This document shows, in pieces, positions 1-64,000 of a stretch of DNA of 64,000 nucleotides. Under the pieces are notes generated by a model. It was not told the origin of the DNA. It worked only from the letters and a program-made list of their open reading frames with translations, and searched no databases. The first letter of the stretch is position 1; each line of letters begins with the position of its first letter. This DNA comes from Eledone cirrhosa (lineage: Eukaryota), in NCBI GenBank assembly GCA_964016885.1, contig OZ024745.1, positions 45,136,001 through 45,200,000 on the forward strand. The letters run 5' to 3'. A program made the translations under genes and the position numbers.

Positions 1-3000
1 AGAGGGGGAGAGTTTGGTGGAGATGATTAGAGTGAGAGGATTGAGAGAGATAGGTATTGAGAGATATAGAGAGGGAGAGAGTTTGGTAGAGATAAATAGA
101 GTGAGAGGATTGAGAGAGACAGGTATTGAGAGATATAGAGAGGGAGAGAGTTTGGTAGAGATGAATAGAGTGAGAGGACTGATAGAGATAGGTATTGAGA
201 TATATAGAGAGGGGGAGAGTTTGGTAGAGATGAATAGAGTGAGAGGATCGATAGGGATAGGTATTGAGAGATATAGAGAGGGGGAGAGTTTGGTAGAGAT
301 GAATAGAGTGAGAGGATCGAGAGAGATAGGTATTGAGAGATATAGAGAGGGGTGAGTTTGGTAGAGATGAATAGAGTGAGAAGACTGATAGAGATAGGTA
401 TTGAGAGATATAGAGAGGGGGAGAGTTTGGTAGAGATGAATAGAGTGAGAGGATTGAGAGAGATAGGTATTGAGAGATATAGAGAGGGGGAGAGTTTGGT
501 AGAGATGAATAGAGTGAGAGGACTGATAGAGATACGTATTGAGAGATATAGAGAGATAGGTATTGAGAGATATAGAGAGGGGGAGAGTTTGGTGGAGATG
601 AATAGAGTGAGAGGATTGAGAGAGATAGGTATTGATAGATATAGAGAGGTGGAGAGTTTGGTAGAGATGAATAGAGTGAGAGGATTGAGAGAGATAGGTA
701 TTGAAAGATATAGAGAGGGGGAGAGTTTGGTAGAGATGAATAGAGTGAGAGGACTGATAGAGATAGGTATTGAGAGATGTATAGAGGGGGAGAGTTTGGT
801 AGAGATGAATAGAGTGAGAGGATCGATAGGGATAGGTATTGAGAGATGTATAGAGGGGGAGAGTTTGGTAGAGATGAATAGAGTGAGAGGATCGATAGGG
901 ATAGGTATTGAGAGATATAGAGAGGGGGAGAGTTTGGTAGAGATGAAGAGAGTGAGAGGATTAAGAGAGATAGGTATTGAGAGATATAGAGAGGGGGAGA
1001 GTTTGGTAGAGATGAATAGAGTGAGAGGATCGATAGGGATAGGTATTGAGAGATATAGAGAGGGGGAGAGTTTGGTAGAGATGAATAGAGTGAGAGGACT
1101 GATAGAGATAGGTATTGAGAGATATAGAGAGGGAGAGAGTTTGGTAGAGATGAATAGAGTGAGAGGATCGATAGGGATAGGTATTGAGAGATATAGAGAG
1201 GGGGAGAGTTTGGTAGAGATGAATAGAGTGAGAGGATTGAGAGAGATAGGTATTGAGAGATATAGAGAGGGGGAGAGTTTGGTAGAGATGAATAGAGTGA
1301 GAGGACTGATAGAGATAGGTATTGAGAGATATAGAGAGGGGGAGAGTTTGGTAGAGATGAATAGAGTGAGAGGATCGATAGGGATAGGTATTGAGAGATA
1401 TAGAGAGGGGGCGAGTTTGGTAGAGATGAATAGAGTGAGAGGATTGAGAGAGATAGGTATTGAGAGATATAGAGAGGGGGAGAGTTTGGTAGAGATGAAT
1501 AGAGTGAGAGGACTGATAGAGATAGGTATTGAGAGATATAGAGAGGGGGAGAGTTTGATAGAGATGAATAGAGTGAGAGGATCGATAGGGATAGGTATTG
1601 AGAGATATAGAGAGGGGGAGAGTTTGATAGAGATGAATAGCGTGAGAGGATTGAGAGAGATAGGTATTGAGAGATATAGAGAGGGGGAGAGTTTGGTAGA
1701 GATGAATAGAGTGAGAGGATTGAGAGAGATAGGTATTGAGAGATATAGAGAGGGGGAGAGTTTGGTAGAGATGAATAGAGTGAGAGGATTGAGAGAGATA
1801 GGTATTGAGAGATATAGAGAGGGGGAGAGTTTGGTAGAGATGAATAGAGTGAGAAGACTGATAGAGATAGGTATTGAGAGATATAGAGAGGGGGAGAGTT
1901 TGGTAGAGATGAATAGAGTGAGAGGACTGATAGAGATCGGTAATGAGAGATATAGAGAGGGGGAGAGTTTGGTAGAGATGAATAGAGTGAGAGGACTGAT
2001 AGAGATAGGTATTGTGAGATATAGAGAGGGGGAGAGTTTGGTGGAGATGATTAGAGTGAGAGGATTGAGAGAGATAGGTATTGAGAGATATAGAGAGGGA
2101 GAGAGTTTGGTAGAGATAAATAGAGTGAGAGGATTGAGAGAGACAGGTATTGAGAGATATAGAGAGGGAGAGAGTTTGGTAGAGATGAATAGAGTGAGAG
2201 GACTGATAGAGATAGGTATTGAGATATATAGAGAGGGGGAGAGTTTGGTAGAGATGAATAGAGTGAGAGGATCGATAGGGATAGGTATTGAGAGATATAG
2301 AGAGGGGGAGAGTTTGGTAGAGATGAATAGAGTGAGAGGATCGAGAGAGATAGGTATTGAGAGATATAGAGAGGGGTGAGTTTGGTAGAGATGAATAGAG
2401 TGAGAAGACTGATAGAGATAGGTATTGAGAGATATAGAGAGGGGGAGAGTTTGGTAGAGATGAATAGAGTGAGAGGACTGATAGAGATAGGTATTGAGAG
2501 ATATAGAGAGGGGGAGAGTTTGGTAGAGATGAATAGAGTGAGAAGACTGATAGAGATAGGTATTGAGAGATATAGAGAGGGGGAGAGTTTGGTAGAGATG
2601 AATAGAGTGAGAGGATCGATAGGGATAGGTATTGAGAGATATAGAGAGGGGGAGAGTTTGGTAGAGATAAATAGAGTGAGAGGATCGATAGGGATAGGTA
2701 TTGAGAGATATAGAGAGGGGGAGAGTTTGGTAGAGATGAATAGAGTGAGAGGATTGAGAGATATAGAGAGGGGGAGAGTTTGGTAGAGATGAATAGAGTG
2801 AGAGGATTGAGAGAGATAGGTATTGAGAGATATAGAGAGGGGGAGAGTTTGGTAGAGATGAATAGAGTGAGAAGACTGATAGAGATAGGTATTGAGAGAT
2901 ATAGAGAGGGGGGAGAGTTTGGTAGAGATGAATAGAGTGAGAGGATCGATAGGGATAGGTATTGAGAGATATAGAGAGGGGGAGAGTTTGGTAGAGATGA

Positions 3001-6000
3001 ATAGAGTGAGAGGATTGAGAGAGATAGGTATTGAGAGATATAGAGAGGGGGAGAGTTTGGTAGAGATGAATAGAGTGAGAAGACTGATAGAGATAGGTAT
3101 TGAGAGATATAGAGAGGGGGAGAGTTTGGTAGAGATGAATAGAGTGAGAGGATCGATAGGGATAGGTATTGAGAGATATAGAGAGGGGGAGAGTTTGGTA
3201 GAGATGAATAGAGTGAGAGGATTGAGAGAGATAGGTATTGAGAGATATAGAGAGGGGGAGAGTTTGGTAGAGATGAATAGAGTGAGAGGATTGAGAGAGA
3301 TAGGTATTGAGAGATATAGAGAGGGGAGAGTTTGGTAGAGATGAATAGAGTGAGAGGACTGATAGAGATAGGTATTGAGAGATATAGAGAGGGAGAGAGT
3401 TTGGTACAGATGAATAGAGTGAGAGGATTGAGAGAGATAGGTATTGAGAGATATAGAGAGGGGGAGAGTTTGGTAGAGATAAATAGAGTGAGAGGATCGA
3501 TAGGGATTGGTATTGAGAGATATAGAGAGGGGGAGAGTTTGGTAGAGATGAATAGAGTGAGAGGATTGAGAGAGATAGGTATTGAGAGATATAGAGAGGG
3601 GGAGAGTTTGGTAGAGATGAATAGAGTGAGAGGACTGATAGAGATAGGTATTGTGAGATATAGAGAGGGGGAGAGTTTGGTGGAGATGATTAGAGTGAGA
3701 GGATTGAGAGAGATAGGTATTGAGAGATATAGAGAGGGAGAGAGTTTGGTAGAGATAAATAGAGTGAGAGGATTGAGAGAGACAGGTATTGAGAGATATA
3801 GAGAGGGAGAGAGTTTGGTAGAGATGAATAGAGTGAGAGGACTGATAGAGATAGGTATTGAGATATATAGAGAGGGGGAGAGTTTGGTAGAGATGAATAG
3901 AGTGAGAGGATCGATAGGGATAGGTATTGAGAGATATAGAGAGGGGGAGAGTTTGGTAGAGATGAATAGAGTGAGAGGATCGAGAGAGATAGGTATTGAG
4001 AGATATAGAGAGGGGTGAGTTTGGTAGAGATGAATAGAGTGAGAAGACTGATAGAGATAGGTATTGAGAGATATAGAGAGGGGGAGAGTTTGGTAGAGAT
4101 GAATAGAGTGAGAGGACTGATAGAGATAGGTATTGAGAGATATAGAGAGGGGGAGATTTTGGTAGAGATGAATAGAGTGAGAAGACTGATAGAGATAGGT
4201 ATTGAGAGATATAGAGAGGGGGAGAGTTTGGTAGAGATGAATAGAGTGAGAGGATCGATAGGGATAGGTATTGAGAGATATAGAGAGGGGGAGAGTTTGG
4301 TAGAGATAAATAGAGTGAGAGGATCGATAGGGATAGGTATTGAGAGATATAGAGAGGGGGAGAGTTTGGTAGAGATGAATAGAGTGAGAGGATTGAGAGA
4401 TATAGAGAGGGGGAGAGTTTGGTAGAGATGAATAGAGTGAGAGGATTGAGAGAGATAGGTATTGAGAGATATAGAGAGGGGGAGAGTTTGGTAGAGATGA
4501 ATAGAGTGAGAAGACTGATAGAGATAGGTATTGAGAGATATAGAGAGGGGGGAGAGTTTGGTAGAGATGAATAGAGTGAGAGGATCGATAGGGATAGGTA
4601 TTGAGAGATATAGAGAGGGTGAGAGTTTGGTAGAGATGAATAGAGTGAGAGGATTGAGAGATATAGAGAGGGGGAGAGTTTGGTAGAGATGAATAGAGTG
4701 AGAGGATTGAGAGAGATAGGTATTGAGAGATATAGAGAGGGGGAGAGTTTGGTAGAGATGAATAGAGTGAGAAGACTGATAGAGATAGGTATTGAGAGAT
4801 ATAGAGAGGGGGAGAGTTTGGTAGAGATGAATAGAGTGAGAGGATCGATAGGGATAGGTATTGAGAGATATAGAGAGGGGGAGAGTTTGGTAGAGATGAA
4901 TAGAGTGAGAGGATTGAGAGAGATAGGTATTGAGAGATATAGAGAGGGGGAGAGTTTGGTAGAGATGAATAGAGTGAGAGGATCGATAGGGATAGGTATT
5001 GAGAGATATAGAGAGGGGGAGAGTTTGATAGAGATGAATAGCGTGAGAGGATTGAGAGAGATAGGTATTGAGAGATATAGAGAGGGGGAGAGTTTGGTAG
5101 AGATGAATAGAGTGAGAGGATTGAGAGAGATAGGTATTGAGAGATATAGAGAGGGGGAGAGTTTGGTAGAGATGAATAGAGTGAGAGGATTGAGAGAGAT
5201 AGGTATTGAGAGATATAGAGAGGGGGAGAGTTTGGTAGAGATGAATAGAGTGAGAAGACTGATAGAGATAGGTATTGAGAGATATAGAGAGGGGGAGAGT
5301 TTGGTGGAGATGATTAGAGTGAGAGGATTGAGAGAGATAGGTATTGAGAGATATAGAGAGGGAGAGAGTTTGGTAGAGATAAATAGAGTGAGAGGATTGA
5401 GAGAGACAGGTATTGAGAGATATAGAGAGGGAGAGAGTTTGGTAGAGATGAATAGAGTGAGAGGATTGAGAGAGATAGCTATTGAGAGATATAGAGAGGG
5501 GGAGAGTTTGGTAGAGATGAATAGAGTGAGAGGATTGAGAGAGATAGGTATTGAGAGATATAGAGAGGGGGAGAGTTTGGTAGAGATGAATAGAGTGAGA
5601 GGATTGAGAGAGATAGGTATTGAGAGATATAGAGAGGGGGAGAGTTTGGTAGAGATGAATAGAGTGAGAGGACTGATAGAGATAGGTATTGTGAGATATA
5701 GAGAGGGGGAGAGTTTGGTGGAGATGATTAGAGTGAGAGGATTGAGAGAGATAGGTATTGAGAGATATAGAGAGGGAGAGAGTTTGGTAGAGATAAATAG
5801 AGTGAGAGGATTGAGAGAGACAGGTATTGAGAGATATAGAGAGGGAGAGAGTTTGGTAGAGATGAATAGAGTGAGAGGACTGATAGAGATAGGTATTGAG
5901 ATATATAGAGAGGGGGAGAGTTTGGTAGAGATGAATAGAGTGAGAGGATCGATAGGGATAGGTATTGAGAGATATAGAGAGGGGGAGAGTTTGGTAGAGA

Positions 6001-8905
6001 TGAATAGAGTGAGAGGATCGAGAGAGATAGGTATTGAGAGATATAGAGAGGGGTGAGTTTGGTAGAGATGAATAGAGTGAGAAGACTGATAGAGATAGGT
6101 ATTGAGAGATATAGAGAGGGGGAGAGTTTGGTAGAGATGAATAGAGTGAGAGGACTGATAGAGATAGGTATTGAGAGATATAGAGAGGGGGAGAGTTTGG
6201 TAGAGATGAATAGAGTGAGAAGACTGATAGAGATAGGTATTGAGAGATATAGAGAGGGGGAGAGTTTGGTAGAGTTGAATAGAGTGAGAGGATCGATAGG
6301 GATAGGTATTGAGAGATATAGAGAGGGGGAGAGTTTGGTAGAGATAAATAGAGTGAGAGGATCGATAGGGATAGGTATTGAGAGATATAGAGAGGGGGAG
6401 AGTTTGGTAGAGATGAATAGAGTGAGAGGATTGAGAGATATAGAGAGGGGGAGAGTTTGGTAGAGATGAATAGAGTGAGAGGATTGAGAGAGATAGGTAT
6501 TGAGAGATATAGAGAGGGGGAGAGTTTGGTAGAGATGAATAGAGTGAGAAGACTGATAGAGATAGGTATTGAGAGATATAGAGAGGGGGGAGAGTTTGGT
6601 AGAGATGAATAGAGTGAGAGGATCGATAGGGATAGGTATTGAGAGATATAGAGAGGGGGAGAGTTTGGTAGAGATGAATAGAGTGAGAGGATTGAGAGAT
6701 ATAGAGAGGGGGAGAGTTTGGTAGAGATGAATAGAGTGAGAGGATTGAGAGAGATAGGTATTGAGAGATATAGAGAGGGGGAGAGTTTGGTAGAGATGAA
6801 TAGAGTGAGAAGACTGATAGAGATAGGTATTGAGAGATATAGAGAGGGGGAGAGTTTGGTAGAGATGAATAGAGTGAGAGGATCGATAGGGATAGGTATT
6901 GAGAGATATAGAGAGGGGGAGAGTTTGGTAGAGATGAATAGAGTGAGAGGATTGAGAGAGATAGGTATTGAGAGATATAGAGAGGGGGAGAGTTTGGTAG
7001 AGATGAATAGAGTGAGAGGATTGAGAGAGATAGGTATTGAGAGATATAGAGAGGGGAGAGTTTGGTAGAGATGAATAGAGTGAGAGGACTGATAGAGATA
7101 GGTATTGAGATATATAGAGAGGGAGAGAGTTTGGTAGAGATGAATAGAGTGAGAGGATTGAGAGAGATAGGTATTGAGAGATATCGAGAGGGGGAGAGTT
7201 TGGTAGAGATGAATAGAGTGAGAGGATCGATAGGGATAGGTATTGAGAGATATAGAGAGGGGGAGAGTTTGGTAGAGATGAATAGAGTGAGAGGATTGAG
7301 AGAGATAGGTATTGAGAGATATAGAGAGGGGGAGAGTTTGGTAGAGATGAATAGAGTGAGAGGATTGAGAGAGATAGGTATTGAGAGATATAGAGAGGGG
7401 GAGAGTTTGGTAGAGATGAATAGAGTGAGAGGACTGATAGAGATAGGTATTGAGAGATATAGAGAGGGGGAGAGTTTGGTGGAGATGAATAGAGTGAGAG
7501 GATTGAGAGAGATAGGTATTGAGAGATATAGAGAGGTGGAGAGTTTGGTAGAGATGAATAGAGTGAGAGGATTGAGAGAGATAGGTATTGAAAGATATAG
7601 AGAGGGGGAGAGTTTGGTAGAGATGAATAGAGTGAGAGGACTGATAGAGATAGGTATTGAGAGATATAGAGAGGTGTAGAGTTTGGTAGAGATGAATAGA
7701 GTGAGAGGATCGATAGGGATAGGTATTGAGAGATGTATAGAGGGGGAGAGTTTGGTAGAGATGAATAGAGTGAGAGGATCGATAGGGATAGGTATTGAGA
7801 GATATAGAGAGGGGGAGAGTTTGGTAGAGATGAAGAGAGTGAGAGGATTAAGAGAGATAGGTATTGAGAGATATAGAGAGGGGGAGAGTTTGGTAGAGAT
7901 GAATAGAGTGAGAGGATTGAGAGATATAGAGAGGGGGAGAGTTTGGTAGAGATGAATAGAGTGAGAGGACTGATAGAGATAGGTATTGAGAGATATAGAG
8001 AGGGAGAGAGTTTGGTAGAGATGAATAGAGTGAGAGGATCGATAGGGATAGGTATTGAGAGATATAGAGAGGGGGAGAGTTTGGTAGAGATGAATAGAGT
8101 GAGAGGATTGAGAGAGATAGGTATTGAGAGATATAGAGAGGGGGAGAGTTTGGTAGAGATGAATAGAGTGAGAGGATTGAGAGAGATAGGTATTGAGAGA
8201 TATAGAGAGGGGGAGAGTTTGGTAGAGATGAATAGAGTGAGAGGATTGAGAGAGATAGGTATTGAGAGATATAGAGAGGGGGAGAGTTTGGTAGAGATGA
8301 ATAGAGTGAGAAGACTGATAGAGATAGGTATTGAGAGATATAGAGAGGGGGAGAGTTTGGTAGAGATGAATAGAGTGAGAGGACTGATAGAGATCGGTAA
8401 TGAGAGATATAGAGAGGGGGAGAGTTTGGTAGAGATGAATAGAGTGAGGGGATCGATAGAGATAGGTATTGAGAGATATAGAGAGGGGGAGAGTTTGGTA
8501 GAGATGAATAGAGTGAGAGGACTGATAGAGATAGGTATTGTGAGATATAGAGAGGGGGAGAGTTTGGTGGAGATGATTAGAGTGAGAGGATTGAGAGAGA
8601 TAGGTATTGAGAGATATAGAGAGGGAGAGAGTTTGGTAGAGATAAATAGAGTGAGAGGATTGAGAGAGACAGGTATTGAGAGATATAGAGAGGGAGAGAG
8701 TTTGGTAGAGATGAATAGAGTGAGAGGACTGATAGAGATAGGTATTGAGATATATAGAGAGGGGGAGAGTTTGGTAGAGATGAATAGAGTGAGAGGATCG
8801 ATAGGGATAGGTATTGAGAGATATAGAGAGGGGGAGAGTTTGGTAGAGATGAATAGAGTGAGAGGATCGATAGGGATAGGTATTGAGAGATATAGAGAGG
8901 GATAG
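1..8905 (+). repeat. 69-bp tandem satellite (about 130 units, runs off the window start), purine-rich on + strand
   Basis: Unit GAGAGTTTGGTAGAGATGAATAGAGTGAGAGGATTGAGAGAGATAGGTATTGAGAGATATAGAGAGGGG recurs with 69-bp period (e.g. 8, 77); diagnostic variants recur in blocks; one degenerate unit at 8905-8985. Confidence 0.97.
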
Positions 8906-9469
8906 AGTTTGGTGGTAATGAATAGAGGGAGGTGATTGATAGAAATAGGCGGTGTAGTAGATATAGAGAGGCGGGTAGTTTGGTGATGCCCCTCACTAAT
9001 AATTATATTTTCTCCCCAAACTACCAAAACACAATAATTTAGATATGCGCTACAATATATGTACATGTTAAGTTTATCTCATATCGAAGTTTTCTGATCA
9101 TTTTAGAGTACAAAGAGCTAAACTAATCACTACAACTAAATTGTCCCCCCCCCTACCATTTTAATTCAGAAATGCATCCACCGCCCCTGCATACACATAA
9201 TACTCTCTCTCACACACACACACACTGTGGCAGTACACAGCCACACACACACACACACTGTGGCAGTACACAGCCACACATTTATATAAACCTATACAAA
9301 TATGTCACATAGACCTAAAGTATAAGTAAAATGTATCGTTTATTTGTTTGATTGACGAGGAAACACAGCACTCATAATTTACTAAAGCGTTGTTAAGCAC
9401 GGACAATCAATAGTCGGTCCCTTGATGTAAATAGACTTTACTGATATTTTTTCTTTTCTTTTTGTCCCG

Positions 9470-9665
9470 TAACTACGACGTTTCTAGGGTATTTTAAAAC
9501 TTGACGGAACCCATCTCTTTCCAGGTTTGAACATAGCAGATTTCTTCCAGAGAAGGATAGAGAGTAAGAGAGAGGTTGTGTGAAAAAATATAGAGAAAGA
9601 ATCGACCTCAGTACTAGACTGGTACTTTTTTTATCGACCTCGAATGGATGAAAGACAAAGTTGAG
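9470..9665 (-). mobile_element. tRNA-derived SINE subfamily fragment with distinctive 3' tail
   Basis: Core CTTTCATCC..GGTCGATAAAA..GTACCAGT on minus strand, followed by a tail shared with 50637-50890 and partly 60233-60365. Confidence 0.7.
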
Positions 9666-9980
9666 TGGTTGAGGGTTAGGGTTAGTGTTTAGGTTATGGA
9701 TGGTCTTATGGATTAGGGGATAAGTTTAGGGTTGTGGTTAAGGTTAATTTTAGGGTAAAGCTTAGATTTAGGTTTAGGTTAAGTGTTGAGGTTATAGTTA
9801 GCGGTTTTAATTATTGTTTTGGTTAGTGTTAGGTTTGAGATTAAGTTTAGGTTTAAGGTTTATGGTCACGATTAGAGTTAGGGTTAGATTTAAGTTTACG
9901 TTCTGGGTTAAGTTTAGGATTAAGATTAGTGTTAGTGTTAGGGTTAAAGTGTTTGTTAGGGCTACTTTTAAAGTTAGGAT
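9664..9980 (+). repeat. Degenerate (TTAGGG)n-like hexamer array
   Basis: GGGTTAGGGTTAG, TTAGGT, TTAAGG, TTAGTG variants with 6-nt periodicity. Confidence 0.75.
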
Positions 9981-10384
9981 ATGTAGCCTTAACAATGTCG
10001 ACACACATACACAGACACACGCAGACACACACACTTACACACATGAACACACAAATCCGTACACGCAAACACCTACATAGATCCACATACATACATAACA
10101 AAAAGAAATATTTGTGAAGCACATAGCAGCTGTTTAACATATTTCAAAGTGGAAACAAATGAATAAGTACAGCAGGAGCGACAACAACAACAGCAATAAT
10201 TATTTTGTGACGAAGAAAAAAAGAATTGGTGTGGAAAAATAGGGAAGGAATACGAAGGAAAAAACAAACAAAAATAAACAAAAAAGTAACAAATAAAAGA
10301 ATTCGTCCTCAGACTACCTACTACGAAAAATTTCAACGAAACAGGAGTTTATTTGGTCTATTGAATATGTCGTGCAACGGTTTA

Positions 10385-10740
10385 CTGTGGACGCAGCATA
10401 GCAAAATGTTTAAGAAGTGAGTTTTGCAATCATTAGGTCTCGTGTTCGATCTCACAGAATGACATTTTAGGTAAGTGTCATTAATCAAAGCCTCGGGTTG
10501 ACCTATGTCATGTGAGTAAAACTGTGTACACGAAATCTATATGGAAGCCCGTACAAAGGACTATATTTGTATCAAAGGTTCAGCCTTGTCACTCGTATCG
10601 TGTCACATTGAATCTTCCTGAGAAGTAAGTTAAGGGTGCATGTGTCTGTGGAATGCTCAGCCACTTACACGTAAACTAAACTTCATGAGCAGGCTGTTCC
10701 ATTGATTAAACCAATGGAACATCCATCGTTACACCCAACA
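10385..10740 (+). mobile_element. Diverged SINE of a second tRNA-headed family
   Basis: tRNA-like head (GTTCGATC B-box-like); body similar to reverse copies at ~30310-30635 and ~43550-43740. Confidence 0.55.
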
Positions 10741-10892
10741 GAATTCCATTCCACTCGCAACGGATTCAACAGAGTTGCCTGATGTAACCACCTGAGCCAT
10801 TCCAGCAACAGTTGTCAGCCATTAGCCTCACTGTTGAAAAGTATGCAATAAACAGATGGTCTTACAGGGAAAGTCTAGAAAAAACTGCAGTC

Positions 10893-11335
10893 GTCCCAAC
10901 ACAAATGACCAAAATAACAGTTGATCACTTTAAATGATAGTTGAGAAAACCGGCTGAAATACTCCATCGGAAAAAGAGGACAGGTGTACATCTGTCTACC
11001 CCCCACCATCTTTAGGGGTATTTTTATCCGATTTTCTCAACTATTATTTAAATTGATCAACTATTATTATGGTAATTTGCGGTGGATTGGAAGAATCCTT
11101 AGAGCGTCGGACAAATGCTTGGTTTAATTTGTTAGAGCTCTTTATGTTCTGAGTTCAAATCCCATCGAGGTCAAATTTTTCTTTCATCCTTTCGGGGGTC
11201 AATAAAATAAAGTAGCTTTAAAATACAGATTTCAATTTAATTGACTCCCGCCTTCTCTTCAAAATGCTGACCTTGTGCCAAATGTAAAAATAATTTTTAT
11301 AGTCATTTGCGTTAGGAAGACTACATTTCAAATTT
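10893..11335. mobile_element. Non-autonomous DNA transposon/MITE-like hairpin element interrupted by a SINE
   Basis: Inverted arms (TAGTTGAGAAAA / TTTTCTCAACTA, AGTTGATCA / TGATCAACT); second copy at 62718-62927; right arm resumes at ~11300 after the SINE. Confidence 0.6.
11080..11295 (+). mobile_element. tRNA-derived SINE (major family)
   Basis: GTTCTGAGTTCAAATCCC B-box, CTTTCATCCTTTCGGGGGTCAATAAAATAAAGTA core, CCTTGTGCC tail. Confidence 0.85.
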
Positions 11336-11615
11336 CGAGTTTTCTCAATGCTTCAGTTGTTTAAGAAAATATATGGTTGAGTGCATGTATGTCTTTGCTC
11401 CGCTCATTGTTTTAGTGAAATGAGCCAGCAATATAGACAGCGTGTCGTCTCATATTGAACAATATTTTTGTTTTGAAGGATAGTTTTATTCTTCCTCACG
11501 CCTTCGCACTTTCTTCTCTCTTATTTCGCTCTGTATTTATTTTGTTATTTTTTACGTTCTCAGTCTTCCACTTCGCCCTTCATTCCCTTTTTTCTGTACT
11601 ATTTTCTTTCCTGCA

Positions 11616-11676
<61 letters not shown>

Positions 11677-11679
<3 letters not shown>

Positions 11680-11925
11680 AGCCTGTAGATTGAGGAAAAG
11701 GAGGAGGAGAGGAAAGGAGTACAAGCTCTTCGTACTCCTGGAGATGAGGGTTGCACATTTTTTTCGGGGGTATGTGTTACCCATATAAACTGTCTCCCTC
11801 TATTGGGGAAAATCGACTAACTTTTAAATTCCATCTGTGATAACATTTTACACGTTTTTATTGTATGTAAACTTCCCCCTTTGTATTTGTCCCCTTCTTT
11901 TGTGCCCCTGTGGCTAATAAAGAAA
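11677..11925 (+). mobile_element. L1/Tx1-clade LINE 3' fragment in (TATC)n
   Basis: Near-identical to the 3' UTR of the element at 16273-17575; ends GGCTAATAAAGAAA; TATC repeats on both sides. Confidence 0.9.
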
Positions 11926-11935
11926 TATATCTATC

Positions 11936-11966
<31 letters not shown>

Positions 11967-12026
11967 CTGCCTGCCTGCCTCTCTGTTTGTCCGTCAATCC
12001 GTCTATCTATCTATTTATCTATCTAT

Positions 12027-12834
12027 CTTTTCTCTCCGGCGAACAACTGATTCTTTTTTTCAAATACCACTTTGGAAGAAGAATCAGGATGGAGAGAGAG
12101 GTGCTGCACTCCAGCAAGTTTTATGAAAGGTGGGTGAAAGTGGCGAGAATGGCCCGAGTGAATGGGCCTTCTCTCTATATCAGCCTGTAGGTTGAGGAAA
12201 AGGAGGAGGAGAGGAAAGGAGTACAAGCTCTTCGTACTCCTGGAGATGAGGGTTGCACATTTTTTTTCGGGGGTATGTGTTACCCATATAAACTGTCTCC
12301 CTCTATTGGGGAAAATCGACTAACTTTTAAATTCCATCTGTGATAACATTTTACACGTTTTTATTGTATGTAAACTTCCCCCTTTGTATTTGTCCCCTTC
12401 TTTTGTGCCCCTGTGGCTAATAAAGAAATATATCTTTTCTCTCCGGCGAACAACTGATTCTTTTTTTCAAATACCACTTTGGAAGAAGAATCAGGATGGA
12501 GAGAGAGGTGCTGCACTCCAGCAAGTTTTATGAAAGGTGGGTGAAAGTGGCGAGAATGGCCCGAGTGAATGGGCCTTCTCTCTATATCAGCCTGTAGGTT
12601 GAGGAAAAGGAGGAGGAGAGGAAAGGAGTACAAACTCTTCGTACTCCTGGAGATGAGGGTTGCACATTTTTTCGGGGGTATGTGTTACCCATATAAACTG
12701 TCTCCCCCTATTGGGGAAAATCGACTAACTTTTTAAATTGCATTTGTGATAACATTTTACACGTTTTTATTGTATGTAAACTTCCCCCTTTGTATTTGTC
12801 CCCTTCTTTTGTGCCCCTGTGGCTAATAAAGAAA
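12027..12834 (+). mobile_element. Two tandem L1/Tx1 3' fragments (12027-12428, 12434-12834)
   Basis: Encode the ORF2 C-terminus ..FFKYHFGRRIRMERE..SLYISL* plus 3' UTR; identical 5' truncation point. Confidence 0.9.
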
Positions 12835-12896
12835 CATATCTATCAATCTATCTTGTGGCAAATAAAGAAATCTATCTATCTATCTATCCATCTGTT

Positions 12897-13698
12897 CCCG
12901 GGACCCATGGATAACTTACAGACGTCCTTGGCCTGGCAGTGCTACCGAGGGGCTCAGCCCGTTCGAGAAAGGCTCTACAGACACGGGCGCCCGGGTAGGG
13001 ACCCCTCGAAAAAGATCTGTACCTGATGCGTGTGCGACGAGGAAAGCGTTGCACACGCATTGGTACACTGCTCGGGCATTGCCGATCTGTGGGGCTATGT
13101 CGAACAACTGCTGTCAAGGGTGGGACCGATCCGGTTGACCACCGAGTCTATTGTAACGATCAAGCCGCCTCCCCTCTTCAAAAACGAAGGAGAGGCGGTG
13201 TTTCTGTGCGTAATAGCCATGGCGAAAGAGGTTGTATGGTGGACGCGTCTGAAAGGACTGAGGTCAGACACCTTTCTCTCGGGCCAACAACTGGTTCGTT
13301 TCTTCCGATATCATTTCGGAAGAAGGATCAGGATGGAGAGAGAGGTGCTGCACCCCAGCCGTTTTTATGAAAGATGGGTGAAAGTGGCGAGAATGGCCCG
13401 TGTGAATGGGCCTTCACTCTACATCAGACTGTAGGTGTGGAAGATGAAAGATCAAGGGAGCACCCCCTCTCTGTGCTCCTGAGGAGAAGGGTTGCACACT
13501 TTTTTTCGGGGGTGTGTGCGACCCCCCAAGGCGCCTCCTCCCTATTGAGGATTTTGTTATTAAATTTATTTTTGTTATATTTTATTTTATTTTTATATCT
13601 TGTTATTGCCTCCTCCTTATTGAGGACGCCTTTTTATGTAAACTTCCCCCATTGTACTTGTCCCACTTTTTGATGCCCTGGTGGCAAATAAAAAGAAA
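12897..13698 (+). mobile_element. L1/Tx1-clade LINE 3' fragment, second subfamily (zf-RVT region)
   Basis: WQCYRGA..CT*C..ESVAHALVHC zinc-knuckle-like region; paralogous to 16509-17609; flanked by (TATC)n. Confidence 0.9.
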
Positions 13699-14889
13699 GT
13701 TATCTATCTGTTTGTCCGTCCATCTGTCTATCTATCTGTGAATTTTCAATGTCTATATATATATAATAAATAATTGAATGTTGAGAAAGCTGGTACAATA
13801 CAGATAGAAATATAAAGATGGTACTGAGATAAAAGGATGACAAAACAAACAAAAGAATGTTTTTACCCAATATATTTCATGATATTTCAATGTAATGACC
13901 TTTTCAAATGGTAAGCGATGAACGCAGGTAAATGAAACGTTATTTATTACATATCTAACAATGTTTCATTCAAACTTTCTGCTTATCTTTATTTAATATC
14001 TTATCTTTGTTTTTTTCTTCTTTTTTCATTCTCGTCCCCCCTCTCTGTTTTGTTGGTGAAAACCTACAAGATAGCTGTTTAACAAACAAATAACACAACA
14101 TACATCTTTTAACGATACTATTAAACATTTCACGTTACATTCTTCATGGAATTGGCTTTCAGAGTACAGCAACATTTTCTTCCATTAGGAATGGTTTTCG
14201 TCAGTTTCTCGTACGGCTCCATTTTACATATATCCACAAGCAAGTATACACAGATATATACATCTTTTTAAAAATAAATGTGCGCATTTCTCTAGATCTA
14301 CATTATATATATATATACATATATATGAACTAATAAACTTCCTAAATCTATCACGAATCTTTCTATAATTTCATAGTCTTATCGTCAGGATGAAGTGATG
14401 TTGGTGAGTGTTGCTGCTTTTTTATAATAGGATAAGCCCTTGTCAATGATGTAGAGGTTACCACTTCAATCTGAATTATAATCGTTAGATTTACACGTCA
14501 TCAATCAAGTGTTTCCTTTCTTTCACTAGTGTATGTTATCTCTGTCTGTCTCTCTGTGTGTGTATTTTAGTATTGTGCTGTTTTATGAGGATTGCTTCTT
14601 TCACCAATCATTTATATTTGTGAGGAAATTTGCAAAGTGTAAATACGTTTTAGACTAAAGTTTCCCTACCGAGTTTTGTTTTGTATGATTTGGAGTAGGG
14701 TATTATAACTGTTCATTGTTGTAAATGAATAGTGAGCTGGTGTGGTCTGGCATGTCTTGGACAATATAACAATTGGAAGTGTAAAATCTACAATTTGATG
14801 TTCGCAATTGGATCTATGTCTCACATCGTTCACGTTGTTTAGATGCTTATGGTTTGTTATTTAATAAGGTTTTTAATTCTAGTGTTTTT

Positions 14890-15440
14890 CTTGCTCCAAT
14901 CATAGAGGGATCTCTTTTGTGAGCCTTCTCGGTGAAGTCTATGCTAAGTGTCTGCCAAAATATATAGGGAGATTGTCAAATGCAAGCTAGCTGATGAACA
15001 GTGCAGTTTTTGCCCCAGACGCAGCACAGCCGACCAAATATTTACACTGCGGCAGGACTTTGAGAAATCGTGGGAGTACTGCCATGATTTGTAACATTGA
15101 AAAGGCTTATGACCGCGTTTCACGGGACCTGCTGTGGAAGGTTCTGCAGGAGTATGGGATTGATGGTCAGCTTCTTGTTGCCCCGATTCTCTATACGAAT
15201 GTGAGTATTTGTGTTCAGATAAATAGTACTAACTCGAAACCATTCAATGTGGGAGTCGGACTCTGCCAAGGGTGCGTACTATCACCTCTCCAGTTCATTA
15301 TTTTCATGAACAGGATTGACATGCGCAGTGTATGTCAATCGACTGGCAAGTGTAGAATCAGCTGGCTGCAATTTGCAGACGACACGGTTTACTTAACTCG
15401 ACAGAAGGTGATCTCCGACTGGCATTTGATTAGGTTGATG
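14890..15440 (+). pseudogene. Decayed non-LTR (RTE-like) reverse transcriptase fragment
   Basis: IEKAYDRV..LW..L..YG, GVGLCQGCVLSPLQF and LQFADD motifs in ORF 14994-15530. Confidence 0.85.
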
Positions 15441-15894
15441 CCTTACACAACATGTTTCCACAAACATCACACTAAGCAGTTTGCTCAATTTTTCTTTCCC
15501 AAAATTCTTTCCTTTACTTGCAAATATTAACTTACAGAATTTCAAGTTGAATATCAACCTCATCGTTCTCACTAGTAGAGGAAAAATGTAAGGAGAAAAT
15601 GAAGGGTGAAGGTGTTAAATGTTATGAGTCTTCCTTTGACTAAATAAAATTAAAATGTTCAGCTACGAAGCAAGAATGTCTTTGAGTTATTCCAAGTTTC
15701 AGTGTTTTTGTATGTCAAAGTATTTCAATTATTTGTTGAGTGTTGTGTCAAATTAACCGAACTATGCATATTTAAATAGATTGTTTCCAGTATCGGGAAA
15801 AGACTGTGTGTAGGCGAAGAGAAGGATGGAGATAGATAGATAGATAGAGGGGGGGGTGAGAGAATAAAGAGTCATAATAAATGATGGAGATAAC

Positions 15895-16021
15895 ATGTAT
15901 TTTAAATTGAGTGGCACTGCCCTCAGTGTTTAGCAATTTTTAGACAACTCTATCATAGAAACAATTGTTAGACTGTAAATAAACTTCCTTGTTTGTACTG
16001 TTGACCATGTTATTCTTCACT
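15895..16021 (+). mobile_element. Diverged partial copy of the HHR-bearing element at 59713-60119
   Basis: TTTAGCAATTT.TAGACAA.TCTA.CATAGAAACAATTGT.AGACT...CCATGTTATTCTT matches ~59995-60117. Confidence 0.7.
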
Positions 16022-16190
16022 TTTTCAATTTTATTACTCCAAGATATACTTACATAGGAATACAAGTGAAGTCATAAACTCGTGATCCACGTAAACCTCT
16101 TGTTGAGTCATACAACGAAGTACGCTAAAACCATCCATGATAAGAAGTTTTCACAACCTCTAATCGGATTACCTTTAACGATGTCTTGTT

Positions 16191-16262
<72 letters not shown>

Positions 16263-16272
16263 GATAGATAGA

Positions 16273-17575
16273 TTTCTTTATTAGCCACAGGGGCACAAAA
16301 GAAGGGGACAAATACAAAGGGGGAAGTTTACATACAATAAAAACGTGTAAAATGTTATCACAGATGGAATTTAAAAGTTAGTCGATTTTCCCCAATAGAG
16401 GGAGACAGTTTATATGGGTAACACATACCCCCGAAAAAATGTGCAACCCTCATCTCCAGGAGTACGAAGAGCTTGTACTCCTTTCCTCTCCTCCTCCTTT
16501 TCCTCAATCTACAGGCTGATATAGAGAGAAGGCCCATTCACTCGGGCCATTCTCGCCACTTTCACCCACCTTTCATAAAACTTGCTGCGGTACAGCACCT
16601 CTCTCTCCATCCTGATTCTTCTTCCAAAGTGGTATTTGAAAAAAAGAATCAGTTGTTGGCCGGAGAGAAAGGTGTCTGACCTCAGCCCTTTCAACCTTGT
16701 CCACCATACAACCTCTTTCGCCATAGCTATCACACAAAGGAAAACCGCCTCTCCTTCGTTTTTGAAGGAGGGTGGCGGTTTGATCATGACAATGGATTCG
16801 GTGGTCAACTGGATTGGTCCCACCCGCGACAATAGTCGTTCTACATATCCCCACAGGTCAGTGACGCCCGGGCAGTGTATGAATGCGTGCGCGACGGTTT
16901 CTTCGTCTCGCACGCACCTCGGACAGATCTTTTTTGCAGGGTCCCTGCCCGGGCGCCCATGTCTGTAGAGCTTGTCTCGAACTGGTAGAGCTCCTCGGTA
17001 GCACTGCCAGGCCAGGGACTTTTGGAAGTTGTCCATCGGTCCCGGGCGGAAGGTCCTACCGAACAGACTGGCCAGTTCATCTTCCTCCACGCCTAGAGTT
17101 TCACCGAGCGCGTCGTCGCACTTGCTGCGGACCAACCCTCTATAGAATGACGAAGTGGAGTCTCCACTGATCGCCGGGTCCGCCTGCCAGAGGGCTGTGA
17201 GCGCCTGAGCACATTCGATGTGCCAGTCGCCCATTTTCCTCGGTCTCTGCTTGACCCAGGACTGCAGCTCGGTCAGTGAGACGAGTCGTGGGAAGGCTCG
17301 CCTCACGAACGGGGCCCACACCGGTTGTCCGGTGAGGAATACGTAGAGATGCCGCAGCCTGAGCGCGTGTTTGCGCATCGTCAACCACGGCATCCCCAGC
17401 CCTCCGTTAGAAGGGTGTTGGCAGCAGATGGATCTTCTTACCAAAGGAGCCCGCCTCTTCCAAAGGAATCGGAAGAGGGCGCGCTCCATTTTGGCGAGCG
17501 TTTTGGCTGGACAAGGCACGACGGTCAAGCGGTAGTAGATGGCGGACGCTATAAAAGTGTTCGCCACCTCCGCTC
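16273..17575 (-). mobile_element. 5'-truncated L1/Tx1-clade LINE (open ORF2 C-terminal ~355 aa + 3' UTR)
   Basis: FRFLW...GGLGMP and CPRC..ETVAHAFIHCP motifs typical of L1/Tx1 ORF2; GATA repeats at both junctions. Confidence 0.93.
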
Positions 17576-17961
17576 GATAGATAGAGAGAAAGGGTTTACA
17601 TGTATACAAAAGAATGGTATGTTTCTGTATGCATGTAAAAAGTAGATTATCGTTTTAGTAATACGACGTTTGCGAGTTAATTAGAGCTGTGAAAGAATGC
17701 CAGTGTTCTTGGGAAAATATTCAACGAAGCATGTTTAAAAGCTCTAAAAGCAGTATCAGTCCCAACTCTTCAGTTGCTATATTACCCGTAACGGAACGAC
17801 ACAAATAACTAATATTCTGCATACCTATAAGTAGTCGAAATTAGAAGACCTGTTTTCGGATTCCTACAGCAGAGAAAGCAATATGCTCCGAGGTTGTACC
17901 AGATGGTATATTTCAACCGCAAGGCTGAATTCATTTTTATTACGCGCACGCATGTGAATTT

Positions 17962-18095
<134 letters not shown>

Positions 18096-18185
18096 GCATA
18101 CACACTGACACACAGACATACACACTGTCTCAATAATGTAGTTTCTTTTAAATACACGCGGTCAGCGAATGTACTGCCATGTAAA

Positions 18186-19305
18186 TGGTTTCTTATATAG
18201 GCACAAGGCCAGCAAATTTGAAGGGAGGGGAAAGTCGATTAAATCGACCCCAGTGCGTGACTGGTACTTTATTTTATCGACCCCGTAAGGATGACAAGCA
18301 AAGTTAACCTCGGCGGAATTTGAACTCAGATCATAAAGGGCCATAACTCTATGCTGTACTACCATGTAAATGAATAACTATTGGAGCCTGTTATTGACAA
18401 CATTTTTACAAGTAGCTCTAAGCTATTTCCCCTCTCTGAACGGCGAACTCGATTAAACATTCTTGACAACTAGTCGAAACTAATCGAGCTGTTCTTGATC
18501 ATTCTGCAGAGATATCACCGTGGTTTAACCACAAGGTCTATTTACACATTGATGCTAAACATTTGTGAAAATATTCTCAACCAATCAACTGTCTAATTAA
18601 TCAATCATTTCTTTATCGGTTCAACTATCTGTTTATTAAACTGCTTTCTTCTTTATTATAGCTATTTGGAGGGCAGTGGATTGGTAGTATCGGTAGAGCG
18701 TCGGACAACATGCTTTGCGGCATAGAGTTACGCCCCTTTCCGTTCTGAGTTCAAATGCTACCAAGGTTAGCTGGTAGCACCAGTAACGCATTGGGGTCTA
18801 TTTAATCGACGTTCTCCTTCCTCAAAAATGTTGGCCTTGTGCCTTAATCAGAAGCCATTATAACTATTTGGAAACTTGTATTTCTGTACATATTTTGCTG
18901 TAAAAAACTGTTACAAGTTATGCATGTGCAACAGGTCTTAAAAGCACCAAATACTTTAATGATGGGATACCAGCTTGTCTAAGGGTCCAGACCAATATTA
19001 GGCAGGGTCTTCAGATCAGGAATCAGAAAAACTATCAAAACTGCAATTTATGTTCTAAGTCCAAATCTTATCAAATCTAATGAATGAAATAATTCTTTCC
19101 AGTGGCTTGGCAGAGTCGTTAGAGCGTCGGACAATAAGCTTTGAGGCATGCAGTTACGGCCCTTTACGTTCTGAGTTCAAATCTTGAAGTTAGCTTTACC
19201 TTTCATCCTTACAAGGTCGATAAAATAAAGTACCAGTAATGCACTGGGATCGATTTAATCGACCCCCCTCCCTAAATTGTTAACCTTGTGGCTAAATCAA
19301 AAACC
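18186..19305. mobile_element. Three major-family SINEs (18186-18360 -, 18670-18860 +, 19100-19305 +)
   Basis: Shared GGCACAAGGCCAGCAA / CTGGTACTT..TTATCGACCCC..AAGGATGA..GGCAAAGTT..CCTCGGCGG..TTTGAACTCAG. Confidence 0.85.
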
Positions 19306-20707
19306 TATAGATATTATAAAGTAACTCTGGTTTATATGTTATTATCAAAAATGATATATTTTTGTATAGTACACTAACAACTCAATTTTAATTACATAAC
19401 ATTTTACCAGTCTTAACCCTTTGCGTGAGGGGTGAACTCTGGTAACTGAAGGTTGGATATTCCTAATATTATACCGTTTCTACACTTCTATGATTGTTTA
19501 ACGCTCTAATATCGAGTCGTTTATATGTCTTTTCTAATTAAAGAAATGGTAAATTTGAATCACTGAACTAGTGGTTCAAAACTTGTAATTGGAATCCATC
19601 TCATTTATTCTGCGTCATCTCAGAGACTAATTACCAGAACGAAACATACATACAGGCATATATTCTCACAAAATCAAAACAATAATAGAAACAGTAACAA
19701 AAATGAAGCTCTTTGAACTTGCAAGGGAATTTCTACGTAGCCATTCACCCTAGAAATGTGATGGCCTCGTATCTCCTCAGCTAAATACCTACCGTTTTAA
19801 TAAAGAAACTATAGGCTTTCCTCTTAAATTCAAAGACAACAGGGTGAAATCACAATTTGCTTTTACAAGTTCCTTTATTGTTTTTTTTCTTTTTTTCTTT
19901 CTAACACACACACACACACGCACCCACACACACATAGACACACATATACACATACACGCATGCACACACACACGCATGTCTGTCAGCAAAGGTGTACAAA
20001 TGATATGGTTGGGGAAAGAGAGAGAAAGAAAAAGAAAAAAAAAAGAAAGAAATACAGCAGGAATGGGAGAAGTTATGAAAGAACAAGAGAGAAAAAGTAG
20101 AAGAGAGACATGGAAGTGATTCGTGAGACAGAAAGCAGGCGGGAAGGAGGCGGGAAATTAGACAAATAAAAAGAGAAAGAGATATGTCACAAACGAATTA
20201 TTAAGACATTCAGTCAAGTGTCAAAATGATTTGTTGATATCGTTGTGTTTCTAGGCCATAAGATGAGATGTTGATTGACACAGCGTGATGGGTCAGCTAC
20301 TATTTACAGCTAGACGACTTAAATAACAAGACCAGTGATATTGATACGATGCCAGTCATGAAACACAGAGGAGAACAAAATAGCGGTGACAGACTAGGGG
20401 AGGGGGAGATGTAGTGTCTCTCACTCCCCCTCTCTCTTTTCTGGCTTGATCCTTCGTTCTTTTTCTCCTTCTCATTCGTTTTTGTCCGTCCTTTACTGTT
20501 CCCTGTAATATTGTGTTTAGTTTTTATTAGCTACAACAAGCTGTTCTGTTTTCAATAACAGTTTCGAAAACCAGCAATCTGATCAATTAAGTTAATATTG
20601 GTAAAATTTTCGATAAATTAATCAGCAAAACTATTTATATTTGTTGTTTGATAAATGATATAGCCTTTGTAAATCAGACCTATAAGTAGGTTTGAGGTAA
20701 AGAGAGT

Positions 20708-20779
<72 letters not shown>

Positions 20780-20859
20780 TGCCCCCTCCCCCTCTCTGTC
20801 TATATCATACATATCGCTTCCTCATGCTTTCATTCTTTCTTTCATTTTATTCAATCATG

Positions 20860-21727
20860 CACACACACACACGCACACACCACACACACAACACTCACAC
20901 ACACTAACATGCAGATGCACACACACACACAACACTCACACACACTAACATGCAGATGCACACACACACACAATCACTCATACTCACACTCTATTACACA
21001 CACATACATTCTTATACACTCACCCACACACTTGTACTCATACATTTACACACACTCACAAACTCGCACTCACACACACTCATACAAACGTACACTCTCA
21101 CACGCACATTCGCACACATACTCACTTACACATAGGCACTCATACTCATTCATACGCAAACTCCCGCACAGACACTCACAAACACACTCTCACACATATA
21201 CTTGCACATACTTTCACACACACTCACAGACACGCACTCACACACACACATTCTCTCATACATACACTCACACACTCACAAACACGTACTCACACACACT
21301 CACTCACACACACTCTCTCACACACACACTCACTCACACACACACACTCTCACACATACACTCGCACACACTCACTCACACACATGCACTCATCCCCCAC
21401 ACACTCTCTCACACATACAATCACACACACTCACTCACACACACACTCACACACGCTCACTCACACACACTCTGACGCATACGCTCGCATACAATGACTC
21501 ACACACACACACACTCTCTCACACATACACTCACACACACTCACTCACACACGCTCACACACACTGACTCTCACACACACACACACACTCACTCACACAC
21601 GCTCACACACACTGACTCTCACACACACACTAACTCACACACGCTCACACACACTGACTCAAACACAAACTCTCTCATACACTCACACACACACTCATAC
21701 ACACACACTCTCTCATATACACACACA

Positions 21728-21799
<72 letters not shown>

Positions 21800-21800
21800 T
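20860..21800. repeat. Degenerate CA/CT-rich low-complexity tract
   Basis: ACAC/ACTC mosaics; His/Thr-rich ORFs are artefacts. Confidence 0.9.
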
Positions 21801-22023
21801 ATTAACACAGAGAAACTCGAATCAAATCGAATGGCCCACATGCCACCATTACAATGTGATGATCAATCCTTTTTGTTTGGTAGCAGGTCACCCGATATCT
21901 TGTCTCATGTTGAGAAGAGCTGAGCAGCTGCCATAATTTGAGACTGTTTAAAGACGCAGTAGTCACGAAGAGCGGGCAGTAACATGGTAAATAACTCAAA
22001 ACCAATCAGAATTATAATCATAC

Positions 22024-22068
22024 ACCAATCCCTGCAGTATTTAGACCATCTTCTTCTGCATCTCCCAT
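22024..22068 (-). other. Possible first coding exon (MGDAEEDGLNTAGIG)
   Basis: AAAACATGG start context, GTATGA donor-like site, CRE palindrome TGACGTCA at 22151-22158 about 85 bp upstream, unique moderately GC-rich sequence. No homology recognised. Confidence 0.2.
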
Positions 22069-22234
22069 GTTTTCACAATTGGTTTTAATTTGATTTCTGT
22101 CACGTTTTCGCCACATTTCGCTCTGAGCACCCAGAGACTCCGCACAACTATGACGTCAAAACTTTCCCCCCTCTCTCTCTCATTTTATCTATTTTGTTGT
22201 TCCTCTCTGCCTCATTTTCTTATGCTACTAATTT

Positions 22235-22547
<313 letters not shown>

Positions 22548-22782
22548 CATGCACACAATACGTACATACATACATGCGACAATTATAAATGCAACAATTA
22601 TAACATTATTCATTCTGTCGAACTAAAGAAACTTTAAATATACTCACCTTCACTTTTTAATTATAACCTTTCTTTTGTATGGAAGTTTACCCCCCTTTTC
22701 AGCTATATATATATATATATGTACTTCCTGATGATTTCTCCCGAATGAAACAGTTCTAGTCCTGTAGAAGCCTTTTCTACAT

Positions 22783-22865
<83 letters not shown>

Positions 22866-22997
22866 ATACTTTGGGAGGGTCATGTTGCCAATAAGAAACA
22901 CACGCACAAGTTGCATTCACTTCAATTTATTATACATTAAATTTATAAATTTCCGGTTGGTTGGTTGGTTCCACAACCAGACGATTGTTCATATATT

Positions 22998-23040
22998 GTC
23001 AAAGTTCTTTCGTCACACATTCTGTGACCTCTTCAGTGAC
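22998..23040 (-). ncRNA. Minimal type I hammerhead ribozyme in the inverted pLTR
   Basis: GUCA-CUGAAGA-G-GUCACA/UGUGAC-GAAA-G(AA)C-UU-UGAC. Confidence 0.75.
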
Positions 23041-24854
23041 TGGGGATTCTTTTCTTTGTTTTTGTGCCTCTCCTTTGTTCTGTCCTACGCCATCTTGTTT
23101 TTGTGTGTGTTGTGTGCTTAGTTTGAGCATGTGTTACATCCGGGTGTCTGTGTGTGTGATTATATTTGTTTATTTATTCTTATATTTATTCTTATATTTG
23201 TTTATAATTCTTAAATTTATAAATATAATTTATAATAAATTGAAGTGAAAGCAACTGGTGCGTGTGTTTCTTATTGGGAACATGACCCTCCCAAAGCATA
23301 ACAATATCGGTTTCAACACACGTTTTCAGATAAAGAATCTTGCTAAACAAATTCAGAAATGAAATATCGTAAGCCTTAACCAGGCTAACAAGATACTGAA
23401 AACCACCATGTTCTGTTGTCTACGAAAAACAATAACATCTCGATAACTACACTTCATAAAAGAATGTGCCTCGTCCCGAGTTTACACCAACACCATCAAC
23501 ACCGATGTAAGAAGATTACAACTTACCAAAAAGCAAGCAGATAGGCTAAAACGAACACTAATTCTAAACATAAAAAAGAGGGTTTACAGAGAATTAAGTC
23601 ATCAAGAAAAACATAAGCGTAACCTAATACAAGAAATAACTAAGATCACCACACCAAGAGAAAAATTAATATTTATAAACCTTATATGTCTTGAAGAAAA
23701 GTACATCGTTCAAGAATGTGACAAGCACTTTAACAAGAAACTAAGGTGGCTCAAACAGATGAAACTAGATCAAGAAACTTTAGAGAATATCGATAGATTT
23801 CATGACAAGATTGACGGGATAAACATGGCCGACATCTCATTAACAGATGAATTCAACAACAACAACACAAATATATACGGCAACACTACAGTTGACTCTG
23901 ATGAATATCGATATTACAGCTACCACCTAAATATGCCACATATAATAAGGTAAATATGATATAAAATGCTTGTCAGAAATAGAAAAATCATTTACGAAAT
24001 TACGTTGGAGCCTCAAAAACAAAAACAAAAACAAAAGTAACAATAATAACAACATACGCACACACACACATACAACACACATCCTAACAACAACAGACAC
24101 ACAGACGCAAACAACGATAACAACAACACACACATCAACAATAATAACATACTCAGAAACAACAACAGACACGCAGACACAAACAATAATAACAACACAC
24201 ACAACAATAATAACATACACGGAGACAACAACAACAACACACATCAACAACAGCACACATCAACAACAACAACAACACACACACATTCTATGCTTCTCAC
24301 CACCACAATCTTAACAAACACACAGACACAGAAAACAGGTAATGACGTAAGGGAAGGGAATGTGATTGAAAGGAGAAGGGAGACTATCGATACTGACTGA
24401 GAAAATAACCAGGACGAACACACAGACACACAAAATAGAGTAGATAATAACAATGAGCCAGATGAAAGAGACAGGAGTAATAATGAGAGACATAGAAACA
24501 ACCATGAGGCTGTTGGTGGAAATAGAAATAGAAACAACACAACTAACAATAACAATAGCAATAGTACACATAAAGCAGCAGCCTGGAACTCTACTTTTTA
24601 TAATCCTTCCGATATGTCCTTCGACCTATGAAGACTCCACGCCACGACTTTAGCTTTTAACAATCGCACGCAATTGCCGTCGCAGGTTGATGAACAAACA
24701 GAAGCACAATTTAGTATAGCTAGATCTAAACTTAGAAATATTATAGAACAGTATAGCAAGAAGCAAAATAGAATGGAGGCCCAGCAACTGGGAGAAAAAT
24801 TTGCAAATGGCTGCGTAAGCTCATGCAGCGCGCTCGCGTAATGGAGAGCTTGCA

Positions 24855-26479
24855 TGCTTTCCAACAGACAAGTCTGGCAGAATGTCGGTTGACAGTCTGT
24901 CAAACTACATCCAGGCAATGCAACCCCACATCACTAACACCAGAGAAGTAACACCACAAGAGCATGAAGATAGGGAGAAATCCCTCAATACCCATATGAT
25001 GATGTGGACAAACATAATGCAGCCCAACAAAAGGACTGCCAACAACTTCCAGGCCTGGAACAATGACGTGCCAGCGTTGTATGGGCTTCGAAAAGACCAT
25101 AAAACGAGCAGTGACCCTGTCACAGGACCACCAACACGGCCAGTCTGTGGAGCTAACATTGCTAGTAACTACAGACACTTTCCTACTTCCTCTCCCTGAT
25201 CATACGCCCCATCATTGAAATGTCCCCAGATATATGTGACAGCACGGAGGACCTCAGCAGAATCAGCGAAAGTAACCGATCTAGGGACCTAACAAACTGT
25301 ATAATAGGAAGTATGGATGTTGTGTCCTTGTATCCATCCATTGACGTGGATTTTACTGTGGAGAAATGCGTAGAAATGATCAGTGAGAGCAATGTTGAAT
25401 TCCGTGGGATTGATACCAGTGAGCTGGGACTCCTACTTAAACTTACCTATAGTAATGATTATCTAGATACATATGACCTTAGCAACCTGTGCCCTACAAG
25501 ACCAACAAGAGGCAGACCACCTACCATTACCTTAATGGCCAAGAAAACCCACACAGATAGATGGAACGGGTGGACCAGAGCCATACGGACCCCCGAAAAC
25601 CACGATGAACTAAAGAAAATGATTGCACATGCGGTGGGGACCAGTATAAAATTAACCCTTAAGGAACATATGTTCAAATTTAATGGAAAAACATATGCCC
25701 AAGAGGAGAGAGCAGCCATTGGTGTTAGCATTGCAGGTGACATAGCTAACCTATTCATGGTATGGTGGGACAATAGACTTAAACTTAAACTTAAAGAACA
25801 ATTAGAAGACAGCAACCTCTTAACCTTGATAATGTACTCCCGCTACGTTGATGATATAAACATCGTAGTAAAAACACCCCCACTAGAGAACAGTCAGGAA
25901 TTAGAGAAAAACACCATGGAAGGCATCCAGCAAATAGCTAACTCCATCCACCAGAGTATTAGAGTTACTATAGACTACCCAAGCAAACACCCCAACCATC
26001 GATTACCTGTACTAGACACAGAGCTCGGGTTAGAAACAATTAATAACAAAAAACAAATCCTCCATTCCCATTATGCCAAACCCATGACTTCCAAATATTT
26101 GATCCACCGAAACTCAGCTGTTTCGGACCACACCAAAATCAACATACTGATTGCGGATTTGGTACGGGTGATGAGAAACGTGTCCCGCATGTGCAACCCC
26201 AAAGAACTAGAGAGACACATACAACACTTCATCCACCATATACAGTTCTCTGGTTACAATCAGAGAGATAAAATCAGAATATATAGAGGAGCCAGAACCA
26301 AATGGGAAAAAAGGGTAAATAATGATACAAATGGGACCTGCTCCTTGTATAGGAGCAAATTTTGGAATAGAATAGAAAGAACTAGGAGTAAGGTTAATAG
26401 AATAAACTCATGGTATGATAGCAATAAATACGAGAGTGTAATGTTCCTCAATACAACCCCTAGAGGGGAATTAGCTTAA
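24855..26479 (+). pseudogene. PLE reverse transcriptase (frameshifted)
   Basis: PTDKSGR, LYGLRKDHK, PTRPVC, SMDVVSLYPSI, Q..AAIG..IAG..ANLFM, YSRYVDDI, LPVLD, HYAKP motifs. Confidence 0.93.
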
Positions 26480-26584
26480 AAATTTAGAAGGGCCCTAGAT
26501 AAACATAAACTCAATATTAAGATAGTAGAAAGACCAGGTACCTCCATAAAAACACTTATTACCTATACATACCCTTTTCAAAGA

Positions 26585-26973
26585 CCTCCCTGTATAGATA
26601 AGAAAGTATAATCTGTAAACTAAGCCCCCATATTAACTGTAAAACTAGAAATGTAGTATATAGCATAAGATGTACTGAAGGACAATGTAGAGATAAGAAT
26701 ATAGTGTACATAGGTGAGACAGCTCGTAGTATAGGAGAACTGATAAATGAACACTGGCGAGACCTTCAAGATAGTAAAGAATCATCTGTACTCCACCAAC
26801 ATGCTAAAATAGAATATAAGGGTAAATTAGAGAACATAGAAATAAAAATAGAATCTACACACAGAAAAGACGCAATGTTTAGACAAATCACAGAGGCAAT
26901 AAACATAAATGAACTCCAACCAAAATTAAATAGAAAACATGAATGGAATAGCAACATCACAACTTACAATTAA
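26585..26973 (+). pseudogene. PLE Cys-rich linker and GIY-YIG endonuclease
   Basis: NCKTRNVVYSIRC..C...VYIGETARS..E..NEH..SVLHQH..RQITEA..I..LNRKHEW. Confidence 0.9.
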
Positions 26974-27169
26974 GGACAAAATGAAAACACACACACACAT
27001 AGAACAAACAACCAACCAGTAACATGTAAATCAACAAATAAATAAACAAATATAAACACATACAAACACCCGGATGTAACACATGCGCAAACTAAGCACA
27101 CAACACACAAAGACAAGATGGCGTAGGACAGAACCAAGGAGAGGCACACAAACAAAGAAAATAACCCCA

Positions 27170-27212
27170 GTCACTGAAGAGGTCACAGAATGTGTGACGA
27201 AAGAACTTTGAC
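27170..27212 (+). ncRNA. Minimal type I hammerhead ribozyme in the 3' pLTR
   Basis: Stem I GTCA/TGAC, core CTGAAGA, stem II GTCACA/TGTGAC, GAAA, 2-bp stem III, CUU site. Confidence 0.8.
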
Positions 27213-27431
27213 AATATATGAACAATCGTCTGGTTGTGGAACCAACCAACCAACCGGAAATTTATAAATTTAATTTATAATAAATTGAAGTGAAAGCAAC
27301 TGGTGCGTGTGTTTCTTTTTGGCAACATGACCCTCCCAAAGCATAACAATATCGGTTTCAACACACGTTTTCAGATAAAGAATCTTGCTAAACAAATTCA
27401 TAAACGAAATATATATATATATATATATATA

Positions 27432-30077
27432 TAATTGTTTCTACTTAGGCACAAGGCCAGCAATAAACCAGTACATTACTGGTACTTTATATATATATAA
27501 TATATATATAATATATATATATAGTACCACTGTTTACTCTTAGCAGTCTAGTTCAATGTTTCAATCTAACTAGACCTCTATATTTTATGTTGAAATTGTC
27601 AAGGAGAGCTTGGATAGTAATATAATGTAATGAGTAACACCAAAATCTATTTATCATTTCACCAAACATGCTCTTCTCAAATATTTCACTGCACTCTTAA
27701 ATAGGCAGACAGATAGGTAGATATGTAGATACCTACATAGTATGTAACTATCTATGTTTCCAGATGTCTGTCTTTTTGTCTATCTGTCTCTTTATACATA
27801 TTCACACACAAACATATATACACACATAATGCATAAATAATTGTTTCTACTTTTGGCACAAGGCCAGCAATTATCCCACTGTATTACTGGTACTTTATTT
27901 TATCGACCCCGTAAGGATGAAAGGCAAAGTTAACCTCGGCAGGATTTGAACTCAGTCAGTAAAGGGACGTAACTGTGCTGTAAAGCATGGCATCCTACCC
28001 TCTACCGATAGTGCCAATCAACCGCCCTCACATAATGCATAAATAATTGATTCTACTTTTGGCACAAGGCCAGCAATTACTCAGTACATTACTGGTACTT
28101 TATTTTATCGACCCCGTAAAGATGAAAGGCAAAGTTAACCTCGACGGGATTTGAACTCATAAATAATGATTATAAATTTAGTAATAAGGCCAGCAATTTG
28201 TGGGATGAGAAAAACCGCTTATACCGACCCTAGTAATTTTACTTGTTTTGTTGACCTTGAGAGGACGCAAGGCAATGTTGACCTAAGCAGGATTTGAATT
28301 CAGAATATAAAGGACTGGGGCAAATGTATCAAAGCATTTGTCTGACCCTGTAATCACTCTCCTAATCTCCCGCCCTAACGTTATGCATATGTAATACATA
28401 CATACTTAACATATATTACATACATCATACATGCATACATGTGAGCGTATATGGTTTTAAACAATTTTTTTCTTCCATATTTTACAATTCTTATCAATTT
28501 CGCCTTAACACACATATATAACACCAACATCATACATGCATACATACATGTGAGCGCATGTGTCTTTAATGCAATTATCTCTTCCATATTTTACAATCTA
28601 TATCAACTTTCCATTGGTCATTTATGTTGACACCACCAGGACGTTATTTTTTGTTTTATTGGTTATACTAGTTATATTTTGATTTTGTTTATTTATTTGC
28701 TGGGTTTGGTCTTAACGAAAACATATAACAACCACATGTTGCTGTTGCAAATTTATTATTATAAAAGACTTCCTGTTCTAGCTTTCTCCAATAGATGTTA
28801 CCAAATTCTTCCACAGAGAGGAAGACTTTCATTTTGTTCATATTTCTCTACACGTCTCTCCTTTCACACTAACATAATTGTCTCTTCGAAAAAAAAAAAA
28901 AAAAAAAATATCGTCCGTCTATCATGCTATTCACATCTCTTGGAAAAGAAGAAGAAATTAATGTATTTGAAAAAATGATAAAACTTTAATGTGAAAATTA
29001 TGTAATTATTTCGGTTGACATCTGTAGGTTTTAATTTAAAATCTTTCTCACTTCTTTTCAAAGAAAAGGACATTCTCAAAAAGCGAAGAGAATATTTCTC
29101 ATCGTTTCATTTAAAGTTTAATAGTAATTATTTATATCTTTCTTGAGGGTTGTTAGAGCGTCGGACCAAACACTTTCCGTTATTTAGTTACGGCCCTTTA
29201 TGTTCTGAGTTCAATTCCCTCCGTGGTAAACATTGCCTTTTCCTCTTTCTGCGGTCGATAAATTAAAGTACCAGTTAAGTAGAGGTTGATTTATTTAACT
29301 CCCCTTCCTCTCAAATTGCTGGTCTTGTACTTTATTTTCCTCACCCTCGAAATGTTGATGGTGATGATCATTATTCATGCACCCTTCTACACTTCAACTC
29401 TTACCGTTGCAATAGCTTGAATGATCTGCTTCTCCTCTTAATCTTCACTTCCTCTTTCTCCTTTTCTTCGTCTTTTTTATGCGTCCCTCTCCTTGAATCT
29501 CTTATTACATTTAATATCGACAGCTTCTCCAATGTTTTCAACGATGTCAAGAAGAGTTTTAGATTTAGATATATTTATGTGTACATACAATTGGAGGGAT
29601 GAACGGCAAAGTTGACCTCAGCGGGTTTTGAGCTCCGATGTAAAGAATCCTAACTAAATGCCACGATTCATTCGGTCCGACATTCTGACGTTTGTGACAA
29701 TACTGCGCCTTCTCACGCCAACCCACCAATAATGATTAATGATGATGGCGGTGGTTGTGGCGATGGTGTTAGATGTGATGAAAACACGGATCAACAATGA
29801 TGATACTGAATATATTGCCACTGCTAACTACACCAGTAATAATGATAATGAAAGAAATAATTGTTTCTACTTTTGGCACAAGGCCAGCAAAAAACTACTA
29901 TGAAATGATGAGAGATAATCTTTTTACTTAATTTCTTGACATTATTCAATGATATTTTCAAATTATTAAGGCATCTCAAAATTAACAAAGGCCAGCAATT
30001 AAACCAGTGCATTACTGGTACTTTATTTTATCGACCCCGTAAGGATGAAAGGCAAAGTTAACCTCGGCGGAATTTGA
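27432..30077. mobile_element. Cluster of major-family SINE copies/fragments (27432-27490, 27836-28030, 28043-28162, 28165-28375, 29148-29330, 29595-29710, 29856-30077)
   Basis: Same SINE core motifs, mostly minus strand. Confidence 0.8.
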
Positions 30078-30309
30078 TAGTGTTAATAAATAATGCACTA
30101 TGTTAACGATTTGTGTTAAAGATACACACTATATTCATGTAAGAAGCTCAGCAATTTGAATATGTAGAAAACATTTCAATTTTCTGATGCACATAACAGA
30201 AATATCTAAAACTGATTCTGCAAAAAAAGAAAAAAAAAAGAATAGTAATTTAATATTTTGCTGTTCAACATACATGGATTAGATATTTTTACTATTACTT
30301 CCTCTAAAA

Positions 30310-30635
30310 TTGTTGTTGTTAAACCTTTGTCAGTTGCAACAACAAGTGTTCCAATTGTTCGAAAAACAGAACAGCCTGCTTTTGAAATTAACGTGCAAGT
30401 GGCTGAACATTCGACAGACACGTGTGCTCTTAACGTATTTCCCAGAGATATTCAGCATGACACATGGTGTGGTAAAGCTAGCCCTTTCAATTACAGGTAT
30501 AACTCATTTTTTGCCAGCAACGTGAAATAATGTCTCTTGCTCTAGGACACAACGCGCTACCGGGATTCGGAAGTTCGACTATGCCAGAGTGAACCAAACA
30601 CCTTACACCTTAACCACTAAGCCACACACCTTCAT
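30310..30635 (-). mobile_element. SINE of second family
   Basis: TAACCACTAAGCCAC head in reverse; body matches 10570-10740. Confidence 0.55.
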
Positions 30636-31540
30636 CCCCACTGAAACAACCATGAACCTAATAAATGAAATAGAATGAATAAAAATGAAACACAAGAACT
30701 ATATAACCCCCTCCCTCTGAAACAAACAAACAAACAAATAAAAAACAACAAAAACCACATGCAATCCATTCCCTAATTCCAATAATAAAATCTATTTCTT
30801 TACCTGCCAACGAAGTTATGCTTCAATTAACCAGTACAAACGTATCTCTGCATATATACTCTATTATCTATTGTCTCCTTACCCCGCTCTCTCTTTGTTG
30901 GCAAGATTCATTCTCGAATACTAGTTGTTTTAATAATTCATTATAGATAGTTTCTCTCACAACACCCAACACCCACATTTATTTAGTTCGGATGTTAATC
31001 AATAAATACATCTAGCCCTATATTTTGTATAGATTCGTTCTTCCTCATTTTTCATCTCTGCAATAGTCTGCTCCTAATTTGTTATATTTGGGAAAATATA
31101 ACAAATCAAATTTGAGGAGAAACTTATGAATTTTCTTTTCTTATTGGTTTAGAGAAATTGATAGAAGTTAATACACTCCGAAATATATTCGAAAGGTTAC
31201 AAATTAGAATGGGCCGATATGAGGCTAGACGTCTAAAGAAAATGTGTGTGCATTATTTGGAGTAAACTTGGTATGCATTGCATACAAGTTTATATATATA
31301 CATGTATCGACTCGTTGCTGAGTAAGGTCACCTTTTGTACACCCTTCATGTTTCTTTATTATATATATGTGGTGTCTTTCTGTCATGGACTATAAAGGTG
31401 GCCTTTAAGCCTTTTGCTGATCTGCAGGTGATATTGAAGATCATATATGGTACCACTATTCATATTAAAAAAAAAAATTATATTCGTTTGTGACATTTTA
31501 AGATGTATTGGCATACCAGAATTTAAGCGACAGATTTCAA

Positions 31541-31575
<35 letters not shown>

Positions 31576-31583
31576 CATTTCTG

Positions 31584-32030
31584 AATTAAATAGAAAATAT
31601 GAGTGGAACAGCAACATCACAACTTACAATTAAGGACAAAATGAAAACACACACACACATAGAACAAACAACCAACCAGTAACATGTAAATAAACAAATA
31701 AATAAATGAACATAAACACACACAGACACCCGGATGTGGCGTATGCGCAGACTGAGCACACAACACACACACACAGAAACAAAATGGCGTAGGACAGAAC
31801 AAAGGAGAGGCACAGAAACAAAGAAAGGAATCCCCAGTCACTGAAGAGGTCACAGAGTGTGTGACGAAAGAACTATGACAATATATAAACAACTATCTGG
31901 TTGTGGAACCAACCAACCAACCAACCAGAAATTTATAAATTTATTATAAATTTATTCTAATAAATTGAAGTGAAAGCAACTGGTGCGTGTGTTTCTTATT
32001 GGCAACATGACCCTCCCAAAGTATAACAAT
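31584..32030 (+). mobile_element. Solo pLTR of the same PLE family, with HHR at 31837-31879 (CUA site)
   Basis: Colinear with 26923-27350, diverged; TA tracts on both sides. Confidence 0.9.
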
Positions 32031-32046
32031 ATATATATATATATAC

Positions 32047-32856
<810 letters not shown>

Positions 32857-33499
32857 GCAATACTCTTGTTAGATTAAAGAGAGTTACAGTATTGTTTACT
32901 AATAATCATAATCCCATGTTATACTTACTATGATAAATCAGTTTAATTAACTGATTCAGTACTGATAAGTATCAGTAAAATAACAGGATATTATGTAAGC
33001 CCCAAGAGGAGGTAAAGCGCTAGAGAAACCAAATGAGAGATATATTGTAGTATCTAGTTCCGGGTCATACCCAACACTGAGTGTGTTAAACAGCAGCATC
33101 AATTACTTTAATTAAGATAGTGGGAAGGGTTGTCAGCAATCGTGAAGGTATAATTGCGATTTTCCTGTGAAACATTGTCGCGTGCTCGGTTAAATGTTTA
33201 CACAACGATCATTTTCATTTGACTCGACCACAGCGGTTACAAAATAAATTGTCCCAATGAATTATATAATAAATTCACTCCAAACAGTATAATTCATCAT
33301 CATATACATTTAGCTCTTTCAGGAGTATACATTTCATGTGAAGTCATTTGCACGCGCGGATGACGGTAGCTTCTCGTGATTTGTATACAGCATATTATAC
33401 TACAGATATTTCAAAACACCCACCCACATGTGTATGTATGTATGTATGTATGTATGTATGTATGTATGTATGTATGTATGTATGTATGTATGTATGTTA

Positions 33500-34592
33500 T
33501 GTCAGGTCACCAGTTGGTGCTACTGGTAACATGTATCCCAGTACAACCTGTCCCATGGTCGGGTCGTTGGCGACTAAACTGGCAACCCCACCAAGGTTTC
33601 TTGGTGAGGAGGGTGACTTTGGACATCCTGCAGGACTAAAAACAAAACCTGTCAAAGAGCAAAGGAGCTCTTAAGAGTCAATGGCCATCCAAAATCACCG
33701 GGAGAGATGACCCCTTAGCCTTTGTCAAGGCAGAATTCTAGGAGAAGGAAAACTCTGATATAACACCTGCAACCCTGATGGCATCCAATGATGTTGACTT
33801 ATTCTTCTTTTTGGTAAATATCATCTTGGTTAAGAGAGTGGGACTGGCTTTGTGCAGTGCCTTTGCTCACTATAAAAGCTTCACGGCACAGGCATTGCTT
33901 TATATCTGGAGATCTCTCTGCACTTGTCGTCACATGGTACCATGGGCCCAGCACTATGTGTCAATAATTGTCACAAGTGTAGTGTTTGTACCAGAGTTTT
34001 CAAGTCATTGGCTGGACTAAAAAGTCACACTCGTTCAGCCCATCGGTAGGGGTTCTCCTACATGGATATAAAGTAGTGGCCGTACTCGAAAACGAGTTGG
34101 CAGCCACCATGTATGTATGTATGTATGTATGTATGTTTGTATGTATGTATGTATGTATGTATGTATGTATGTATGTATGTATTTGTAGAGATGACCCCTT
34201 AGCCTTTGTCAAGGCAGAATTCTAGGAGAAGGAAAACTCTGATCTAACACCTGCAAGCCTGATGGTATCCAATGATGTTGACTTGTCCTTTTTGGTAAAT
34301 ATCATCTTGGTTAAGAGATTGGGACTAGCTTTCTGCAGTGCTTTTGCTCACTATAAAAGCTTCACGGCACAGGCATTGCTTTATATCTGGAGATCTCTCT
34401 GCACTTGTCATCACATTGTACCATGGGCCTAGCACTATGTGTCAATAATTGTCACAAGTGTAGTGTTTGTACCAGAGATTTCAAGTCGCTGGCTGGACTA
34501 AAAAGTCACACTCGTTCAGCGCATCGGTAGGGGTTCTCCTACATGGATATAAAGTAGTGGCCGTACTCGAAAACGAGTTGGCAGCCACCATG
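33500..34592 (+). mobile_element. ~610-bp non-coding retro-like element with RTE-5'UTR-like motif and (TATG)n tail, plus 5'-truncated second copy (34187-34592)
   Basis: CTAGGAGAAGGAAAACTCTGAT motif recalled from RTE 5' UTRs; both copies end ...GGCAGCCACC + ATGT repeat. Confidence 0.55.
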
Positions 34593-34597
34593 TATTT

Positions 34598-34643
<46 letters not shown>

Positions 34644-34761
34644 GTATGTATGTATTCGTGAGTGAATAACAATAATATTATAATATTAATATTCGGTTTG
34701 TTTGCAAACAAACAGCCTCACGAAGAGATGTGGGTTTTCTAGATAACCACGCCATCCTTTT

Positions 34762-34800
<39 letters not shown>

Positions 34801-34844
34801 AATACACACACACACATATATATATATATCATCATCATTTCATC

Positions 34845-35177
34845 ATCATTTCATTTTACGTCCGCTTTTCCCTGCTTGCAAGGGTGGGACGGGAACTGAT
34901 TCTGGCTTGATTTCTACAGCTGGATGCCCTTCCTAACACCAACCTCATTTACAGTGAGTGCTGGGTGCTTTTTAGCCGTGGCACCTCCACGACCACTTTG
35001 CAGTGGAATGATAGGGACCCCAGTCCCTATCATCTCATTTCTACAGCTGAGTAAACTGGAGCAATGTGAAATAAAGTGTCTTGCTCAAGGAAACAACACA
35101 TCACCCAGTCTGAGAATTGAACTCACAACCTTTCGATTGCAAGCCCAATGCTCTAACCACTAAGCCATGTGCCTCCA
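34845..35177 (-). mobile_element. tRNA-headed SINE
   Basis: Reverse of GGAGGCACATGGCTTAGTGGTTAGAGCATT...GTGAGTTCAATTC...TCCTTGAGCAAGACACTT. Confidence 0.75.
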
Positions 35178-35194
35178 TATATATATATATATAA

Positions 35195-35550
35195 TCATGC
35201 CAGCCCTTACCCATGATCATGAATTTAGAGTAATGAACGAAAGAATACAATCGTGAATACAAGCGGGTGAAATGGGGCTCCTCTGAAGAGTCTTTCATAT
35301 AACGTTCCTAGAAAGAGCTCCGATACTACGTGCATGTAGTAAGAATGTCTCAGGAAGGAATCGCTGGACAGATTTTACAGGCAAAAACAACTGACAGGAG
35401 ACCCATGGTAGACCCAAGGCAAGATGGTTGGATAAAATCCATGACCACGGATGGTCACATTTGCTTCTGACAAGACCCGTTAGAAGGCGTGCTTCAAGCC
35501 TCTGTCCTTACAACCCTTTCAGGAATAAGGGGACACAAAAGAAGTGAAGA
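35195..35550 (+). mobile_element. RTE-clade LINE 3' fragment
   Basis: Decayed ..ERI.S.IQAGEMG.L and RMSQE.IAGQILQAK..GRPR.RWLD; related copy at 49100-49335. Confidence 0.75.
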
Positions 35551-35797
35551 TATATATATATATATAAATTACTTCAACAGGACTAGAACTGTTTCGTTCG
35601 TATGAAACATCTTGATTTAGTAGATGTAGAACTCATTTCCTTTCTACATATATAATAAAGATGTCTATACTCTAAAAATGTATTGAGTACATTTTTTAAC
35701 TGTGGTTACGCCCGACACAACTCGGGATTCTTCACACACACGTATTTATATATATCATTTAAATATATTTTCTATCTATCCTCTATCAATACACATA

Positions 35798-35828
<31 letters not shown>

Positions 35829-35857
35829 TAAATATATTGTATATACAATATATATTC

Positions 35858-35896
<39 letters not shown>

Positions 35897-35904
35897 AAAT
35901 ACGA

Positions 35905-35951
<47 letters not shown>

Positions 35952-35997
35952 TATAATATATACATTTTCTATATATACATATATATATATAATGTAT

Positions 35998-36068
<71 letters not shown>

Positions 36069-36389
36069 CTTAAACTTCTGTTAGCATTTAATAGTCATTG
36101 AATCATAAATATCAAAGATCTTATCAATGGAGGTTGGATTGCATTGAAATCCGGAACTTAGAATCACGAGATCTGAAATACATCGGCACATGACAGCCAC
36201 TTGAGGTGTGGAAGCATTTCGATCTTTGGGATATACGCTTGTTAAATGAAATTTGATCGGCAGACAACTTCTACCTAACTATGATCCATATTACAAAGAA
36301 TTACAATAGAACACGCATACTCTAACTGACAGGGACACTCACACATCCGCTTGGTGCGTGTAGGAGTATCTATATATGCACGAGCATAT

Positions 36390-36420
<31 letters not shown>

Positions 36421-36429
36421 CATATATAT

Positions 36430-36505
<76 letters not shown>

Positions 36506-36510
36506 GTATA

Positions 36511-37172
36511 TATCCCATTGCAGAAACTAATTAGTTGGAGTGAAAATTTAAGTAAGAAAAAAATTTTTTTTAAAATTTTTTTTAAAAAAATATTTTCTTA
36601 TTTTACGTCCTTTATATTATTGTTCTGCATTCTCCTGCATTGAACCACCTAGGTACTATGACATAACCTGTGTATTTGCTGGCATGGGCGTGCATCTGTG
36701 CGCTTATGTTAGTTGATATATTAAATTATCTATATTTATCTCCAAATCACTGATTTGTCGAGCAAACTTGTCAAAACCACTTCTAAAAAAATTTTTTTTG
36801 GGGTGTTAGTAGGCGTCAGTCATCTTACCATCCCATTCCTTCTAACTAGCCTCTGTGTCACGTGATTGATTCTTTAGAATCGGCCATTTGACTTGAAGCA
36901 GTGAGAATTTCGGTACATAGAATTCAGTCCTCGCAAGCTGTTCGATCTACCGAATTATTATTATTTTTATATGAGCCGCCAGTGTCCGCGCATTGCCTGG
37001 AGACTTAACTGAGAATAGACTTCCTGATGACGCAATGAATTCTCGACAGTTGGATTACATAACTGTCTTTATCCCATTGCAGAAACTAATTAGTTGGAGT
37101 GAAAATTTAAGTAAGAAAAAAATTTTTTTTAAAATTTTTTTTAAAAAAATATTTTCTTATTTTACGTCCTTT
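36511..37172 (+). mobile_element. Retrozyme-like non-coding element, 559-bp unit + ~100-bp terminal direct repeat, in (TA)n
   Basis: 36511-36613 repeated at 37070-37172; homologous to 51013-51707; contains HHR. Confidence 0.8.
37019..37100 (+). ncRNA. Type I hammerhead ribozyme
   Basis: Stem I ACTTC/GGAGT, CTGATGA, stem II GCAATG/CATTGC, GAAA, palindromic stem III CTAATTAG, GUU site. Confidence 0.8.
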
Positions 37173-37206
37173 ATATATATATATATGTATATGTATATAT
37201 ATATAC

Positions 37207-37237
<31 letters not shown>

Positions 37238-37568
37238 CATATATATGTATATATGTATTTATATATATACATATATATATATACATATATATGTATATAT
37301 ATATTGTTATACTTATATATATACATATATATATATACATATATATATATACTTATATATATACATATATATATATATACATATATATACATATATGTGT
37401 ATATATATTTATATATGTATATATATGTATATATATATGTATATATATATATATATGTATGTGTATATATATTTATATATATATATACATACATATATAT
37501 ATATAATATATACATACATATATATATATATACATATATACATATATAAATATATATACATATATATG

Positions 37569-37611
<43 letters not shown>

Positions 37612-37624
37612 ATATTTATGTATA

Positions 37625-37658
<34 letters not shown>

Positions 37659-37700
37659 CATATATATGTATATATATTTATATATGTATATATGTATATA

Positions 37701-37733
<33 letters not shown>

Positions 37734-37734
37734 G

Positions 37735-37782
<48 letters not shown>

Positions 37783-37804
37783 AATATATATATATATATA
37801 TATG

Positions 37805-37877
<73 letters not shown>

Positions 37878-38734
37878 ATTCTCAGCTTTGACATAATTAC
37901 CCTATCGTTTAATAAAACAAATTATGACTTTGTTCTGACATTTGAAAGTAATTCCTTTCCTATTTGGTGGATGTGGGTGTTTGTTGGAGGGGATGGTGTA
38001 GTAGAAACTAAAATAGCATTGTTGAATGTTGCTGTGTGGTCTGCGGTTTAATATGATCTTCTCAATAATGCTTCTCGTCATTTCTTTTCTTTTTTTTTGC
38101 GGCAGCTTCGGCAACTGTTTAAATATTTTCGAATAGTATCAGAAACTGGAGTTAGAACAAAGTATAAACGTGCGAACTTGGATGATGTGTACAATAACCA
38201 TTACACGATGGAGGATGTGGTCGTGATTCATATATGCGTCATATTCGGATCAATAAACTAACAAAAACATTAAAAAAAAACCAAACACCCATGGTTTTAT
38301 TGAGAGCATGTTTTGCTTCCCTAAGCAAAAACAATATATACTTTCTGCCATTCTTAAAAGTCTTCATCATATTTACTAATGTGTTAAATAAAAAAAAAAA
38401 GTATTATAATCGACTCTAGCAATCAGTAGACATGTCATAATTTGATACGGTGGCTGGATATTCGGGTTGATACAATTGAATGATCACATAGAAAGCAACC
38501 GTAGTGACAGGGAGATTTATATGTGAAACAACTCATAGATCTAAATTTCTAACGTTAATTTTCATTCTGAACTGTTGAAACGTTTCTCTAACCGTAAGAA
38601 GTGTTCTTCGTTTAAGGTGGTAGCTATTAAATTGTAGCTGTTAATTGTCTAATTCAAGAGCACAAGGTTTGTCACAAAAGTATGCGTACTGATGTTTTAT
38701 TTGAATGTATATTAGATGTGTATGGAATTCAGGT

Positions 38735-38880
38735 TATCTCTTTCAAAATACGACCTTGGGAAGTCTCACAGTGGTTCCAATGTTTTTTTCATTGATCGTA
38801 GCAATATCGGTTACAATTTTTTTGTATGTTTTCCACAGTCTCACAATGATGACCATTCAACTTCGATTTCGACTTATAGA
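38735..38880 (-). pseudogene. Mariner transposase C-terminal relic
   Basis: Minus strand KSKLNGHHCETVENIQK ... HW..SQG.YFERD*. Confidence 0.5.
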
Positions 38881-39758
38881 AGAGCTAGAAATCACACAGA
38901 GATAGATCTGGGCTGTTGGGAGGGCGTGGTAGAGTAGGAATGTTTTTCTAGGCCAGAAATTCTCTAATTGAAAGAGCTGTGTGAGCAGATAAGCGGCCAC
39001 ATGTTGGTTGCGATTAGAACGTAAAACGACAATACCCTACATATATATTCTGGCTCCTTGTTTTCTGCGTTCAAATCTCGTCGCGGTCAACTTTGTCTTT
39101 CATTCATCCGTATCGCAAAATATAGTACGTGGATCAGTTGAATGTATGTCTGGACTTCGTAATCATTAGATCCTGTCTGCTACAGGCACTAATTAGTGGT
39201 GTTAAACCGGGAGACGGATTAAGTCTAACACTCAAGCGGTATACACTTAGAACGCAGAAAGCAGAAAGTAGGAAGAAATACCGTAGAGAATCTGGTGCTC
39301 TTATAGTTCCGTCTCTCCATTGCCTTCGACTGGTATTTTATTTTACCGAAACTGTAATGATAAATTACAAAGTTGACCTCAACGGTGTTTGAACTAAGGC
39401 GTGCTGAGTCAGAACAAATACCGCTCTGCATTTTATCCTAAACTGCCAATCGTCTTAATTACACAGAAATTAACGAAATTATATAGATATGGCTTATCTA
39501 TTAGATTTATAATATTGTTCATAGTACTTTCTTTCACACAGTAAAATACACAGGATAGTCAAAAGTTAATGTCAATAGCTTCCACGTACTTGTTTTCGTC
39601 CCCCAACAGTGAAGACTTTCAGGCTATCCTGTAGAATCTGAATATGTAGTGACATTAAAAACAACAAGAAATACAATAAAAACTTCAAATTTTGTATATT
39701 TTAATGTCAATATCTAACATAATTATTGCTCAAAAATGGTTGCTTCCCAAATATCACA

Positions 39759-39796
<38 letters not shown>

Positions 39797-39840
39797 CATG
39801 TATACATATATACATACACATTTATACACACACACACAAT

Positions 39841-39938
<98 letters not shown>

Positions 39939-39952
39939 GTTACTAATAAAAA

Positions 39953-40038
39953 GAGTTGAAATTAATGTATGCAAGATTTAACACCTCTAGCACCACTCCT
40001 TCATAGTCAGCCTATGAACTTTTCAGCTCAGCCTCGTA
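39953..40038. mobile_element. Mariner-type terminal fragment
   Basis: CATAGTCAGCCTATGAACTTTTCAGC..CCTCGTA end shared with the MITE at 58911-59111. Confidence 0.6.
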
Positions 40039-41156
40039 CTTTAATACTAATGCCATTCTAAGCAACAATTAGAAGAAATTTAATTCATTCTTTCATGAAA
40101 AACCTCATTCACATTCTAGCCACCGTACTAAGACTTATTTCTAACTCTTCCATGTTTTAAGCTGTTTTTCTTCAGCATTTGCCAATTGTACTCTACTCAA
40201 ATGTAATCTCATCTAAACTCTCTATTTCTCGCTACTATTACTTTTTCTCAACAAACCACACGCCAAACATTACACACGATCTCTCATTTCGTGAACTCCT
40301 TTCCTCCCTTTTACTCTAAAATACAGACACTTTAAATTCTTGAAAGTCCATATTAACTGTACAGTCTGACCCCCAAATAAATATTTGTTAATTCTATTCT
40401 AAATTTATAACTAAAAATAATACATTACGATGAATAATTAGATTTTCAATCTCAGAAAAAAAAAACAACTGCAAAGAATCACGTCCTGTACACTTGGCTA
40501 ATCTGTTTGAAAATATTATTTATTGATTGAAGCTATTACTCTGAAGACAGTCACGCTGACCATCTGATGATGCCAGGAACATCATTGGCTATTCACCGTA
40601 TCAGTAATCATCTGTCACATACTGGATGAGTAATTACTAAAATCAGGTATAAATGAATATTCCAAAGATAATTTTCTGGCACATATAGGTATCATGGGGA
40701 TGTCTGCTTCACCTTATTGTTTCCATAGTTACCTGATAATGTACTTCATATACTGCCAGACACTGTGTTCAGTCAACGTGAAATCACGCTTGGCTGAAAT
40801 CGATATACTGCATTAAAATGTCCAGATGTAGAAACAACCTCTTTCCCGCTCTGATGACCGCAAGACCAGTCATTTTTATATTTAGCAAATGAATATATAC
40901 TTAGGTAGATGCACTATCGAATGAAAAACCATATCGTGAATGGGTTAGCACATCCACTGCAACTTCCTCCCGTGCATTGAGTACACTTAGCCGACATCTT
41001 TAGCATAATAGCTTTAATACAATTTCTGTATACTAATCGAATGGAATATATGTGCTTGTGAATGGAACTTAAATCTCTGTGCATCAGCGTCTCCATCACT
41101 GTAAGCAATCCTTTATATGTTAATATATAGCTATCTAAATATATATATATATATAT

Positions 41157-41241
<85 letters not shown>

Positions 41242-42647
41242 TGTGGTAGAAAGCAAAACAATGGGAAAAGGTCAAAAATGAATGTTACCTTAGTAATTTA
41301 TTATCCCCAATATTTCGGATTTACCATCCATTATGAAGTGAAGTTTCGTTGGAGAAAATCTCGGTGAAATCGGAGATTGTCTTTCCTGGCCGGGAATCGA
41401 ACTCTAGACTTTATGATTATGAGCCAAGCACGTCTATCTACTAAGCCAAGCGCCTTCACTCAAAGTTAAATGCTGTAATGTTTTTTTTTAAATCTGGTAT
41501 TATGGCATTTTAGTACAGTGCTTGTATTGTTTTACTGTGCATCGAACGAAGGTTTAAAACCCCACAGAAAATAGTAATATTACTGTAGTTAGTCATCACA
41601 AGAGGGACTAATCACATTTGTTGACTAAACCGTGCCTCAGCTCATTTATTACCGGATGAAAAAAGATGCTGAAAGAAACAAAATAGATCGATAAACTCTG
41701 CAGACTAGCCAAATAACAACAATGAAATGTAATATAAAATAATGCTAGTAAAGAATGTCACCACTACTATTCATTCAACATTAATATGGTCATACCTTAT
41801 CTCAATCCAATCGTGTTGGATACAACCAGTAGGTCTATCAGCAGGTGGTAGCTATTAATCATCAGAGTATCCCACGTTGTAAATGGTTGCTCATGACTAC
41901 ATGAACTTCGACTCATAAAGATATATCGAAATACGCAGAAAGAAAAATACGAGACCATAGGTTGGCACAGACACAGATGAACACGTAAACATGTTCACTC
42001 ATATGTTCACAATTTTACAAGTGATGTTTAAGAAGACGCACAAAAGACAGTATAGTATAAACGTTTCAACACGTGTAGGAAAAACGCACGCAGGAAAGAA
42101 TTTCATGTGGCGCCATAATGAAGAACAAGGATGTTATATTGTGTTCTTGAACAGGTCGTGTAATTCATTTGACGTCCGCTGTATTGAAAGGTTTGTCGCA
42201 GTACTTAGTCTTTAGATAGAACTTATCTTTTATAAATAATGTATCATCTTATCGAGTGGGTTATGTTAATGTCTGGGATTTTCTTCAACAGTTCCATATG
42301 TATGTCACTACTAAGGAAGATCCTTTGGTTAATGTGTAGAATTCATGTCTGGTATCTCACTGTTATCACTTCAAAGGATTAGACATAAAATCTATTTCCA
42401 ATAGAAACAATAGAGGAATGTGTGATCAGACCGTAGAAGCATTAGGATGATTTATAGTTTAGAATACACTAAAAAGTAATTGTAACAATGTATGTAGTTT
42501 AAACGGATATCTTTCGTGATATAAATCTGAGCTTTTCGAATATTAATAATAATATTCGATTCCTTTGCAATTATGCAAACATCCTATTTAAACCATGTAA
42601 GTAGAATGACCCCATCATTCTTGCTCTTGTGTTGGCATATAAACAGA

Positions 42648-42694
42648 ACGGCAGACACTAATGTTTCTGGGTGATTACCCTTCATCAGTACCGT
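42648..42694 (-). ncRNA. Type I hammerhead ribozyme
   Basis: ACGGUA-CUGAUGA-A-GGGU(AAUC)ACCC-A-GAAA-CA(UUAG)UG-UC-UGCCGU; 6-bp stem I, GUC site. Confidence 0.8.
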
Positions 42695-42966
42695 ATACTG
42701 CTTACCTGCCAACTGCCAGAGCTAGTGAAAATATATTTTTTGGAATATTCAGTCACTGAATATTCCAAAAAATATGTAGAGCGATAAAACTATTTGTTAG
42801 TTATTTCATGATATAATTATATATATATAATAATTAACTCCGTTCTTGCACCAACAACAAGTTTCATCATCAAATAAGTTGCATAACGTCGAGTGCTTTT
42901 CTTAATTTTACATCATGATTGGCTATATTGAATGACCAGTTCTATCCAGTGGTTAACCACCAAACT

Positions 42967-43033
<67 letters not shown>

Positions 43034-44013
43034 TACGTGAGAGAGAGAGAGATTGAATTCAAGGTTCGGACGTGGTTACTGCCTCTGTGTATGTGTGTGT
43101 ATATATATATATAGAGAGAGACATGTACCGCATACATACAGGCATATTCATAAATCCATACAGATTGTAACAAAGAATTACTATACAGACATACACAGCT
43201 TCAAAGTACAGGCAGGCACCTTTGTTTGTAGATGATATTTAGCTGTGTTTTAATTTCTATGAATATACGTGTCTGTAAGTGATTATATTCTGCATGAGTT
43301 TTCTAAAGAAATATACGCATTAACATGGAAAGAAAATAAATATTGGGAATGATTCTGCCGTATTTGTTTAAAATATTAGTCATGGTAGTTGCTATATATC
43401 ATCATGACGTATGAAATATTTAGCGTGAGAAAATAACAGGCATTCGTACTTAGTTGTACTTCGTAGTCCTGCAAAGTAAATCCCTCCCGGTTTTTGTCGA
43501 TTTCTTGAAAGACACTTCAGCCATCGAATGATTAAGTTTTCACTGGAATGGATCTCAGTCGGTTTCGACGATGAGTATTCCTGTTATTCAAATTCAACCA
43601 GTGTAAAAGTCTATCCATGAAATTAACGCTGTAAGCGGTTGAGTATTCCACAGACACGTCTAACTTTAACATAATTGTCAGGGAGATTCAGTGTAATACA
43701 GTATGTTGAAAGCCTGGCCTTTCGAATTATGGGTATAGTCAACCCGACGGACAATCAAATAGTTCAGTCTATCTAATTTTATTCACAAGACATCGAATAA
43801 GTTTGCATTAGAGTTTCAATAGTCTAATTATTCACTATAGCTCATACCATATGCGTATGCAACTTCTTTTCCCGCCTTTTAAAGGTTTTCACCTTATTTT
43901 ATAAGCTTTATAGCATTACTGCGCTTGAGCCAATCCTCTGCAAAACGCGCGTAACAGGTCGATACGCAATAAATATTTTTCATATGTAAACGAAACTTCC
44001 TCGTTTTTTTTTT

Positions 44014-44068
<55 letters not shown>

Positions 44069-44167
44069 GTCTGGTATGTCAAATTAATACCATAGAACAA
44101 CCTTAAATCATAGACAACCTATATATTTCCAGGGGTACTTAGTACCCACGGGCATATTAACTTCTTC

Positions 44168-44214
<47 letters not shown>

Positions 44215-44398
44215 GACATATACATATGAATTATATAAATGAATTTTTTCGTGAGTATTTGCTGTTCTTATTCTTTGTCCGATTCCCACGAGTTGTTTAT
44301 GTACTCTGTTCATAAACCCTTTCAAAATCGAATTGTTGCTACACCGATTCAAATAATTCTTTCTGTTTTTCCTGTTTATAATTGAATTTTAATTCGGT

Positions 44399-44435
<37 letters not shown>

Positions 44436-45086
44436 CTGGGATTATATTGTCGTCATCCTTGCGTGAGTCCATAGTCCATATATCTGGAATTCCCTTTGAT
44501 CTTCGTTGTTGTTGTTATCAATTGTAGATGGTATAAATGCACTCAAAATATATTTCATGGTGTTTTTTCTAAAGAGTCTACTCTGATGCAAAGATTTTAT
44601 TTCTCACATCATTGTGTGTAAAGGTTGTGCCTCACATAATTCGACTTGTGTTACTCTGGTTGAATTACAAATTCGATGTAGTATTTTAAATAATATTACA
44701 CTCCTAGTTATAATTTATTTACAAGAACTAGTTTGAGGGCCTAACTTGTGATCGGAGTGAATATTTTTTTGTTTTAATCACACTACGAACTCTCGCTTCG
44801 ATAATGCATAGTAGCATTCTCCCTTTAAGGCCATTTGATACAACAATATCACAAACTAGTACTATGTGGTTGTTAATATCCTAATAGACAGTTCACTGTC
44901 GGATGTATCGAACGAATGTCTGCTGATGACGATGCACCAGTTCATATTGCTTAAGCAATCCCTGTTAGGTGCACTTGCAACTTGCGAATGCACGATCGCA
45001 ATAGATATTTCTTTTCCATTTGATATTCGTTGATGTTGTTATTACATAGAGAGTCCACAATCACAATTTCGATGTACTACTTCAAA

Positions 45087-45142
<56 letters not shown>

Positions 45143-45230
45143 CCAAAAGTTTATATGGTTCGTTGATTATTCAACGAATTCAATTTTACAATAGATTAGA
45201 AGCACTCGACAAAAATTTATCTGGGGTATC

Positions 45231-45539
45231 TATAATATTATTTAAAATATTAATAAATGAGAAATATCATAACGAAAGTATATATTTTATCATACATATT
45301 TCAAAGGTACAATGGTGTTTCAGTACGTTTTCATCAGATAAAATATTTCGGTACGTTTTCATCAGATAAGAGATTGGATATGCGACATACCGCTAAGGTA
45401 CTTGAATCATCAATTCCTGTAAGGAAACGTACTGATGAAAATGTACTGAAACACCATTGTACCTTTGAAATATGTATAATAAAACATATATTTTAGTTAT
45501 GATATTTCTCATTTATTAATATTTTGAATAATATTATAT
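45231..45539. mobile_element. Fold-back element with HHR motif on both arms
   Basis: Arms 45231-45337 / 45432-45539; UAUUUUAU-CUGAUGA-..GUAC..GUAC..-GAAA-UAUGUA-U(A/G)-AUAAAAUA. Confidence 0.75.
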
Positions 45540-45738
45540 ATATATATATATATAGTTATTAATTATAGTAATTAATTAATTATACTATTTATGGTTATGT
45601 AAATACAAAAACCTAGCAGTTATATGTATTTTTTATACAAACCCTAAATAGTGGTAGGCAGTAATGTATTACTTACTACCTTATTACCAGTAAGTTAAGT
45701 AGCTCAATGTAAAAACATCAGATGCTTTACAGAGCAGT

Positions 45739-46308
45739 TATATGAAATATAAGAATCAAAGAACTGTTCAAAACATTATTGTGCTTACAGCTGTTTCCTC
45801 CAAACCGAGGTTTGGATTCTTCGGAGCAATTTATTAATGAATGGACAGTTATATGACCTCCTTTTCAGCCAAGAGACATACCGATACACATGCGAATATT
45901 GTGGGTCAACAGAATTTAGAGTGGCAGTACACACTTCGAGATTACATTCATATTAAAAGGTACAATCAAAAATCAAAAATACAGGTTAAAATACAACATG
46001 AAGATAAGCGGTTATATAGTGCAAATGTTATATGTGTGGCAAGCACGTGCGTCTTGTTTATATAGTGTGGCAGAGAGATACGTGTAGTAGAGGCTCTTAG
46101 GTAGGTAAACAAGAGTGTTAGGTTGGTTGATCTGCCACCAGATCACAATATTCGCATGTGTATCGGTATGTCTCTTGGCTGAAAAGGAGGTCATATAACT
46201 GTCCATTCATTAATAAATTGCTTCGAAGAATCCAAACCTCGGTTTGGAGGAAACAGCTGTAAGCACAATAATGTTTTGAACAGTTCTTTGATTCTTATAT
46301 TTCATATA
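45739..46308. mobile_element. Fold-back element with ~165-bp arms and HHR (45782-45828 -, 46219-46265 +)
   Basis: TGCT-(C/T)CGAAGA-TCCAAACC/GGTTTGGA-GAAA-CAGCTG-TA-AGCA; ends in (TA)n. Confidence 0.8.
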
Positions 46309-46340
46309 TATATATATATACACATATACATTCACACACA

Positions 46341-47526
46341 CAGAGTGTATATTAAAACAAATCATCCGATTTCAAAAGACTATATTTTTTAATCAAATGA
46401 CCATATAATCATGTGGTAACTTATACAATACATGTCTGAATATAAAGTTTTATTCTCTTTTAGAACTTTTATAAATTTTCATAAAGTTATTTACAATTTT
46501 TTCGTGTTTTTCAGTCTGCTCCAAGATGTCGACCCAGCAACATAAAGTGTATTGCGTCCTCTGCTTCAACAAGTGTAAGTCAGTTACAATGCAGTGTGTT
46601 TTTCGTAAACAGTACAGGATTATATCTCCTACTGCTCAGAGTATTCGATGTTGGCACAAACAGTTTCAAGTGACTGGTTGTTTATGAAAAGGGAAATTCA
46701 CAGGTCACCCCATATGTGGCGTGTTTTTCGGTGCCATTTCTTATTCAAACCATACAAAATCAAGTTGTTATAAGCCCTCTGTGTAGGTGATAAACAACGA
46801 CATGTGGAGTTCTGTGAATTCATTCTGGACATGGAAGTGGGGGATGACACGTTTCTGTTACGCTTAGTGTTTTGTGACGAGGCCACGTTTCATCTAAGTG
46901 GAAAGGTGAATCGCCATACTGTAAGGATTTGGGCATCAGAACAGCCACATGCAATAGTCGAGGGAGACTCCCCCAAACTTAATGTTTTTTGTGTCGCTTC
47001 CCGACATAATGTTTACGGTCCGAACTTTTTGCAGAAAAGAGTGTTATGGGAATCTCACATCGTGAAATGTTACAGAAATGGCTTCTTCCGGAATTATAAG
47101 CAGATTCCGATGTTTTAATTTTGCAACAGAACTGAGTCCCACCATACTGGCACAGGGAAGTACGAGCGTTTCTTAATACGGTGCTTACTCAACTTCACGA
47201 TTGGCCACCAAGGTCGACTGATCTTACTGTCTATGATTTTTTCTTGTGGAGATTTGTGAAAGACTACGTTTACGTACCTCCACTTCCAACAACTGTGGAT
47301 GAACTGAGAAACCACATAAAAAGAGCAGTGGCAGCAGTAACACCAGACACACTCACTCGAGTACGGGACGAGTGTGTCCGGTGGAGGGCATATTGAGCAT
47401 TTGTAAAAATTTCAAATAAAACTTTATATTCAGACATGTATTATACAAGTTACCGCATGATTATATGTCCATTTGTTAAAAAAATATAGCCTTTTGAAAT
47501 CGGATGATTCTCTTTGATACACTCTG
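46341..47526 (+). mobile_element. Tc1/mariner (maT/DD37D-like) DNA transposon, decayed, ~110-bp TIRs
   Basis: TIRs 46341-46453 / 47414-47526, TA on the right; FCDEATFHLSGKVNRH.VRIW and WPPRSTDLT.YDFFLW.FVKD.VY motifs. Confidence 0.92.
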
Positions 47527-48072
47527 TATGTGTATGCAATATCTCTCTCACTCACTTACTCTCTCTCCCCCCTCTCTCTCCCCCCTATCTCTCTATATTT
47601 ATATATATATTATATATAGTATCAGCAGCAAATGCACAGTTACATAGGACGAATAGGCAGCTGCATCTCAACATCGTCAGCCACATTGCTGGCGTGCAAC
47701 TTCACGCATTAAGGTGTAATGCCACTTCGTGCAACAGTTTGGAGAACCGCTGTTGGTAAGATGCCTGTCTGTGTGAGGATAACAAAACAAATAATTAACA
47801 GGAAAATTTACCTGTGTCTTTCGTCAAAAACATGAAAAATTAAGATTAGAAATAAATAGATTTACCATGGAAAGATTGGAAAATTGAAAAGTTTGACTTT
47901 CGTCAGAAGAGTGCAATTCAGTTGTTGATCTGAAGAAAACTGATCTGCTACCTACCAAAAGTCAGAGAAGAAGACGAGAGAGAAACAAAGAGAGAGTGGA
48001 AGAGAAGGAAAACAGAGAGAGAGGAGAGAGAGAGAATGAGAGAGAGAGAGAGAGAGAAAGAGAGAAAGAGAG

Positions 48073-48155
<83 letters not shown>

Positions 48156-48346
48156 AAATGAGAGAATAAGGAGAGAGCAAAGTATAAATTGAGGAGAAAC
48201 GGTGTCATACATGGTAGGTTATCGGAAAATAGGGCGTGTTTTATATATATATATATACTGATACTGAGGAACGGAAATTCTTTATCCGTTTTCCCCAAGT
48301 TTTTAGTGTCTTTCATTCATTCCACATGTTAATTTCTGACTGATAA

Positions 48347-48410
<64 letters not shown>

Positions 48411-48455
48411 CACACAGATATATAAATGTATACATATATATATATATTTATATAA

Positions 48456-48488
<33 letters not shown>

Positions 48489-48689
48489 AATATATACATA
48501 TATATAAATACACACATAAATGGTTGTTGGCATTGGCAAGTGTCTAGTAAATTCATCCTGGGTGGGAATTCTCGGCTTCTTATTCTCTACCATTTCAGAT
48601 TACCTCCTCAAACATATTTATCATAATATTAGTAAGGGTGGTAGTGGTTGTAGTGTGGTGTTGGCTGTCCTATTGGTTGGGTTGGTGTT

Positions 48690-48700
48690 TTAGTAGTAGT

Positions 48701-48738
<38 letters not shown>

Positions 48739-48811
48739 CAGCAGCAGCAGCAGCAGTAGTAGAAGCAGCAGCAGCAGCAGCAGTAGCAGTAGTAGTAGTA
48801 GTAGTAGTAGT
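48690..48811. repeat. (AGC)/(AGT)n trinucleotide repeat
   Basis: Direct reading. Confidence 0.95.
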
Positions 48812-49099
48812 TTCATGCAGGATGAGAATTTATAATTTCAGCTAAATTAAAGAGGGGAAGGGTAAAGTGAACAGAGCAGAGCGGTGGGGGTGGGGGGTGG
48901 GGGGTTTGAAATCAGGTTCGGTCTAATTCTTGCCATAATACGTAATCGATTTTATATTACTGGCAGGTAAATAGAAATAGAAGACGCTTAAACCCTTTTG
49001 ATACCAAACTGCCTGAAAGCGCCCCTGGTTCAAAAATGTTTATTTTGAACTGTTTATATTCATCTAAAGTCTTCCATCATAATTTTATGTAAGAAAATC

Positions 49100-49335
49100 C
49101 GATGCTATGGGCATGTGGTTAGAATGTCTCAGGAAAGAATCGCTGGACAGATTTTATGAGAAAAACCAACCGGCAGGAGATGCAGGGGTAGACCCCGAGC
49201 AAGAAGGTTGGGTAACATCCATGAACTTGTCTGGTCACGCTTGGTCTCCAACCGGATCAGTTGGAGATGGTTGTTTCTGATAGGAAGGAGTGTTTGAGGG
49301 ATCTGCACCCACGACCCTCTTAGGAATAAGTAGGC
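49100..49335 (+). mobile_element. RTE-clade LINE 3' fragment with (TAA)n/(GAA)n tail
   Basis: YGHVVRMSQERIAGQIL..KPTGRR.RGRPR.RRL. Confidence 0.75.
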
Positions 49336-49525
49336 GAATAATAATAATAATAATAATAATAAGAAGAAGAAGAAGAACATTTGTTAAGTGATGCTCAACT
49401 TAATGTGAAAGTTTATTATATTTAATCCCTCAATATTATTTCCAATGTGATTTGATAATTATAAGATTTGATAATTATAAGCAGTGATAATTATAACATT
49501 GTTATATATATATATATATATATAT

Positions 49526-49600
<75 letters not shown>

Positions 49601-49603
<3 letters not shown>

Positions 49604-49740
49604 AGTCCAGAATTAGCCGTCGAAACGGCTTAAGCTCAGCCGTCGGGGTCTTACTTGTTCCTATTACCCACTCTACTACCCTAAGTATTGAGTACTTCGG
49701 TGCGTTATGGTCCACCTGGTTCCTTACCACATTTCCTTCG

Positions 49741-49743
<3 letters not shown>
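49601..49743 (+). mobile_element. Short insert in (TA)n carrying the 3' half of an HHR; related fold-back copy at 61251-61440
   Basis: GAAA-CGGCT(TAAGCTC)AGCCG-TC-GGGGTC at 49622-49650. Confidence 0.65.
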
Positions 49744-49800
<57 letters not shown>

Positions 49801-50166
49801 AGGTATCTGTACGTATATACCTTATTGTATTTGTTTCTCAATACTCTTAACGTGAAACTGTCTGTTGTAATATGTACTGTTGTGTTTTAAGAATGTTACT
49901 CAGCCAATAAAACAGAGGCACTTGTAGTTTACTATTTTATCATTAATTATCTAATTAATTCATTACTCAATTGATTTGTTAATGGCTTTAGCTACAAAAC
50001 TGCAGTATGTTGAATGTGTTCTATCGGAAAACCAATTGAAAAGCCCTTGGTTGTGTGGCTGTGAGATTTGACATACTAATTAAATAGTTTATTAATTAGT
50101 TAATTAATAATATAAAACTGAAATACATTCAGTACTCCAGTCACACACACACACACACACACACAA

Positions 50167-50217
<51 letters not shown>

Positions 50218-50235
50218 CGTGTGTATATATATATC

Positions 50236-50272
<37 letters not shown>

Positions 50273-50274
<2 letters not shown>

Positions 50275-50422
50275 CAGTATATAGAGAGAAATACACAAAG
50301 AGGTATGTGTTTAATTATAGGGGATAGAGAACCAACTTTCGTAGACAATATGTTCTCTGGTCGTATTCTATCCCCTATAATTAAACACATACCTCTTTGT
50401 GAATTTCTCTCTATATACTGAT
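50273..50422. repeat. 56-bp inverted repeat hairpin next to (TA)n
   Basis: Arms 50273-50328 / 50367-50422. Confidence 0.85.
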
Positions 50423-50506
50423 ATATAAAGAGCCCGGAATCAATTCCTTGAGCTCATTAAATTATAGGGGATTAACGTGAGTCTTTAACTCTCTTTTTTA
50501 ATTTGA

Positions 50507-50630
<124 letters not shown>

Positions 50631-50636
50631 AATATT

Positions 50637-50890
50637 GGCGACGAATTGGCAGAGTCGTTAAGACGTCGAATAGGATGCTTTAAGGTATTCGGTCCATCTC
50701 ATTACGCGCTCTGAGTCCAAATCCCGCCGTAGTTAACTTTGCCTTTCATCCTCTCAAGGTCGATAAAAAAGTACCAGTCCTGTACTGGGTCGATTCTTTC
50801 TCTATAGAAAAAATTGGCTGTGTTCAGACCTGCAGAAGGTTGGGATTCGCCATGTTTAAAAGTGCCCAAGAAACGCTGTATGACGGAGTC
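50637..50890 (+). mobile_element. tRNA-derived SINE with distinctive tail
   Basis: GGCGACGAATTGGCAGAGTCGTT head, core motif, tail shared with 9470-9600. Confidence 0.8.
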
Positions 50891-50926
50891 TCTACGACTC
50901 CACAAGGAGTTACGGGATCTTTAAAG

Positions 50927-51012
<86 letters not shown>

Positions 51013-51701
51013 AGAATAGACTCCCTGATGACGCAATGAATTCTCGACAGTTGGATTACGTAACTGTCTTTATCCCATTGCAGAAACTAATTAGTTGCAG
51101 TGAAAATTTTAGTAAGTAAGTTAATTTTTAAAATTTTTTTAAATTTTCTTATTTTACGTCTTTTATATTATTGTTCTGCATCCTCCTGCATTGAACCACC
51201 TAGGTACTATGACATAACCTGTGTATTTGCTAGCATTAGCGTACATCTGTACGCATATGTTAGTTGATATACTAAATTCTCTATATTTATCTCCAAATTA
51301 CTTATTTGTCGAGCAAACCTGCCAAAACCACTACTAATTTATTGGTGTGATAGTAGGCTTCTGTCATCTTACCATCCCACTCCTACCAACTAGCCTCAGT
51401 GTCACGTGATTGATTCTTTAGAATCTGCCATTTGACCAGTGACAGCGAGTTTTTCAGTGCATGGAATCCAGTCCCCGCTAGCTGTTCCATCTACCGAATT
51501 ATTATTATCTTTATATGAGTCCCCAGTGTCCGCGCATTGCCTGGAGACTTAGCTGAGAATAGACTCCCTGATGACGCAATGAATTCTCGACAGTTGGATT
51601 ACGTAACTGTCTTTATCCCATTGCAGAAACTAATTAGTTGGAGTGAAAATTTTAGTAAGTAAGTTAATTTTTTAAATTTTTTAAAATTTTCTTATTTTAC
51701 G

Positions 51702-51707
<6 letters not shown>
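51013..51707 (+). mobile_element. Retrozyme-like non-coding element, 543-bp unit bounded by two HHRs (51020-51101, 51563-51644)
   Basis: 51013-51164 repeated at 51556-51707; stem I ACTCC/GGAGT, CTGATGA, GAAA-CTAATTAG-TT. Confidence 0.85.
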
Positions 51708-51782
<75 letters not shown>

Positions 51783-51849
51783 GGTAAACATTGATGCAAT
51801 TCAATTCAGGCACTCAACGTACTTTTTCCACATAGGAGTGACGGAGTAA

Positions 51850-52880
51850 ATAAGTAAAAGCGAAGTAGTTTCAGATGTTCAAGTCCTTTAATAATAATGC
51901 TGTCATATATATTTCAGTGACGACACTGGCCACACTGTTCTGTGTGCGAGTGTCGTGTCATCATCAGACAGCTTGTTACATAATAAGGTTATGTTTCCAA
52001 GGCAATCCAAATTGGATCGACATGGGAACGGATGAATTGCGTGTTTTGGGGTTTTTCATCCGCTCCCTTGTGAGTACCAATTCACCCCCACCGGTCTGCG
52101 CAAGCGCATGTCCGAAGGAAGTTGACCATTAGCCACCGCAGATTTCAACGAAATTCGCTTAGTCAATTCACCCCCTCAGTCAAAATAATGGCCCACCAAT
52201 GCCTGTACCATACTTTACTGCTACCCATCACGGCTGTGGCAGTCAGCCGAGAGCCAGAGGGGATGGGAGAGTGTTAGTTTTTACAGGTCTAATACTACCC
52301 CTCACTAAGCGTTGACGGTATGGCTGACCATCACCTTATAAGGGAAGATAAACTTAATTCTAGGTATCATGGTTTTACGTTGGAAGTTAAGAGTGAGAGT
52401 TGGAAATAAAAATTAAAATCCTAAATCAAATATCAGAAATTATAAATTAAACAATTAAGAAATTAACAATTAGAAATTAAAGAATTAAAAAAAATTCTTT
52501 TCAGGTGATAATTCGGATTGAGGTGAGTAAAAATATAGACTGAAGTGAGTAAATAATATGGAGAGAGATGTTTAAGTAATATGTTCTGAGAGGGATTCTA
52601 GTGTCACAGTTACTCTATCCACATATTGAACGACAGTGCCGTACATTATAACTGAGGGCAAACTACAGGGCTCTAGGCATTAGTGAATCTGGTACAGTCA
52701 TAATTTCCATCACATGGAACAAAATCAAAGAAAAACAGACATAACCTTATTATGTAACAAGCTGTCTGATGATGACACGACACTCGCACACACTACAGTG
52801 TGGCCAGTGTCGTCACTGAAATATATATCACAGCATTATTATTAAAGGACTTGAACATCTGAAACTACTTCGCTTTTCCT

Positions 52881-52884
<4 letters not shown>
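51850..52884. mobile_element. PLE-type remnant with ~145-bp inverted arms and HHR (52761-52834 +, 51899-51972 -)
   Basis: GCTGT-CTGATGA-..ACGACACT/AGTGTCGT..-GAAA-TATATA-TC-ACAGC; preceded by SESGTVIISITWNKIKEKQT*, reminiscent of a PLE endonuclease C-terminus. Confidence 0.8.
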
Positions 52885-52945
<61 letters not shown>

Positions 52946-53361
52946 AGAGATAGAGGGAGGGAGAGAAAAATCAACAAGGGAACACAACGCGCGGGAACAA
53001 TGAAATTTTGATATCTATTAGTTTGATTTAATAAGAAAAGCGTCTTAACATTTCAAGCGTTAGTCCTTCATCGGAATATAGAATGAGAGAGAAAGAAGAC
53101 ATTTGATGGACTTGTGCCTAAATTAGATATCAAGATTTTCTCAGCTATCGGTAATGTACAGGCTTTGCTTTTACATCGTATAAGAAATAATTGTTTCTAC
53201 TTTAGGCACAAGGCCAGCAATTACCCAGTGCATTACTGGTACTTTATTTTATCGACCCCGTAAGGATGAAAGGCAAAGTACAGTAGCTTTGTTGACTTTA
53301 TTACGAGAAAATGATTTTACCTAAACAAAAAAAAAAAAAAAAAAGTGTAAATCTCTCACTG

Positions 53362-53698
53362 CATACATATAGCCCTGATAAAATTATACACTTACTTTCT
53401 TACTACATACACATAGCCCTGATTAAATTATACACTTACTTTCTTACTACATACACATAGTCCTGATTAAATTATACACTTACTTTCTTACTACATACAT
53501 ATAGCCCTGATTAAATTATACACTTACTTTCTTACTACATACATATAGCCCTGATAACATTATACACTTACTTTCTTACTACATACACATAGCCCTGATT
53601 AAATTATACACTTACTTTCTTACTACATACACATAGCCCTGATTAAATTATACACTTACTTTCTTACTACATACATATAGCCCTGATAAAATTATACA
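53362..53698 (+). repeat. 44-bp minisatellite, ~7.5 copies
   Basis: CA(C/T)ATAGCCCTGAT(T/A)AAATTATACACTTACTTTCTTACTACATA; period 53371 to 53415. Confidence 0.95.
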
Positions 53699-54498
53699 TT
53701 TCGTCAAATTATACAGTTTCGTCACAAATGCTCGACTTAAAGGAAAATATGGCCCAAAACAAAAAGTTAGAGTTGAGTTACTTCAACAGTCACTCTTTGT
53801 GAGACTTATTCAGGTGTGAAGGCAATAAAGAGATGTAAAACAACAATAAAAACGCACTTAAAAGAACCGTAAACTAGGTAAATAGGATCTGTTAAATAAT
53901 GATAACAATGTAATAATAAATAAAAACGATAAAATCTATCTATTTGTTATTAAGGACAAAGACAAATATGTTACAAAATTCAACAATATACTTTATAAAA
54001 ACAGCAAATTCTTCAAAATCAGGAAAGACATCACTATGTAACTAGAAATTAGATTAAATAAATATATATGTGTGTAAACGCTCAAATAGGATACAATATA
54101 TAAATAGAGAATTCACCCACTCAGATACAAGTACAACAGACAGGAAAACCACACAAACCACACATTATTTATAGTACACGAACTAAATGCCCTTTGTTTA
54201 TAGAATAGATGAATATGTCATTAAAAAACTCAACTCGCAAAATATATGCATCGTATTTAACCACAAATTAATAGAATATATAACAACAAATTAAGACATA
54301 GGAAGAGAAATCTTCTTATCACCATGAAACCACAAAGTTGTAAACCACAACCACAGAACATACCTTAGACAACCAATGTATAATATACAAATTTCAATAT
54401 AAACATGACTCTTGCAAACTCCATGACTTAAACTGTTGCATCGGACACACATTTTATATACTATATAAATTCAGGCACAATTTTTTCGAAATAGCTAC

Positions 54499-54671
54499 CT
54501 TGGGTGATCCCAATACATTTCCTCCACTTCAAAAGCTCCGTGGAAGTTTTCTTCCCGAGGGCCGTCCAATACCATCTCTCCAGATTCAATTTTATTTCGG
54601 AAAACACAGCAATGAATGCCATAACGCCCACTGCTTTTGATCAAGAGGATGGAACTGGAGTTTCGTAATAA
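54499..54671 (-). CDS. Candidate internal coding exon of an unidentified gene
   Basis: ttcag| LLRNSSSILLIKSSGRYGIHCCVFRNKIESGEMVLDGPREENFHGAFEVEEMYWDHP(R) |gtagct; GC-richer than flanks; open only in this frame. Confidence 0.45.
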
Positions 54672-55661
54672 CTGAATACATGTTTATATTTTACACGAGA
54701 ATTTCATTACTTTAACTAAATGTTATAATCTACAGATAGACTTAAGATGTACACTTTATTATTAACCTCAAGACTGCAAAATATATTTTCACAGTTGGAA
54801 CCATATACTATTTTAGCAGTTTAAACATTGATAACTATTGTTTCCTTACATATCAACGAAAACATTTTCCTTCTTTTAAATTCAATTCCAGAGTCAGTCT
54901 ATATACAAGTTGGCAGTCTTAAGTTCATATCGTATTTTACAACTTTTCAAACTCTACTCGCTCATTGTCTTTAACTCGTACTTTTCTTTTCTTTTTCTCA
55001 ATATATGCATAAACACATCTATGATAAGCTTCTTTAAAAGCTCCGAATAATTCAAAGAAGAATGAAATAAATATCTATTTTTTAAAAATAAATATATATT
55101 AAATACTCTGCTGATAATATATAGAAGCTATATTTAATGTGTTGTCCTTATTATTAAGAACACGCACATCGGTGATGATTTGAATAATTAGCACTTCGGA
55201 TGAAATACATTATAATATTTCATTATGGCTCTCTGCGGTCAGCTTTCAAATCCCATCGAGGTCAACCTTGTCTTTCATCCTTCCGGAATCGATAAGTACT
55301 AGTTAACCTTCAAACTTTATTGATGTTTCTAACCGTTTATGCTGCATTGTGGTTGAGTTTAAACTAAGAAATAAATTTCGGGAAAATCCTGTTCTGATAT
55401 CTTAACTTCAAAGATTTTAAAATTGTCAAAAGTACAATTTCTTTTGAAAATAGATTACTTAGAAAGAAATAGAATAAAGCATTCTTTAAAATGTTGCATA
55501 ATTGTACATAGCTTGCCGAGGTTCTTTTATTCTTAAAAATGTTGAAACAAATAAAAACATAACTTGCATTACTTTATGAATAAACTATATTAATGATACT
55601 AGGTGTAAAAACTTTGTAACGACTAGACTATGAATTTAAGAAATTTTCGGGTTCTTCTCCA

Positions 55662-55730
55662 ACAAGTCATTTTACTATTGTGACTGTACATTTACATATA
55701 TATATATATATATATTACATATATATATAC

Positions 55731-55803
<73 letters not shown>

Positions 55804-55827
55804 GTGTGTGTGTAATGTATATATATG

Positions 55828-55880
<53 letters not shown>

Positions 55881-55911
55881 AATGTACAGTCACAATAGTA
55901 AAATGACTTGT
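55662..55911. repeat. 250-bp palindrome: flank sequence duplicated in inverted orientation around microsatellite
   Basis: ACAAGTCATTTTACTATTGTGACTGTACATTTACATA and its reverse complement; the inner microsatellite pattern is also mirrored. Confidence 0.85.
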
Positions 55912-56008
55912 AAATGACTTGTAAAAAAAAAAAAAAATATATATATATTTATACATATAAGTATGTGTGCGTGTATATATATATATATATACATATAAGT
56001 ATGTGTGC

Positions 56009-56129
<121 letters not shown>

Positions 56130-56269
56130 GGTTGTATGACTTTCCAACAAATATAAACTCTACATAATATACTGCGTACTCATTTCTTTCATTTAGACAC
56201 ACATAACACACACCTATTCTTATATATTGTAATCATGTATGTGTGCATATTTGTATATATACACACATA

Positions 56270-56321
<52 letters not shown>

Positions 56322-56323
<2 letters not shown>

Positions 56324-57266
56324 TATGTATGTATGTATGTATGTATGTATACGTACATACATATATGTATACAGAATACCGACGTACAGTAGTATGTATA
56401 TATATATATACATACATGCACACATATATATATGCACGTATCGGTTTACCGAACATTTATTATAATGCTCGGGCTGTTTGTTTGTAAACAAACAAACAGC
56501 CCGAATTACGCCGTACAGTGTTTAGGCAACCACGTGACCTTGAAACTAGTACATGGTTCCTGTGTCAGTGTTGAACAAAAAGGTGACGTGGTTGCCTAAA
56601 CACTGAACGGCGTAATTCGGGCTGTTTGTTAAACAAACCGAGTATTATAATAAATGTTCGGTAAACCGATACGTGCATATATATATGTGTGCATGTATGT
56701 ATATATATACATACTACTGTACGTCTGTATACATATATGTATGTACGTATACATACATACATACTTACATTTAAGTACCGTGCTAAGAGTGAGAAATGAA
56801 ATTTCGTTTCATTCTATTCCATTTATCGTTTTCGGTGTTCCCGGCCGACTGAACTCACTCGATATGCAAATTAGGCTGCTCAGCCGTTAATATGCATAAG
56901 GAAAGTATATACTTTCAGACGTTCAACCATCTGGCAGGAAGGTATACGATGCTGACGATAGCTAATAAGCTTGAAACTAGTACATCGTTCCTGTGTAAGT
57001 GTTGGGCAAAAAGGTGACGTGGTTGCCTAAACACTGTACGGCGTAATTCGGGCTGTTTGTTTGTTTACAAACAAACACACCGAGCATTATAATAAATGTT
57101 CGGTAAACCGATACGTGCATATATATATGTGTGCATGTATGTATATATATACATACTACTGTACGTCTGTATACATATATGTATGTACATATACATACAT
57201 ACATACTTACATTTAAGTAAGTGCCGTACTAAGAGTGAGAAATGAAATTTCGTTTCATTCTATTCC

Positions 57267-57272
<6 letters not shown>
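56322..57272 (+). mobile_element. Retrozyme-like 431-bp unit: 5' inverted segment (56322-56539) + ~1.7 tandem units
   Basis: TTGAAACTAGTACAT with GAAA at 56542 and 56973 (period 431); no ORF; ends in (TA)n. Confidence 0.8.
56946..56988 (+). ncRNA. Minimal type I hammerhead ribozyme
   Basis: ACGATG-CTGACGA-T-AGCT(AATA)AGCT-T-GAAA-CTAG-TA-CATCGT. Confidence 0.85.
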
Positions 57273-57313
<41 letters not shown>

Positions 57314-57436
57314 ATAAAATATGGAGAAAAATACTGCAGGTAGCGCATGGATAACATGTAATAAAATGAGTCCCTCATCAGTGATTTGCCGACGATCATA
57401 GATATTTCATTGCATTAAAAATCACTATATATATAT

Positions 57437-57872
57437 ATAAACGGAAAAAATGAAACGAAATTTTATTTCCCACTCTTAGTACGGCTGTTACTTAAATATA
57501 AGTACGTACACGTACATACATATATGTATACAGACGTACAGTAGTATGTATATATATATACATACATGCACATATATATATATATGTACGTATGGATTCA
57601 CCGAACATTTATTATAATGCTCGGTGTGTTTGTAAACAAACCTCCCGTATTAAGCCGTAGTATCTAGCAATCATCGTTGCTCGTTTGTTCAACACTGACA
57701 AAGGAACGCTGTACTAGTTTCAAGCTTATTAGCTATCGTCAGCAACGTATACCTTCCTGCCAGATTGTTGAACGTAGATACTTACCTTATGCATATTAAC
57801 GGCTGAGTAGCCCAATTTGCATATCGAGTGGGTTAATCGGCCGGGTGCACCGAAAACGATAAACGGAACTAT
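57437..57872 (-). mobile_element. Single circularly permuted 431-family unit with HHR at 57706-57748
   Basis: Begins and ends with TTCCGTTTAT; HHR stem I ACGTTG/CAGCGT. Confidence 0.8.
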
Positions 57873-58580
57873 ATATATATAAGTATGTGTGTATATATGT
57901 ATATATACAAATATGCACACATACATGATTACAATATATAAGAATAGATGTGTGTTATGTGTGTCTAAATGAAAGAAATGAGTACGCAGTATATTATGTA
58001 GAGTTTATATTTGTTGGAAAGTCATGCAACCATTAGTCAAAGTCTTGCTAGATACAAAGTTATATGTCAAACCGATCACATGTTAATAGCCGTATTTGAT
58101 CTGAAAGTTGAGATTTTATTTACTGTTGGCAAACTTGATTTTAACTGGGTGACACAGTCACGTAATGAAACTCCTTACAGTTGGCCAGTATGTTTCACTT
58201 CCAAACACTAGTAGAATGTAACACCTTTGTAAGATGCAAAGAATTCGTTGAGATAAATTTTCTATCGCAAAAAGTTAATTTCTTGATGTTTTCCGTGTGT
58301 TATTGTCAGATTTAGGTTTCTGAAACTGGTCCTAGCGAAATGTTCGTCTATACAGGGAGATCATCTGAGGGATACCATGGGTTGCTTTTAGGATATACAG
58401 ACACTCGGTGAGGCAGAGTGTGATTGTTTGTCTGTCTGTCTATCTGTCTGCCTGTCTGTATGTATGTGTGTGAGTATGTACATGTTCTCGGGTGTATGCT
58501 CGCGTGTTCTTGTGTGTTTGTATCAGTGTTCATGCCTTTACACTAATTTCGCTTAAAAACAGGTTCTGTTTCTTTACGCC

Positions 58581-58775
58581 TAATAATTGTTTCTACTTTT
58601 GGCACAAGGCCAGCAATTATCCAGTACATTACTGGTACTTTATTTTATCGATCCCGTAAGGATGAAAGGCAAAGTTAACCTCGGCGGGGTTTGAACTCAG
58701 AATGGAAAGGGTCGTAACTCTATGCGTCAAAGCATGGTGTCCGACTCTCTACCGATACTGCCAATCCAGTGCCTC
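58581..58775 (-). mobile_element. Full-length major-family SINE (other partial copies 39325-39450, 53185-53280, 55175-55300)
   Basis: Complete head, core and tail motifs. Confidence 0.88.
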
Positions 58776-58910
58776 AACAGATAGATATCGGTAAAATATG
58801 TAACAGACTGGGATTGATATTCCACAGTGTTCAGTGTATATACTGCTTTGCATTTCATTTCAAAGTGATCCCTTAGCTATCTAGCTACCTACCTACATAG
58901 CTACACACAC

Positions 58911-59111
58911 CAGGGGTCAGTGGAAAAGTTCATAGGCTGACCAATATACTCTCAGACCAAATGCATGACCAAATAAGGTTTATTTTTCAACACAGTCCCT
59001 AGAAAGAAACAATGCAGTTATTAATAAGTAGAGTTGAAATTAATGCATGCAAAATTTCACATCTCTCCTATCAATCTTTCATAGTCAGCCTACGAACATT
59101 TCAGTCTTGTA
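58911..59111. mobile_element. Mariner-derived MITE
   Basis: GAAAAGTTCATAGGCTGAC ... GTCAGCCTACGAACATTTC inverted termini. Confidence 0.65.
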
Positions 59112-59158
59112 CACACACACACATACACCCCCCCACACACATATAAAGGAGAAAGTTT

Positions 59159-59374
59159 AACAAGGATTTTAATTAAAACATTTAATTGATTTACGAACGT
59201 TTCTTTAGACTAACAAGAATATTCCATTTCTGATAAAATAAGTTCTCAGAATCGATTAAATACAAATAAATATATACCTTCAATGTTCATGTTATTTTAA
59301 CAGGAATGAAATATTCTTGTTAGTCTAACGAAATGGCCGTAAATCAACCCAATGCTTTAATTAAAACCTTTGTT
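59159..59374. repeat. Diverged ~83-bp inverted repeat with HHR 3'-half-like motif
   Basis: Arms 59159-59241 / 59292-59374; GAAA-TGGCCG-TA-AATCAA at ~59330. Confidence 0.65.
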
Positions 59375-59712
59375 CTCCCTCTCTCATATGCTCTGTGAGA
59401 TTGTAACACTACTGTGATTGGAAACTTACCGATTGGATTAAACTCTAAACTGTTTTTTACCTCTCTTACTGTGGATTGTAAAACTACTTTGAACTTTATG
59501 AATTGTCGTTGCCTTTATATGGTTCATTTAAACTTGTTTACAAACACACTCATATATATATATATGTAGGATAACAATAAATTGATAAGAGTCTGCGGAA
59601 ACAACGTCTCATGGACAGTTTAAGCACATGGTAATGTGTGACTCAACAAGATGTTTACGTTGGTGACAATTGTGCTTGTATTCCTATGTAAATATATCTT
59701 GGAGTAATAAAA

Positions 59713-60116
59713 AAGTTAAGAATAACATGGTTGACAAAACAAACAAGGGTATTTATTTATAGTCTTACAATTGTTTCTATGGTAGAATTGTCTACAAATT
59801 GCTAAATACTGGAGAAGTACAATTCAACTTACAATACATTTAAATTCAACCCTTTCACCAGAAACCATTAAGAAATATAAAATATATGCGTAACGGTAAA
59901 CTTAAAAATTCAAAGAGTTTGAATTTTTAAGTTTACCGTTACGCATATATTTTATATTTCTTAATGGTTTCTGATGAAAGGGTTGAATTTAAATGTATTG
60001 TAAGTTGAATTGTACTTCTCCAGTATTTAGCAATTTATAGACAATTCTACCATAGAAACAATTGTAAGACTATAAATAAATACCCTTGTTTGTTTTGTCA
60101 ACCATGTTATTCTTAA

Positions 60117-60119
<3 letters not shown>
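59713..60119. mobile_element. Near-perfect 202-bp-arm hairpin with HHR motif (59966-60071 +)
   Basis: 3-nt loop GAG at 59915-59917; GGTTT-CTGATGA-(long stem II region)-GAAA-CAATTG-TA-AGACT; ends in (TA)n. Confidence 0.85.
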
Positions 60120-60162
<43 letters not shown>

Positions 60163-61080
60163 ATCATATTTTAAAATGCACATATATATGCATTTTAAAA
60201 CTTTGTGAGTCCATTTCCTTTCCATGTATGAAGACAGCAGATTTCAGAGAAGGATAAAGAGTGAGAGAGAATGGAAGTGAGAAAGTACTTTTTTTTGTAC
60301 CGATCTTAGCGGTATTTGAACTCAGAGAGCTGAAACGAATACCGCAATGCATTCTATATCCGACGTTATATATATATATGACTTTCTCGGCGTCCGATTT
60401 AACGTGCTTGTGCATTTGGCATTTGTGTAAGCGTGTATCTGTTATTTGTTTTTGGTGATTGTTTTCAGCAGTGAGTGTCTGTGTGTCTTTGAGTTTGTAT
60501 ACAGGAGGAAAGGGAAAGTATTTGAGAGTTGAATCAGTATTATAAATAGTGATGTTATAATGTGCGAAACTAGAATATATAGACTGTGATGATAGATATG
60601 GGATGATACGTATATGTTTTAAATTTTGAATGTATATGTATATGTATGTGTGTGTATATACACTTTTGTGAAAGTGGATGCACATCGTAATAATACACCA
60701 GCACAGACATACGTATGTGACTGTGAGGAAAAGTATACGCACGTATCAGTGTATGTGATTGTGCAGGCTTATGAATGAATACGTGTGTGTCTGGCTAATA
60801 TATTTGAGAACACATTAGATGTTATTAGCTGGCTAGACTAGTTGATAGACAAATAGTTAGACAGATAGATGGCTGAACATATTATACAAATACACACATA
60901 TACTCACATAGACGCAAACGAATACACACACATTCATACATATCTTATACAGAATTGTATTAAATAATAAGTGAAATAATAGTTTCTAATTTAGGCACAA
61001 ATTGAACAGGGACAGAACAGAGAGGCAGTACAATAAATGTTTATTAAATTCACGCTCAGGAGAGTGGGGGGTAGGTGGGG

Positions 61081-61111
61081 GACGACGTTTCGGGCATAAA
61101 CCCTTCTTCAG
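61081..61111 (-). ncRNA. HHR core lacking a matching stem I
   Basis: CUGAAGA-A-GGGU(UUAU)GCCC-GAAA-CGUCG-UC. Confidence 0.55.
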
Positions 61112-61134
61112 ATGAGAAGTGTGTGGGAACAGAG

Positions 61135-61212
<78 letters not shown>

Positions 61213-61468
61213 CGGGTGTGTGGGTGTGTACATATATATATATATATATATAACGAAGGAAATGTGGTAAGGAACCAGATGGACCATAACGCACCAAAGT
61301 ACTCAATACTTAGGGGAGTAGAGTGGGTAATAGGAACAAGCATGACCCCGACGACAGAGCTCAAGCCGTTTCGACGGCTAATTCAGAATTAGCCGTTGAA
61401 ACGGCTTGAGCTCTGCCGTCGGGATCATACATGTTCCTATATATACATATATATGTACACACACACAC

Positions 61469-61523
<55 letters not shown>

Positions 61524-61753
61524 ATGTGTACATACATATATATATATGTATATATATATGTACACACACATACATTCGGACGCAACGAAACAAGTTGACA
61601 CAGGACGAGTTGTGCTTTTCGGCAAATTACACAAATAACGAAACCCCCACCCCCCCAAAAAACCCCCCAAACCAGGCAAAAATAGTATAAACCATATTAC
61701 TTCTAGGAAGGAAGAGAGAGATAGAACCGGTCCACGACAGCTTAACCAAAGAA

Positions 61754-61794
<41 letters not shown>

Positions 61795-61906
61795 GCGGTA
61801 CTGAGACAGAGGAGACCACTAATCATGCGAGTACTCGATGCATGGGGAGATGCAGTGTGGGTATAGAGATAGGTAAAATCCCGACCGGTCGGGACTTTAC
61901 ACCCCC

Positions 61907-61962
<56 letters not shown>

Positions 61963-62717
61963 CTGTGTGAGTGTGTGCACTCACGTCTGCATTTATGTTT
62001 GTGTTGTGTCCGTGCTTATGTCCTATAACTTGGTTGTTCGATAAAAAAGAGATCGATGAAATAAATACCAGACTTGAAACACTCTATACCTCAAGGAATG
62101 TACCTCAGCACGGTCATAGTCCAATGGCTAAAATCTGTAAAAGAAAAAAAAAAAAGAAAGAAATAACAGAATGTGCGCGAATATGATTATGATTATGTAA
62201 ATTTAATCGTACGTATGTCTTCAGACCGTTTCTTCCATTAGTGACCTTATTGAGTGCTTACAGAAGCACATGTCCGTAAATATTTGACTAAATACCGGGC
62301 ATTGACTGCCTGTTTCCTTTTTGTGTCGGTTGCGAACGAGGCCTCGGATGTTATCGGACCCAGGATTGCTGTGTTCTTCCGTCAAATGGTATCACATCGG
62401 TGGAAGGAGGATGGTATCACATCGGTGGAAGGAGATCCATGAGGTGGAATGGCTGATATAGCGGGTATTACTGGCTATTTGTTCTCCACGGGTGGTCTTG
62501 AGAAGTTGGTTTAGTGTCGCAGCTTAGATATACTGTCCAGCTAAAGGTGTACAGTTACTCCGCCCCACCTGTATTCTTTTCCGCCCCCCCCCTTTTCTAT
62601 TTTATTTTATTTTCCTCTTTCTTTTTGTCACTTTAAAAAAAAATTAATTCTTATGAAGTATATAATAATTTAGCTAAAATTCTAATCAAAGCGGTTGACT
62701 TTATAAGCATTGGGAAA

Positions 62718-62927
62718 TTTGAAATGTGTGCGTCCAAACGTAAGTTATCCTAATAGTAGTTGATCACTATAAATAATAACTGAGAAAATCGAGTAAATTA
62801 ACCCTGGAGACGGAAAAAGTGGACAGAGGCGTCCCTCCCACCAGAGATGTATTCGATTTTCTCAACTAGTAATTATAATGATCGACTATTATTATGGTCA
62901 TTTGCGTTGGGCTGCACACATTTCGAA
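62718..62927. mobile_element. MITE-like hairpin element (family of 10893-11335)
   Basis: Long imperfect inverted arms around GGAAAAAG.GGACAG core. Confidence 0.6.
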
Positions 62928-63262
62928 TTTCATATACTTTATCTAAGTAGGTAGGAAATGAGATTCTGTTATATTCATTCTTCAAGTGGTATCAACCAGG
63001 GATCGAAACTAGCTCGTTATGCCGGCATGTTGTGAGCTTATTTCTCTGCTGTCTGGCTCACATCAGTACTTAAATATATTGATCACTTTTGACTAAGTAC
63101 AACGAATCCCCTGTTACATATCTTATCAGGCGCAAGGATACGAAAGTTTAATTTTTCACCGGCGGGATTTGTATTTGGAAGTAGGGAGGCTATTCTTGTT
63201 AAATACATTGAATGAATATAGCGATATAGTTGACAATTGAAAGTTGAACGGGAGAGACACAT

Positions 63263-63344
<82 letters not shown>

Positions 63345-63439
63345 GTGTGTGTGTATGTATTGTTTTTGACTGATCATCCTGTGATAAGTAGATGAAACTC
63401 CATAGTAACAAGACTCACTGTTTAGCCTTAATAAAATGA

Positions 63440-63473
<34 letters not shown>

Positions 63474-63570
63474 GTAGAAGTTATATTTAATTTGTTGGGA
63501 TACAACAAGCAAATATTTTTATAACTGATATAAAGCACTCAACAAATTTTTTGAGTAAAAATACAATATA

Positions 63571-64000
63571 TTAACAAATGGAAAGTATATTTATAAAACC
63601 ATATTTATTTCATTATACATATTCCAAGGACACCAAAGCAAATTATGGTGCGCTTTCATCAGATAAAATATAATCGTTTCTACTTTTGGCACAAGGCCAG
63701 CAAATACCCAGTACATTACTGGTACTTTATTTTATCGACCCCGTAAGGATGAAAGGCAAAGTTAACCTTGGCGGGATTTGAATCAGTTTTATAAACAAAT
63801 ATTGACATACCCTTAAAGAATGCGACCGGGAGCTTCCAACCGACATGGTCGCATTCTTTAAGGGTATGTCAATATTTGTTTATAAAACTGATCTATATTA
63901 TATTTTATCTGATGAAAGCGCACCATAATTTGCTTTGGTGTCCTTGGAATATGTATAATGAAATAAATATGGTTTTATAAATATAGTTTCCATTTGTTAA
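63571..64000. mobile_element. Fold-back element with HHR motif (63901-63965), left arm interrupted by SINE (63672-63783); runs off window end
   Basis: Loop 63828-63846; TATTTTAT-CTGATGA-..CACCA/TGGTG..-GGAA-TATGTA-TA-ATGAAATA; same stem I/III as the 45231 family. Confidence 0.8.

Follow-up and report, generated by a model that had tools for sequence, protein, structure and literature searches.

A truncated hammerhead retrozyme copy in Eledone cirrhosa whose family carries Penelope-type ends

Described relatives and the family in this genome

Metazoan non-LTR retrozymes, as presented in parts of PMC7229834 and 10.64898/2026.07.22.740005, consist of non-coding units arranged in tandem, and every unit has a type I hammerhead and a short palindromic helix III. 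Their GC content is below 50%, they reach thousands of copies, the unit is structured and Penelope-like elements co-exist with them. The production of circular RNAs by non-LTR retrozymes is knowledge on the class (PMC7229834), and the mode of movement of animal retrozymes is stated as open in the consulted parts of both sources. EN+ Penelope-like elements (Penelope/Poseidon, Neptune and Hydra) show partial tandems, 5′ truncation and an inverted 5′ arm; their pseudo-LTRs have a tail that is optional at one end, an association with (TA)n and a hammerhead bulged before G10.1–C11.1 (PMC8557442, PMC3846280, PMC11167929, in part). This tail measures 30–40 bp in the same layout (PMC8557442, PMC3846280), a layout explained in PMC11167929 by two internal start sites, on both target strands. 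Penelope-type hammerheads are characterized by the bulged base before G10.1–C11.1, a long helix II and a palindromic helix III (sections of PMC4209133). Chlamys MRC1-type elements are non-coding and Penelope-dependent, with pseudo-LTRs and head-to-tail copies; in the parts of PMC8557442 that treat them, most of them have no hammerhead, and their 3′ sequence is also found in autonomous partners.

The window analysed here is a stretch of 64,000 nt of contig OZ024745.1. A genome search with the copy at 51013–51707 returned 1,572 candidates, the best of which were 95–98% identical among the 32 scored. The family is dispersed, with a high copy number and low GC content. It consists of tandem non-coding units of 478–571 nt with consecutive hammerheads, a type I core in each unit and no ORF of 100 aa inside the unit; subfamilies are 72–100% identical. 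By these characters the family is assigned to the animal (non-LTR) retrozymes, a class already known, with variant anatomy, and appears young to old with Penelope-type integration. The retrozyme-like label of the initial annotation is backed by structure, tandem layout and copy number. Since the class is known, the window copy itself is ordinary.

The family shares with metazoan retrozymes the unit architecture, GC content, copy number, structured unit and co-existence with Penelope-like elements listed above, and its unit size falls within the 51–972 bp range of retrozymes (10.64898/2026.07.22.740005, in part). It differs in having a unit longer than the 170–400 nt circles assayed from invertebrates and a Penelope-type hammerhead with a two-helix stem II, an extra A and a GUU triplet (against the parts of PMC7229834 and 10.64898/2026.07.22.740005 consulted). 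Two other identities were rejected: that of an autonomous Penelope-like element, as no RT + GIY-YIG ORF occurs in the units, and that of a plant LTR retrozyme, as the hammerhead is of type I rather than type III and multimers and inversions are present. Plant LTR retrozymes carry their type III hammerhead in LTRs, with PBS, PPT and a 4-bp duplication. No paper on a cephalopod retrozyme, on exclusive pairing counts of the two end sites described below or on Penelope-type stutter turned up in a literature search that had neither Repbase/Dfam nor the majority of subscription journals, and the family may already have another name in a catalogue. The words 'ribozyme' and 'retrozyme' are absent from the main text of PMC13282606, as far as that text was available. 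Contigs from three sequencing runs cover the unit at very high depth only. Three contigs under a second organism label match the unit (window 51022–51605) at 90–99%, so the family may extend to a related species.

Anatomy, conservation and folding of the hammerhead units

The features of the window copy are listed in Table 1. With a direct repeat of 152 bp, the insertion amounts to 1.28 units, its 3′ end lying 68 nt past the second cut. Truncation has set its start 7 nt before stem I. In non-LTR retrozymes target-site duplications, when present, exceed 4 bp; none is readable here in the TA-repeat flanks. The two hammerheads reported earlier at a spacing of 543 nt were recovered, with CUGAUGA at 51025 and 51568 and GAAA at 51083 and 51626, together with the inner stem II hairpin GACAGTT/AACTGTC and a single stem I mismatch in the first hammerhead (G>C at 51098). 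A palindrome given as 8 nt is present and measures 12 nt; the suggestion that it would allow a dimeric fold agrees with predicted folds, in which dimeric hammerheads beat monomeric ones by 6–8 kcal/mol. Two features had been overlooked: the GUU triplet, and an unpaired base on either side of stem II (C and A). The description of one unit 'precisely bracketed' by two hammerheads does not hold: the element is bounded at its 3′ end by a fixed start site of Penelope type and at its 5′ end by a truncation that varies between copies. From the Penelope-type end layout of the family, the window copy is read as a one-armed, 5′-truncated insertion started at site A.

Table 1. Features of the retrozyme copy, its flanks and its sister copy (window coordinates)
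Feature	Position	Strand	Remarks
Retrozyme insertion arm, 695 bp = 1.28 units of 543 nt	51013..51707	+	5′ truncated; 3′ end = start site A
Direct repeat copy 1, 152 bp (pseudo-LTR-like partial unit)	51013..51164	+	98% to 51556-51707
Direct repeat copy 2	51556..51707	+	Terminates at start site A
Type I hammerhead 1	51020..51101	+	Core 51025-51031 and 51083-51086; unpaired C51032, A51082; predicted cut after 51096
Type I hammerhead 2	51563..51644	+	Stem I intact; predicted cut after 51639
12-nt palindrome AACTAATTAGTT forming stem III	51085..51096	+	Second copy 51628-51639; predicted to favour dimeric hammerhead
AU-rich hairpin just upstream of start site A	51112..51157	+	Prediction only; second copy ~51655-51700
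118-nt 'tail', start site A (51164/51165) to start site B (~51282, word CTCT-ATAT)	51165..51282	+	Holds covarying hairpin
Interior strand, possible blocker or ligation splint: pairing expected on either side of the cut junction	51378..51393	+	Prediction
Left flank: (TA)34, then (TG)n	50928..51012		Sequence
Right flank: (TA)36	51708..51779		Junction ambiguous by ~4 nt ATAT microhomology
Sister copy, other subfamily, 559-nt unit, 86%	36511..37172	+	Starts inside hammerhead; one complete hammerhead; same end site A

In the hammerhead, stem I is ACUCC/GGAGU and the core is CUGAUGA plus GAAA. The 6 bp of stem II continue through an internal loop into a hairpin of 7 bp; stem III has 3 bp inside the palindrome. 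Its variant features are the extra A before GAAA and the GUU cut triplet (U17). GUU is a weaker hammerhead cleavage site. The hammerhead carries the Penelope-type traits, the extra A being additional to them. A U–U mismatch at the position of the stem II insert is tolerated in an axolotl hammerhead (PMC7229834, in part); two-sided inserts like those of the family also occur in other hammerheads of this genome, including those of a Neptune-like autonomous family. Downstream of the cut, the word GTAAGT might act as a splice donor, although none of the copies was noticed to be spliced.

The exact hammerhead pattern was matched 8,582 times in the 3.0 Gb genome and its reversed control 0 times; with these counts and covarying stems, the matches are not due to chance. 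Across 15 distinct hammerheads, stem pairing was found in 93.8% of cells against 84.2% after shuffling, a score reached by 0 of 500 shuffles and inflated by the relatedness of the sequences. Two-sided changes occurred in eight of the 21 stem pairs of the same 15, and slid controls dropped to 35–48%. C and A flank a G–C first pair of stem II in 72 of 74 hammerheads, and the flanking C/A is present in 57 of 60 of another set. The broken stem I of the first window hammerhead is a singleton (1/60 distinct hammerheads, 0/74 in the other set), both sets having been partly chosen by a pattern that demands GG. Rfam returned no hammerhead match, neither at the gathering score nor at E ≤ 10.

A nearly invariant hammerhead region with a diverged interior had been claimed from the comparison with the 36511 copy. 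The claim stands for that pair, in which 2 of 84 nt differ in the hammerhead and 43 of 391 in the interior (Fisher P = 0.012). It does not extend to 14 more distant units, where stem II (mean column conservation 0.80) is as variable as the interior (0.87) and only the core, whose near-invariance is partly imposed by the search pattern, is close to constant. The 'excess conservation' is therefore limited to the core and to the young clade.

The circularly folded monomer was more stable than its shuffles (z = −4.0, 60 shuffles); in nine units z ranged from −1.9 to −7.4, with only 12 shuffles each. Covariation in the interior, for a structure derived from the same alignment, was modest (nine two-sided pairs against 7.3 shuffled, 104/500; 30 cells against 13, 0/500). 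In 21 of 22 units, no other interior strand pairs better with the 16-nt cut junction than the counterpart of strand 51378–51393; the pairing lay beyond 95% of shuffles in 14 of 22, the window's own unit not reaching significance (55/200). The unit alignment holds no two-sided substitution for this pairing; in one lineage, matching one-base insertions are present in both paired strands (a single event). In the predicted circle ensemble the interior strand holds the 3′ strand of stem I with a probability of 0.75–0.94, while stem I itself has a probability of 0. In no computed fold is the hammerhead the minimum-energy structure. Self-pairing is predicted to block the ribozyme of the circular form. 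In this it is unlike most animal retrozyme circles, which are described in parts of PMC7229834 as free of such pairing; the block is reported there for plant retrozymes and viroids.

The active dimer fold is predicted at 7.7 kcal/mol above the minimum for the window copy and at 2.6, 3.2 and 6.0 kcal/mol for three intact dimers. Release of a 543-nt monomer had been proposed from the spacing of the hammerheads. The predicted cuts do lie 543 nt apart, but release from the window copy is doubtful, given its active dimer fold and the private mismatch at 51098, which would weaken its first cut site. Since its first hammerhead is a private mutant, the window copy is a poor choice for a T7 cleavage assay; for in vitro work, the family as a whole offers a substrate of 543 nt in which the start sites are defined.

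Arm ends, priming and template

Arm ends were mapped in two sets of insertions. In all, 179 of the 186 mapped arms terminate at either of two fixed positions separated by 118 nt: site A is the unit end (window 51707), 68 nt after the cut, and site B (~51282) is 118 nt further. The first set (67 insertions) gave 108 of 110 arms ending at A or B, scored in bins at unit positions 505–543 and 105–135 (wide because local alignment under-extends in distant subfamilies) and excluding arms shorter than 50 nt; its 41 two-armed insertions were all inverted with the 3′ ends outward (38 A+B, one A+A and two with a disrupted end). The second, independent set comprised 48 insertions taken in order along contig 1; here 71 of 76 arms ended at A or B and all 25 two-armed insertions were tail-out (21 A+B, four with a disrupted end, no A+A and no B+B). 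Over both sets, every one of the 66 two-armed insertions is inverted, and 59 of the 60 with both ends intact use one A and one B, with no case of B+B. The 5′ ends are variable (truncations), and the junctions of two-armed insertions mostly overlap by 1–12 nt.

This pattern is the 'tail' signature of Penelope-like elements and suggests that such an element's enzyme mobilises the units in trans. Such two-site ends with inverted arms are not described for retrozymes in the parts of PMC7229834 and 10.64898/2026.07.22.740005 consulted. The family shares with EN+ Penelope-like elements the features given above and differs from them in the absence of an ORF, a tail of 118 nt rather than 30–40 and arrays of whole units. 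In addition, ATAT follows site A as well as site B, while priming by the anole enzyme needed no homology (PMC11167929, in part). The family thus provides a countable genomic signature (59/60 A+B pairs) that ties a retrozyme to Penelope-type two-site priming.

We estimate at about 0.75 the probability that the stretch at 51013–51707 is a 5′-truncated retrozyme copy placed in a TA-rich site by a Penelope-like reverse transcriptase–endonuclease acting in trans. In the life cycle proposed, tandem copies would be transcribed and cut by the hammerhead, probably slowly and as a dimer; some monomers would be ligated into circles, in which the interior strand may block the ribozyme. The enzyme would nick both target strands, and cDNA would start internally at A on one and at B on the other, pass at least one junction of an RNA that is either circular or a multimer not fully cut, and have its ends joined by microhomology. 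The window copy would be a one-armed outcome started at A. Against this proposal weigh the extra A and the GUU triplet of the hammerhead, its absence from the minimum-energy folds, the finding that only one of nine predicted Xenopus retrozymes cut in vitro (10.64898/2026.07.22.740005, in part) and the equally efficient insertion of uncut RNA by the anole enzyme (PMC11167929).

Two further observations concern the arms. In insertions L114, L118, L129, L142, L144, L148 and L020 several 5′ ends lie slightly upstream of site A, which looks like a stop at the priming point of the partner arm, in the manner of twin priming. At L100–L102 (C1, ~18.96 Mb) two arms from subfamilies 21% apart occupy one site, either as a nested insertion or from two templates.

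Arms cross up to four junctions. In the array at C353, nine segments over both arms carry 0 substitutions, which is compatible with one circle or an identical multimer. Variants shared between units were distributed by rank in three cases, by arm in two and mixed in six, a distribution that cannot separate the two templates, and divergence within insertions is mostly similar to that from the nearest other insertion. Some tandem units arose at the DNA level, neighbouring units of L014 having a 21-bp deletion in common.

In one set, 12 of the 26 arms that reach a second or later junction have their 5′ end within 28 nt 3′ of it, against 1.5 expected. The replicate set gave 4/30 (P = 0.095), or 5/31 counting one end exactly at the cut, and the pooled count is 17/57 against 3.3 expected; in a similarity-chosen set, biased toward passing, 2 of 38 arms stop there. 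As 5′ ends pile up 3′ of the next cut site, linear templates are suggested for at least part of the time. The piled-up ends may be cleavage products, a transcription start or the result of AT-rich joining; the word TTAGT at the cut site also resembles an initiator, so these ends could mark a transcription start. It is conceivable, though rather unlikely, that the same Penelope-dependent element is copied from linear read-through or partly cut multimers, with circles rare or irrelevant and the hammerhead weak or protein-dependent. Besides the pile-up and the TTAGT word, such a template would agree with partner arms that rarely stop at the first junction and with the dominance of uncut RNA as the substrate in vitro (PMC11167929, in part). 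Against it, the pile-up replicates weakly, the end region is AT-rich and prone to microhomology joins, the nine-segment array is free of substitutions, and conservation of a strand that spans the junction is best understood if the RNA is a circle or a monomer ready for ligation.

Terminal B ends differ between subfamilies in the tract that separates element and TA run. Among terminal B ends, 21 of 30 have a (CT)4–17 tract where the subfamily is of the CTCT type, three of 16 where it is of the ATCT type and none of 27 where it is of the CTTT/CCTT type, and the tract occurs at no internal B site; terminal and internal counts were hand-corrected (automatic sorting gave raw values of 20/34 and 0/29). 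The opposite A end, where located, is flanked by TA only, and 6 of the 170 TA-run ends in the window abut CT. In the Neptune-like family, (ATT)n follows its own terminal TTATTAT in two aligned copies. The order CT then AT copies the template word, for which reason the tracts fit enzyme slippage at initiation and look like reverse-transcriptase stutter; later replication slippage beside the long TA run is the rival explanation. We tentatively entertain, at less than even odds, a fuller reading in which the Penelope-like enzyme primes both strands, obligatorily at different RNA sites, with telomerase-like stutter before elongation, on an RNA that is a self-splinted, ribozyme-blocked circle unlike that of most animal retrozymes. 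Through this stutter the element would make part of the surrounding (CT)n/(TA)n arrays rather than only target them, and a telomerase-related enzyme would be linked to repeat addition and to the microsatellite load of the genome.

Candidate partners and other elements of the window

The units could also be solo terminal repeats (pseudo-LTRs) of an autonomous Penelope-like family, amplified as 5′-truncated tandem fragments, which we consider improbable. The hammerhead type, two-site tail and inverted layout are pseudo-LTR traits (PMC4209133, PMC8557442, in part), and the partner searches in a 3-Gb genome score best candidates only. Yet none of 98 pattern-chosen loci has an ORF upstream of the hammerhead, the previous unit or flank being found instead; arrays reach four full units per arm; and the subfamilies (72–100% identity) each keep a closed ~510–570-nt unit and a conserved interior structure. 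A further alternative is a satellite dispersed chiefly through duplication of DNA and recombination helped by microsatellites, in which the hammerhead would be a relic. It would accord with the deletion in L014 and a microsatellite-rich genome but is very improbable and largely refuted by the end statistics: recombination of DNA would not be expected to produce 3′ ends that are fixed and 5′ ends that vary, a strict tail-out A+B pairing or covariation.

A search of 80 RT or GIY-YIG loci (30 + 20 + 30, a small part of the families of the genome) revealed no significant sequence shared with autonomous elements, and a distant RT query with a GIY-YIG family search likewise gave none shared with the retrozyme; a partner of the kind known for Chlamys elements was thus not found in these searches. 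Relaxed short-stem hammerhead patterns gave 35 and 45 matches, nearly all deletion variants of the same family.

The autonomous-type element of the window (22862–27410) was rejected as a partner, its hammerhead being unrelated and no significant similarity being present. It is a near full-length Penelope-like element whose RT and GIY-YIG frames are broken by stops and frameshifts. With an inverted 5′ arm, its own hammerhead near 27166–27220, two ends 60 nt apart and TA flanks, it has the same two-end, inverted, TA-flanked geometry as the retrozyme family. Elements of this type number in the thousands in the genome (27,048 first-look candidates), some with frames of more than 1,200 codons. For a retroelement in the window, the protein of highest similarity comes from Octopus vulgaris (69%).

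In the Neptune-like family (L179–L206), a layout of two ends flanked by TA is combined with a hammerhead-like motif that has inserts on both sides. Words close to its end (CGTCT, TTCATAT and TCTCCA) look like those of the retrozyme, which is short motif resemblance only; as a possible partner the family is a lead only. Its hammerhead-like motif reads UUGAUAA in 13 aligned copies, a U3/A8-type core variant. A TA run lies between its two ends, and (ATT)n follows the outer end in some copies.

Further elements were noted in the window. A second, unrelated hammerhead mini-element at 56420–57860 consists of a ~530-nt partial tandem with an inverted arm; its motifs at 56952 (+) and ~57742 (−) have U–U at the base of stem II, and this motif recurs in at least ten places of the examined loci. 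At 42640–42700 (−) there is a third hammerhead type with A/A flanking stem II, a palindromic stem III and GUC; it lies ~280 nt away from a TA/CT run and may belong to a Penelope-like copy that has been truncated. A 69-bp purine-rich satellite of ~130 copies with a GC skew of 0.95 occupies 1–8984, and inverted LINE fragments with a zf-RVT domain lie at 12436–13434 and 16370–17654. A tRNA-like Rfam match (33 bits) at 35106–35169 (−) is probably a SINE head.
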